Translations under genes and position numbers: made by a program
Notes under the pieces: model-generated
Database searches by the model: none
Told to the model about the DNA's origin: nothing
Seen by the model: the letters and a program-made list of their open reading frames with translations, nothing else
Shown here: positions 1 through 64,000 of the stretch, in pieces
Position numbering within the stretch: position 1 is the first letter of the stretch
Layout: every line of letters starts with the position of its first letter
Origin: Mustelus asterias
Lineage: Eukaryota
DNA: 64,000 nt
Assembly (NCBI RefSeq): GCF_964213995.1
Contig: NW_027590198.1
Span: forward strand, 62,001 to 126,000
Direction: 5' to 3'

Positions 1-3000
1 CGCCTTCTTAACCACCTCCTCCACCTGTGGGGCCGATTTTAGAGCCCTATGGACCCGGACCCCAAGGTCCTTCTGATCCTCTACAGTACTAAGAGTCTTT
101 CCCTTTATATTGTACTCCTTCATCCCATTTGACCTGCCAAAATGGACCACTACGCATTTATCTGGGTTGAAGTCCATCTGCCACTTCTTCGCCCAGACTT
201 GCATCCTATCTATGTCCCTCTGTAACTTCTGACATCCCTCCAGACTATCCACAACCCCACCAACCTTCGTGTCGTCGGCAAACTTACCAACCCATCCCTC
301 CATTTCCTCATCCAGGTCATTTATGAAAATGACAAACAGCAATGGTCCCAGAACAGATCCCTGGGGCACACCACTGGTGACCGATCTCCATTTAGAAAAA
401 GACCCATCAATACACACTTTCTGCCTCCTTTGGGCAAGCCAGTTCTGGATCCACAGGGCAGCAGCCCCTTGGATCCCATGCCCTCTCACTTTTTCGAGAA
501 GCCTTGCATGGGGGACCTGATCGAACGCCTTGCTAAAATCCATATAAAGCACATCTACCGCTTTCCCTTCATCACTGTGTTTAGTCACATTTTCGAAGAA
601 CTCCACCAGGCTTGTAAGGCACGATCTGCCTGTGACAAAGCCATGCTGAGTATTCTTGAGCATACTAAACCTCTCTAAATGCTCATAAATCTTGTCCCTC
701 AGGATCTTCTCCATCAGCTTACCAACCACTGAGGTTAGACTCACCGGTCGGTAATTACCTGGGCTATCCCTATTCCCCTTCTTGAAAATAGGAACCACAT
801 CCGCAATCCTCCAATCCTCCGGCACCTCTCCTGTCTCCATCGACGATGCAAAGATCATTGCCAGAGGCTCTGCAATCTCTTCCCTCGCCTCCCACAGTAA
901 CCTGGGGTACATTCCATCCGGACCCGGCGACTTATCTATCTTGATGCCATTCAACGATTCCAACCTCTTTGTTAAAGTCCACATACTCAATCTTTTCAGT
1001 CCACCGCAAGCCCACAGTACATCCACCCATGTCCTTCTCCTCTGTGAAAACCGAGGCAAAATACTCATTAAGCACCTCTGCCATTTCTACTGGTTCCGTA
1101 CTGATTTTCCCGCCTTCACCTTTTATAGGCCCTATTCCTTCACGTCTCATCCTTTTACTCTTCACATATTTATAAAACGCCTTAGGGTTTTCCTTAATTC
1201 TACTTGCCAAGGCTTTCTCGTGACCCCTTCTGGCTCTCCAAATTTCCTTCTTTAGTCCCTTCCTACAAGCCCTATACTCTTCTAAATCCCTATCTTCGCC
1301 AAGCTCTCTAAGCCTTTTATACACTTCCTTTCTTCTCGACTAGGTCCCACATAGCTTTCGTGCACCACGGTTCCTTTAACCTACCAACTCCTCCCTGCCT
1401 GCTCGGAACATTGTCCTGTAGAACCCTAGACAGACATTCCTTGAAAAACTGCCACCTCTCTTCAGTAGATTTCCCCGAGAATCCCTCCTTCCAATTTACT
1501 CCTCTAATTTGCTGCCTTATGTCTTCATATTTCCCCTTTATCACAGGAATATATTTTTGCTGAGTACTGAGAAAAATCTCCTTAAAAATCCACCACTGTT
1601 GCTCAGCTGTCCTACCAACTAGTCTACATTAGCCAATTCTGCCCTCATCCTATTGTACTCCCCTGTGTTCAAGCAGAGGACACTGGTTTGGGACCCTATT
1701 TTCTCTCCCTCCATTTGTATTAGAAATTCAACCATATTGTGATCACTCATTCCAAGATCCCTCACAAGAAGATCATTAATTTTACCTGTCTCATTACACA
1801 GGACCAGATCCAAGATGGCTTGCTCCCTCGTAGGTTCTGTAACATACTGTTCGAGGAAACTATCCCGACAGCATTCTCAGAACTCTTTCTCAAGTCCACC
1901 GTGTCCGACTTGAGTCAACCAATCAATATGCAGGTTAAAATCCCCCATGATTATTGCTGTTCCGTTTTTGCACGCACCCATTATTTGCTTGTTTATAGCC
2001 CGACCCACCTCAAAGTTATTATTTGGGGGCCTATAGACCACGCCCACCGGTGACTTTCTCCCCTTACTATTCCTTATCTCCATCCACAACGATTCCACAT
2101 TCTGCTCCTTAGAGCCTATATCGTCTGTCACTACCGCCCTGATGTTATCTTTAATTAACAGAGCTACCCCACCTCCTTTTCCTTCCTGTCTATCCTTCCG
2201 AAATGTCTGATACCCCTGGATATTCAGTTCCCAGTCCTGGTCACCCTGCAACCACGTTTCTGTAATGGCCACTAGATCATACCCATTTGTACTGATTTGT
2301 GCCATCAACTCATTCACTTTGTTTCGAATGCTACGTGCATTCAGGTAAAGTGTCTTTATGCTAGCCTTTATATGGACCCGATTTGTTAGTGCATTCTTTT
2401 GATTGCATGCTCTGTCCCTACCTGTCTCAAACTGGTTATCCTTCCCCAGACCATCTCCTTGCACTGCGTTAACCACCTCTCTTCTTGTGTTTGTCACCTT
2501 TTTTACTCTGCCTGAGCCCTTTACTCCTTTAACTAGGTGAATGTCCTCATCATTAACCTGCACTCGTACCCTCTCCTTTACCTTTGATTTTATAATTCCC
2601 CATGCCCCTGAACCCTCCCTCCCTCACCCCCCCCCCCCCCCCCCCCACCTCACTCTTCAGTTTAAAGCCCTATTTACAGCCTTGGTTATACTATTCGCCA
2701 GGACTCTGGTCCCAGCACGATTCAGACGAAGACCATCCCATCTGAACAGGTCCCATCTTCCCCAATACTGGTGCCAATATCCCATGAATTCAAACCCATT
2801 CCTCCCACACCAATCTTTGAGCCACTCATTTACCTCCTTAATCTTATTGATCCTACGCCAATTTGCTTGTGGCTCAGGTAGTAATCCAGAGATTACCACC
2901 TTGTTGGTTCTGCTTTTTAATTTGGCTCCTAGCTTTTCATACTCCCTCTGCAGAACCTCTGTTCCTGTTCTGCCTATGTCGTTGGCACCTACGTGGACCA

Positions 3001-3705
3001 CTACAACTGGATTCTTACCCTCCCACTCCAAGTTCCTCTGCAGCCCAGATGAGATATCCTGGACCCGAGCACCAGGCAGGCAACACAACCTTTGGTATTC
3101 TCGATCTTGGTCACAGAGAACAGTGTCAATATCCCTAACTACACTATCCCCAATTACCACTACATTTCTTTTTTCTTCTTCCACCTGAACGGCTCCCTGT
3201 ACCACGGTGCCGTGGGCAGTTTGCTCATCCTCCTTGCAGTCCCCGTTCCCATCCACACTGGGAGTAAGAATTTCAAACCTGTTGTACAGATTCAGGGACT
3301 GAGGCTCTTGCAACTCTACCTTCTGGATCCCACTTCCTGCCTCGCTCGCAGCCACACCCTCTTGTCCCTGACCCCCGGCTGAATTAGTTAGTCTAAAGGG
3401 TGTGACTGCCTCCTGAAACACAGCGTCCAGGTAACTCTCCCCCTCCCGATATGTCGCAGTGTCTGAAGCTCAGACTCCAGCTCATCGACCCTGAGCCGGA
3501 GTACCTCAAGCAACCAACACTTACTGCAGACATGCTCACTGGGAACCACAGTGGGGTCCACCAGCTCCCACATCATGCAGAAACAACACATTATTTCCCA
3601 AGAGGAAGTAAAGTTTTGCCCCCTCTCGTCGGGAATGAGAAATTCCTCCTGAATACACTCAACAAATTTCGCTCCATCCAACCGTCTAATACAATGGCTG
3701 TCCCA
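1..3705 (-). mobile_element. Composite CR1-clade LINE (ORF1 with Cys motif and SGNH esterase; ORF2 AP-endonuclease/RT), degenerate, runs off the left edge
   Basis: ORF 2657-3421 has SGNH motifs (VVVIGDS, CLPGA, VVVHVGANDI). ORF 1877-2563 has endonuclease motifs (YLNARSIRNK, AITETWL, GGGVA, YRPP, MGDFN). ORFs 932-1544 (KENPKAFYKYVKSKR) lead towards RT. Frameshifts and junctions near 950, 1540 and 3600. Confidence 0.93.
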
Positions 3706-3709
3706 GTCA

Positions 3710-3772
3710 ACCTCTCACACAGTTTCACCTCAAATGCCCAAAGCGAAAATCATGCCCCTAGACCAACGAGTC
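3710..3772 (-). pseudogene. tRNA-Pro(TGG) pseudogene with ~17-nt intron, 3'-truncated
   Basis: Minus strand GACTCGTTGGTCTAGGGGCATGATTTTCGCTTTGGG-[catttgaggtgaaactg]-TGTGAGAGGT matches the vertebrate tRNA-Pro 5' half. T-arm and 3' acceptor strand are lost at the CR1 junction. Confidence 0.8.
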
Positions 3773-4033
3773 TACGCAACCGGCGCTTTCACCGAAATAT
3801 AACTGGTTTGCTTGTATCCAAAGCAGCTCAGAAATCCTTGGTAAAGGCCCGAAATTGTTGAACAAACGCAGCATGTTAGTATTTTGCTAACTCGACTGTT
3901 TGGAACTGGGCGCTGTCGTGTATAAAATACAGATGTTACCCGCTACACTACACAAAGAATGTCGAGTGCCAAACTGAATGAACGTGAATATTTTCTTATG
4001 AGTCCACCTCCTCCAAAGACAACCTTTTTCCAG

Positions 4034-4116
4034 ATATGGGTCACTGAGATTCTGTCACTCGGCCGCTGTCCTCAGCAGTAAAGACAGAAGGAGAAGCGGT
4101 GACTTTACAATATTAA
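4034..4116 (+). pseudogene. Truncated TCR V-delta-like exon fragment (FR1 only)
   Basis: Acceptor tttttccag, then DMGH*DSVTRPLSSAVKTEGEAVTLQY*. Clear paralog of the exon at 10222 (GLSHGDSVTQSLSSDVKTEGDAVTLNC). Confidence 0.8.
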
Positions 4117-4299
4117 ATTATACAATTATATAAATCGCGGCATATATTAAATTTATAATATTAAATTTTACTCTCTGAAAAGAGGAAAATTCTAAACATA
4201 TCAACTGAGTCGCCTTTGTACCTTCTTGTTTGTAAGCAAAATAAACCAAATTAGTCTGTTGATCCCTGGCACTATTCTGATTTATAACCATAAGCCTTT

Positions 4300-4615
4300 A
4301 AGACGATAAGATATAGGAATAGCATTAGACCATTCGACCCATCAAGTCTGCTCCGCCATTCAATTGTGGCTGCTCAGTTTCTCATCCCCATTCTCCCGCC
4401 TTTTCCCGGAAACTTTGATCCCCTTACAAATCAAAAACATATCTACTCAATGACCTGACCTCCACACCCTTCTGTGGCAATGAATTCCATCGATTCACCA
4501 CCCACTGGCTGAAGAAATTCCTCCTCATCTCTACTTTAAAGGATCGTCCCTTTACTCTGAGGCTGTGCCCTTGGATCCTCGTCTCTCTGACTTACACGGA
4601 AATATCTCCCCCAGC
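4300..4615 (-). mobile_element. CR1 LINE 3' tail fragment
   Basis: Similar to the CR1 3' end at 33195-33500. Confidence 0.7.
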
Positions 4616-5134
4616 ACCGCACTTTTCCCAAAGTCTTGGTATGCTCTGGACTTCGGTGTACCCGGGATTTGAACAGAGAATTCCAGGAATGATGCCCGCA
4701 TCATTTTACGATGTAAGTAGGAAACGTAACAAGGACTTTCTACAGAGCACCAATTCGGATTCCTGGGCAGCATTTGGGCCTTGGTATGTGTTGGAGTAAA
4801 CCCTAAATCGACTCAACAGCCAAATGCGAACTTGCATTAAACAACATTTGTCAGCAAAGGGCGCCAATCTCGAGCCCGGTTTTGGAGTGGGGAGGGATGT
4901 TGGGGGGAGGGGCGGTGCTACAATCTCACGTGACATTATCACTGGAGCCTGTATGGATGGTAGGCGACTGAGGTCACAATAGACTCCACTTCCCCTCCCC
5001 TCAATTACACCCACACAGACAAACTGACTCACACTCACTCACACTGCAATCAACGGAGCAGAGTCTGGGTTCCCGCTCTCTTTCTCACTCTCTGACTCCT
5101 CCATTCTCATTCACTGAAATAAATTCACTCGGAC

Positions 5135-5622
5135 ATGTTTCTGATCATTCTGGCGGCGCTCTTGCACAGTAAGTACCGGATAACGTTCATCAAACCACGG
5201 AAACATATTTATACACAAAGATGCCAATTTAATTAACCATCAAAAATATCCATGTGACGTGTAGATGGGAGGTTCCACAAACTATAAATTTACATGAACT
5301 CTTGATTTTTAATTCCTCTACCTTTACAGATGGACTGTGCGCAGATCCAGTAACTCAGTCACCGGTGACAATAACAGCATCAGAAGGGGATTCGGTGCAG
5401 TTGGATTGTAACTATACAGACAAGGATATGAGCGACATGCAATGGTATCAGCAGAAACCGGCACAGCCACCGAGATGGATTATTACCAATGCATTAGTAG
5501 TGGAGGAAAATGAAGTTTCAGGACGATATCTGGCGGCTACTGACAAGTCCACACAGAGCGGCTCCCTCAATATAAGCGCCCTCAGTTTGGAGGACGGGGC
5601 GATCTATTACTGTGCAGTGAGG
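5135..5622 (+). CDS. TCR V segment (V-alpha-like), apparently functional; exons 5135-5168 and 5330-5622
   Basis: Leader MFLIILAALLH with GT donor at 5169 and AG acceptor at 5328-5329. V exon NGLCADPVTQSP...LDCNY...WYQQKP...DGAIYYCAVR has canonical Cys/Trp/Cys and is followed by an RSS. Confidence 0.93.
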
Positions 5623-5660
5623 CACAGCGTTAGATTACAGCTAAACCCCGTACAAAAACC
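5623..5660 (+). other. V recombination signal sequence (22-bp spacer)
   Basis: CACAGCG + 22 nt + ACAAAAACC. Confidence 0.92.
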
Positions 5661-6059
5661 TCAGCGCGTATTTACAACTCCATGAAGATGTTTTGATCAC
5701 GTGTTCACGAAGGCGGCGATTCTATTTACCAGACAATTTGACCTTGTTCAAATCATCATAGAAGCACTTTGGTAAATCTCGAGACTAAACCCCATGCCGC
5801 GATTTATATAGTAAGCAGATACCAGGAGTATCGAGCTATCAGTTGAAGGATGCGCTCAGAAGTGGAGGCAATAGAGCAGAAAATTACCGGCTGTTCATCC
5901 AGAATTGTTAACTCAGATGAGCCCACGGACACCGACTCCTCGGCATTCGTCCGATAACTCAATGCAGAATGGATCAAAGTCTGCTGAAGTTCATAACAAA
6001 TGAGATGTAGAATAACCTCCACACAGATTCACTTAGCAACACAACTATTATTATAAATC

Positions 6060-6715
6060 CGGGACACAGAGACTCACCTCGCAGCACGAAGATAGTCTAT
6101 TCCCACAGCTGACATTGGTGTATTGTGTGGTGGTGAACTGCCTTCTTGTGGTCCCTGATGTGCAGGTACACACACTGTGCTGTTAGTGAGGGAGTTCCAG
6201 TGATTTGACCCAGTGACCGTGAAGGAACAACGATATATTTCCATGTAGGGATGTAGAATAACTTGGAAGGGAACCTCGAGGTTGTGGTGTTCCCATGTGC
6301 CCGCTGCCCTTCTTCTCCTAGATGGCAGTGCTCGTGTGTTTGGATTGTGCTGCCCAAAAAAAAACCTTGGTGAGTTGCTGCAGTGTATCCTGCAGATGGT
6401 GCACACGGCTGTCACTGTTCGTCTGTGGTGGCAGGAATGAATGTTCATGCAATGGGTAGCAATCAAGCCGGCTGATTTGTCCTGCATTCTGTCGAGCCTC
6501 TTGAGTGTGGTTGCAGCTACACTCATCCAAGCAAGTAGAGGGTATTCCATCTCACTCCTGACTTGTACCTTGTAGATGGTGGACAGGCTTTGGGGAGTCA
6601 GGAGGTGAGTTACTCGCCGCAGGATTCCTAACCTTTGATCAGCTCTGGTAGCCACTGTATTTATATTCCTGGGTCCAGTTTTCTGTCAACTCCCAGGATG
6701 TTGATGGGGTGGGGG
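6060..6715 (-). mobile_element. Non-LTR retrotransposon (CR1/L2-group) ORF2 C-terminal fragment and 3' tail
   Basis: ORF 6074-6655 (QRLGILRRVTHLLTPQSLSTIYKVQVRSEMEY) is a post-RT LINE region. Related fragments at ~22060-22350 and ~42720-43190. Confidence 0.8.
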
Positions 6716-7385
6716 TTTAATGTCTATTAAGTCCCATCTTATGTGTACCCATATACAGATGGGTACACATAAGATGGTTGCCTGGCACGCAAACAGTCAC
6801 CCGGGAAAGAGACATTAAAGTCAAATCGGTTCTATAGTGTCGTCCCTCTATTCTGGGGTTGTGTGCCGTGTAAACCCTTTCAGTATTCCTGATGGCAGGT
6901 GATGGGAACGGAACAGATGCCTGGTCAACAATACTGCAGAGGTCAATGGCAATCCGCTGGAATAATTTGAAATAAACAGTCACAGAATGATAAGGACATT
7001 CATGGTCACCAATGCCCTCTTAGGGCATGGTAACTGGAAGAGCAGGAGGTGGATGGCACAAGAGGCCTAGAGAGTGGACTCTATAATTCATTGCATTCCA
7101 ATGTCTCTGGGCAGACTGGGCAGCAATGTTTGCACAACGTTTCTCATCAATAAACAAATCTGCTTAAAAATAACGGCGTCCACAGTTCCTTATCTGTTAA
7201 CCAACAAAACCACAATCCTACACTAGAAGTTAATGCATATACTTTACATTGTGATTATATTAATCCGTCAAGCCTGCTTCGACAGCACCTTGCGAACCCG
7301 GAATCTCTTCCATCTAGAAGGATAAGAGGAACAGCTGCATGAGAACACCCCTTCAAGCCGCACACCATCCTCATTTTGAACCATA

Positions 7386-7720
7386 TCATAGAATCATCGA
7401 AACACTACAGTGCAGAAAGAGAACAGTTGGCCCATCGAGTCTGCACCGACCACAATCGCACCAAAGCCCAACCCCATTTCCCTGCTAATTTTACCCGCTA
7501 ATCCCTCTAACCTACGCATCTCAGGACACTAAGGGGCAAAGTTAGCATAGCCAATCAACCTAACCCGCACATCTTTGGACTGTGGGAGGAAACCGGAGCA
7601 CCCGGAGGAAACCCACGCAGACACGAGGAGAATGTGCAAACTCCACACAGACAGTGACCCAAGCTGGGAATCGAACCCAGGTCCCTGGAGCTGTGAAGCA
7701 GCAGTGCTAACCACTGTGCT
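7386..7720 (-). mobile_element. HE1-like V-SINE
   Basis: tRNA-like head (cagtggttagcactgctg...gggttcgattccc), V-domain core (tgtgtggagtttgcacattctcc...gtttcctcccacagtccaaagatgtgc) and CR1-like tail. Confidence 0.88.
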
Positions 7721-8052
7721 CTACGTAACGCCGCTCCCTTGCGTCAAAATCCTGGAATTGGTTTTCGGTTTAAGATTACGGGCAGAGGACAACAAATCAG
7801 AAAAGTATGAAAGGAGAATTGAAGGAAAGTGAGACATTACGAGTGCGAAATACAAAGCCAAAAGCTGTGAGAAAGACAGAAAGGAAGAGATTCAGAAATG
7901 ACCCTGAATGCATTGTGCTTTCAAGTTACTCATATTTCACTCACGTCTATTTATATAGTTGCATTGTTTGAAAACACGTCCCTCAGTAAAAGCCCGCTGG
8001 AGACGGCCCATCGACAACCTTGCACTTGCGGACAGCGTCACTTAACCTGAGT

Positions 8053-8071
8053 CACCGCCAGAGGGCGCAGT
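8053..8071 (+). promoter_or_regulatory. CTCF-like motif
   Basis: CACCGCCAGAGGGCGCAGT fits the CCRSYAGRKGGCRS consensus. Confidence 0.55.
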
Positions 8072-8202
8072 CGTCACATATTTCTCCCAACTTGACATGA
8101 TGGCGGCAAAACCTCTGGCACCATTCGCATATCGCTGCTATTGGCAGTAACCACGCAGTCCCATTTTTCTGCTCTCACCTCATGTATCCTGTATTAGTAA
8201 AT

Positions 8203-8496
8203 GGGCGACACGGTGGCACAATGGCTGGCACTCCTGCCTCATAGCAAAGGGGGCCCAGGTTCAATTCCGGCCTTGGGTAACTGTCTGTTTGGGGTTTTCA
8301 CCTTCCCCCGTCTCTGCGTGCGTTTCCTCCCACAGTCCAAAAATGTGCAGGTTAGGTGGAATAGTCATGTCCCTTAGTGTTAGGGGGATTAGGAGATTAA
8401 CACGTGGGGTTACGGGGATAGGGCCTTGGTGTGACTGTTGTCAGTGCAAGCTTAATGGGCTGAATGGCCTCCTTCGGCACTGTAGGGATTCTATGA
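8203..8496 (+). mobile_element. HE1-like V-SINE
   Basis: Same head, core and tail as 7386-7720, in the opposite orientation. Confidence 0.85.
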
Positions 8497-10069
8497 AGAG
8501 ATTTCTGTTGATTTACTTGTTTGGCACTGGTTGTATCAGAAATGCGGGTGGATCTATGAGCGTTGTGGGGGCGTGAATCTGTGTTTCCACTCCAGGAGAA
8601 TATTTCCTGAGCTGCAACGTTACTGATTCGGGAGAAGGACCTCTGCTCGTCAATATATCACTTTTTCACTTAGCGTTTCCTTCCCAATTAAAAGTAAAGA
8701 ATATGCTGTTCTCCTGACTGCTGTAATTTAGGTATTACTATTAATCAAATGATGACTACTCTTTTTAAAGAAAAATATTTATTGGGTGTCGGTCACAAGT
8801 CCAAGATTTTGTCGATCACTAATTGTCCTCGAAACGGGCTGGGCTATTTGAGAGTTAGTTATGTGACTACAGTTGTTCTGTAGTCACACACAGATCAGGC
8901 TAGGCTAGGAAGGCAGATTTCCTTCCACAAAGTGCATTAGTGAACCAGGTGGATTTGCAGTGATAGCGTTCGGAACGATCATTGCGAGTAGCTTTCAATA
9001 TCAATTAATCACATTTAAATTTAACCAGCTGCTGGGGTAGAATTTTGACTACTTTTCTCGTAAATCGAATTTAAATGTAACCAGTTGATATGATGGGATT
9101 GAACTACTTTTCCCAGAGCATCATTCTGGGTCCGTGAATTACTTTTCCAGTGACCCCATGTTGACAATGATTAAGTTAAAAAAGCGGAAGTTCTTGAAGT
9201 TGACACTTCCCAGTATATTATATGAGATGGGGCCACAACTACCAAGTGCATCTTGTTGTCCCTGAGTGGACCTTTGAAGAAAAGGCAATGTCATAATTAG
9301 CTGCACTATAACCATTTGATATCCTAATCCTGCTGATTTCAGGCACGGTCAAGTTTCAGTACAACATCCACAGTACACTTTTTACATTATCTCAGGAACA
9401 ATAAACAGGCAACTAGAGCTCACTGATCGACTTCCCTGTTCCTTTAGTAAAACAACGAAGATTGCAAAGTATCTCACAGCCCATCCGCTGATATCTGAAC
9501 ATTCGAACACAAAAATTAGGCTGCCTGCAAATCTGCTCTACCATTCAGTCAGATTACAGTTCATCTGATCTTCTGTTTAAATCCACTTTGCTGCCTTGAT
9601 CTTCTTGAACCGTGGCATAAATTTTAGTTAAAATGTTGGTTTCACTCAGCTTTAAAATTATTCTGTGGCCCTCAGCCTCCACCGTTCTCTGGACTCTCAC
9701 TGGAGTCTCAGGCACTAATGCTCGGATGCGAAAGCTAAGAAAATGTGCACAGAACATTGATTGGAAATCCACCAAATCAATCAACACTCCTTGCTCCTCC
9801 GTTCCAATAACAAAATGAAGTTTTTTTTTCTTGACATCCCGTTTCCAAAGCGGAACAATTCGCCCAACAGGGACACCGAATGGAGGACAAGTTGGAGAGC
9901 TTCCATTCACTAACAGTCATCTGAGCAATTATCAATCTCACGGAGCCACTGGCGAGACACGGAACTGACGCGTGAGCATTCTGAGACTCGTCATCAGATT
10001 AATAAGGGTGGGGATTAGAATGGGTGTCTTCAAATATCCGATTCCTCCTTTACAGAGCGGACAGAGACA

Positions 10070-10528
10070 ATGCGGGTACTCGGCATCTGGATTGTGTGGG
10101 GGGCATTTCTAACAGGTATATCTGGACATCACGTTTGTTTTCTCATTTCCAAAACTTGGGTTGAATCTTACTGTTGAGTACACGTCACTCTATTCTTTAT
10201 CTATTTGAACATATTTTCCAGGTCTGAGCCATGGAGATTCTGTCACTCAGTCGCTGTCCTCAGATGTTAAGACAGAAGGAGACGCGGTGACATTAAACTG
10301 CAACTATGATACTGCAGAAACCTACTATTATTTATACTGGTACCGACAGCATCCAGACTCCCAGCCCGAGTACATACTGTGGAAGTACTCTAGGGGTAAT
10401 GAAGATAAAGTAGATTTTGCTAAAATCCGTTTCTCGACTGACCTCCAAACCCCGAAGAAATCCATCAGTTTGACTATCTCGGATCTGCAGTTGTCTGACG
10501 CGGCCGTGTATTACTGCGCTTTCAGACT
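10070..10528 (+). CDS. TCR V segment (V-delta-like), apparently functional; exons 10070-10115 and 10222-10528
   Basis: Leader MRVLGIWIVWGAFLT with a phase-1 GT-AG intron. V exon GLSHGDSVTQ...LNCNYDT...YWYRQHP...DAAVYYCAFR, followed by a near-consensus RSS. Confidence 0.94.
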
Positions 10529-10567
10529 CACAGTGATGGAAAGCAGCCTGACTCCTGTACAAAAACT
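10529..10567 (+). other. V 23-RSS
   Basis: CACAGTG + 23 nt + ACAAAAACT. Confidence 0.95.
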
Positions 10568-11720
10568 GTCTCAGCAGGATAAGTCAGAGCTCCTCGCTGC
10601 TGTATAGAACTTCTGGCAGATGCAGCCACAATGAGCAGCGGCGCTGTCAGCCGCTCAAACACAAACCGACAGGAAACCATATTCACCTCGGATCAACTGT
10701 CACCGAACTGTTTCCAGGAGAGGCCGAGAAAACAAACTGCAGAACCGTTTTAGGCCGACAAGTCCATCACATAATGAATGTGTCAATTAAATCGTCCCTT
10801 CTGCTGCTAATCAACTCTGTATTCCTCTAAAATCAGACCTGGGTGATAAAATCCCAAACATCCGTCAAACCTGGCCGTGAAGCGCCACACACACAGCAGA
10901 CGGACAGTTCTCCATGTTTGTGTGACGTCCTCTGATCCCGAAGTCCCTATTTGTCCTTTCCTTATTTTTCCATGCCTGCTTACCATATTGAACACCACTC
11001 GCTCCATCTCCCTTTTCAGTTTCTGGGCCTTTGAGGGTGAGCTGTTCATAGCGTTTATTTGATCACTATTGCTACATTCCAGACAGCTTGCACACCCTGA
11101 ACACATTTCATAATGTTGTGACTTTGATTTCTCAAACAAATCCGAGCAGCCAATTTCCACATCTCCCTGACTGTCTTCACCTGATACCAGGGTAGCATTA
11201 AACTTCTTATCATATCTGGCTTGTTCAACTGTTTGTCGCTGCTCCTTGATTCTGTAAATCAGATGAATATTTGAATACTGTTTGGGAAACATTGTGAAAT
11301 TCAATTGAATGATCAAAGTCAATGAGTTCTGAAATCTGTTCATTTTTCATAAACTGTTTCTTACGCAACAGCACAGTCTGATCAAAAAAACCAGAGAACT
11401 GGTCTTGGGCCAAAGGCTCCAGAAATCTATAAGGGGAGATGAGGAAGAGTTGTTTAATGTTACAGAGAGGCACGGAAACAGCTTCAAAACACTAAGTGAA
11501 CGAAATAGATCAAATAGATTTATAAAGGCGAGTTTAATTATGAACGCGAGTTAAAACCAACTAATACAATTCCGAACGTGTCCTTCACCTCTTCTTATGG
11601 GGGATTATATTTTGTTCTTTTCGGAAGATTCCTGTGACTCTCACTGAGTTTAATTCTTGTCCCTATTTATTGGTGTGACAGCGCCATCCTCTGGCCACCA
11701 ACTGGAACTCCAATTCTGGG

Positions 11721-12163
11721 GAGTTTCGTCTACTGGATCCGCTCCATGTATCTATGTGTCTCCATCGCACGGAAATACACGGCACTATTCGACAGAAGAT
11801 ATAAAGGAACTGTTTTGTTTCCCTTCAGCAAATCTGCAGAGAACCTCGGTTTGGGGACCTTTCTTCACCCCCTAAGCTACATTTCTTCAGCAAATATCGC
11901 GGAGCTTCCCCGGAAGACTGCATGTACCAGAGGAGAGTGGGGGTTGTGTAGATTATCAAGTAACGGCAGTCCAGTCCACACTGTCCTTCCCCAATTGTCA
12001 ATTCGAAATGAGCCTGGAACACTGAAGTTTTGCCACTCATTCATGTCACACAAATACAGATTAGCTCAAAAGTCAGGGTTTAAAAATAACCACTGGATGA
12101 CATGGTTACCATTTAATAATGGACCCGCCGGGCAGCAAGATCATTATAATCAGTAAGGAGCAT
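11721..12163 (-). pseudogene. TCR V pseudogene (inverted relative to neighbours)
   Basis: Frameshifted leader 12163-12110 (LLIIMILLPGG) with gtaacc donor; acceptor lost. Exon reads SGKTSVFQ...LDCRY...LLWYMQSSGEAPRYLL / PRFSADLLKGNKTVPL...SAVYFRAM (second Cys to Arg). RSS CACATAG-22-ACGAAACTC. Confidence 0.85.
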
Positions 12164-12571
12164 GGAGAACACATGGTTTCCGGGTATACATCTCGATACG
12201 AAGTAACAAAATGCTCTAATTCTGCCGATAATTCCAATCCAGTGTAAAGGGTAGCCCCTGTTATAATCTGGTTTTATTTTTTGAGGAACTGAGGGGCATT
12301 TCCCAGAGACAGGATTGGCTACTCTGCCGGAACTGATGGATATTCCCCGCCAATAAATGAGAGCTGTGAAGAATCGCATTTTCTGGTTCCTTCTGTGTCT
12401 TATACGACTTTCCTCATAACTCTGTCTCATTGCTTCCGTCTCTCTGTTATACCAACCTCTCATTTTTTGTAAACCTCCTTATCGCTATCAAATGACTGGA
12501 AATTAATTCAAATAATTCAAAGGGTGACAACAGAGTTTGACAAACTCGACAAACAAAGCTACCCGAAACCA

Positions 12572-12584
12572 CCAGCAGGTGGCG
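12572..12584 (+). promoter_or_regulatory. CTCF-like motif
   Basis: CCAGCAGGTGGCG core match. Confidence 0.5.
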
Positions 12585-13097
12585 TGACTTACCGTCGTTG
12601 CGGAGTTTTCACATTGCTACCTGACAATCAATGTGCCCTTTGTATTTGTCTCATTTAATGAATCCGTCATTAGTAGAGACCATGAGACTGGCGGTGTAAA
12701 TAAGAAGTAGAAAGCTAAAGTTAGCGACATACATTTAAAGTCACGTGTGTTCTCTGCTCTTGGATTGGTTGGAAATGGATAATGTTCACCGGATTTAAGC
12801 AGTCATCCTTCCTTGTTGATCAGCCCCACTACTCGCCATCAGCAATTGCTGAAGCGATTCATTCCGCTGCTGTCTGCACCCGGGCAAAGACGGTGAAGGC
12901 AAAAGTAGCGGAGCAGACCACGGCTGCATTTCGCGTTTTATCGACAGTCATCCAATGGAGCAGCACCACCTTATCCTCACTGCTCACTTCCGCACAGCGA
13001 AGTGTGTAAACCACCAAGGGAATCCTGTAAATCCATAACATTTGCAGATCGTGCGATGGGCCATTCACCCCATCGTGCGTGCTTGGCTGTCATTAAG

Positions 13098-13420
13098 TGG
13101 TACAGTGGTGTCACAGTGGTTAGCACTGCTGCCTCATAATTCCAGGAATCCGGGTTCAGTTCCAGGCTACGTGGAGTTTGCAGATGTTCCCAGTGTCTGT
13201 GTGGGGTGCCCCTTTTCCTCCGACAGTTCAATGATGTGCAGGTTAGATGCATTTAGCATGCCAACTTGTCAAAAATTTGTGGGTTGGAATTAATAGCCAC
13301 GATAAATCTGTGGGGTTACGGTGATGGAGCAGGGGAGAGGACCGGGAAAATATATTCTGTCGGAGAGTCACTGCAGACTCGAAGGATCTGATGGCCTCCT
13401 TTTGCAATGTATGGATTCTA
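13098..13420 (+). mobile_element. Degenerate HE1-like V-SINE
   Basis: cagtggttagcactgctgcctca head, tggagtttgca core, gatggcctcc tail. Confidence 0.75.
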
Positions 13421-14164
13421 AGACAATTGTTGATCTCTTCATCAACTGCATTCCCTAACCTCCATATTCCTTATGCAAACGTAATTGGAGCAGCGCTGGT
13501 AAGCTTACTTCCAGCAATGTAGCTCAAACATACATGAGAGTTTCTTTATTGAATTTTCAGTCATCTACCTGAATCACTCAAACATTCTGGTTCACTGTGT
13601 ACCGTTCAGGATACCTGTCACTGAATCAAGTGGTTAGTTGTTTTCCGTCAAACACTTAGTCATCTCGGACCTCTTAATGAGGAAGTATGATCTGTATTGC
13701 TGAACGTTCCCCTCCAGTTATTTCTCTGATCTGATCTGCTTTCTTCCTGACTACAAGATACAATAGTAAATCTTCCCTCGTTGGTGTTTTGCCCAGCATT
13801 TCGGATTATATAAGCATCTGAAACCAATCGTAGGAAGCTATTCGTTTACCTCCTTTACCGACTTCTTGCATGGAATTAATACGAGACAATATAAATCTCC
13901 ATTACTATTATTGCATAACTTGTCTGCATATTTCTTCCACTATCTGCCTTCCCGGTACAGAGACATGGTGAGGGACACAATAAGTTCAGAGATAGGGTTG
14001 TCGAGGTGAAGAGCTATAGAGTGACACGAAGATGTACAGATTCCGAAAGATACTGAGAAAGAAACTCCTGATATTGAGTTTGATGTAACGGTTAAAATGC
14101 ACTCAGTGTAAACGTTTCCATCGCATCTTCTGATTCTGATTCGCACGCTGTCTCTCAAAGGCAA

Positions 14165-14355
14165 TCAAGAAAGACTTCCATTTATATACCGCCGTTCATG
14201 ACATCAGGACTTCACAAAGAGCTTTACACCCAAAGAAGTCTTCGAATTTTCATCACTGCCTTAATATAGGAGAAGTGGCAGTTAATGGGCGCGCTTCAAA
14301 CTCCACAAAGAACAAAGTGATAATCAGGTCATCGATTTTAGTGATGTAGATTGGA
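14165..14355 (-). mobile_element. Old DeuSINE/AmnSINE-like fragment
   Basis: catttatataccgcc...caggacttcacaaagagctttaca...tcactgccttaatataggag resembles the reverse strand of DeuSINE 3' regions, from recall. Similar relic near 34945-35040. Confidence 0.5.
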
Positions 14356-14573
14356 GGGCTGATGGAAAGTGACATCTGTCAGAAAACCTGTCATTCTGTC
14401 ATCTAAGTTGCCATTTCCGCTCATCGGTCGCACAGATATACATTCAAGTTCACATTTCAGGTTTTGGCTCATTTAGTTCCACTATTGAGGTGGAGGGTGG
14501 GTGATGCAGGCTTTGTAAACCTATTACTAAGGGTCCGAAGCTGTGTTGCTGCTGTGTTCTGTATTCTGATATC

Positions 14574-14926
14574 ATGCAGCATTTTCTCTGTTTGACATCG
14601 GTATTCATCCTTCTTATTCAGGCCAGTGAGGAAATGGAGGCAGTGTTTCAGGATCCACCGAGTATCAGAGTGAGTTATGGAGACATTGTGAAGCTAAACT
14701 GCAATTATTCGACATCACATACTTCTCCTGCTTTCTTCTGGTATATTCAGCACCCAGAGAAACACCCTCAATATCTATTGGAAAAAACGAGCTCTGGAAA
14801 AATTGTGACTGCCTTTGGGAAGCGGCTGCTTTATGCTACTTTAGATAACACAGCAAGAACTGTTCCTTTAACCATTCACTATGCGCAGTTCTCTGACAGT
14901 GCGGTGTGTTACCGTGTACTGGGACA
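14574..14926 (+). pseudogene. TCR V segment with leader and V in a single exon; ORF open but second Cys lost
   Basis: MQHFLCLTSVFILLIQASEE runs directly into AVFQDPP...LNCNYST...FWYIQHP...SDSAVCYRVLG (YYC changed to CYR). Confidence 0.87.
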
Positions 14927-14965
14927 CACAGCGTTACCAGGTCAGTAGAGACCCGTACAAAAAAT
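14927..14965 (+). other. V 23-RSS
   Basis: CACAGCG + 23 nt + ACAAAAAAT. Confidence 0.88.
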
Positions 14966-15367
14966 GCTCCTTCTTTCTAATACGACGTTTTGACTCCACA
15001 CAAGTTGTGATATTTTGCAACTGCCGCAGCAATGTGATGTACATTCTATTAACTACATTCAACAGTTAAATTTGTCTGTATCTGGTTCACTATCTCGTCG
15101 GTTGGGCTTTCTCCACCTGCTCAGATTCTTTTCGCAAATCTCTTTATGTGGTTCCCGCATGCCTGACTGCTAGGTTTGTCATTCTCTCTCTCTCTCTCGC
15201 TCGCTCGCTCCCTCATTCTCAGTTTTCTTTTCTCACATTCCCGTTTATATCACCTCCATCAGACGCATTGCACTCGGTCTCATCTCCCGTTGATATGCAA
15301 TGGTATTAATTATCTCCGAGTATTATCATCCTCTGGGTTGGCATTTGACAGAAGCTGAGCTGAATTA

Positions 15368-15457
15368 TTGTGTGTGTGTGTGCGTGTGCGTGTGCATGTG
15401 TATGTGTGTGTGTGTGTGTGTGCGTCTGTCTGTCTATGTGTTGTGCGTGTGTGTGTC
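15368..15457. repeat. Imperfect (GT)n microsatellite
   Basis: Direct inspection. Confidence 0.9.
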
Positions 15458-17148
15458 CCTCTTTCTCTTTCTATTCTTTCTGTCTATCGTTTTCTTTAGT
15501 TCTCCCTCTCGATTTTCACTCTGTTGTTCTCCCAGCTGGACTTATGTCGTGCTCAACGGTTTGCAACTGTAACAGAATTAATTTTCTCTTAACCACACCC
15601 ACTGATCCAATACATTAGTGCCTAACGGTATTAGATTGCAGTTTACTGGATCAATATTTCTCCTCAAATCGGTGACACGGTTTCTCAGCCAGTTTTTATT
15701 TTATATTGTCCCACAAATCTTTCTATTGGTAACATCAATTTCTGATACTATGATCACTATTGCTGAGATTTTCTACTTCACCCACCTCCTTCCACATGGA
15801 ATACAATCACAGAATCATTACAGCACATCCAAGCTTTCGGCCCTTCCATTCCAGGCTCGCTCCTTGCAATAACAATTTACCTATATTCACTAGCCGACAG
15901 TTCCTAATAACTGTGGAATTTCATTTCATTCAGCTGTTAATGCTATTGCTCTTTGAAAACCATATGCTCATCTGCCTTTACCACCAATCAATTTAACTGT
16001 AGAATTAAATCTACCATCCTGCCTGCGTCCTGTATCCTTTGACTCCGTTGTAGATCAGAAAAATGTCCAATTCAGCATTCGATATTTGGAAGGCCACAAA
16101 AAAATCTGAGAGAAGATATTCCTCCTAATCTCTGCTAAGTTGGAGGCCTCTTATTTTGAAATTGTGCCACGAGTTCTCCTTTCTCCAATCTCCACATCTA
16201 CGTTGTGAAACACGCTGAGAAAAAGTTATGTTTCCAAATGTTCGTCTCTCATTGATCTATATTCAAGTGTATGCCGGCACTTCTAACTAAACATATTGCC
16301 ATAATTCAAACATTTGTTCCCTGGAAATAACGTAATGAATCTTCCCCGAAGAGCTTCCATGCACGTATAACCCTCCTTAAATCAGGACACGAAAATTGTG
16401 TTGAGGTATGATTTCACCAACACTCTGTATAGTCAGAACATTTTGTTTGCCTTCCTAAATATGTACCGTATCTGCGATGCTAACGTGTTGTGATTTATAT
16501 ACGTATGTGCCTTGGTAACGTGCAGTCTGTAGTCTCTCCCAAAATAGTCTTATTTTCTATTCAAACCAGTAATCTGGACAATTTCATTTTTGCCCCATTT
16601 GCCTCAGGGACAAATGTCAATGTAACCTAATTTTTGGTGATAAACAGTGGTTGCTCCCCCAAAGTTTAGTGCTAGCATCACTGTTCTGCACTATATATGT
16701 TCCGTGTTCTTGTCATATTGATTGAAATTTCTAAATATTTCGAATTGTGTCAGAGATTGAGAATTGTACCTTTCAGCTGCAAACGGACCGGTTCAGGCTT
16801 GCAGAATTGGTAAATGAGTGAAAGCTGGAATTTTAGGTGATGCATCTTGACAAAAGGCGTTAACGAGGGCTGATATATGTCAATGCATGGAAGGGGTTCC
16901 AATGAAGGAGTTTGCTATGCCCGAGATCATGCCACGTTCCATCTTTGTTATTCCAAATGTCGTCCTCAGTTGACTGTGTGCATTCGTTTTCTGCTTTGTC
17001 CACTATCCAGGAGCGCAACTCCCTCTGCACATTCATTTTGTTTTACTTTTATGCCTTTGTTCCATTCCCTAAAGGATAAATCCTTCAGATTGGCACAAGG
17101 GTTTTCAACACGAGGAGCCAGGAAACAAACCAGAACGCAACGACGATT

Positions 17149-17753
17149 TGTTAAGAACTGGGAAAAATTTAGATTAGGAATAAACTTATTAAAACAAAAG
17201 AAAATTAGGTAATATAAATTTAAAAAAGGAAATTTATGAGGACAGCTGGAAGAAGGGGGTATTGATAAGTGAACTAACATGCCAGTCAGAAAAGCAAGGG
17301 TTTACATATATGATTGGGGGAATACAATCAGGTGTGGAAGAGGTAACTTCAATGTGATCGTTCAGGGAATTGGAACTTATATGCTCTAGATGCTCATACA
17401 GTTGTATAATATTGGTTGCTGTTTGGCAATAAGGGGCATGTCAGATTTCAGGAAAAGTTGGTTGTTGGGAAAAAAGGGGTTACTTCATGTTAACGTGCGT
17501 ATTTATAGCCATTAGTGTAGTTACGTGCACTGTATTGGTGTTTTATCGTCATGCTTGTCATGCGCTTTTCTTTTTATGTTAATAAATGTTCTTTGTTAAA
17601 TGATCGCAACAAGACTTGACTGTTCCTCCCGGGTTTGCATGTCGTACTTCATGGACACCAAATTGAAATATAAACCATTAAGCACCAGTGTTCCAAGTTA
17701 CACCTCTAGGTTCTGGGATACCCTCGTATTTAACATTAGCAGGGTACATAACA
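17149..17753 (+). mobile_element. Probable solo LTR
   Basis: Starts TGTTAAGAAC and ends GTACATAACA (TG...CA imperfect inverted ends). AATAAA at 17581. The 3' terminus resembles 41105-41147 (…ccctcacatttaacatcagcgaggttcttaaca). Confidence 0.5.
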
Positions 17754-18731
17754 GATGTGTATTCGAGGCAGACAATGCGTGAGAATTGCGAAGATTAAGA
17801 AGCCACTTGGTTGAAACCTTGAAGATCCTGAGGGCTGTGACCGGCTGATTTTCTTCCTGATGGCCTTAATGTGTGGAACATTTTCTCAAAGAAAGAGTAC
17901 CTGCATTTCTACTAGTTCAATGATTCATGCAAGGACAAATCATCAAATAATTTTTCTCACTGATTTATTTTAGCACTTCACTTCTGACCTACGAGGTCAC
18001 TTGATACTTGATACTATCCTTTTTGTATCCGGAGGCAGGAACTGCGAGAGGGACGGGGTGAAAATTGAATAGTATGGGTATTTAGTGTCTGGATTCAAAT
18101 CATGAGAAGTTCTCAGTGACATGTTTCAACTCCTGTTTGAAGTTAACAGCGTGAATACTCAGAAGCTATTTCTCCATCCAGATAGTGTGAAGGATGAGAG
18201 TTTCAGATTAACGAAGAACGACTGGAATGATGAGAAATAGCTGCGCTCCAATTGTTGATAATTTTGGATTTCACTATGTGATCGCTGTGGTTTTTCAATC
18301 GTTGAACATGTTCAGGATTGATGTTGATGGATTTTGGGGCACTGAATGGCTTACGGGATAAAGGTACAGAGCAGATTTATTGTTTCATGAAAAAGATTGG
18401 TCCCAAACATGTTAAATGACAGTACTGATTGGAGGAGCCGAGTGGCCTCTCTTCTCCCGATTCTTATTTTCTTAAGAGGAAATCTCTAAGGAAGGATGGA
18501 AACAGAATGGAAGGGACAGGTTACATTGGCCTGGTGACCAGAAAGCAGCTGCCATCTTTACATGTGATACAACTTTCTTCAATTGCCGTCTCAGTGGAAT
18601 AAAAGGGAAACTCGTGGTAGTTTTCTTACAGAGCTGCTGAAGACCAATTTCACCTTACAAGTCAAGGCGAAAAATTCTGTGATAAAAATATACATTTCGA
18701 TTTGTAATTTAAACCAAACCTTTTGGATTTT

Positions 18732-20852
18732 CTACTTTACTATGCTTACAACGAGACTGCCAATATATATTGCTGCATGTTTCAATTCTTCTCGGAATTT
18801 CCTCTGCGTCACTGCATAAATACACGTGTTAGTGCAACAGCTCAGCAGCTGCAGCATGTTTCCACTTTCTTGGCGAATGAATTTTGGGTCATTGAAATTG
18901 GATCCTCCGAAATATGCTTCATTTGTAATTTTCACATAGAGGAAATCCACAACGTATGTCATCCACAACAGAATGAAACTTCCCGAAATGGCGAAGAGTA
19001 AAACAACAGATTTCTTCCTGTTCTTCATTTCTGGATCACTCTGATTATCTGCACTGCTGTGAGCCCGGAGTCGACGGCGGGATCTACTGGCCGCCAGGAT
19101 GTGTCTGACGGTCAGTACATTAAACAACAAAATCAGAAGGAATGGCAGAATGGGATTTAATATACGTGCAAACCAATCATAGGCTGTCCATGAGAAGGAA
19201 GTGTAGAAAGCTGACTTTATATTACAAAACCATGGCACATTGTTCATTATATAGAGCGGTTCATACATAAAATACCAGGGAATGCTTTTTAAACAACTCA
19301 ACAAACAGACCATTCCAATCACCACAGCTGCAGTTTTCTCGGTGCAATAGTTTGCTTGCAGTTTCTGGCAGCAAATGGCTACATAACGATCAAAGGTGAA
19401 AACGACGGTTAACCAGACAGAACTCTCCGTGGCTGCATATATTATCACAGTACTCAGAGTACAGGCTGGAGTCAACGACATAAAACCTACTGGAAAATAA
19501 ATGCCAATAATCCGGTTGAATATCACAGCAGTGACAACGACAAGGAGATCCGTCACTGCCATGGAAACCAGATATCGAGTGATGCATTTGGAGAGACCAC
19601 ACCTTCCTCGGGAGAGGATCACAATAGCCATCAAGTTAACTGAGAGCAAAAGCAAAATTAAAGTTGTAAATTTATTCAACAAATTCCAAGCACACGCATG
19701 GGTGCTGCGGGTTTTTTTTGACACTTTTGCTGGTTTATCTTCGTTATGGAAGACAGCTATTCTTGGCTTTTCAAGGTTAATTATATTTCAAAAAGAGCTA
19801 CAAGGGCAGACTCCATTTATGTTGCAAATTTAACGCAAAGGGTGTCTCAAGTCGCTTCACAGGAAAGCAATGCAGCAAAATTTGACACCTAATAACATGA
19901 GGCGATATGAAGTTAAATGCTGAATAACTTGACAATGAAATACACTTAAGGAAACTATATAATGAGCAGAGTGAGGAAGAATGGCAATGGCAGCAATTGC
20001 AATGTTCGGGACCGAAAGGCTGTAGATCTCCGGGTTGCATGTAAAATTCGGCATTCAAGCTTTGGACCATGTAACAGATAAGCAGAATAGCCTGTAAATA
20101 CGCTTGACATATTAGTTACACCTGTGTTGTTAAAACGTATAATGTGATAAGGATTCGGTTTGGCTTGTTAGGATTCCACGGGAATATTTTCAGTAAGTAT
20201 GATGTGTCAAGTTAACACAATTTAAGGAGCATCAGATGTGTTTTAATCAGAAATCCCGCTTGCTGGGAAAATACATTTCCAATCTGTTGAGCAATGACAC
20301 TAATTGTTCCGTAATGAGAAGTGAAAAAAAGGATATATATTGTCTGGAGTTTCGAAGAGTAAAGACGATCTTGTTGAAACAAACCAACTTCTTGAAAGGC
20401 TTGACAGAGTAAATACTGGAAGGTTGTGCCCGCTGATTTTGGAATCATGCCCAAAGATTGTATTGCTGGAAATGTTTTCTCACGTTATCCCTGTAGCTGA
20501 ATGCCCAGGAACTATAGGTTACAAAGATATGAATAACCTCACCTCGGTATACACATACTGGCAAGAACAGCCACAGAGTATTGAATGTGTCAGAGACTTA
20601 ATGAGTAAGGCTTAAGTTTAAATAAAATACATACTTAAGTGATGAAAAGACAGGCTACCACTGAGCAATAATGTTTTAGAAGAAAGCTGGAAACAATTAT
20701 GTCATGTTCTTTATTACCATAATGAGCGCTAACTTCATAAATCAATGATGCGTCAAGTTAATGATTTAGTACCACGACTTACCCGGAACCCCAATGGCAG
20801 CAAGAATTGGATAGTAAATGGCATAAACTACACCAGATATTCGCCCGTGCAT
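18732..20852 (-). CDS. Class A orphan GPCR, GPR139/GPR142-like; two exons (20852-20783, 19639-18732), 325 aa
   Basis: Exon 1 MHGRISGVVYAIYYPILAAIGVP with GT donor. Acceptor ctctcag gives in-frame VNLMAIVILSRGRCGLSKCITRYLVSMAVTDLL. Seven hydrophobic segments, FTFDRYVAIC (DRY), NTCIY (NPxxY variant), FREEL helix 8. No internal stops. Confidence 0.92.
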
Positions 20853-21278
20853 TCTGTATGAGAAACGATGACAGTTAAACACAAAGATTCTCTGTCACAA
20901 AGTCACAGGCACCCACATTAATACTGTTGGAAATCTACAGGGACGCAATTAATTTCCAACATTATTTACACTGACTTGAACAAACAGATTCAGCATTCAT
21001 TTTCCAGGTTCATTCTGGGAGGGGTTAGAATATTGCGATATTCCAGGGAGGGGACGATCTAGTCTTTATGTCTCCTGCAGCCTGGGTAATTTTGAGTTGA
21101 ATTACTTAATACTTGGGCAAAAGTAACGGATGTTTATCATGTGAAATGTTCATTATAATGATACAGCTAAAAAATATTATAGCTACGAGGCAGCAGGCAG
21201 CATAGCTCAGTGACATTAGAACTGATGAAAATCGGAATGATAGTAAGATTTTAAAAACTACTGAAGCTGGAATCTGGA

Positions 21279-21437
21279 ACAAAAACAGAAAATGCTGGAA
21301 AATCCCAGCAGGTCTGACAGCATCTGTGGAGCGAAGCGGTCTGACAAAGGGTCATTCAGACTCGAAACATTGGCTCTATTTTCTCTCTGCAGATGCTGTC
21401 AGACCTGCTGAGATTTTCCAGCATTTTCTGTTTTTGT
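21279..21437. mobile_element. Palindromic short element (Penelope-derived-like) with degenerate hammerhead core
   Basis: ~50-bp inverted arms (aaaaacagaaaatgctggaaaatcccagcaggtctgacagcatctg) flank CTGACAA-agggtc-attca-gactc-GAAA. Relatives at ~30580-30730, 57205-57340, 59035-59170 and 61075-61210. Confidence 0.65.
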
Positions 21438-22369
21438 ATCGAAATGACAGTGACAGTCACATGCTATCGAATGGCCTCATATAACAGAAGTAGGAGTCCC
21501 ATGCAACATGTAAGTTCCTCATAAAATGTAAGTCATTCCCAGACAGTACAAATGATGCCGACAGACTCCACCGACCATCACGTCACAATAGCATGCATTC
21601 TCACAAACACATTCACACAGCACCGGAAACATCATGAAACTGCCCAATGCGCACCACGTGGGAGCTGTCAAAAAATCCGACAGAAGAACATATGGAAATT
21701 AATACATATGTTGATAACAATTCCAGCCGTCTTGACTATTCCAGTCGTTTCTTTCCATGTTTATTTTTCTCTGGACCCCATTTCTATTGTGCTAGCTAGA
21801 TTCTCCTTGTTTTTTGGTGGTTCTAAAGCTCTAGTTATTTATTTCGTAGTCGTTCTGTCATTCATGAATTCACTAGGCTCTCTCTATAATATTGCTTCAT
21901 CATGGTCCCCTGTTTGATTAGGATACAGGGATAAACAAAATCGAAATCGTCTCTCCCGTCGCGGTATTACGTTACATAATGGCATGCACCCCTCAGAAAG
22001 CATTCATTTTGCTTTGCATGTCGATTGTTTGAAATCAGTTTTAATGGACCCTAACATTCATTCCCTCCACCACCAATGCAGCCGTCTGCATTACATACAC
22101 GATGCACTGCAGGAACTCACCAAGCCTCGTTAAGCGGTACATTTCAAGCACACAACAGCTGAAACCGAGCAGGACACATTGGAACACTATCACTTTCCAG
22201 ACTTGGAAATGTACTCGATTCCTTCACTGTCCCCTGGAAAATATTCTGGAATTCCCTCCCTAGCAGCGCTGTGTGTTTACATACACCGCAGAGACTGCAA
22301 CCTCTTAAGAAGGCAGTTCACCACCACGTTATCAAGGGCAATTAGAGATTGGTAATGTCTACTGGAATA

Positions 22370-23752
22370 GGCCCGTGAGCCTCACATCTGTAGTGGGTAA
22401 ATTGTTGGAAGGTATTTTGAGAGACAGAATCTACAGGAATTTAGAGACGCAATGACTGATTAGGGACAGGCAGCATGACTTTGTGAGGGGAAAATCATGT
22501 CTCACAAATTTGATTGAGTTTTTTGAAGAGGTAACCAAGAAGGTAGATGAGGGCAGTGCAGTCGATGTTGTCTACATGGACTTTAGCAAGGCCTTTCACA
22601 AAGTACCGCATGGTCGGTTGTTGCATGAGGTTAAATCTCACGGGATCCAGGGTGAGGTATCTAAATGGATACAAAATTGACTTCTTGATGGAAGCCAGAG
22701 GTTGGTTGTAGAGGGTTGTTTTTCAAACTGGAGGCCTGTGACCAGCAGTGTGCCTCAGGGATCAGTGCTGGGTCCACTGTTATTTGCCATTTATATTAAT
22801 GATTTGGATGAGAATATAGGAGGCATGGTTACTAAGTTTGCAGATAACAGTAAGATTGGTGGCATAGTGGACAGTGAAGAAAGTTATCTTCAATTGCAAC
22901 GGGATCTTGATTGGGCCACTGGGCTGCCGAATGGCAGATGGAGTTTAATTTAGACAAAGGCGAGGTGATGTATTTTGGTAGTTTGAACCAGGGCAGGACT
23001 TACTCAGTTAATGGTAGGGCGTTGGGAAGCGTTACAGAACAAAGTGGACTCAAGTGGAGTCTCAAGTGGTCCACCTGAGACTCCACTTTCAAGTGGAGTC
23101 TCAGGTGGACAGAGTGGTGAAAAAGGCATTCGGCATGCTTGGATTCATCGGCCAGAACATTGAATACAGGAGTTGGGACGTCTTGTTGAAGTTGTACAAG
23201 ACATTGGTAAGGCCACACTTGGAATACTGTGTGCAATTTTAGTAACCCTATTATAGAAAGGATATTATTAAACGAGAAAGAGTGCAGAAAAGATTTACTA
23301 GGATGCTACCGCGACTTGATGGATTGAGTTATAAGGAGAGGCTGGATAGACTGGTACTTTTTTCTCTGGAGCCTATGAGGCTGAGGGGTGATCTTATGGA
23401 GGTCTTTAAAATAATGAGGGGCATAGACCAGCTAGATAGTCAATGTCTTTTCCCAGACTTGCAGAGTCTAAAACTAGAGGGCATAGGTTTAAGGTGAGAG
23501 GGGAGAGACACAAAAGTGTCCAGAGTGGCCTTTTCTTCACACAGAGGGTGGTGAGGTAGTAGTGGAGGCGGGTACAATTTTGTCTTTTAAAAAGCATTTA
23601 GATAGTTACATGGGTACGATGAGTATAGAGGGATAAGGGCCAAATGCGGGCAATTGGGATTCGCTTAGTGGTTTAAAAAAAAAAGGGCGGCATGGACAAG
23701 TTGGGCCGAAGGGCCTGTTTCCATGCTGTAAACCTCTATGACTCTATGACTC
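22370..23752 (+). mobile_element. 5'-truncated CR1 LINE (RT to 3' tail)
   Basis: [47 protein letters not shown]; tail ctatgactctatgactcta. Confidence 0.93.
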
Positions 23753-24078
23753 TACTGGCATCGCCAGCGAAGCCCACATCCATTGAATCAATAACAATAA
23801 ATAATCTATTCGAAACCAAGTCGAGCACGCCACCCACAACTGTCGATCACCTGCTGAAATTCTGGATTCTCGCTGCCGGGAGTTTCGACTGAAAATTCAC
23901 AGCTCAGTTCCCCATTTAAATACTGGAGTTTCATTTTAAACTGTGGGCGTGGCTGAATTCACCGATGTTCGGGTCTGAAAGACTTCAGTGCAGCTCTGAG
24001 AGCCAGTCTCCCAGAGCAGTCCAGCTCTGTAGCCTCAGCTCCCTGGCATATAAACCGTCAGCTCCAGACAGCAGAACA

Positions 24079-24550
24079 ATGGGAATCCTTCTTGTTTTCA
24101 CCCTGTGTGCCTGTTTACCCTGATGAGTACCGATCAAACTAACCCACATTGCGTGGATTGAATATAAAGCTGCCTCGTGTCCATCTCAATTACAGACACT
24201 GTCTCGGATTTTAGCCCCTTTGTTTGGTTCGGCTCTGATGGTCCATTAAACTCTCTGTGTTTAATTTCCAGGATCTTTCAATCTGCCAGTGACACAGAGC
24301 CTGGCAGCGTTGACCAGGAAGGAGTGTCAGTCTCTTACCATCACCTGTGTTTTCTGTGAAGTTCATGATTTAGAAAATGGTCAATTTTTCAGACAAATCC
24401 AGACCGGGACGGAGCAGGAGCGGATCTCCAGCGGAGGGAGATTTATTGTATTGGCGAATAAAGCAGAAAAGACATTTTCACTGGAAATTCGGGATGTGAG
24501 AGTTGAAGACAGTGCCACCGATTACTGTAAAGTTCAGCACTGGTACTACT
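24079..24550 (+). pseudogene. NAR-TCR (IgNAR-like) V segment; leader 24079-24121, V exon 24272-24550
   Basis: LPVTQSLAALTRKECQSLTITCVF...FFRQ...QERISSGGRFIVLANKAEKTFSLEIRDVRVEDSATDYCK. The truncated CDR2 region and ERISxGGR...NKxxKxFSL are typical of vNAR, and there is an extra FR1 Cys (RKEC). Leader donor is disrupted (t|gatgagt) and the spliced junction would read TGA. Confidence 0.85.
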
Positions 24551-24590
24551 CACATAGGACACCGCACTGGGAGAGAGATCGACAAAACCC
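24551..24590 (+). other. Degenerate V RSS (23/24 spacer)
   Basis: CACATAG + 24 nt + ACAAAACCC. Confidence 0.7.
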
Positions 24591-24924
24591 TCAGGACAAT
24601 CAAAACAGTAATTCCCAGCAATTCCCATGTTCGGTAACTTGACTTGTCGGGTTGATGTTATTCCCAGTTCAATCTAGTTTAATTTCATTTTAATTTCCAC
24701 CTATCAGTTATAATTCTTCCAGGTTTTTCGCCATTAATAAGAATCTTGCATCTCTGCTCCTGTTCCTGGGAAATTTTACCAGGAACTCAGAGAGTCACAA
24801 GGAAAAGTTTGGTCCAATGAGGTTTTTTTTAAACATCCAATGTTCATTATTGATTCAAATCCCCTGAATAATCGAGAAACACTGATTGCTCGGTAATGGC
24901 TGCTCGGCAGTTTGAGGTGTCAGT

Positions 24925-25015
24925 CATTCTTGTGCTGGGCTGACTGAGAGCGCTGACACTGTGGGGAGAATGGAGATTGCAGATGGGTCTGGGATGGTGG
25001 TGACTATCACAACCG
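24925..25015 (+). other. NAR-TCR-type J segment (coding 24964-25015) with 5' 23-RSS
   Basis: CATTCTTGT + 23 nt + CACTGTG, then ...ADGSGMVVTITT (degenerate xGxGT motif) and a phase-1 donor GTAAGT at 25016. Confidence 0.82.
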
Positions 25016-25337
25016 GTAAGTGACTCCTAATCCCATTATGTTGCAGCCTGTTTAGGTTAGTGTTCACCGTCAGTTTAAATTCGTTATCAGCATCACTTCA
25101 ATTCTCTGCTTCTAAAGCAGGGTGTTTTCCAGTGGAAGATTTTCAACTGCAGATTTAGACCTGGGAGCAGATTAAGAAACCGAAGAGTCTCACAACTCGA
25201 AGAGTCAGGCTATGAGACCAGATTGAAGCAATGTGAGACCCCGAAGGACAGGTATCCCACAGGGAGGGAGGTTCAGTTTACCCAATCTGGACTATTATTG
25301 GTTTAAGGAACAGTAAAACGTCTCCCAACGCTAGATT

Positions 25338-25860
25338 AAAGGCCAACGGGTTTATTTGGAATTACGAACTTTCGGAGCACTGCTCCTTTCTTAGGTGAGT
25401 GGAGAGTTGGGTTCACAAACACGGCATATATAGAAAGAAACACAATTGCAATGCAATGGTTGGGATGCAAGTCTTTACAGGTCATCAAGTCTTTACAGGT
25501 GCAGACAACGCGAGTGGAGAGAGGGATAATCACAGGTGAAAGATGTGTGAATTACCTCAAGCCAGGACAGATGGTAGGACATTGCAAGCCCAGGCAAAAT
25601 GATGGAGGTTGCATGTAGTGTGAAATGAACCCAAGATCCCGGCTGAGGCCGTCCTCAGAGACTCGCATTCCAACCATTACCTTGGAATTGCGTCTATGTC
25701 TATATATACCGTGTTTGCGAACCCAACTCTCCACTCACCTGAGGAAGTAGCAGCAGTCGGAAAGCTCGTGATTCCAAATAAAGCTGTTGGACTTTAACCT
25801 GGTGTTGTGAGACTTCTTACCGTCCCCACCCCATTCCAACGCCGGCATCTTCAAATCATG
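25338..25860. mobile_element. Penelope-like element terminal fragment with inverted ends
   Basis: Inverted copies of aacccaactctccactcacctga..gga...gaaagctcgtgattccaaataaa; 3' end ggactttaacctggtgttgtgagacttcttac...aacgccggcatct. Family also at ~35325-35390, 39330-39598, 42410-42580 and 51368-51530. Confidence 0.7.
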
Positions 25861-25938
25861 GATTAAGGAAGGCATCGGTTAATCCTCACAACAGCCTGCA
25901 CTCTCACTCTCCTAACTGGTTTCAGTGAGCGCCCATTA

Positions 25939-26267
25939 GGGGAGGCCGTGACCAAGAGGAATTATCACCGGACAATGAATTCAAAAACACAGCTAAAGTT
26001 CTGGGAGCCCGCCAGGGCAGATGGAGGAATTTCAATTCAATGAACATATCTGGAATTAAGAATCGACTGATGACCATGAAACCATTGACGATGGTCAGAA
26101 AACCCCATCTGCTTCACCAATGTCCTTCAGGGAAGGAAATCTGCCGTCTTTACCTGTCTGGCGTACATGTGACTGTAGAGCCACAGCAATGTGTCTGACT
26201 CTCAACTGCCTCTGGGTAACTGGAGATGGGCAGCGTCGACACCCATTTCTCATCAATGAATAAAAAG
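25939..26267 (+). mobile_element. tRNA-derived SINE (MetaSINE-like core)
   Basis: Core ttcaccaatgtccttcagggaaggaaatctgccgtctttacctgtctggcgtacatgtgac. Reverse-strand relatives at ~8770-9150, 29630-29875 and 48590-48845. Family name from recall. Confidence 0.6.
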
Positions 26268-26346
26268 CACCTTGTGGACACTCCGAACCCCGCTCCCCGC
26301 TGGGAGAAAGCGGAGCCACTGAGCACAGGATTTCTCTCTGCTCCAG

Positions 26347-26441
26347 GAAATGTCAATGAGGTACCGGGAGAGGCAACCCAAAATTGCAGCGGCAGATCCA
26401 GTACCTGCAGTGACAGGAAAACAGGAACAAGACCCAAATAG
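26347..26441 (+). other. Possible relic exon (V-like fragment with two Cys)
   Basis: Strong acceptor tttctctctgctccag, then GNVNEVPGEATQNCSGRSSTCSDRKTGTRPK*. Similarity to a V FR1-CDR1 is weak. Confidence 0.2.
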
Positions 26442-26452
26442 CTTCAAGAGCT

Positions 26453-28982
26453 CTATAGTAATAGAGATGTGGAGGAAGAAATTGCTAAGCAGATTATGGA
26501 TATGTGTGGGGGTCACAGGGTAGTTATCATGGGGGACTTTAACTTTCCAAATATTGATTGGAGCCTTTGTAGGTCAAATAGTTCGGATGGGGCAGTTTTT
26601 GTGCAGTGTGCGCAGGAGGGTTTCCTGACACAATATGTGGATAGGCCGACAAGAGGTGAGGCCACATTGGATTTGGGACTGGGAAATGAATCGGGCCAAG
26701 TGTTAGATTTGGTTGTGGGAGAGCACTTTGGAGATAGTGACCACAATTCGGTGTCTTTTGTTATTGCAATGGAGAGGGATATGGCCGTACGGCAGGGCAA
26801 GGTTTACAATTGGGGGAGAGGTAATTATGATGCGATTAGGTAAGAATTAGGGGGCATAAGTTGGGAACAGAAACTGTCAGAGAAAGGAACTAATGAAAAG
26901 TGGAACTTTTTCAAGGAACAAATACTGGATGTCCTTGATAGGTATGTTCCTGTCAGGCAGGGAGGAAATGGCCGAGTGAGGGAACCATGGTTCACGAAAG
27001 AGGTGGAATGTCTTGTGAAAAGGAAGAGGGAAGCTTATGTAGGGATGAGGAAACAACGTTCAGATGCCTCGATTGAGGGTTACAAGTTAGCAAGGAATGA
27101 GCTGAAAAAGGGGCTTGGGAGAGCTAGGAGGGGACACGAGAAGCCCTTGGCGGGTCGGATCAAGGAAAACCCCAAGGCTTTTTACTCTTATGTGAGGAAT
27201 AAAAGAATGACCAGTGTGAGGTTAGGGCCGGTCAAGGACAGTAGTGGGAACTTGTGTATGGAGTCAGTAGAGATAGGCGAGGTGATGAATGAATACTTTT
27301 CTTCAGTGTTCACCAAGGAGAGGGGCCATGTTTTTGAGGAAGAGAAGGTGTTACATGCTAATAGGCTGGAGGAAATAGATGTTCGGAGGGAGGATGTCCT
27401 GGCAGTTTTGAATAAACTGAAGGTCGATAAGTCCCCTGGGCCTGATGAAATGTATCCTAGGATTCTTTGGGAGGCAAGGGATGGGATTGCAGAGTCTTTG
27501 GCTTTGATCTTTGAGTCCTCGCTGTCCACGGGGATGGTGCCAGAAGACTGGAGAATGGCGAATGTTGTTCCTCTGTTTAAGAAAGGGAATAGAAATGACC
27601 CTGGTAATTATAGACCGGTTAGTCTTACTTCGGTGGTTGGTAAATTGATGGAAAAGATCCTTAGAGATGGGATTTACGACCATTTAGAAAGATGTGGATT
27701 AATCCGAGATAGTCAGCACGGATTCGTGAAGGGCAAGTCGTGCCTCACAAATTTGATAGAATTTTTTGAGGGGGCAACTAAGTGTGTTGATGAAGGTAGG
27801 GCAGTTGATGTCATATACATGGATTTTAGTAAGGCGTTTGATAAGGTCCCCCATGGTCGGCTTATGATGAAAGTGAGGAGGTGTGGGATAGAGGGAAAGT
27901 TGGCCGATTGGATAGGTAACTGGCTGTCTGATCGAAGACAGAGGGTGGTGGTCGATGGAAAATATTCAGATTGGAGGCAGGTTGCTAGCGGAGTGCCGCA
28001 GGGTCAGTGCTTGGTCCTCTGCTCTTTGTGAGTTTTATTAATGACTTAGAGGAGGGGGCTGAAGGGTGGATCAGTAAATTTGCTGATGACACCAAGATTG
28101 GTGGAGTAGTGGATGAGGTGGAGGGCTGTTGTAGGCTGCAAAGAGAAATAGATAGGATGCAAAGCTGGGCTGAAAAATGGCAAATGGAGTTTAACCCTAA
28201 TAAATGTGAGGTGATTCATTTTGGTAGGACTAATTTAAATGTGGATTACAGGGTCAAATGTAGGGTTGTGAAGACTGCGGAGGAACAGAGAGATCTTGGG
28301 GTTCATATCCACAGATCTCTAAAGGTTGCCACTCAAGTGGATAGAGCTGTGAAGAAGGCCTATAGTGTGTTAGCTTTTATTATCAGGGGGTTGGAGTTTA
28401 AGAGCCGTGCGGTTATGCTGCAACTGTACGGACCTTGGTGAGACCACATTTGGAATATTGTGTGCAGTTCTGGTCACCTCACTATAAGAAGGATGTGGAA
28501 GCGCTGGAAAGAGTGCAGAGGAGATTTACCAGGATGCTGCCTGGTTTGGAGTGTCGGTCTTATGAGGAAAGGTTGAGGGAGCTAGGGCTGTTCTTTCTGT
28601 AGCGGAGGAGGCTGAGGGGAGACTTAACAGAGGTTTATAAAATGATGAAGGGGATAGATAGAGTGAACGTTCAAAGACTATTTCCTCGGGTGAATGGAGC
28701 TATTACAAGGGGGCATAACTATAGGGTTCGTAGTGGGAGATACAGGAAGGATATCAGAGGTAGGTTCTTTACGCAGTGAGTGGTTGGGGTGTGGAATGGA
28801 CTGCCTGCTGTGATAGTGGAGTCAGACACTTTAGGAACAATTAAGCGGTTATTGGATAGGCACATGGAGCACACCAGGATGATAGGGAATGGGATAGCTT
28901 GATCTTGGTTTCAGATAAAGCTCGGCACAACATCGTGGGCCGAAGGGCCTGTTCTGTGCTGTACTGTTCTATGTTCTATGTT
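26453..28982 (+). mobile_element. Young 5'-truncated CR1 LINE with 7-bp TSD AAGAGCT
   Basis: Nearly continuous ORF2 (MGDFNFPNIDW, KSPGPD, NYRPVSLTS, YMDFSKAFDKV, KFADDTK), gttctat-repeat tail, AAGAGCT at 26446-26452 and 28983-28989. Confidence 0.95.
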
Positions 28983-31005
28983 AAGAGCTAATTTTATAGT
29001 TGTCGGCGACATTTCATGCGCAATCAGTGACTAAAAATAATTATATCCTGTCGGATTTTTATTTCCTTCCTATAAACAATTATTTTGGCAGAATTCCAAA
29101 ACGTTAGAATTGAATTCTCTTCCACATATTGATCGCTGATGGTGGAAAAATCTGTTTGCATTATGTTTTTTGTCGATTTCAAAAACATGCGATTGTGCTC
29201 ACTGAAGCACAATGAATCCCTCAAGAATTGGGCTGTGTCGAGGCTGAGGGTGCTGAACCGTTCCATGGATTTTATTTTTGAGTACTAATGGAATTAATGG
29301 ATTTGGAAATAGGACGCACAGTTAGCATTAAGGTAGATGATCAGATCTGAACATTCCTGAATTGTACAGCGGGTCCCCAAGGTGGATTGGTCTACCATGT
29401 TTCTATTTCTCATGTATCTTATTATCAGCATGAATTTCTTACACTCCAGAGAATATAAATAATCAATCATGTGTATGGATATCGAAAGTTTGCAAAAGCT
29501 TTGACTTTCGCTCTCGAAGACCCGTAAGGCATGAAAAACGGCATTGAAACACCGAACATTATATTGTAGTTTCAAGGAGTTCCATGTGCAGAAACTGGTC
29601 CTTCGGTGGGAGAACTGTTTCTTTCTTTAAATCATTCGTGTGACATGGCGTCGCTGGTTGGCCATCATTTATTGTGCATCCCTGGTCGCCCTTCAAATCA
29701 ATGGCTGGCTGGGCCATTTTTAAGGGCAGTTGAGAGTCAATCACATTGCTGTGGCACTTTCTAAACATCGGAAATGGTTTCACGGTCAGCAGCAGATACT
29801 TAACTTCAGATTTTTAAAATTGAAGTCAAATTCCACCAACTGCCGAGGCAGGATTCGAACCAGGTTCCCCAGAAGAAGTAGATATTTATATATGGAATAT
29901 GAAATGTCTATCAGGAGAGATAGAAACATTCGGGTATATTTACACGGAGACACATCAGAATGTGAAACTCGCTCTTTGGAGAAACGGCGTGATGAATTTA
30001 TGGAACAGCTTGGGAGTGAGGAATAAAAAGACACACAGCTCAGGATGTAAATGGTTATTTCCGGTTCGAGAGGTGAAGGGGCGGACGAGGACAATCTTCG
30101 ACCAGCTGAACCGAGTGGCCCATTCGTGTTAAGTGGAAAGTGTAGAATGTTCACTCAGAGACTATTGTGTTCAGAAAGAACAGGGAACAATCAGCCAATG
30201 GACTAAAAGGATTGAAATTCTCACATACCCTGAAGGCAGTTCCCAGTGAGTAAAACCACTGCGGAAACTGAACAGACTGAACCAACCGACAACTGAGAGA
30301 AATTAGGGCAAGTTTTCATGACGGTTAGAAACCGGACGGACGGATGCGAGTTTTGAATGACCATTCACTTTCATTGGAGTGAAATTTACAATAGTTTGCT
30401 GCAGTTAAAAATTAGGTAATTGGAGGGAAAGAACTTTCGATGTTTGTAAGGAAAACGCTGAAGGTGTTGGTTCAAATTGCACTTTAAAAATCAGATAGAA
30501 TTCTTGCCTCTATTTATAATGTGCAAATGCAAAAACAAAAGGTTTTTCCAAAAATAATCAGGCTTCGCATGAAGTATGTCAACCAGAGAGAAAGAAATTT
30601 AATATTTTGAGTCCATATGACTCTTCTACAGAATCTGAACAAAAGTCATATGGACTCCAGACGTTAACTCTGTTTCTGTCTTCACAGATGCTGCCAGACC
30701 TGCTGAGTTTCTGCAGCAGATTCCGTTTCTATATGCTGATTGAAATATAAATTAAAGTAAATTTCATCTTAACTGTTAAGAAACTGCATGAATATTTGAA
30801 GGTCGGAGATTTTCAGTGCAATGCGGAAAGAACAGACTGCGGGATAAAATAGTAACTCCTTCGTCTGTCAATGCGGGTAATATATACTGAATGTTCTCTT
30901 TATTTGTTGTAACATTCAATGATTCTATGTCCAGGAGAATGAATGAATGTTGACTGAGGTTCCTCATATTTAAACATATATCTGTTTTCTGGTTACCTTT
31001 TGAAG

Positions 31006-31313
31006 GACTGTGTTATTCTGATATTGTTAAGCAAACTGCACCGTCAGTATCATGTTTGGAGCAAGAACGCATGTTGTTGCCCTGTTCATTCTCCACAGAC
31101 AGCCGCCGCTATGATCTTCTCTGGTACCGACAAAAACCGAGGGAGGAGCCGGTATTTTTAATCAAAAGGAATTCGGAGGGAGAAGCAGAGAAAGCTGAGC
31201 GTGTGGGAGGCCGATTCTGGTCAAAACTCCGAGTATTGGATCGTTTCTTCAGTTTAGCCCTGACAGATGTACAGCTGAGTGACAGTGGGGTGTATTATTG
31301 TGCGCTGATCATT
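31006..31313 (+). CDS. TCR V exon, intact ORF, no intact leader exon found
   Basis: Acceptor ttttgaag; GLCYSDIVKQTAPSVSCLEQERMLLPCSFST...LWYRQKP...DSGVYYCALII. The upstream leader-like stretch (30871-30921) has no in-frame GT donor. Confidence 0.85.
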
Positions 31314-31352
31314 CACAGTGATACAAACTGATACAAGCCCCGTACGGAAACT
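31314..31352 (+). other. V 23-RSS
   Basis: CACAGTG + 23 nt + ACGGAAACT. Confidence 0.85.
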
Positions 31353-32163
31353 ATCGCTGGAATGCAACATCAGCCGAGAGATGGGAGTTCAGTTTGTGAA
31401 CTCTGAACCTTCACCTCTGGCAGTTGCAGAATCAGACCGAGACCGTTTATTGCTGTGTGAATGTAGTCAGAAATAGAGTTAATCGGTGTGTAAACGCATT
31501 CTGAATGATTGAGGTCCTGAGAAAATAGGGTGACAGAAAGGCAAGGAAAAATAAACAGGAAGAAAGAACGGCAGCGAAAAAAGGGAGTCAAAGGCCGTGA
31601 GGCACAAAGAGGTAGCGCGCTGGACGCCAAGATGGACGCAGAGAGTAAAAGAAAGAGTTAGGATCAGAAAAATAGAAAAGAAGAAAGTAAGAAGAATAGA
31701 GAAGAGGGAGAGGGAGAATTAGGGAGATAACAAGAGAGAGCGAGAGGGGCCTGAGACAAAGACAGAGAGGCCAACATGCTCTTTAATATAATCTTATTCG
31801 ATTTCTGATGTGTGATTATATTTTATCAGTGGCCCCATTTAATATAATCACACATCAGTGGAACAAGATCAGTGGCCCCAGGAAATGAATCACAGACCTC
31901 AGTAAAGACAGTTAACTTGCTGGTTTGAGTGCACTCACTGAATGACTGATCCCACCAGGAAATATTTAATCCTTTCGGTGAAAGAACATCAGCTAACCCA
32001 GGCCCCCAATTTGAATCTGATTTAAGTATCTTGTGGATTGTGTCATTGCCGGCAAATGATGGCAGGAGGAAGAGATTTTGACCAATTCAGTCCTGTGTGT
32101 TTTTTTAACTGGTCCGGGTTTGACATTATAAAGGGAGAGAGAGGTTCGGGCTCGGCAGCAGCC

Positions 32164-33023
32164 GTGCAGATATTCAGATTCTGGATTGTGTTTGGGATGA
32201 TTTTGGATGGTGAGGATGATTTCATCAGTGTTCCATTCAAACTAAAGTGTTACGTTTTTGTTAATGTCCAGTCTTGTCTTGAGGGAGCTAGGGCTGTTCT
32301 CTCTGGAGCGGAGGAGGCTGAGGGGCGACTTAATAGAGGTTTATAAAATGATGAAGGGGATAGATAGAGTGAACGTTCAAAGACTATTTCCTCGGGTGGA
32401 TGGAGCTATTACAAGGGGGCATAACTATAGGGTTCGTGGTGGGAGATATAGGAAGGATATCAGAGGTAGGTTCTTTACACAGAGAGTGGTTGGGGTGTGG
32501 GATGGACTGCCTGCAGTGATAGTGGAGTCAGACACTTTAGGAACATTTAAGCGGTTATTGGATAGGCACATGGAGCACACCAGGATGATAGGGAGTGGGA
32601 TAGCTTGATCTTGGTTTCAGATAAAGCTCGGCACAACATCGTGGGCCGAAGGGCCTGTTCTGTGCTGTACTGTTCTATGTTCTACCTATGTTCTATGTTC
32701 CTGAACACGTTGCAGATCAGAGTTATGGAGATTACATTACTCAGTCCCGGGCATCAGTGGGCGTCAAAGAAAGTGAAGCCGAGACTATAAAGTGTACCTC
32801 TAGCACTACAGAAGTAAGGTATTATGTATTTTGGTACCAACAGCAAACAGCGAAAGAGCCCCAGTTTGTTGTGTGGAGAGGCCTTGAGATGTTATGGAAT
32901 GGAAAGGCTCGGCGTTAGGGAACCGTTTTGCTTCTGACTCCAGTTGTCAGACTCCACCACAAAGTTAACCATCGTGGACCTGCAGCCGACTAACGCCGCC
33001 GTTTATTACTGCGCACTGGGACT
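32164..33023 (+). pseudogene. TCR V-delta-like pseudogene; leader 32164-32209, exon 32716-33023
   Basis: Leader starts GTG (VQIFRFWIVFGMILD) with gtgag donor. Exon DQSYGDYITQ...IKCTSST...FWYQQQ.../...AAVYYCALG has frameshifts. CR1 insertion in the intron. RSS CACAGTA-23-ACAAAAACA at 33024-33062. Confidence 0.9.
32279..32700 (+). mobile_element. CR1 3' fragment inside V intron
   Basis: Near-identical to 28573-28982. Confidence 0.93.
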
Positions 33024-33194
33024 CACAGTAATAGAAAACAGTACCAACTCAGTACAAAAACAGTCTTCCGACTGAAACTGCAGTTCCTGCCTGGTGAAAT
33101 TGTCCAGAATTTCGGAAAGGTGCAATCACAATGAGGCTGTCAGCCACTGAAACACATAGAGAGGGGCATCCAATTACCCTCTGTTAATTGATAT

Positions 33195-34105
33195 ATAGAA
33201 AAATAGGAACTAGAAGCAGGAGTAGGACATTTGGCCCTTCGAGCCTGCTCCGCCATTCATCTTGATCATGGCTGATCATGAAATCCAATATCCTGATCCC
33301 CCATTCTCTCCACATCCCTTGAACCCTTTAACTCCAAGAGCTATACCTAATTTCTTCTTGAAATCAGACAACGTTTTGCCCTCAACTACATTCGGTGCCA
33401 GTGAATTCCATCCATTCACCACCACCCCGACTGAAGAAATTTCTCCTCACTTCAGTACTAAATGGTTTACCCCTTATCCTCAAACTATGACCCCTAATTC
33501 TGGACTCGGACAGCATTGAGAACATTCTTTCTGTATCTACCCTGTCTAACCCTCTTAGAATTTTATAAATTTCTGTGAGATCCTCTCTGACTCTTCTGAA
33601 CTCCAATGAATATAATCCTAACCGACTTAGTCTCTCCTCATATGACAGACTTGCCATCACAGGAATCCGTTTGGTAAATCTTCGCTGTACTCCCTCGATT
33701 ATAAGGACTTCTTTCCTCAGATAAGGACACCAAAACTGTACACAATTCTTCAGATTTGGCCTTTCCAAAGCCTGATACAACAGCAGTAAAACATCCTTAT
33801 CCCTAAATTAAAATCCACTTGCTATGAAGGCCAACATGTCATTTGCCTTCTTTGCTGCCTGCTACACCTGCGCGCTTAATTTCAGCAATTGATGCACAAT
33901 GTCCAAGTCGCCGTTGAATATCAACCTCTCTCAATTTATACCCATTCAAGTGATAATCTGTCTTCCTATTTTTGCTACAAAAGTGGATAACCTCACATTA
34001 TACTGCATCCAAATTATACTGCATCTGCCATGCACATACCCACACACTCAGCCTGTCCAAATCACGCTGAAGCATCTCTGCATCCTTCTCACAGCTCATT
34101 ACAGC
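33195..34105 (-). mobile_element. CR1 LINE 3' fragment
   Basis: ORF 33382-33780 (YQALERPNLKNCVQFW...LSYEERLSRLGLYSLEFRR). Confidence 0.9.
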
Positions 34106-35414
34106 AACATTTTCTATCATCTGCAAACAGCAGACCTGGTAGGTAATCCCAAGAACTCTTCATCGCTTATTCACTTAGGAACATGTGGGCCTGTCGGTGC
34201 CGGTCACTTTCAGCAGCTGACTGTTTTCCATTGCACTGCATTGCTTTATGATATACTGTAACATTTCCATGATTGCTCTTCCCCATCTTTTACTCAGTTC
34301 TCACCGCTTCACAGCACCCCCTCTCTAACTCCCACACAGGGAGCACAATAACAGCTGAAAGTCTCGAGTTTAATGCTGCCATCTTTCCGATTTCTGAACA
34401 AGCATTTGTCAGAATAAATTGCCCATGTTTGCAAACAACCAGATAAAACTCGGTTGAACACGTATATTTCATCAGGTTTTTTTTTCCTGATTGGTATAAC
34501 TAACATCCTGTGGTTTTCGCTGTCCTTCGCTCAAAGAATAGCAACGAGGTCATTAAAAACACTCTTGTGCAGAATGTGGATGAGGAGAAGATTGAGAAGA
34601 GAGCTTGAGCAGGATAATGAGACAAATGATCTGAAAGGTGAAGGAAAGCGGTTTGGAATCCAGTGAGATATTGCACGCGAGGAACTAAGGACCTTTCAGA
34701 GGACTGAGTTCAAGCGCTGTCGCTGGATTGGTACAGAAACCAAAGTTCGGTTATTTGAAAACTCAGCATCCCAGGACCGGGCCTAAGGCCCAGTCAGGCA
34801 ATTGGCATTGTTTGGATGAGTGATGAGTGGGAAACTGAAAAAGATGTTTGCAGGCCCGCAAGTTGCATTATTTTCTATTGCTGCCAACAATGACAGACAG
34901 AGAAGGACGGCCGAGTCCATCCAGCCTGCCCGCAACAAATATGAAATAAATCTGAAGTGCAGTCACTATTGTAATGGAGGAAAGAGTCGCTATGAACAGA
35001 ACAAGATCCCACGTAACATGATCATCTACTGTAGCTTGTCGACGGAGGTGTAAATGTCTTAGAGAATTGCCTTGCTTTAGAGGTGAGTGCGGTCAAGTGT
35101 TTACGACCCTCCAGAAAGACCAGGCGGATCCTTTATTTAGTTCTTTATCTGAGCAATTCACTGCGGCGACGCTCCGACTCCATTTGTACTGGCAGTGTAA
35201 GTGGCAGCTGAATGTGCGCTCAGGTCTCTGGAGGGAGACCTGAACCCACAGTTTCCTGAATTAGACGCGATAGAATTCGGAAATGTAAGTTAACACGGAA
35301 CCGCGGATAGAACTTGAACTGGCGACCTGGTGTTGTTAAACTTCTTACTGTGTTTACCCCAGTCCAACGCCGCCATCTCCACATCACACCACCTGTGCCA
35401 GTTCTGTTTGATGA

Positions 35415-35453
35415 GGTTTATGTACAGCGATAGATGAGTTTTAAACCTCTGTG
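35415..35453 (-). other. V 23-RSS
   Basis: CACAGAG + 23 nt + ACATAAACC. Confidence 0.88.
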
Positions 35454-35904
35454 TCTCTCAACGCGCAGAAATAGACAGCGGTATCTTGGATTTCTGCTCG
35501 AGTAAGCGTTAAAGGAAAATTATTTTCTGCATTCGTCTGACCGGCCTCGAATTTTCCCTTGGCAAAATCTGCGTCTCTTCTGCTGCTTCTATCTCGGTAC
35601 AAAATAAAATGCGGAGCCTGGTCCGTGTGCTGTCTGTACCAGTAAAGGTCGGGATCGCTGTAACTTGTCGTGTAGCTGCAGTCCATTTTCACTCTATCTC
35701 CTTCAGTAATATACAGTTCAGTCTGAGGTTGCGACACAGAGTCTGCTTGAATCAGCCCTGAATAGAACACAAGGAAAGTTTTAACGCAATACTGAGCGGC
35801 GGGACCATTAGCATCACAATGCTGCCAGCAGATAAGAAGTTATGGTTTTACATACCGAACATCAGCCACACTATAACCAAATGACAAAAACAGAAGTGCC
35901 CCAT
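35454..35904 (-). CDS. TCR alpha/delta V segment, apparently functional; exons 35904-35856 and 35757-35454
   Basis: Leader MGHFCFCHLVIVWLMF with gtatgt donor. Exon GLIQADSVSQ...MDCSYTTSYSDPDLYWYRQH...DTAVYFCALRD. Confidence 0.93.
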
Positions 35905-37200
35905 TATTTCTTGGCCAGTGATCTCCTTGAATCGCATGTTGGAGATATGGATGAATTTACTATTGTAATCTTTTAAATTAAGCGACTGTTGTACAGAAAG
36001 CTAAAACAGAAGGAGAGGAAGTGTCTCGGGAAATCGTTTACTCATATAAAGTAGCAATGCGATAACTGGGGAGCAGCATGTTAGTAAGAGTGCTGGCTGC
36101 TCAGATACAGTCTCTCCAGGTCCTGTTACACCATCTGACCGCGTCACTGCTCTGGGCGGGGCTTGTGTTTGGAATTCAGCCCCGCCCCTTCCCCCCTCAC
36201 GCCACTTGTTCAGAAAAAATAACAATTGGCCATGTAATTTGCCATTGAACTTGATTATAGATGCAAAGAAGTGAATGAGAGAAACTGGCAGAGAGGAAAC
36301 AGGCCTGAAATAAAGGAAAACATCGAGAGCGAACAAGACACAATTAAAAAGGAACGGATGAATTATGCGAAGCGAGGATGAAATTATGTGCTGATTCTCA
36401 TAAGGTGCCATATATTTTTGGTTTGTTCTATCTCTTCTCTAGTTATCGGCGATTACAGCAAGACCACTATTTATTGTCCATCGCGAACCTCACATAAACA
36501 CGTTGTGGTCTCATCCTGCACCACGTCAGTGTGAATGTGGAAGGTGCTTCCAGGTGTTATTCTGGAGGCACTCTTAGGATTCTGAACGAGAGACAACAGC
36601 AGGAACGGTTGTTTATGCCGGAGTTAGGATTGGATATGATTTATTGAATCACTGGATAAAACGACACAGAAGGAAGGCATTCGGCTAAGTTGTTTGTACT
36701 TCTCGTCTACAAGAGCTATTCCTTCAGATCAGATACATATTTTTTTGTCCTCTACTTTGATCTTTTTCCAACATGCGCCCAGTTATTTATCACTGCAAAT
36801 GCTTCCACCAGTCTTTCAGGCAGTGTTTTGAAGATCATAACGGCGCGCTTTGAACATAATCATAAATTTCTCCAGCATTTCTATTTACTTATTATTTTTA
36901 ATCAGTATCTTTTCATTGTCATCCTTGCTGCCCATTTAAATAATTCCTCGTCATATATTATTTAAAAACCTTTCATTAGTTTTGACACTTCATTTTAAAT
37001 TCACCTGGACCTTCTCTTTTCCAAGGGGACAAATTCAGTTTCTCTATTCACTAAACGGAACCGATGCCTGTAAACCTTGACAACAATTTGTCAGAACAAA
37101 ACTGTTAGGTTTTGTGAATCATTATATAAACGAGGGATTTTATTTTTCATGGTTGGAAGATGCCTTTGCTGATCTCCCCGACTTCGTTGCGTTTTAACGA

Positions 37201-37728
37201 GGTTTTTGTTCGGGTCGCAGCCGGTTTGAAGCATCATGATACTCAATCCACAGAAATAGAGGGCGCTGTCTTTAGTCCCCACTGTAAAAATTGACAAAGT
37301 GAAAACCTGATATTGACGGAAATGTCGAGCATCGAATTTTCCTTCGGAAAACTCGGCGTTCTTGGTGTTATCCCGATACAATATAAACTGGAGTGGCTGG
37401 TTCCAGTAGCGATCCGGATCAACAGAACTGACGTTCAATTGCACATTAGCTCCCTCAGATACCTTTAACTTAAGTTGACACTGTGGAACCGAATTCCCTT
37501 GGATTTTACCTGCAACATAACATGTAAAACATTACATAACCACTTTATTGATTACGAGCATATCTCTCCCTCTTCGAAAATGAGGAAAATCAATCGCAAT
37601 CTAACTATTACAGGAGGCATCTGGATTATATACAATAGAGAAAGGAGTACGTCTCAATATTTATATAGTAATGGGGACATACTGACAATTCGCATCAATA
37701 AAGGCTTCACATATTCTATTATACCCAT
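37201..37728 (-). pseudogene. TCR V pseudogene related to the V at 35454
   Basis: Leader MGIIEYVKPLLMRIV (37728-37683). Exon 37509-37239 lacks the first Cys and has deletions (DPDRYWNQPLQFILYRD...DSALYFCGLS). Heptamer decayed to CATGATG, 22 spacer, nonamer ACAAAAACC. Confidence 0.88.
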
Positions 37729-38179
37729 TAGAAAGGAAATCAGGAAAAGTTGAACAGGTGTCATTTCTAAAGTGCTGTCAATATATTCCAGAATCTAATG
37801 TGCAAGTCTTTTTGACCACGTGCCCACACTGAGTTTAGTTTCGTTGAGACACGATCACTCCATTGATGCTCCGAAACGCTTTTCAAAACAAATAGCAGAA
37901 ATGACTCAATGAAAAATAGAAACAAGAAACACGTATGAGCGCTAGTCCGTTTAGATGGCAAAGATCACGTATGTGCCTGCTTAAGTTATGGTCCAGTGCA
38001 GTATTAGTTGACACAGAAAGCAGAGTAATATGAACAGACAAATAGTCTAGTGTTTTATAAATAAATGCAAGGTATCTTGCTGCAAAATAAAGGCAGACCT
38101 TGTGTAATATAAACAGAATCAATGTCTAATACATTTTAGCAGGAACATATTCTTGTAAAGCACTAACTGATATCTATTA

Positions 38180-38213
<34 letters not shown>

Positions 38214-38232
38214 CGCGCGCACGCGCGCGTGT
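38180..38232. repeat. (GT)n(GC)n alternating purine-pyrimidine tract
   Basis: Direct inspection. Confidence 0.9.
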
Positions 38233-39464
38233 GGATGTGTGCTGTAATTGTATTTTAGAAATAATGGATCAGATATGAGTGGGAATGGAGGGATACAAAA
38301 GAATGGTCTAGTTGGGACCAGGGAGCGGCGCGGGCTTGGAGGGCCGAAGGGCCTGTTCCTGTGCTGTATTGTTCTTTGGTCTTTGTTCTTTGGGTGTCAC
38401 TGGTCAGACCTGCATTTATTCTCGAACCTTAGTTGCCCTTGAGAAGGTTGTGTTCAGCTGCCTTCTCTTGAACCTCTGCTGTCCCAGAGGTGTAGGTACA
38501 CGCACAGTGTTGTTCGGAATCTGAGGAATCGTCTGGTATAATTGAAACGAAGACATGGTTTAGTTCTGATTTAATTGACACAGGGGCGATGTTTACGGAC
38601 TGACAATCATTTAGGAATGGAAAAACATATTTTATTCATTGCAGTAACTACTGATACAGGGTCCAGTGTACTCGGGACACGGACATGTCTAATACAGTGA
38701 TAACTGCGACACGAACGGGACAATATCGACAAGATGCACCTTTTTCTAACGTAAGTAGTGGCATTATCTTCTGCTGTAATAAATGAGCCAGGTCCAAGCG
38801 CAATATTAGCAGCTGCCACGCTCGAAACAGGGCACAGCAATACAGCACGGTAACCATATAAGTTATAGATAGGAGACATGGTGCAGAGATAACAGACAAG
38901 TCGGCAAATGACATAAGCAGTATCCAATACAATAGAAATGTAGACAAGCTGTACTGTCGTAGAACAGAGACAGGGCCTAGTCTTTTAAAAACTGCTACAT
39001 GTTCTGGTGCGCTCATAGCTGAGGTAGGGTTTTAGTATAATACAAATGGAGGTAATTTGTGTGCATTAACAATTGGGGTAGGATGATTGTGATATAAACG
39101 TTTGTACGGGATAACATTAATAGATATAACACCATATAGTGTGATATAAACAGGGTGCGATATGAACAGATAGAGAATCTTGTGCAGCAGTAATTGGGAA
39201 TGGCCTCAAGCATTGTGAACAATAATTTGTTATAGTCCACGAAGTAATCCAGGCATAAGAGTAACACAAGGAGATCAATGAATCAGGTCCCAGTGTAATA
39301 AATCTGACGCACAATTCAGTGCATTCATATCAAAGACCTGGCCACCCTCCGCTCACATTGTCTGTATCTTTAAGACCTGGTTGGTTGTAGAGATTCGCAT
39401 TCTAATCAGTATTCTGTAACTTGATTTTGTGTCTCTGTGCCCTGCTTGAGAGCAGATTTCCACT

Positions 39465-39501
39465 CCATCTGACGAAGGAGCAGCGCTCCGAAAGCTAATG
39501 G
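39465..39501 (+). ncRNA. Minimal type I hammerhead ribozyme in Penelope-like terminal repeat
   Basis: ccat-CTGACGA-a-ggagc-agc-gctcc-GAAA-gc-TA-atgg: stem I ccat/atgg, stem II ggagc/gctcc, palindromic AGCT stem III. Confidence 0.75.
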
Positions 39502-42079
39502 CATTTGCTACCAAATAAACCTGTTGGAATTTAACCTGGTGTTGTTAAAACTCTTACTGTGTTTACCCCAGTCCAACGCCGGCATCTCCACATCATGACC
39601 TGTAACATTAACAGAGATGTGTTCTATATATGCCGATGCTTCTCTCATGCAAACAGGGACACAGTTGAGCAGAATGCATGAAAAAGCGACGACCTGACTT
39701 TACAAAGAGACATGGAGTGATACCATATAGTATAAACAGAAAGTTGTCGAGTGTAATATGAAATCAGACAATGACCTCAGGTAACGTGGGCAGGGGGAAC
39801 GTCCAGTACAATAATAAATTAGCTAAGACATATAATAACATGTAAAGATATATTTTGTTATTTACAACAAACACAAACTGCCAGTTAAGCATAGGCAAGA
39901 TCCAATGAAGTATTACGTAAGGCAGGATCTGGTTGTTATCATCAGAAGCCTACTCACATGTCAGAATAAAAGAGGACTTCCTGCAATATCAATAGCAATA
40001 CAATCTGGTGCAAAGTGACGAGAGACATTGACTAGTGGAGCAAAAACTGGGAGAGAACATCCTTTAAAAATCATTGACATGGAAAAGCTCTACAGTCTGG
40101 AAACATAGCTGTGATCCAACTGCGACCAGGTGGACGCAGAATGCTATGACATGAGTTTCTCTGACCTCGACTGCAGCTGGATTTCTCCGGTCCCGCTGCA
40201 GCAAACGTAGATTTGGCTGAGCACCAATTTCTCCGCTCTCGTTCGCAGTGGAATTCCGACTAAAATCTTTCACCCAGGCCCGAACAACATGGTGTGCAGA
40301 TATTAGGACTTCCCTGAAGAAAGCCTTGACCTGCCTCTCGCGTTCAGAATGGAGGCCACCCCCAACTTCCGTCCCCAGAACATTACAAGATTTATAAATA
40401 TAAAGATTTACGTTCAAATTTGGATAAAATAAGCTGGAGGATTGGATTAATAAAAGTACATCTGTCTGAAGGGGTTTTTGATATGCGAATTAGCAAAACC
40501 GCAGGAAAACAAATGTGGACTTGAGTAATTATGGATTGAAATGAAGAGATGTAAATAAGATAGCATAACATCAAAAGGAATGGAAACTATAGCCATGGGA
40601 GCTGCGTACAGGAGGAGAGGAATAGCGACTACAATACCCACAGCCAGCTGGAGAAAGCAGACTCTGCAGAAAGGCAATGTACAGAAAAAAACTGCTGTTT
40701 AAAAAAAAACTCTAACAGAGAAGAACCGCTACGCTGGGCTGAAGAAAGTTTTCCCAAGCTGGAAAATGACCCGTGGCTGGTCTCTATAATCTGCATTGAA
40801 CTCATTTGGTCATATAATTTCGAATGATACTAGGGAGAGGGGCAGTTCTCAGAGGTCAGGAACCTGGACAGCTGGGAAAAGGGGAGATACTCATGAAATA
40901 CTTTGTGTGTGTGGCCATTATTGAAGTTAAGTGTCCTGCTGAACTGTCTTTCCTGTTGTGTGCCGGCTTTAATTTAATAACTATCCATTATTAATTATTT
41001 GCAACAAGGCTGGGCCATGTCTCACTCATTTCCTTTTTTTATACGTTGTATCAAATTGAAAATTCCCACAATTAATAATTTGTGTTCCAATTAATCATTT
41101 TGTACTTTGGGGTACCCTCACATTTAACATCAGCGAGGTTCTTAACAAACAACACAGCAGTGGGTGCCTTTACAGGTCAACTTCAATCGAACAGTTCCAT
41201 TTAGCGGCCACATAATGTTCCGAGAGATCCATTTTCTTTCTGAGGAGGTCAACCTTCCGGCCTCAGAATTTCTATTTACCTAAAATAACCCCATCCACCA
41301 CTCTCGGAGGCAAAGTGTTCTGGATGCTTAGTACTCACTGCGGAAAAATGTTCCTCCTCCATCGCCCTCCCCCCTCCGTCCACTGCCCATAACCTTAAAA
41401 AAATGTCCCCTTCCATGCCCCGACCCGTTAGCACCACGAGTTAATGGGAACATATTTTCTTTATCTACCTGAGCAAAATCTGTCCTAATCTCATCCACCT
41501 CGATTACATCTCTCCTAATCTCCTCCGCTCCCTTGGAGAACAACTACAGCATCTCCACCTTCTGGCTAATTTGTGAACGTTTCAAAACGAAACTTATTCA
41601 AAGATATTTCTCCACGGGGTTTAACTAGAATTGGTCAAAATTTGAAAAACTGGTATCGAACTGAAATATCTTGTGAACTTCTTAGCACTAAACATACTTG
41701 AAATAAGTTCTTCCCAAGAATTTGACAAGTGTTGGTCAACTTTTTGGAAACTAGTTTCAGCATTTTCCGAAATAACTTTTCCATACCATCATCCAGACGG
41801 CTCCAACTTTTTTAAAAATAGCTTAAACTTATCAAAATGTTTTCTAAACAATGTAGCAAAAGTTCGTTTAAAAAAGCTCATTTAAACCTACTTAAGGCTA
41901 ATCTTTCAGTAGAATTTAACTTTAAACAGTCGGTTTCTGTTGAAAAGGAATTACCTAAGATTCATCTCTCCAGAGAAGAAAACTGCAGTTCATCAGCATT
42001 TATCTGAGTCGGTCTAAAGTTATTAAAGACAGTCATCGAAAGTAACATGAAATTTGTAAACTTATTTTAAAAGTTGTAA

Positions 42080-42152
42080 CGAGCAAGCCAGAATTCGAAC
42101 CTGTAACCATCTGACCCATAGTCAGATGCATCATCCATTGAGCTATTGGCCG
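42080..42152 (-). pseudogene. tRNA-Arg(ACG)-derived pseudogene
   Basis: CGGCCAATAGCTCAATGGATGATGCATCTGACTATGGGTCAGATGGTTACAGGTTCGAATTCTGGCTTGCTCG aligns to vertebrate tRNA-Arg-ACG, with CpG decay (anticodon now ATG). Confidence 0.8.
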
Positions 42153-43705
42153 ATATGTAAACTCATGGCAGTTGTTCCATATTGGCTCGACGCTTCAGAA
42201 TAGGGCAGAAGTTTTGTCAAAATTATTTGCTTACTTGTGAGGATAGGTTCCATCATTGTGATTTTCTTTATTCATTTATAGTCATCCCTAATTGCCCTTG
42301 AAGAGAGTTGATTAGTTAATCTACCATGTTGCAATTAAAGACAATAACACTGTCCAACCATTAACCACTCCCCTCACTGGATCAATTATCGAATATTACT
42401 TGAGGTGGAAATGCCCGGCGTTGGACTGGGGTGGGCAAAGTAATAAGTCCCACATCAGGTTAAAGTCCATCACGTTTATTTGGAATTTCCAGCTTTTGGA
42501 GTGCTGCTCCTTCATCAGGTGAGTGATTTCAAATACACCTGTTGGACTTTAAGCTGGTGTTGTGAGACTTCTCACTGAATATTACTAGAAAATAATATTT
42601 TACAAGCATATGACATTGGCTGTTACATATGCCTCAAGACGCGTTCAGAAAATAGAATAGAAGTGCTGAAAATCCACTGCACACTGAGCACGAAAAGAGA
42701 TGCTCATATTGTGGCTCAGCACACATTTTATCTGTTCGTGCAGTGGCTACAAGAGCAGGTCAGAAGCTGGGAATCCTGCGGTGAGGAATTCACCTCCTGA
42801 GTCCCTAAAATCTGTCCACCATATACATGGCACAAGTCAAGAGTCTGATGGATTATTCTCCACTTGTCTGTATGATGCTTGAACTCACCAAATGCACCTC
42901 AGAGAGCAGCTTCCAAACCCAAGACCGCTACCACCTGGAAGCTCCCCTCCAGGCCAATCACCACACTGCTTGGAAATATATCACTGTTCCTTCACTGTCA
43001 CTGGGACAAGGTCCTGGTATAACGAAACCCTTCCACCCCATACCCAACAGCTCTATGGATGTGTCTAAACCAATAGACTGCAGCAGTTCAAGAAGGCAGC
43101 TCGCCACCACCTTCGCAAGAGCAATTACTGATGGGTAATATTGCTGACCCAACCAGCAACACCCACATCTCGTTATTGAATAAAAAGAAACATTCGGCCG
43201 GATCCCTGAACGAGCAGTCGTGGGGTCCCTTGAACAGGTGAATGGTGAAAACATGAATGTCTCCGTACAAGTCAACCCTTTTGAGAATATTTTTCGAGCG
43301 AGTGTGTTGTGCTGACGGATTCCCTGCAGTTAGTGCTCAGGTTCTCAGACCAAACCCCATGTGAACGAATCTCGAAGTCTCTACCGGAAAGAAATGAACA
43401 AAATCTGCGGATTGGGCAATAGAAATCAACATTGCATGGCTCGCCCGAAACGACTGAGCGTGCCCTTCCGGTGCGTTAACCATAATATAACTAATTTGTT
43501 TGTATCCAAAGCAGCTCAGGCACCTCTGATAAAAGTCGTTAGTTTTGGAAAAAAATCAGCAGCTCAGTATTTGAGGACTGAATGCATAGTGGTATTGTCA
43601 CTGGACTAATAATCCAGAGACCCAGGGTAATGTTCCGTGGAACTGCGTTTGAATCCCACTCTGGCATTCATATCAGAGTTATGCACTGATGATAGTTTTG
43701 GGAGA

Positions 43706-44030
43706 CAAGATGGTGCAGTAGTTAGCACTGCTGCCTCACAGCTCTAAGGACCAGGATTCGATTCCCGCTTTGGATCACTGTCTGTGCGGTGTCTGCATGT
43801 TCTCTCTGTGTCTGCGTGGGTTTCATCGCGGTGCTCCGGTTTCCTCCCACACTCCAACGATGTGCGGGTTAGGAGCATTGGCCATGCTAAATAGCCTCCT
43901 AGTGTCCCGGGATGCGTAGGCTAGCCTTGTAAATATGTGGGCCTACGGGGATAAGGCCTCGGTGGGATTGTTGTCGGTGCAGACACGATGAGCCAAATGG
44001 CCTGCTTCTGCACTGTAGGGTTTCCATGAT
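43706..44030 (+). mobile_element. HE1-like V-SINE
   Basis: Head, core and tail as at 8203-8496. Confidence 0.85.
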
Positions 44031-45029
44031 GTTGCTAACTCGACTGTTTGGTACTGGGCGCTTTTGAGTATGAAGTACACATTTTACCCGTTACACTGCA
44101 CAAACAATGCCGAGAGTCAAGCTCAATGAACGTGAATTATTTCAGCATACCAACAGTAATATCAACCTTGACAACTCATCAGAATATATCACGTCGAACA
44201 ATATAAGCTTGCTATCAATGCTAAAATAATATTTCTGCTTCGACCTTTGTTTTTAATGACATTTTCTCCATATTGTTACTGGCCGCGCTTGTGAGTCTGC
44301 AATTCATGTATCTTTCAGAGTCCATGTACCTCAATACAAGAAGGCAACCGTTACTTTCAACGTGATGCCTCAATTTATCTGGAATTTCAAATTGTAACTA
44401 CTTTCGTCCCGCAAATGTCTAAGGGAACAATGATTTCTGCTGTAAATCATAGAATCATAGAATATGCTCCGTCATTAATGCAACATTCTCATCTTCCGTC
44501 GAACAATTTCAAACAGTTCTTTCCAGTATTTGTTTTTTATTCAACATTTAATATCGATACATTTAATTAACACATATGTCCTCATTCCGAATTGAATGTC
44601 TCTGAAATATACAACATTGAAATGCAAACATGACTGATCAACAAAGCAATTGAGCCACCGGGTAATACACATCCCATGGTGTTCATTTGTGATTGACCAC
44701 AGTTAGCTTTTAAACAAAATCAAATCTTAAAAGGGAAGAGATTTCAGAATGATCTGTTAATTATACTTGATCGCTCTTTATTCTGTGTGTGAAACATTCT
44801 GGTTCGTTCATCTAAAGGAAGTCCAGCAGGTCCGCGCTGATTCTTGATTTCCTCATCTGTCTGAGTGTTTTTTTCCCCCCATTTCTTTATTATGAAGAAC
44901 CATTTTTAAAAGATGCTTCTGGGAAATTTGCACCATTTCCTCTAGTTCAGTTACAGTTTCACTTGTGACTGTCCTTACGAGCACGCAATACTATTAGACA
45001 TGTTTCAGGTGACCTTGATCATGTTTCAG

Positions 45030-45903
45030 CTTGATCTTGATCAATTGGGCCCGTGGGCTGATGAATGGCAGATGAAGTGTAATTCAGATAAATGCCAGCT
45101 GATGCATTTTAGTCGATCGAACCAGGGCAGGACTTACTCAGTTAATGGCAGGGCGTTGGGGGGAGTTACAGAACAAAGAGATCCAGGGGTACAGGTTCAT
45201 AGCTTCTTGAAAGTGGAGTCACAGGTGGATAGAGTGGGGAAGAAGGCATTTGGCATGCTTGGTTTCTTTGTTCAGAACATTGAATACAGGAGTTTAGACG
45301 TCTTGTTGAAGTTGTACAAAACATTGATAAGGCCACACTTGGAATACAATGTGCAGTTCTGGTCTTCCTATTATAGAAATGATATTAATAAATTAGAAAG
45401 AGTGCCGAAATTATTTACCAGGATGCTACTGGGGCTTGATGGTTTGAGTTTCAAGGAGAGGCTGGATAGTCTGGGACTTTTTCCTCTGGAACGTAGGAGG
45501 CTTAGGGGTGATTTTATACCAGTCCATAAGGTAATGAGGGGCATAGATCAGCGAGATAGTCAATATATTTTCCCAGAGTTGGGGAGTCAAGAACTCGAGG
45601 GCATAGGTTTAAAGTGAGAGGGGAGGGATACAAAAGGGTCCAGGGGGGTAATTATTTCACACAGAGGGTGGTGAGTATCTGGAACAAATTGCCAGACGTA
45701 GTAGAAGAGGAGGTATCAATTTTGTCTTTCAAAAGCGTTCAGACAGTTACTCGGGTAAGATGGGTAGGGAGGGATATGAGCCAAACGCGGGCAACTGGGA
45801 CTATCTTAGGGGTTAGAAAAAGGGATGGTATGGATAATTTGGGCCGAAGGGCCTGTTTCCATACTGTAAACCTCTATGACTCTCTATGACTCTATGATTC
45901 TAT
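45030..45903 (+). mobile_element. CR1 LINE 3' fragment
   Basis: Same subfamily as 22900-23752 (WADEWQM, LIRPHLEY). Confidence 0.92.
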
Positions 45904-46162
45904 GGTGATTAATAATGTTAGTCTACATCAATAAACCCATTAAATTCTGTTGTGAATTGAACGAGTTGCGTATGTGTACAAACAATATAAACATTTCTAT
46001 CCTGCCATTGCGTCCTGAAATACAGCATTTCTTATTTTCCTAAAGCATTTGAGGCCGAGGTGACACGAATGTAATATAGATGTAACATCACGATTCAGTA
46101 ATCTTTAGCAACAAATTAAAACATGCAGACGTTGCTCAAGCTTAATTAAAATTTTCGAATAG

Positions 46163-46224
46163 TGTTTCTGCCTAGTTTCAAATCGCATGGGAGGCGACCG
46201 CAACAACCACGACACTCCAGATAC
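46163..46224 (-). pseudogene. tRNA-Val pseudogene with ~11-nt deletion
   Basis: GTATCTGGAGTGTCGTGGTTGTTGCGGTCGCCTCCCATGCGA--TTTGAAACTAGGCAGAAACA. Confidence 0.7.
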
Positions 46225-47526
46225 TTGGCGCCTCATAATCAATAAATGTCTTTCTATTTGTCTCATTCAGCGAATTCATAATTATCAGAGAGTATGAGGA
46301 TGCCGCAGTAAATATGAAATGGACAAGTGAAGTCAGCAACACTCATTGAAGGTCACTTGTGCTCTCTGCTGTTGCATTGGTTGGAAATGGATATTCTTCA
46401 CCTGATATAAGCAGAGATGGGCTTAGCGGTATAGGATTCACAGAATAATAGGGAGTGAAATGGATAGAAACAGAATGACAATGACAAGTCAGTGAGAGAG
46501 TTTGGGGGAGATACAGTGAGAGAAGCAGATAGACAAAGGGAGAAGCAATGATTGAGATGGCAGAGGAAATTCAAGGAAGGTATAAAATCAACAATATAAA
46601 GTACAATCTGATATGGGAAAGATTTATCCTGAAATATCATTTAAATTGAACTGTGATTGTAGAGCATAAGACCACTGGTTCATTTAAGTAAATTTAAATT
46701 TGGTGCATCGATCAGGGAAGTTGAGCAATGTAACAGAGTCCAAACCAAATATCATGGTCTCCTAACAAGTAAGGGAAATTATAAGGATGGGTGCGGTTTT
46801 CTGAATTGGTGACTTATGATGAGAATAATGAGAGTGCTCATTCCCCAGTGCCATGCGGTTTATTGATTGATTAGGTGCACTGGTCAGGAATACTGGCTCC
46901 CTCTGTTGGCGGTGACTGTTAAATTGCCTTATTTCTGGAGATTCACTGTATTCATCATATTGTCAAATTATGTTAATACAAATTTTTCCTGATTTGTATT
47001 ATTGTTATTGTGATGTAACCTATAGATTGTAGGGCTAGTGTGAAACTGAATGCGAGTTGTTTTCTGCACAGATAGCTTTGAAATTTGCTGTTGAGTGCAA
47101 TGACGTTGGGTCAATGCCTGCAATGTTCTGCGAACGTTCCCCAATTAAAAAATAAGTATTTAATTCCAAACCGTGGTCGCAAACAATGGGTATATTCCCA
47201 TTACCATGACATTAATTGTATCGCAGCTTGATGTATTTCCATTCACTGGCTTCCAGCGCACTACTGACTGGTGGAGCCAGACCACAAAATGGCATGATTG
47301 TCTTTCGGAAGCATGAGTCGAGTATGATTCCGTGCTGGATCTGCCTGACAGATTGGATTCTGCAGTTTGTTTTCTCCACTGCTGCTAGAAACAGTTAGAT
47401 GGTGGTTTCATCTGAGGTTAACTTGATTTCCTCTGTGTGTGTGTGTTTGAGAGGCTGACAGCTCAGTTAACATCTGGCCATAAAGCAATCTTCAATCGTC
47501 ACGGGCTCATTCCTCCAGTGTAAGCC

Positions 47527-47565
47527 GGTTTTTGCACGAAGCTGGGTCTTCTTTCTATCACTGTG
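47527..47565 (-). other. V 23-RSS
   Basis: CACAGTG + 23 nt + GCAAAAACC. Confidence 0.93.
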
Positions 47566-48028
47566 CGTCTGAACGCGCAGTAATAAGCGGCAGCATCAGT
47601 CTGGCTCAGGTCGAATATAGTTAAACTGATGAATTTGTTCGAAGCCTGGAGATCTACATAGAACCGACTTTTAAAAACATCTGCTTTATCTTCATAACCA
47701 TCAGGATCTTTCCGCACTATAAACACGGGCTGTGTGTCTGGATGTTGTCGGTACCAGTACAACCTATAGTCGCTCTCTGTGGTTTGATAGTCACAGGTTA
47801 AAGTCACGATCTCGCCTTCTCTCTTAACATCTGATGAGAGGGACTGGGTGACAGAATCTCCATGACTCAGGTCTGAAAATAACAAAACAGAAAATGTTCA
47901 GACGGGCGGACCATGAAAGAATGGTCTGGAACCAAGCTTGGGAAATGTGAGAAACGGTGCACTGTATTTTGCACATAATTACCTGTCAGGAACGGTCCCC
48001 ACATTACACACACGCCGAGCAGCCACAT
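47566..48028 (-). CDS. TCR V segment (V-delta-like, same family as 10070), apparently functional; exons 48028-47983 and 47872-47566
   Basis: Leader MWLLGVCVMWGPFLT with gtaatt donor. Exon DLSHGDSVTQSLSSDVKREG...LTCDYQT...YWYRQHP...DAAAYYCAFRR. Confidence 0.94.
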
Positions 48029-48065
48029 TGTTGCTGTCCGCTCTGTAGAAGGGGAGCTGGGTGTT

Positions 48066-48073
48066 TGACCTCA
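48066..48073 (-). promoter_or_regulatory. CRE-like TGAGGTCA in V promoter
   Basis: ~40 bp upstream of the ATG at 48028. The same 8-mer is at 4969-4976, upstream of V 5135. Confidence 0.35.
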
Positions 48074-48961
48074 TTAAGTCTAATCGTTGCCCTCAATAAT
48101 CAGCTTCCTGTCTCCGGATGTTCTCAGCTCCGTCCCTTCTGTCCCCAGCGGAGCTGCGTGACACCCAGGTGGTGAGATAACAGACAGTAAACAGACACAC
48201 AGTGAGCTGGATGGCAATCACTATCCTTACAGAGAAAACTTCGAGATTTAACGATTGACGTCGGGAAGAAAATGGACAAATGGGGTGTAGGAACGTGGGA
48301 ACAGCTGTCGGCCATTCTGCCCTTCGATTCTGTTTTGTCATTCAGTTAGATCAGGGCTGATAAGCCTGAACGCCACTTTCCCGCGCTATCAGCATAGCTC
48401 TTGATGAGATTATGCTCCATAAAGCTATTGATTCAACATGCTCAATAATTGACATTCCACAAAATCCGCTTATTTTCTTAGTGTGACCCGGAAGCTATGG
48501 AAGGCTAAATAGTTCTGTCATTGTTTTTTTTAATACGTCCATTAGCCTTACTTTCAGGACAGTTTCAATCGTGAATCCAGTGAAATGTTGTTCTGTGTGT
48601 GGGACATGGGTGCCACTGGTTGGCCAGCATTTATTGTCCATCGCTAGTTGAGAATCAACCACATCGCAGTGGCTCTGGTGTCACATGTAGGCCAGAGGAA
48701 TGCAGTTTTCCTTCCCTAAAGTACTTTAGTGAACTGGATTTTTAATTGTAGATTTTTTTTATTGAAATGGGTCTGCAGAACTTTAGCTGAGCTTCTGGAT
48801 TAATCGTCTAGCGATAATACCCCAGGCCATCGTCTCCCCTGTTGTGAATATCAGAAAACACTGAAAATGTATGGAGGCACTGCAGAGTGAATCATGCCGA
48901 ATTAAAAAAGTTCAATATTATTACCATTCTCTGCTCCGTTCACCCTGTGACTTTGCGGCAG

Positions 48962-49265
48962 TGTTTTGGTGCGGGGCTCCCTCTGGTTTCTGTCTCTGAG
49001 TCTCTTCCGTCCGCAGTAATACACCGCGTGGCCAGACAGCCGCAGCTCACGGATGGTGAAATTCCCATTGTTTTTCGACCGGTCAATAGATGCAGAAAAT
49101 CAGGTCCCCATGTCCTCTGCAAGGGAAACGTCTCCCTAATTCGAGACATAGTTCAAGAAGATGGGAGCTTTCTCTCGGTCCTGGCGGTACAATTGAATGT
49201 AATATGCACCAACTGCTCAGCAGTTGAACTTAATGGTCACCGAGTCTCCTTCAAACGTCAAGCTG
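48962..49265 (-). pseudogene. 5'-truncated TCR V pseudogene
   Basis: TFEGDSVTIKFNC*AVGAYYIQLYRQDREKAPIFL...FSASIDRSKNNGNFTIRELRLSGHAVYYCGRKR with stops. RSS CTCAGAG-23-ACCAAAACA. Cut off by a SINE tail at ~49268. Confidence 0.87.
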
Positions 49266-49542
49266 AATTGTGGATTGTGGTCGGTGCATACTCCATGGGC
49301 CGAATGGCCTCCTTTTACACTGTATAGTTTCTATGATTCGGTGAAGTTTTGGGAACCGGAGTTCGAATTCTAACACGATAGACTAACTCAATTCAAGGGC
49401 AATTAGGGATGCCTGTAAATGAGTAAAGAAAATACTATCTATGCAACTTTTCCTCACTTAAACGAATAGGTTTTGAGAAAGTTTGCACCCGATTTTGAAA
49501 GGTCGGACCAATATGTAAACATTGCTATATCTTGCAGTGTGT

Positions 49543-49615
49543 GGGTCAGTGGCGCAATGAATAACACGTTTAGCTACGGATTAGAAGTGTCCAGATTCGA
49601 CTCCTGGCTGACACA
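49543..49615 (+). pseudogene. tRNA-Arg(ACG) pseudogene
   Basis: GGGTCAGTGGCGCAATGAATAACACGTTTAGCTACGGATTAGAAGTGTCCAGATTCGACTCCTGGCTGACACA; stem mismatches. Confidence 0.8.
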
Positions 49616-50059
49616 TGGGCACTTTTCAACAATAGTTCATTAACTCCACGTTAGTTTCGATGAACAAAACGTGTTTTCAGTAACTTTAAACAAATGTTGA
49701 CCAAATACAGTCAGCTTCTATGAAGAAATTTTTCCTGGGTGATTGTTTTTTTAAAGTTGACTATTTTAAGAAAAGTTCCACTCAAAAACTTTCATCAATT
49801 ACTTTTAAACTAGTTTCTTTAAATGACGAATTCCCCTTAAATTGTGGTTGGTGCTGACTTGGTAGGCCGAATGGCCTCCTTCTACACTGCAGGGGTTCTC
49901 TGGATTCTCTGGATTCATCGCAGTAACCGGCTCGTGAGACCGCGTCTGCAGCAGTGAAATCTGCAGAAATATAGAAATATCGAACGTTAAGTTGATATTG
50001 TAACTAATAGCGTCAGGGAACGGATCACATTGTAAACCTCGATCAGGTCACCCTTCAAC

Positions 50060-50600
50060 CTACTTTATCTTGTCAAAGGCTTCACTGAAGTCCATGTATA
50101 TAACATCTACTGCCTTTCCCTCATCTACCATCTTAGTCAGTTCCTCGAAAATCGCAATGAAGTTAGTGAGGCATGACCGCCCCTTCACAAAACCACGCTG
50201 TCTATCACTAATAAGTCCATTTGTTTCCAAATGTGATAAACCCTGTCCCTCAGAATATTTTCTAATAATTTCCTGGATTATCCCTGCTGCCCTTCTTACA
50301 AGGGCTGCTGCCATTCTGGAACTATCCTTCAGTCCTCTGGAACTTCACCTGTAGCCAGTGAGGATACAAAGATTACTGTCAAGGCCCCAGCAAATTCCGC
50401 CCTTGCCTCCCTCAGTTTTCTGCGATAGATCCCATTAAGCCCTGGGGGCTTACCTACTTTAATGTTTTTTTAAGACGCCCAACACCTCCTCCTTTTCGAT
50501 ATCGAGATGACCCTGAATATCTACTCATCCAACCCTTGGCTCCTCACCTATCAAGTCCCTCTCTTTTGATGAATACTGAGGCAAGGTATTCATTTAGTAT
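50060..50600 (-). mobile_element. CR1 RT fragment
   Basis: GFVKGRSCLTNF...VDVIYMDFSEAFDK. Confidence 0.88.
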
Positions 50601-50604
50601 TTGG

Positions 50605-51250
50605 GAGAAAGAGTCGAGAGCTTCAAGTTTGTAGGTGCCCAGATCACCAACAACCTGTCCTAGTCCCCCCACGCCGACACTATGGTTAGGAAAGCCCATT
50701 AACGCCTCTACTTTCTCAGAAGACGAAGGAAATTTGGCATGTCAGCTACTACTCTCACCAACCTTTACAGTTGGGCCATAGAAAGCATTCTTTCTCGTTG
50801 GATTATAGCTTGGTATGGCTCCTGCTCTGCCCAAAGCCGCAAGGAACTAGAAAAGGTCGTGAATGTAGTCCAATCCATCACGCAAACCAGCCTCTCACCC
50901 ATTGAGTCTGTCTACGCTTCCTGCTGCCTCGGCAAAGCAATCAACATAATTAAGGACCCCACACACCGCGGACATTCTCTCTTCCACCTTCTTCTTTCGG
51001 AAGAAAGATACAAAAGTCTGAGTTCACGTACCAACCGACTCAAAAACAGCTTCTTCCCTGCTGCTGTCAGACGTTTGAATGGACTTACCTTGCATTAAGT
51101 TGATCTTTCTCTACACTCTAGCTATGACTATAATCGTACATTCTGCACTCTCTCGTTTCCTTCTCTATGAATCGTATGTCTTGTCTGTATTGCGCGCAAG
51201 AAACAATACTTTCACTGTATGTTAATACATGTGACAATCATAAACCAAAT
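50605..51250 (+). mobile_element. Rex1/Babar-like LINE 3' fragment
   Basis: IESILSRWIIAWYGSC...IIKDPTHRGHSLF...RTNRLKNSFFP is typical of Rex1-group ORF2 C-termini. Confidence 0.8.
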
Positions 51251-51278
51251 CACAACATCTGACTTGGAGACAACGAAA

Positions 51279-51365
51279 GGGCTCGTCCACGATTTGAACC
51301 CGGGACCCCTTGCATGCTCATCAACTGAAATTCCCTAAGCGCGAATCAGACCCCTGCACCAACGA
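51279..51365 (-). pseudogene. tRNA-Pro(AGG) pseudogene with ~18-nt intron
   Basis: TCGTTGGTGCAGGGGTCTGATTCGCGCTTAGGG-[aatttcagttgatgagca]-TGCAAGGGGTCCCGGGTTCAAATCGTGGACGAGCCC. 5' end abuts a Penelope-like insertion. Confidence 0.82.
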
Positions 51366-51462
51366 AACTGATGTGGAGATGCCGGCGTTGGACTGGGGTA
51401 AGCACAGTAAGAAGTCTCACAACACCAGGTTAAAGTCCAACAGGTTTATTTGGTAGCAAATA

Positions 51463-51499
51463 CCATAAGCTTTCGGAGCACAGCTCCTTCGTCAGATGG
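51463..51499 (-). ncRNA. Minimal type I hammerhead ribozyme in Penelope-like terminal repeat
   Basis: ccat-CTGACGA-a-ggagc-tgt-gctcc-GAAA-gc-TT-atgg. Confidence 0.75.
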
Positions 51500-52102
51500 A
51501 GTGGATATCTGTTCTCAAACAGTGCACAGAAACTGCACATAAGCAAGCATTAAAATATAACTCATTTATCTTTCTCCAAAGCAGTTCTGACACCTCCAGT
51601 GAAAGACGAAATTGTTGAAAAAACTCACCGCATCAGCATTTGTGGACTTAAAGCTCCAGCGAAATATCCGCTCAATATTGTTACCTCGACTGTCTGCAGC
51701 TGGGGGCTTTTGTTTATAAAGTGCACACGTTACAGTCAATATTTTAACCCAGCAACTTCAACATGTGTCAACTCTGAGTCTGCCTTTGATATTTGATCAC
51801 TTTTGAAAGGTGTGGTCTGTCACACAGTTAACTGCTCTGGAACAATTAAAGTACAGATTGATGACCTTGTTCACTTGGGAGATCTGCGGGTTTGTGTGAA
51901 TGGAATCGGGGATCGATTGGACTGATCTGATAGTAATACGAGTAAAAATATGTCAAATTTCTCAACAGTGACAATCAGTAACCTCAGTGAGGGAAAACGC
52001 TCAGACGGGGCTGTATTGTCACGTTCACTATGGGTAAATTTTATCTGATTTTTAACCCCATGTGTTGTCCTGACAATGAATCATTGATTATCGACCTGTG
52101 CC

Positions 52103-52618
52103 AGATTTTGTATGAGGCCCGCGGGAGCCTCATTCACTGTGGCTCTCAGTGCACAGTAATACACGGCGCTGTCTGTCACCTTCAAATCTTGCATGGGCAA
52201 GTGAAAAGTGCTTTGTTTCAGGTTGAGATTCCCGCTGAAGTGTTCAAAACCTGGAGCCGTATCGGTAAATTAGCGGCTCTGAGCAGTTAATGAGGAGTTC
52301 GGTGTGTATACTGGCGATACCAGAACAGGTAATGTTGTATAGCTGTACTCGGTACCGAGTAACTGCCGGGTATTGCTGAATCTTCACCCTCTGCTGCTTC
52401 AACTCCTGGTTCTGACTGGGACACTGAGTCACCGTTACTCATGTCTGAAAATAGGGAACAGACACGCAGTGGGTTAGAAGGAGTAACAACAACGGAATAA
52501 TCCCCTCGAGATGGAAATGGGGAATGAATATGGTGACTGGCGGATTTCACGCAGAAGTTCAAAATGACAGACCTGTAATCAGGACAATAACCAGAGTGAG
52601 ACAGAGTTTCACCCCCAT
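52103..52618 (-). pseudogene. TCR V pseudogene; leader 52618-52573, exon 52444-52142, RSS 52141-52103
   Basis: Leader MGVKLCLTLVIVLIT. Exon DMSNGDSVSQ...AIPGSY (Cys to Gly)...FWYRQY...* / ...DSAVYYCALR. RSS CACAGTG-23-ACAAAATCT. Confidence 0.9.
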
Positions 52619-52889
52619 GGTTCGAGTCTGAACAGCAGGAACAGAGCGACTGATCACTGTCTGCATCAGATCTGTAATTGGAGAAGTTGAAACAGTCAGG
52701 GGGATGTTATGAGATCGAAGGTGACTCCATCTCTCCGCCCATTTTTACATCTTCAAACAGACGCCTCCTTTCGAAGGGGATCGTGATCTTTCATAAGTGA
52801 TCAGAGACCGCCCTCCCGTGGACAGCACAGCCGCATATTGGGAACAGGTACACACACGGCAACCTGCAAAGACTGACACATCTGGAGAC

Positions 52890-53125
52890 CATAGAATCAT
52901 AGAACCCCTACAGTACAGAAGGAGACCATTCGGCCCAGCGAATCTGTACCGACCACAATTCCACCGAGGCCCTATTCCCGTAACCGCACACACAATCTCC
53001 CTGACACTAGGGGTCAATTTAGCATGGCCAATCCACCTAATCCGCACATCTTTGGTCTGTTGGAGGAAACCACAGCACCCGAGGTATCCCAGCAGACATG
53101 GGAGAACAGATACACACACGGTCAC
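52890..53125 (-). mobile_element. HE1-like V-SINE (partial)
   Basis: Core and tail as at 7386-7650. Confidence 0.8.
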
Positions 53126-53377
53126 GTGGAAAGACCAACACGAATAAGGATATATAACCATATAGATATATGCCCAGGCAGTGACATCAATTCTAACGTC
53201 CCTCTTTATAACTCCAGAATTATTCTGCAGATTTCTGACAACTATTAGTTTGCGTTGCTAACCATGATAATGCATGAATACTTCCACCTCCGTGTTCACT
53301 GGAAGCCTCGGATACTGCACAGAATCAACACAGAGACAAGTAAACGAAGGGATAGATTCCCAAACCGATTGAGTCAA

Positions 53378-53585
53378 ACATAGAGTCATAGAGGTTTACA
53401 GCATGGAAACAGGCCCTTCGGCCAACTTGTCCATGCCGCCCTTTTTTTGAACCACTAAGATAATACCAATTGCCTGCATTTGGCCCATATCCCTCCCTAC
53501 CCATCGTGCCCATGTAACTGTCTAAATGCTTTTTAAAATATAAAATTGTACCCGCCTCTACTACTCCCTCTGGCAGCTTGTTCCA
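53378..53585 (-). mobile_element. CR1 3' tail
   Basis: Reverse complement of 23555-23750. Confidence 0.88.
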
Positions 53586-54784
53586 CTAGACACACGGACA
53601 ATCACTAAGAAAGATAACCAAGCACATTAGCACAGCCATTGACACACAAAATAGAAATGAACTCATTGGCAACGTTAAAAGCGTGCTAGCTCCAGAGTAA
53701 ACTTCCTGAACTGGAATTCCCTGGTGTGGTGTAAGTGCGGCAATATCGTGTTAGATATTCATTGCGATGGAACACGACATTTTAACAACAGGAGCAGCCG
53801 GAAATCTATTTCTCATCAATGGTGATCATTGATTGACGACTCGATGTGGACCCTTTTGCAGAATAAGCAATAATGGATGTATTTATTTTTACCGCCAAAC
53901 ATATCCTGATGTGTCCGTGTCCAAAATTTATTTACTCGTGTCACAACCATGCTTACATTAATACTGCAAGTTACTGTGAAAATCCCTTCTTCGCCAGATA
54001 CCGCCGCCTGTTTGTGTACACTAAGGAGGAATTTTAATTGAACCCAGGTCCCTAGCTTTGTGAAACAGCAGTGCTAACCACTGTGCCACTGTATTGCCGT
54101 ATGTGAAGTCCGTATGAGTAAGACAGATTCCCCATCCATTCTCGAGGTTCTCGGATTGGATGTTCGGGACACAGGAGGACAACACAAGAAGACTGCTTCA
54201 GGTGTAGGTGATTTATTCTCGTCGGTTATATTCCACACTCTGTGGAAGGTTGTGGTGTAAATGTTATATTAGATGTAATTCAGAAATAATGAGGAGATGC
54301 TTCATCAGATTTAAATTCGTTTTGTAAAATCGATATGAAATCAATTGCATAAATAAATATATGTTTATATTGAAAACTATATCGGGAAGCTAAATCCAAT
54401 ATTTACTGCCACTGGGTAAGGGAAAGGTTGTTAAAGCAAATTGTACATGGATTCTGCAGAAACTCCTTCTTCAAATGGGGATTTTGCAATGACTTAAGAG
54501 GGAGAAAAATCAGCTTCATGGAATAAGAGGAGGAAATTGAAATTGGAACAAAGAACAGTTCAGCACAGGAACAGGCCCATCGACCCACCAATCCCGCAAC
54601 GTCATATCAATTGTTTAGCTCCTCATAAAATAATTCGCATAGATCCGATGGATTGATGGGCCTCTCGTCGTTCTGTGCCATTGTCAACCATTTTCAATCA
54701 TTCTTAGATTAATGTGTCTACAGCATTCCCAATGAATGTTGCAACATTTCAAGACAGCGCCATTGGGCTACGGAGCAGCCAACA

Positions 54785-54857
54785 GTTTCCGCGGTGTAGT
54801 GCTGATTGCATTTGCCTCACGCACGCAAGGGCCCACGTTCGAAATCGAGCAGAAGCA
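54785..54857 (+). pseudogene. tRNA-Val(CAC) pseudogene
   Basis: GTTTCCGCGGTGTAGTG...CCTCACGC...GTTCGAAATCGAGCAGAAGCA; many mismatches. Confidence 0.75.
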
Positions 54858-56355
54858 TGAATGAAATTTGTTCATTAAGGTCGAGGGAAGTCTGTATAAT
54901 TTCAGATTGTAGCTGAACATTATCCAAAACTCGATGTTACAGCCATGTTATATTTGCGCTCACCTCTGCCTCAAAAGCTTTCAGCAAAATCAGAAATCTT
55001 GTATTTTCATGACGCGATGAGAGGAAATAGATGTTCCTATTTTAAAACCGTGCACATATTAGCAATATTTTCAGTCCACACCAGAATTTAATAGGTTTAT
55101 AAATGCAGACTAACATAATTCATCACCAACTGAAACATGTCTAATAGTATTGTGTGCTCAAAAATACAGATATAAGTGATACTGTAACTGAACGAGAGGA
55201 AATGGAACACATTTTCCCGAAGCATCTTTTTAAAATTGTTCTTCATAATAACGAAATAGGAAAAACCTCTCAGACAGAAGAGGAAATCGAGAATCAAAGC
55301 GGACCTTCTGGATCTCCTATAGATGAACGAGATTTAGGCGCCAGAATGTTTGTCACACAGAATAAAGAGGGATCAAGTATAACTAACAGATCATTCTTGA
55401 ATCTCTTCCCTTTAAAGATATTTGATTTGGTTTAAAAGCTGATCATGGTCAAACTCAAAAAAGCACCATGGGATGTGTATTACCCGTGACTCGATTTATT
55501 TTGTTGGTCAATAATGTTTGCAATTCAATGCTGTATATTTCAGACATATTCAATCCGCAATGAAGACATCTGTGTTAAATAAATGGATTGATATTAAATG
55601 TTGATTAAGTTAATCGATCGTATATAAGAATGATGCATCAGCGATTGAGCGGAAATCATTGCTCCCTTACATATTTGTCCGATGAACGCTTTTAAATTTT
55701 GAAATTCGAGACAAGTTGAGACATCACGTTGAAAGTAACGGTTATCTTCTTGCACTAAGGTACATGGACTCCCATTCCAACCATTCGAATCTGCAGCAAT
55801 AGAGCGGACTTGAACAATGCAGTCAGACCGATTGTATATTCCAGAGATATTAAATTCAGAATTTGGACATACATATTGAATAACTGTATTGATATTAAAA
55901 ATTGAATGAAGATCCAAGGTGGGTTGGGTATGCTAAATTGCCCCTTGGTTAGATTGATTAGCCATGGGAAAGGAGTAGCGTTGCGGGGGAAACGAGGGAA
56001 ATGGCCTGGTTATGATGTCCTGGCGTCGCTGCTGATTCGTTCGATCGAATACCTTTTCCGCACTGATTCTATGATTGTATGAAACAAATACTGTGTATAA
56101 TTGGTTGAAATTATTCGCAGGAAGATAAGAATGAAGCATTAATAATTGAGCACAAATCAGTGCTTCCTTAGATATTTGCCGGATGAACTCTTTTTAATTT
56201 TGAAGAACAAGATAAGTTGAGATATCAGGTTGAAAGTCAGGGATGTGCTCTTGTATTAAGTGATATGGGCCCGCAATCATACCACTCAAACCTGCAGCAA
56301 CATAGTGGAGTTAAACATTGTAGTCAGGCCCATTGAGGCCCCAATCCTATCACTT

Positions 56356-56428
56356 GTTTCTGCAGTGGAGTGGTTATCCCGTTCGCCTAAAACACAAAAA
56401 GTTCCTGGTCCGAAACAGGGAAGCAGCA
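56356..56428 (+). pseudogene. tRNA-Val pseudogene (anticodon reads AAA)
   Basis: GTTTCTGCAGTGGAGTGGTTATCCCGTTCGCCTAAAACAC... Confidence 0.75.
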
Positions 56429-57609
56429 TTCGTTAAGCTTTCTCATGGAAGATGAGGGAAATCCTGTATGATTTCAGCTCGTTGCTGAACATTATCCGAA
56501 TCTCGACATTACAACAATATTATCTTTGCTCTGACCTCAAACTCAAATGGTTTCTGCGAATAAGAAATGCTGATTTTTTCGACGCACTGACAGGAAAGAA
56601 ACGTCTCTATTTTGACAACGTGCACATAGTATCATCTTGTTCAGTGGACAACAGAATTTAATGGGTTCATAGGTGCAAACTAAAATAGCGAATCACCATC
56701 TGAAACATGTCTAATAGGAGTGTGTGCTCAACAAGACAGACACAAGTGATACTCGAAGTGAACTAGAGGAAATGGCACACATTTCCCAGAAGAATCTTTT
56801 TTTAAAAATTGTTCTTCATAACATGGAAATCGGAAAAAACACACAGACAGATGAAGAAATGGAGACTCAGTGCGGATCAACTAGACTTTCCTATAGGTGG
56901 CCGGAATTTATACGCCTGAATGTTTCACACTTATAATAAAAAAGGCTCAAGTATACCTCACCGATAATTCTTCAATCTCTTCCATTTAATTATAGTTGAC
57001 TTTGTTTAAAAGCTGATGATGGCCAATCTCAAACAAACACCATGGGATCTGTATTACCCGGTGACTCGACTCTTTTCGTTGGCCAGTTATGTTTGCAATT
57101 CAGTGATATTCAATTTCCGAGATATTCAATTCATAATGAAGTCATATGTGTTAAACAATGTATTGATATTAAATATTGAAACAAATACTGAGTACAATTG
57201 TAAAATGAGCTTTGACAAAATGTCATCTGGATTCGAAACGTCAGCTCTTTTCTCTCCTTACAGATGCTGCCAGACCTTGTGAGATTTTCCAGCATTTTCT
57301 CCTTTGGTTTCAGATTCCATCATCTGCAGTAATTTGCTTTCATTAATGAGCACAATTGGTTGAGATTATTCGAAGGAAGATGAAAATAATGCATTAATGA
57401 ATGAGTGGAATTCATTGTTGCCTTAGATATTTGACAGGCGATCGCTTTAAAATTTTGAAGTTCAAGATAAGTTGAACAATCATATTGACAGTAACGGTTA
57501 TCTTCCTGAAACAAGGGACATGGGCTCTCAGTCGAACCATTTGAAACTGCAGCAACACAGCACAGTTGAACATTGCAGAGAGGCGGATTTGCTATCATTG
57601 CTGTCACCT

Positions 57610-57682
57610 GTTTCTGTAGTGTAGTGGTTATCACATTCACCTCACACGCGAAAGGTTCCCAGTTCAAAACCGGGCAGAAACG
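57610..57682 (+). tRNA. tRNA-Val(CAC), best-preserved copy, possibly a pseudogene
   Basis: GTTTCTGTAGTGTAGTGGTTATCACATTCACCTCACACGCGAAAGGTTCCCAGTTCAAAACCGGGCAGAAACG. A/B boxes present; differences from the vertebrate consensus are mostly CpG transitions. Confidence 0.75.
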
Positions 57683-57729
57683 TTCATTAAGCTTTCTAAT
57701 TTAGGGTGAGGAAATCTGTATGATTTCAA

Positions 57730-58315
57730 TATAAAGGACAAAGAAAATTACAGCATAGCAACCAGCCCTCCACGCATGCACCGACCATGCTAGGTTGACG
57801 CTTTCCGCGCCCGCTGGGCACCGCAGTGGTTGGGGTGCATTATTGACCCCAATAATCACATTTTAATTTGATGTTTTTAAGTTTCCTTTGTACTTTGATT
57901 TCTGTTCGGGCTGTTCCCCTCCTTTTTGGGGAGCTGCCCCTTTTACTTTGTCCTGATTTAATCTGAGTTTGTTTACTTGGTTTGGTTTGACCTAAAAAGA
58001 GGGCAACATCCTGGTAAATCTTTTCTTTGCCCTCTCCAAAGCCTCCACATCCTTCTGGTAGTGTGGCGACCAAATTTAAATATTATATTCCAAGTGCGGC
58101 CTAACTAAGGTTCTATAAAGTTGCAACATGACTTGCCAATTTTTAAACTCAATGCCCCGGCCGATGAAGGCAAGCATGGGTATGCCTTCTTGACTACCTT
58201 CTCCACCTGCATTGCCACTTTCAGTGACCTGTATACCTGTACACCCAGATCCCTTTGCCTATCAATATTCTTAAGGGTTCTGCCATTTACTGTATATTTC
58301 CTATCTGTATTAGAT
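57730..58315 (-). mobile_element. Rearranged CR1 3' fragment inserted in repeat unit
   Basis: YTVNGRTLKNIDRQRDLGVQVYRSLKVAMQVEKVVKKAY. Confidence 0.8.
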
Positions 58316-59212
58316 CTTCGTTGCTGAACATTATCCGCATCTTGATATTGCAGCCATATGATCTTTGCTCTGACCTCGGCCTCAAATGATTTCTGTAAAA
58401 TAAGAATGTTGATAGCTTTTTGACGAACTGACAGGAAAGAAACCTTTCGATTTTGACACTGTGCGCATATTCGCATCACGTTCAGTCTACAACAGAATTT
58501 AAAGAGTTTATAGGTGCAGATTAACGTAGCTAATCACCATCTGGAACTTTTCGAATAGTAGTATGTGCTCCAGGGGACTGACACAAGTGATACGGTAAGT
58601 GAAGTGTAGGAAATGGCGCACATTTCCCAGAAGAATCTTTTTTTAAATCGTTCTTCAAAACAAAGAAATGGGAAAAAAAACACTCAGACAAATGAGGAAA
58701 TCGAGACTCAGTGCGGATCTACTGAACTTTCATTTAAATGGCCGGAATTTATGCGCCTGAATGTTTCACACTCAAAAAAGAAAAGACTCAAGTGTCAATA
58801 ATTCTTCAATCTCGTCTATTTAAATGTAGTTCACTTTGTTTAAATGTAGTTCGCTATGGTCAATCTCATAATTGTGATCTGTATTCCCCGGTGACTCGAT
58901 TCCTTTTGGTCAGTTATATTTACAATTCTATGATATTCAATTTCAGAGATATTCAATTCATAATGAAGACATATGTGTTAAATAATGCATTGAGACTAAA
59001 TATTGAAACAAATGCTGAGTACAATTGTACAATGAACGTTGTTGAAGTGTCATCTGGACTCGAAACGTCAGCTCCTTTCTCTTCTTACAGGAGCTGTCAG
59101 ACGTTGTGAGATTTTCCAGCATTTTTTCGTTTGGTTTCCGATTCCAGTATCCGCAGTAATTTGCTTTTATTGCTGAGTACAATTGGTTGAGATTATTCGA
59201 AGGAAGATGAGA

Positions 59213-59937
59213 ATAAAGAACAAAGAACAATACAGCACAGGAACTAGCCCAAGCCCGTGCTGCTCCCTGGTCCAAACTAGACCATTCTTTTGTATCCCTC
59301 CATTCCCACTCCGTTCATGTGGCTATCTAGATAAGTCTTAAACGTTCCCAGTGTGTCCGCCTCCACCACCTTGCCTGGCAGCGCATTCCAGGCCCCCACC
59401 ACCCTCTGTGTAAAATATGTCCTTCTGATATCTGTGTTAAACCTCCCCCCGTTCACCTTGAACCCATGACCCCTCGTGAACGTCACCACCGACCTGGGGA
59501 AAAGCTTCCCACCGTTCATCCTATCTATGCCTTTCATAATTTTATACACCTCTATTAAGTCTCCCCTCATCCTCCGTCTTTCCAGGGAGAACAACCCCAG
59601 TTTACACAATCTCTCCTCATAACTAAGCCCCTCCATACCAGACAACATCCAGGTCAACCTCCTCTGTACTCTCTCCAAAGCCTCCACGTCCTTCTGGGAG
59701 TGTGGCGACCAGAACTGGACGCAGTATTCCAAATGCGGCCGAACCAACGTTCTATACAACTGCAACATCAGACCCCAACTTTTATACTCTATGCCCCGTC
59801 CTATAAAGGCAAGCATGCCATATGCCTTCTTCACCACCTTCTCCACCTTGACGTCACCTTCAAGGATCTGTGGACTTGCACACCCAGGTCCCTCTGCGTA
59901 TCTACACCCTTTATGGTTCTGCCATTTATCGTATAGC
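59213..59937 (-). mobile_element. CR1 3' fragment inserted in repeat unit
   Basis: ORF 59277-59846 ([15 protein letters not shown]...FTQRVVGAWNALP); ttctttgttcttt tail. Confidence 0.93.
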
Positions 59938-60224
59938 TATGAATGATGCATTAATGATGCATTAATGAAAGGCCCTTTATGGTTCTGCCATTTATCGTAT
60001 AGCAATAGAATGATGCAATAATGAAAGGCTAGAAATCATTGTTCCCTTAGATATTTGCCAGAAGAACGCTTATAAACTTTGATGTTCAAGATAAGTTGAG
60101 CAATCAGATTGAAAGCAACAGTTATCTTCCTGAATTAAGAAGCATAGGCTCTCAGTCTAACCATTGGAACCTGCAGCAGTTGAACATTGCGGACAGGCCG
60201 ATTTGCTGCAGCTTGCGTCCAGAT

Positions 60225-60297
60225 GTTTCTGTCGTGCAGTGGTTATTATGTTCGTCTGACACGCGGAAAGATCCTGGTTCGAAACGAAGCAGAAACA
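60225..60297 (+). pseudogene. tRNA-Val pseudogene (anticodon reads GAC)
   Basis: GTTTCTGTCGTGCAGTGGTTATTATGTTCGTCTGACACGCG...GGTTCGAAACGAAGCAGAAACA. Confidence 0.78.
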
Positions 60298-61478
60298 TTC
60301 ATTAAGCTTTCTCATGTCGAGTGAAGGAAAATTGCATGATTTCAGTTCGTTCCTCAACATTATCTGAACCTCAATATTACAGGCATATTATTGTTGCTCT
60401 GACATCGGCCTCCAATGTTTTCTGTAAAATAAGAAATGCTGATTTTTTTTGATGCACTGACAGGAAAGTAACGTTTCGATTTTGACACCGAGCACATATT
60501 CGCATCTCGTTCAGTCTACAACAGAATTTAATGGGTATATGGGTGCAGACTAACATGGTTAATCACCGTCTGAAACATATCTAATAGTAGTGTCTGCTCC
60601 AGAAGACTGACACAAGTGATATTGTAAGTGATCTATCAGAAATGGCGTTCATTTCCCAGACGATTCTTTTTTAAAATCGTTCTTCACAACAAAGAAATAG
60701 GAAAAAAACACTCAGACTGATGAAGGAATCGGGACTCAGTGCAGATCTACTGGACTTTCCTATAAATGGCCGGAATTTATGCGCCTGAATATTTCACGCC
60801 CATAATAAAAAAGGCTCAAGTGTCACGAGCAGTTAGTTCTTGACTCACTTCCATGTAAACATAGTTGACTTTGTTTAAAAGCTGGTTATGGTCAATCTCA
60901 AAATTGCGATCTGTATTACCCGGTGATTCGATTCGTTCTGTTAGTCAGTAATGTTTGCAATTCAGTGATATTCAATTCCAGAGATATTCAATTCATAATG
61001 AAGACATATGAGTTAAATAATGCATTGATACTAAATATTGAATAATAAAACAAATACTGAGTACAATTGCTCAATGAGCTTTCACAAAATGTCATCTGGA
61101 CTCGAAAGCTCAGCCCTTTTCTCTCCTAACAGGAGCTGTCAGACATTGCGAGATTTTCCAGCATTTTCTCTTTTGGTTTCCGATTCCAGCATCCGCAGTA
61201 ATTTACTTTTATTACTGATTACAATTTGTTGAGATTATTCGAAGGAAGATGAAAATGATGCATTAATGAATGGGCAGAATCAGTGCTCACTTAGATATTT
61301 GCCAAACGAAAGCTTTGAAATTTTGATGTTCAAGATAAGTTGAGAAATCAGGTTGAAAATACCGGTTTTCTTCTTGAATTCAGTGACATGGGCTCTCAGT
61401 CTAACCATTGGAATCTGCAGCAGTGCAGCGCAGTTGGACATTGCAGGCAGGCCAATTAACTAAAATATGCTGTCAGCT

Positions 61479-61551
61479 GTTCATGTAATGTCATGGTTAT
61501 CACGTTCGCTTCACACGTGAAAGATTCCCGGATCAAAACCCGGCAGAAGCA
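61479..61551 (+). pseudogene. tRNA-Val(CAC) pseudogene
   Basis: GTTCATGTAATGTCATGGTTATCACGTTCGCTTCACACGTGAAAG... Confidence 0.75.
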
Positions 61552-61603
61552 CTTTTGGACCATTCTTATTCAGGGAGTGCGAAGCCTGCATGGTTTAACT
61601 TCC

Positions 61604-61915
61604 TAGAATCATGCAGTGAAGAGGGAGGCCATTCGGCCCATCGAGACTGCACCGAAAACAATCCCACCCAGGCCCTATCCCCATGACCCCATGTATTTAC
61701 CTACCTCGCCCCCCTGGCACTAAGGGGCAATTTAGCATGGCCTATCCACCTCGCCTGCACATCTTTGGACTGTGGGAGGAAACCAGGACCCGGGGAACAC
61801 GGGGAGAACGTGCAAACGCAACACAGACAGTGACCCAAGCCGTGAATCGAACTCAGGTGTCTGTGAGGCCGCAGTGCTAACCAATGTGCCACTGTACCGT
61901 CCCACTGTGCCACCA
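61604..61915 (-). mobile_element. HE1-like V-SINE
   Basis: Head, core and tail as at 7386-7720. Confidence 0.85.
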
Positions 61916-63289
61916 TCATTGCTCAACATTATGTGAATCTCGATGTTACATCAACTCAAATGCTTTTCGGAAAATCAGAAATGCTGTTATTTAGGATGCA
62001 ATGGCAGGAAATAAATGTTTGTACTGTTTGTACATATATTCGCAACTCGTTCAGTCCGCAACAAAATTTAGTGCGTTTACCGGTGCAGACTAACAGATTT
62101 ATAAAATCACCATCTGAAACATGTCTACCAGTAATGCGGGCTCATAAAGACAGACACAAGTGAAACTGTAACTGAACTAGAGGAAATGGCACACATTGCT
62201 TCGAAGCTTATTTTTAAAATCGTTCTTCCGAATAAAGAAAAAGGAAAAAGCACTCAGACAGATGAGGAAATCGAGAATCAGTGCGGAACTGCTGGGCCTC
62301 CTGTCGATGAAAGATATTTAAGCGCCAGAATGTTTCACACACCGAATAAAGAAGGATCACGTATAACTAACAGATCATTCTTAAATCTCTTCCCTTGAAA
62401 GATATTTGCTTTTGTTTGAAAGCTGACTTTGGTCAATTTCAAAAAGTACCATGGGATGTGTATTTCCCAGTGACTCGCGCTCTTTTGTTGATTCGCCATG
62501 CTTGCAATTCAATGTTGTCTATTTCAGAGATATTCAATTCAGAATGAGGACATTTGTGTTAAATAAATGTATTGAAGTTAAAGGTTGAATCAAAAGAACC
62601 GGGAAGATACAATGTGATGGGATGGGATTTATTTTCTCCGCCCATTTGCATATCGGCAAATATTCACTTTCTGCAAAAAGATGCCATGATTTTCGGTAAG
62701 CGATCAGAGAGCGCCCTCCGTGGACAGTACAACAGCATTGGAAACAGACGGAATACCAAGAGCCCACAAATGTACACTCAGAGACATATCCAGTGCAGCT
62801 ACAACATTGGACAAGAGGAATCATCCGCTCAACATCCACACTGTTGGCACCCCTTCGCGTTTTAAAGCTTTCAGTCAATTTGCCTCTTACTCTTCTGAAC
62901 TCCCGTGGATACAAACCTGACGTCAACATCCTTTCCTCATCAGATCACCCGCTCAGAGCTGGTGATGGTTTCGTAAAACTCCTCTGAACTTTTTCTCATG
63001 CATTAACATATTTCTTAAGATAAGGAGACAAGTAGTGTGCACAATATTTGATATATATCCAATGCCCTCGCCAATGCCCAATTTTACGATCTATCCTTGT
63101 GTCGTCAGCAGATATAACATCCATATCTTCACTGCCTTCATCACTGCAGAAATCATCCCACTTTAATGCTTTTTGACAAATTCAGCCAGAATGTATTTGT
63201 TCAGATCAAATCGTTTTTCGTCAACTTGCTTGAGTTTAATGCTGAACAACAGAGATGGTTTGTGAGGGTATTTCTCTTAATGGGCGTCC

Positions 63290-64000
63290 AAAGGTCATGT
63301 GATATGGTGCTACATCACAGCTTGTGAGTAAATGTGGAGATCAGAGAATAAAATGGATAGGAGCAACACGGATAGGAAATTGGCTGAGTGCCAGGAAACA
63401 ACTCATAGCTGTTTTTCGGACTGGAACAAAGTTTGCAGTGAAGGTGCCAGGAACAGGTTATATGACTCTTGATCTTCCCGGCATAGTAATGGCCGAGAGC
63501 TTGGTATGGAGGTCAGACTTTCAAAATCTGTGTATAATGCAAAACATGGAAACATTGCCAACCATCAGAAGACCGAGCAGAACTTCAGAACGAAAAAAAA
63601 ACTAATTTGTGGAATTGTCCTGCAATTAGGAGATTTAATTGATTGCATGTAAAGTTACATGATTAGTTTTGTTAAGCAGAATGCGAAGTGACAAAGGGAA
63701 ATGATGAAAACGCTATGAATGTGGCGGTAAGACGCCGAGGGACCTGAGTGAATATGTGCATAGATCATTCATGGTGGAAGATAGTTTGAAAGAGCGGAAA
63801 AGAAAATAGTTAACAGTCTTTGTTGGGGAAAAGAATACAGAAGCAAGGAAGTTATGCTAAATTTGTAAAAAGCACTGGAAAATAGTCAACTGAAAAATTG
63901 CGTCAAATTCTGGGCACCAAACGTAAGGAGAAATGTAAAGCTAATAGGCTGGATGCAGGGGGAAAATACGAGATTAGTTCCAGAGATCAGAAACTTCAGT
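63290..64000 (+). mobile_element. Old, highly decayed CR1 fragment
   Basis: Residual RIGNWL and gaagcaaggaagttatgctaaatttgta...ttctgggcacca motifs. Confidence 0.6.

What the first reader, a model, noticed from the sequence alone, without database searches (positions are those of the whole stretch)
24079..25020. NAR-TCR cassette (IgNAR-like V plus private J) embedded among TCR alpha/delta V genes
Seen: a vNAR-like V with an extra FR1 Cys and Phe in place of the FR2 Trp, an RSS, and 370 bp later a J with an Ig-type 23-RSS and phase-1 donor. Known: cartilaginous fish make doubly rearranging NAR-TCR chains, in which an N-terminal NAR V(D)J exon splices onto a leaderless supporting V-delta. Inference: this is a decayed copy of such a cassette (leader donor broken, heptamer CACATAG, J motif DGSGM).
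Basis: partly seen in the sequence, partly recalled or inferred. Interest (0 to 1): 0.72.

Follow-up and report, generated by a model that had tools for sequence, protein, structure and literature searches.

The report
Dead pre-joined shark T-cell receptor cassette
This is a broken copy of a shark T-cell receptor gene piece (NAR-TCR) from a subfamily whose V and D segments were likely fused in inherited DNA, a shortcut known from shark antibody genes, while intact sister copies elsewhere in the genome are likely still in use.

Summary
Real NAR-TCR V and J; this copy is a pseudogene. The V has the a-b loop Cys, lacks the FR2 Trp and falls with shark and ray two-V proteins, sister to IgNAR. The homologous signal is a decayed 12-RSS at 24563-24590 facing the J 23-RSS, with no D between. 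The 334-bp spacer matches D-J intervals of split V-D-J cassettes, not V-D intervals, so V and D were likely joined in the germline. Of 49 distinct cassette sequences, 25 share this join and 16 are split. Intact joined sisters show purifying selection (dN/dS 0.25-0.38); the window lineage looks neutral (about 1.1). A roughly 9-kb deletion at 30334 removed this copy's supporting V-delta and its intact facing partner. No expression evidence was obtained. The scan noted the VD join before, on other DNA of this genome (e1-9536028, e1-9535974). The primary NAR-TCR papers were not held, so novelty in print is unconfirmed.

The parts
24049..24054 (+). TATA-like box upstream of the leader
   Evidence: sequence; a TATAAA or TACAAA box at this place in the paralogs printed; function not tested
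24079..24123 (+). Leader exon; donor destroyed by a 1-nt insertion plus C>T, giving in-frame TGA at 24121-24123
   Evidence: all 8 type A copies whose leader could be read share CCCTGATGAGT against CCCCGTGAGT in intact copies
24272..24550 (+). NAR-TCR V exon, open frame; a-b loop Cys 24325, no FR2 Trp, private Cys 24355, YYC>DYC
24551..24562 (+).
24563..24590 (+). Decayed 12-RSS (CGCACTG, 12 bp, ACAAAACCC), homologous to the D 3' RSS; CAC lost
24591..24924 (.). Spacer homologous to the D-J interval of split cassettes
   Evidence: local scores 49-82 against 11 D-J intervals, 17-21 against 11 V-D intervals, shuffle maximum 28; BLAST E to 9e-14
24925..24963 (-). J 23-RSS (CACAGTG, 23 bp, ACAAGAATG)
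24964..25021 (+). Private NAR-TCR J (GRMEIADGSGMVVTITT) with phase-1 donor GTAAGT at 25016
26453..28982 (+). 2.5-kb LINE-like insertion, absent from sisters L023-L025, flanked by a 7-bp duplication AAGAGCT (family not tested)
30334..30335 (.). Breakpoint of a deletion of about 9 kb (C153 equivalent 378833-387814) that removed both supporting V-delta exons and the intact facing cassette
   Evidence: same deleted form in C110 and C122
31014..31352 (+). Conventional TCR alpha/delta V with RSS at 31314; normally lies beyond the facing cassette; not a supporting V (no CDR1 Cys)

Best explanation
This is a pseudogene copy of a shark NAR-TCR N-terminal cassette from a subfamily whose V and D were likely fused in the germline, probably by RAG, leaving V(D)-12RSS facing 23RSS-J. 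SHOWN: family identity, the D-less layout, D-J homology of the spacer, the shared junction, the lesions in this copy and the deletion of its supporting V. INFERRED for intact sisters (types B and C): a developing T cell makes one 12/23 join to finish the NAR domain, so its CDR3 has one variable junction instead of two. That exon splices in phase 1 to a leaderless supporting V-delta, which rearranges separately to D-delta, J-delta and C-delta, with a putative disulfide from the a-b loop Cys to the CDR1 Cys. INFERRED history of this copy: old VD join; duplication into a convergent pair; death of one member (type A: leader donor, heptamer CAC); amplification of the pair; then, in this lineage, a LINE-like insertion and a 9-kb deletion that left only the dead V-J. 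This copy most likely makes no protein.
For: Tree: NAR-like V plus IgNAR 99/97, apart from TCR V; NAR-TCR-like set 81/93. Hallmarks as in PMC1845163 passages. The same genome holds the ancestral state, V22-12D12-23J, a supporting V and then 12D23, three J and C (C71:12.22-12.27 Mb). The spacer test separates D-J from V-D with no overlap, and the young joins behave as positive controls (L057 matches D-J only; L037 and L056 match V-D only). A junction pattern has 31 exact genomic matches and 0 for the reversed control. Spacers of joined subgroups differ by 0.20-0.36 substitutions per site, too much for a somatic clone. dN/dS: B against C 0.25, 0.32, 0.38; A against C 1.06, 1.09. Type B: leader intact in 7 of 8, supporting V open with CDR1 Cys in 8 of 8, one with Cys23>Trp. 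Contigs of run X1 bridge the V-junction-RSS for type A and type B. Precedent: shark VD-joined Ig genes and RAG-like germ-cell joins (PMC2193156).
Against: The first four junction bases (CACA) equal the start of a V heptamer, so a non-RAG deletion is not excluded for the old join. One origin of the joined set is not proven: 81/92, an open fork, with four unjoined V genes inside it. dN/dS rests on 7-27 changes per pair; A against B gives 0.36-0.44, not 1; gene conversion could bias it. The D remnant is only 8-12 nt. Copy counts are inflated by probable haplotype or duplicate contigs: only 3 of 31 junction matches are on the large scaffold C71. Runs X1-X4 are one study and may be the assembled animal. 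Joined cassettes checked by coordinates have no constant hit within 60 kb, so their use would need long-range rearrangement, which was not shown.
Confidence: 0.8

Rival explanations
1. Ordinary (non-RAG) deletion fused V to the 3' end of D, running from inside the V heptamer to inside D; the outcome is the same one-step V-J cassette but no germ-cell RAG is involved.
For: The junction starts CACA like a V heptamer, and the V-RSS spacer (ATGGG) and D (TTGGG) share TGGG. The locus is rich in ordinary deletions and inversions.
Against: Both ends fall within a few bases of the two RAG cut sites, and the D 3' RSS is kept exactly. Other joins in the family look like coding joints: L037 lost both RSS with about 3 nt trimmed each side; L056 has a possible P nucleotide.
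Confidence: 0.12
2. The joined cassettes are somatic rearrangements from lymphocytes captured in the assembly.
For: Many copies sit on unplaced contigs. Single-copy joins L057, L037, L056, L053 and the L068 inversion are near-identical to split relatives and could be somatic.
Against: The window's junction type occurs 31 times, including 3 on scaffold C71, in subgroups 20-36% diverged in the spacer, with shared later lesions. One clone cannot give that.
Confidence: 0.03
3. The whole VD-joined subfamily is dead debris; the apparent conservation of types B and C reflects recent duplication or gene conversion.
For: All 10 type A sequences and some type C (L052, L079) are broken; no constant exon nearby; no transcript seen.
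Against: dN/dS 0.25-0.38 between B and C over dS 0.22-0.27, like split cassettes (0.41-0.43); intact leader, CACAGTG 12-RSS, J donor and supporting V with RSS in type B.
Confidence: 0.15
4. The V is an IgNAR V or a non-rearranging Ig-like domain.
For: Top PDB hits are VNARs.
Against: True IgNAR clusters (L077, L078: Trp kept, no a-b Cys, several D, C1 exons) form a separate 100/98 branch at about 42% identity; no IgNAR C within C166:2001-156000; sisters carry RSS, J and supporting V.
Confidence: 0.01

Closest known systems
NAR-TCR (doubly rearranging TCR-delta of cartilaginous fish; Criscitiello 2006, not held; features from PMC1845163 passages)
   Same: IgNAR-related V with leader, a-b loop Cys, no WYRK Trp; private J; in sisters a leaderless-type supporting V-delta with CDR1 Cys; lies among TCR alpha/delta V genes.
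   Different: No free D: V carries a 12-RSS and would join J in one step. This copy is dead and has lost its supporting V.
Germline-joined shark Ig genes (VD-J, VD-DJ, VDJ IgM clusters; joined NS4 light chains; PMC5192425 passages, PMC2193156 abstract and discussion part 1)
   Same: Partial join inherited, split and joined genes coexist, several independent events, RSS excised.
   Different: Here it is a T-cell receptor, not an antibody; expression and timing not shown.
[quoted passage not shown]
   Same: Three-domain TCR-delta derivative with a pre-joined V.
   Different: In TCR-mu the supporting V is fully joined, probably by retrotransposition. Here the antigen-binding V is partly joined and keeps its leader intron and an RSS.
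Channel catfish germline-rearranged TCR alpha/beta (PMC6170632, abstract only)
   Same: A report of rearranged TCR sequences in germline DNA.
   Different: Full VDJ copies detected by PCR and ascribed to transposition; not in-place partial joins of a NAR cassette.

Membership tests
NAR-TCR | V related to IgNAR V, not TCR V | tested here: met
   no nurse-shark NAR-TCR reference sequence was in the tree
NAR-TCR | Cys in the a-b loop | tested here: met
   KECQSL, Cys at 24325; feature from PMC1845163
NAR-TCR | No Trp in the WYRK motif | tested here: met
   GQFFRQ
NAR-TCR | Own leader peptide | tested here: met
   leader exon present but donor broken in this copy
NAR-TCR | Private V-D-J with 12/23-compatible RSS | tested here: inconclusive
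   J and RSS present, free D absent (VD joined); split form in 16 of 49 paralog sequences
NAR-TCR | Downstream supporting V-delta with CDR1 Cys | tested here: not met
   absent from this copy by deletion; present 4.5 kb downstream in 95% identical sisters L023-L025, so this copy is a truncated derivative of a member
NAR-TCR | Supporting V rearranges to TCR-delta D, J, C | tested here: inconclusive
   12D23, three J and a TCR C follow a split paralog; the TM exon matches alpha and delta equally; not shown for joined cassettes
NAR-TCR | Expressed as a doubly rearranged chain with an interdomain disulfide | not testable with these tools
   no run on record as RNA was listed
IgNAR | WYRK Trp, several D, IgNAR C exons downstream | tested here: not met
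Germline-joined antigen receptor gene | Intervening DNA and inner RSS pair removed, outer RSS kept | tested here: met
   V-D interval absent, D 3' 12-RSS and D-J interval kept; 4 nt of possible heptamer remain
Germline-joined antigen receptor gene | Present in non-lymphoid or germ-cell DNA of several animals | tested here: inconclusive
   diverged multicopy junction implies inheritance; runs laid are from one study with tissue not on record

The most novel reading that the evidence does not exclude
RAG has acted repeatedly in the shark germline on the TCR-delta locus. One old VD join founded a selected, amplified subfamily of one-step NAR-TCR cassettes. Further independent VD, DJ and supporting-V-to-D-delta joins exist, in a genome with many separate NAR-TCR-delta clusters. 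Sharks would then have a partly hard-wired, narrow-repertoire single-domain T-cell receptor, the T-cell counterpart of their germline-joined antibodies.
Probability: 0.45. Interest if true: 0.72.

Novelty: new variant of a known kind. Interest (0 to 1): 0.45.

Why it matters
[quoted passage not shown] A partly joined, apparently selected NAR-TCR subfamily would extend germ-cell V(D)J joining from shark antibodies to T-cell receptors. Split and joined versions lie side by side, so mechanism, age and expression timing can be tested. The window copy itself is only a fossil of this; the intact type B and C copies are the objects to study.

Tried and rejected
CACATAG with a 24-bp spacer as the V RSS: rejected. 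A decayed free D in the spacer: no 12-RSS pair there and the interval is D-J type. The 31.0-kb V as the supporting V: rejected; 34-37% identity against 65-80% for true supporting V, no CDR1 Cys, and it normally lies beyond the facing cassette. IgNAR or TCR constant exons near the window: none in C166:2001-156000, and none of 19 TCR C hits is on C166; the rest of the 773-kb contig was not searched for IgNAR C. Expression: no RNA holder listed; laying contigs of four runs showed no V-J joints, which says nothing on expression. Named nurse-shark NAR-TCR sequences did not appear. The TM exon could not tell alpha from delta. Rows dropped: 3 of 54 sequences lacked a Cys anchor (L069, L074, L080) and 2 were IgNAR; L034r and L036f had too little upstream DNA and were left out of the tree and leader count. 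Papers not held: Criscitiello 2006, Ott 2021, one recalled PubMed id, Criscitiello 2010. Searches listed no paper describing a germline-joined NAR-TCR; the one held supplement of PMC3964593 had no NAR-TCR hit, and its unseen supplementary note may bear on this. Scan look-ups near the window and by sequence were empty.

Full report
Observation. The leader, V exon, J, J 23-RSS and phase-1 donor are at the stated place. The V (92 aa) hits VNAR structures first (E 2e-14). It has Cys in the a-b loop and Phe where VNARs have Trp, the two NAR-TCR V marks given in PMC1845163 (passages). Neighbouring V genes tested match TCR alpha/delta chains. The proposed heptamer CACATAG is not the homologous RSS (see below), and the DG of the J motif is normal for the family.

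Family. The genome gives 79 matches, about 52 of them near full length. Database relatives are two-V proteins (NAR-like V, J, second V with CDR1 Cys) labelled from sharks, sawshark, sawfish, skate and ray. Those labelled Mustelus asterias include letter-for-letter matches to G000 copies (P0001 and L007) and are not independent. In a 38-row protein tree the window V sits among 21 NAR-TCR-like V domains (81/93). These join two IgNAR cluster V genes at 99/97, apart from supporting V and TCR V. No nurse-shark reference was available, so the label rests on hallmarks and architecture. One split paralog shows the whole system: V22-12D12-23J, supporting V with 23-RSS, then 12D23, three J and a TCR constant gene 47 kb on.

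The real layout. I fetched 60 ten-kb stretches and read RSS between V and J. Of 54 distinct sequences, 3 lacked an anchor and 2 were IgNAR. The other 49 divide into 25 VD-J (10 type A, like the window; 8 type B; 7 type C), 16 split V-D-J, 2 V-DJ, 1 separate VD-J, 1 inversion, and 4 with a V RSS but no D or J within 4 kb. In types B and C the V runs on for 12 nt and ends at CACAGTG or CACAATG, 12 bp, ACAAATAC. The window's equivalent is CGCACTG-12-ACAAAACCC at 24563-24590. The 334 bp between the two RSS align to all 11 D-J intervals tested (scores 49-82) and to none of 11 V-D intervals (17-21; shuffle maximum 28). The younger joins act as controls and give the expected opposite patterns. So the V-D interval was removed and the D 3' RSS kept. 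A junction pattern matches 31 places exactly and its reversed control none. The subgroups differ by 0.20-0.36 per site in the spacer, so the join is old and inherited (inference). Contigs of run X1 bridge both type A and type B junctions, but all four runs are one study and may be the assembled animal.

RAG or plain deletion. Both breakpoints lie within a few bases of RAG cut sites, which fits a coding joint with N bases. However, the first four junction bases read CACA, so a deletion from inside the V heptamer is not excluded. L037 and L056 look like clean coding joints. Lee et al. 2000 describe RAG-like joins in shark germ cells and note germline VD Ig genes (abstract and discussion part 1 of 2). 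The joined set needs one change on the DNA tree, but the branch is 81/92 and includes four unjoined V genes.

State of this copy. The leader donor is lost, with an in-frame stop, in all 8 type A copies that could be read; 7 of 8 type B keep it. The heptamer has lost CAC. dN/dS is about 1.1 for A against C, 0.25-0.38 for B against C, and 0.36-0.44 for A against B, on small counts. Elsewhere type A faces type B as a convergent pair with two supporting V genes between them. The window follows such a pair at 95-96% identity to 30334, apart from a 2.5-kb insertion with a 7-bp duplication. It then jumps to DNA that lies beyond the type B promoter, a loss of about 9 kb. C110 and C122 carry the same deleted form (99.8% and 99.5%); they may be haplotypes. 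The V at 31.0 kb could accept the J in phase but is a conventional V. The copy is therefore a dead V-J remnant.

How the subfamily likely works (inferred). Intact sisters need one 12/23 join for the NAR domain and a second rearrangement of the supporting V to D-delta-J-delta. The fixed HWYYxHG core would narrow CDR3 diversity. They have no nearby constant gene by coordinates, so they would act like distant V genes, by deletion or inversion. No transcript evidence was obtained.

Comparison and novelty. NAR-TCR is known; partial germline joins are common in shark Ig (PMC5192425 passages). [quoted passage not shown] Seven literature searches listed no germline-joined NAR-TCR, but the primary papers were not held. 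Other papers seen as passages only: PMC12227049 (plus section 6), PMC6795676, PMC5931798, PMC3149040, PMC3457774, PMC3964593 (66, supplement search 70). The scan's earlier notes e1-9536028 and e1-9535974 reached the same VD-join reading on other pieces of this genome. I had formed it (note), and those notes are not independent support.

Verdict. A real but dead copy of a known receptor cassette, belonging to a likely germline-VD-joined variant. New variant of a known kind; interest 0.45.

Noticed in passing
L060 (C96), L063 (C119), L067 (C436), supporting V ends: Three cassettes with different NAR V share one supporting-V junction (AGCACA TCTGGGAC) followed by a D-delta-type 23-RSS, and lie only 16-23 kb from a divergent (82-84%) TCR constant gene. 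This is likely a second inherited join, supporting V to D-delta.
   Followed up: partly
L053 (C850:30000-60000): Supporting V joined to D-delta trimmed by 3 nt, with about 19 kb missing relative to the C71:12.22 Mb cluster; single copy, could be somatic.
   Followed up: partly
G000, 19 places on 17 contigs (3 on C71): Many TCR constant copies of 82-100% identity; by coordinates 15 of 19 have a NAR-TCR cassette 16-58 kb upstream on the same strand. This suggests repeated NAR-TCR-delta clusters rather than one translocon; haplotype inflation not resolved.
   Followed up: partly
L037 (C173), L056 (C90), L057 (C110): Young independent joins: two V-DJ and one VD-J, with trimmed ends or possible P nucleotides; germline or somatic undecided.
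   Followed up: partly
L068 (C110:114496-114768 and downstream): The 785-bp block from V-RSS to J-RSS is inverted exactly at the heptamers; V abuts the J signal (hybrid-joint-like) and the J itself is missing beyond.
   Followed up: partly
L077, L078 (C71:735 kb, 1001 kb): Two IgNAR clusters with V, several D and J, and C1-type exons after L077, on the same scaffold as the NAR-TCR cassettes.
   Followed up: partly
L054, L061, L064, L076: NAR-type V genes with a 22-RSS but no D or J within 4 kb; three lost the a-b loop Cys (KEYQ). They might rearrange directly like ordinary V genes.
   Followed up: no
type B and L039/L040 supporting V: Extra FR1 Cys (QTCAA) in the supporting V of these VD-joined cassettes.
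   Followed up: no
window 31314-31352: One heptamer with nonamer-like sequences at both 12 and 23 spacing after a conventional V; its leader donor looks absent.
   Followed up: no
window 5.3, 10.2, 12.0, 14.6, 32.7, 35.5, 37.3, 47.6, 49.1, 52.2 kb: Ten further TCR-type V genes or relics in both orientations, several broken; no J or C found in the window.
   Followed up: no
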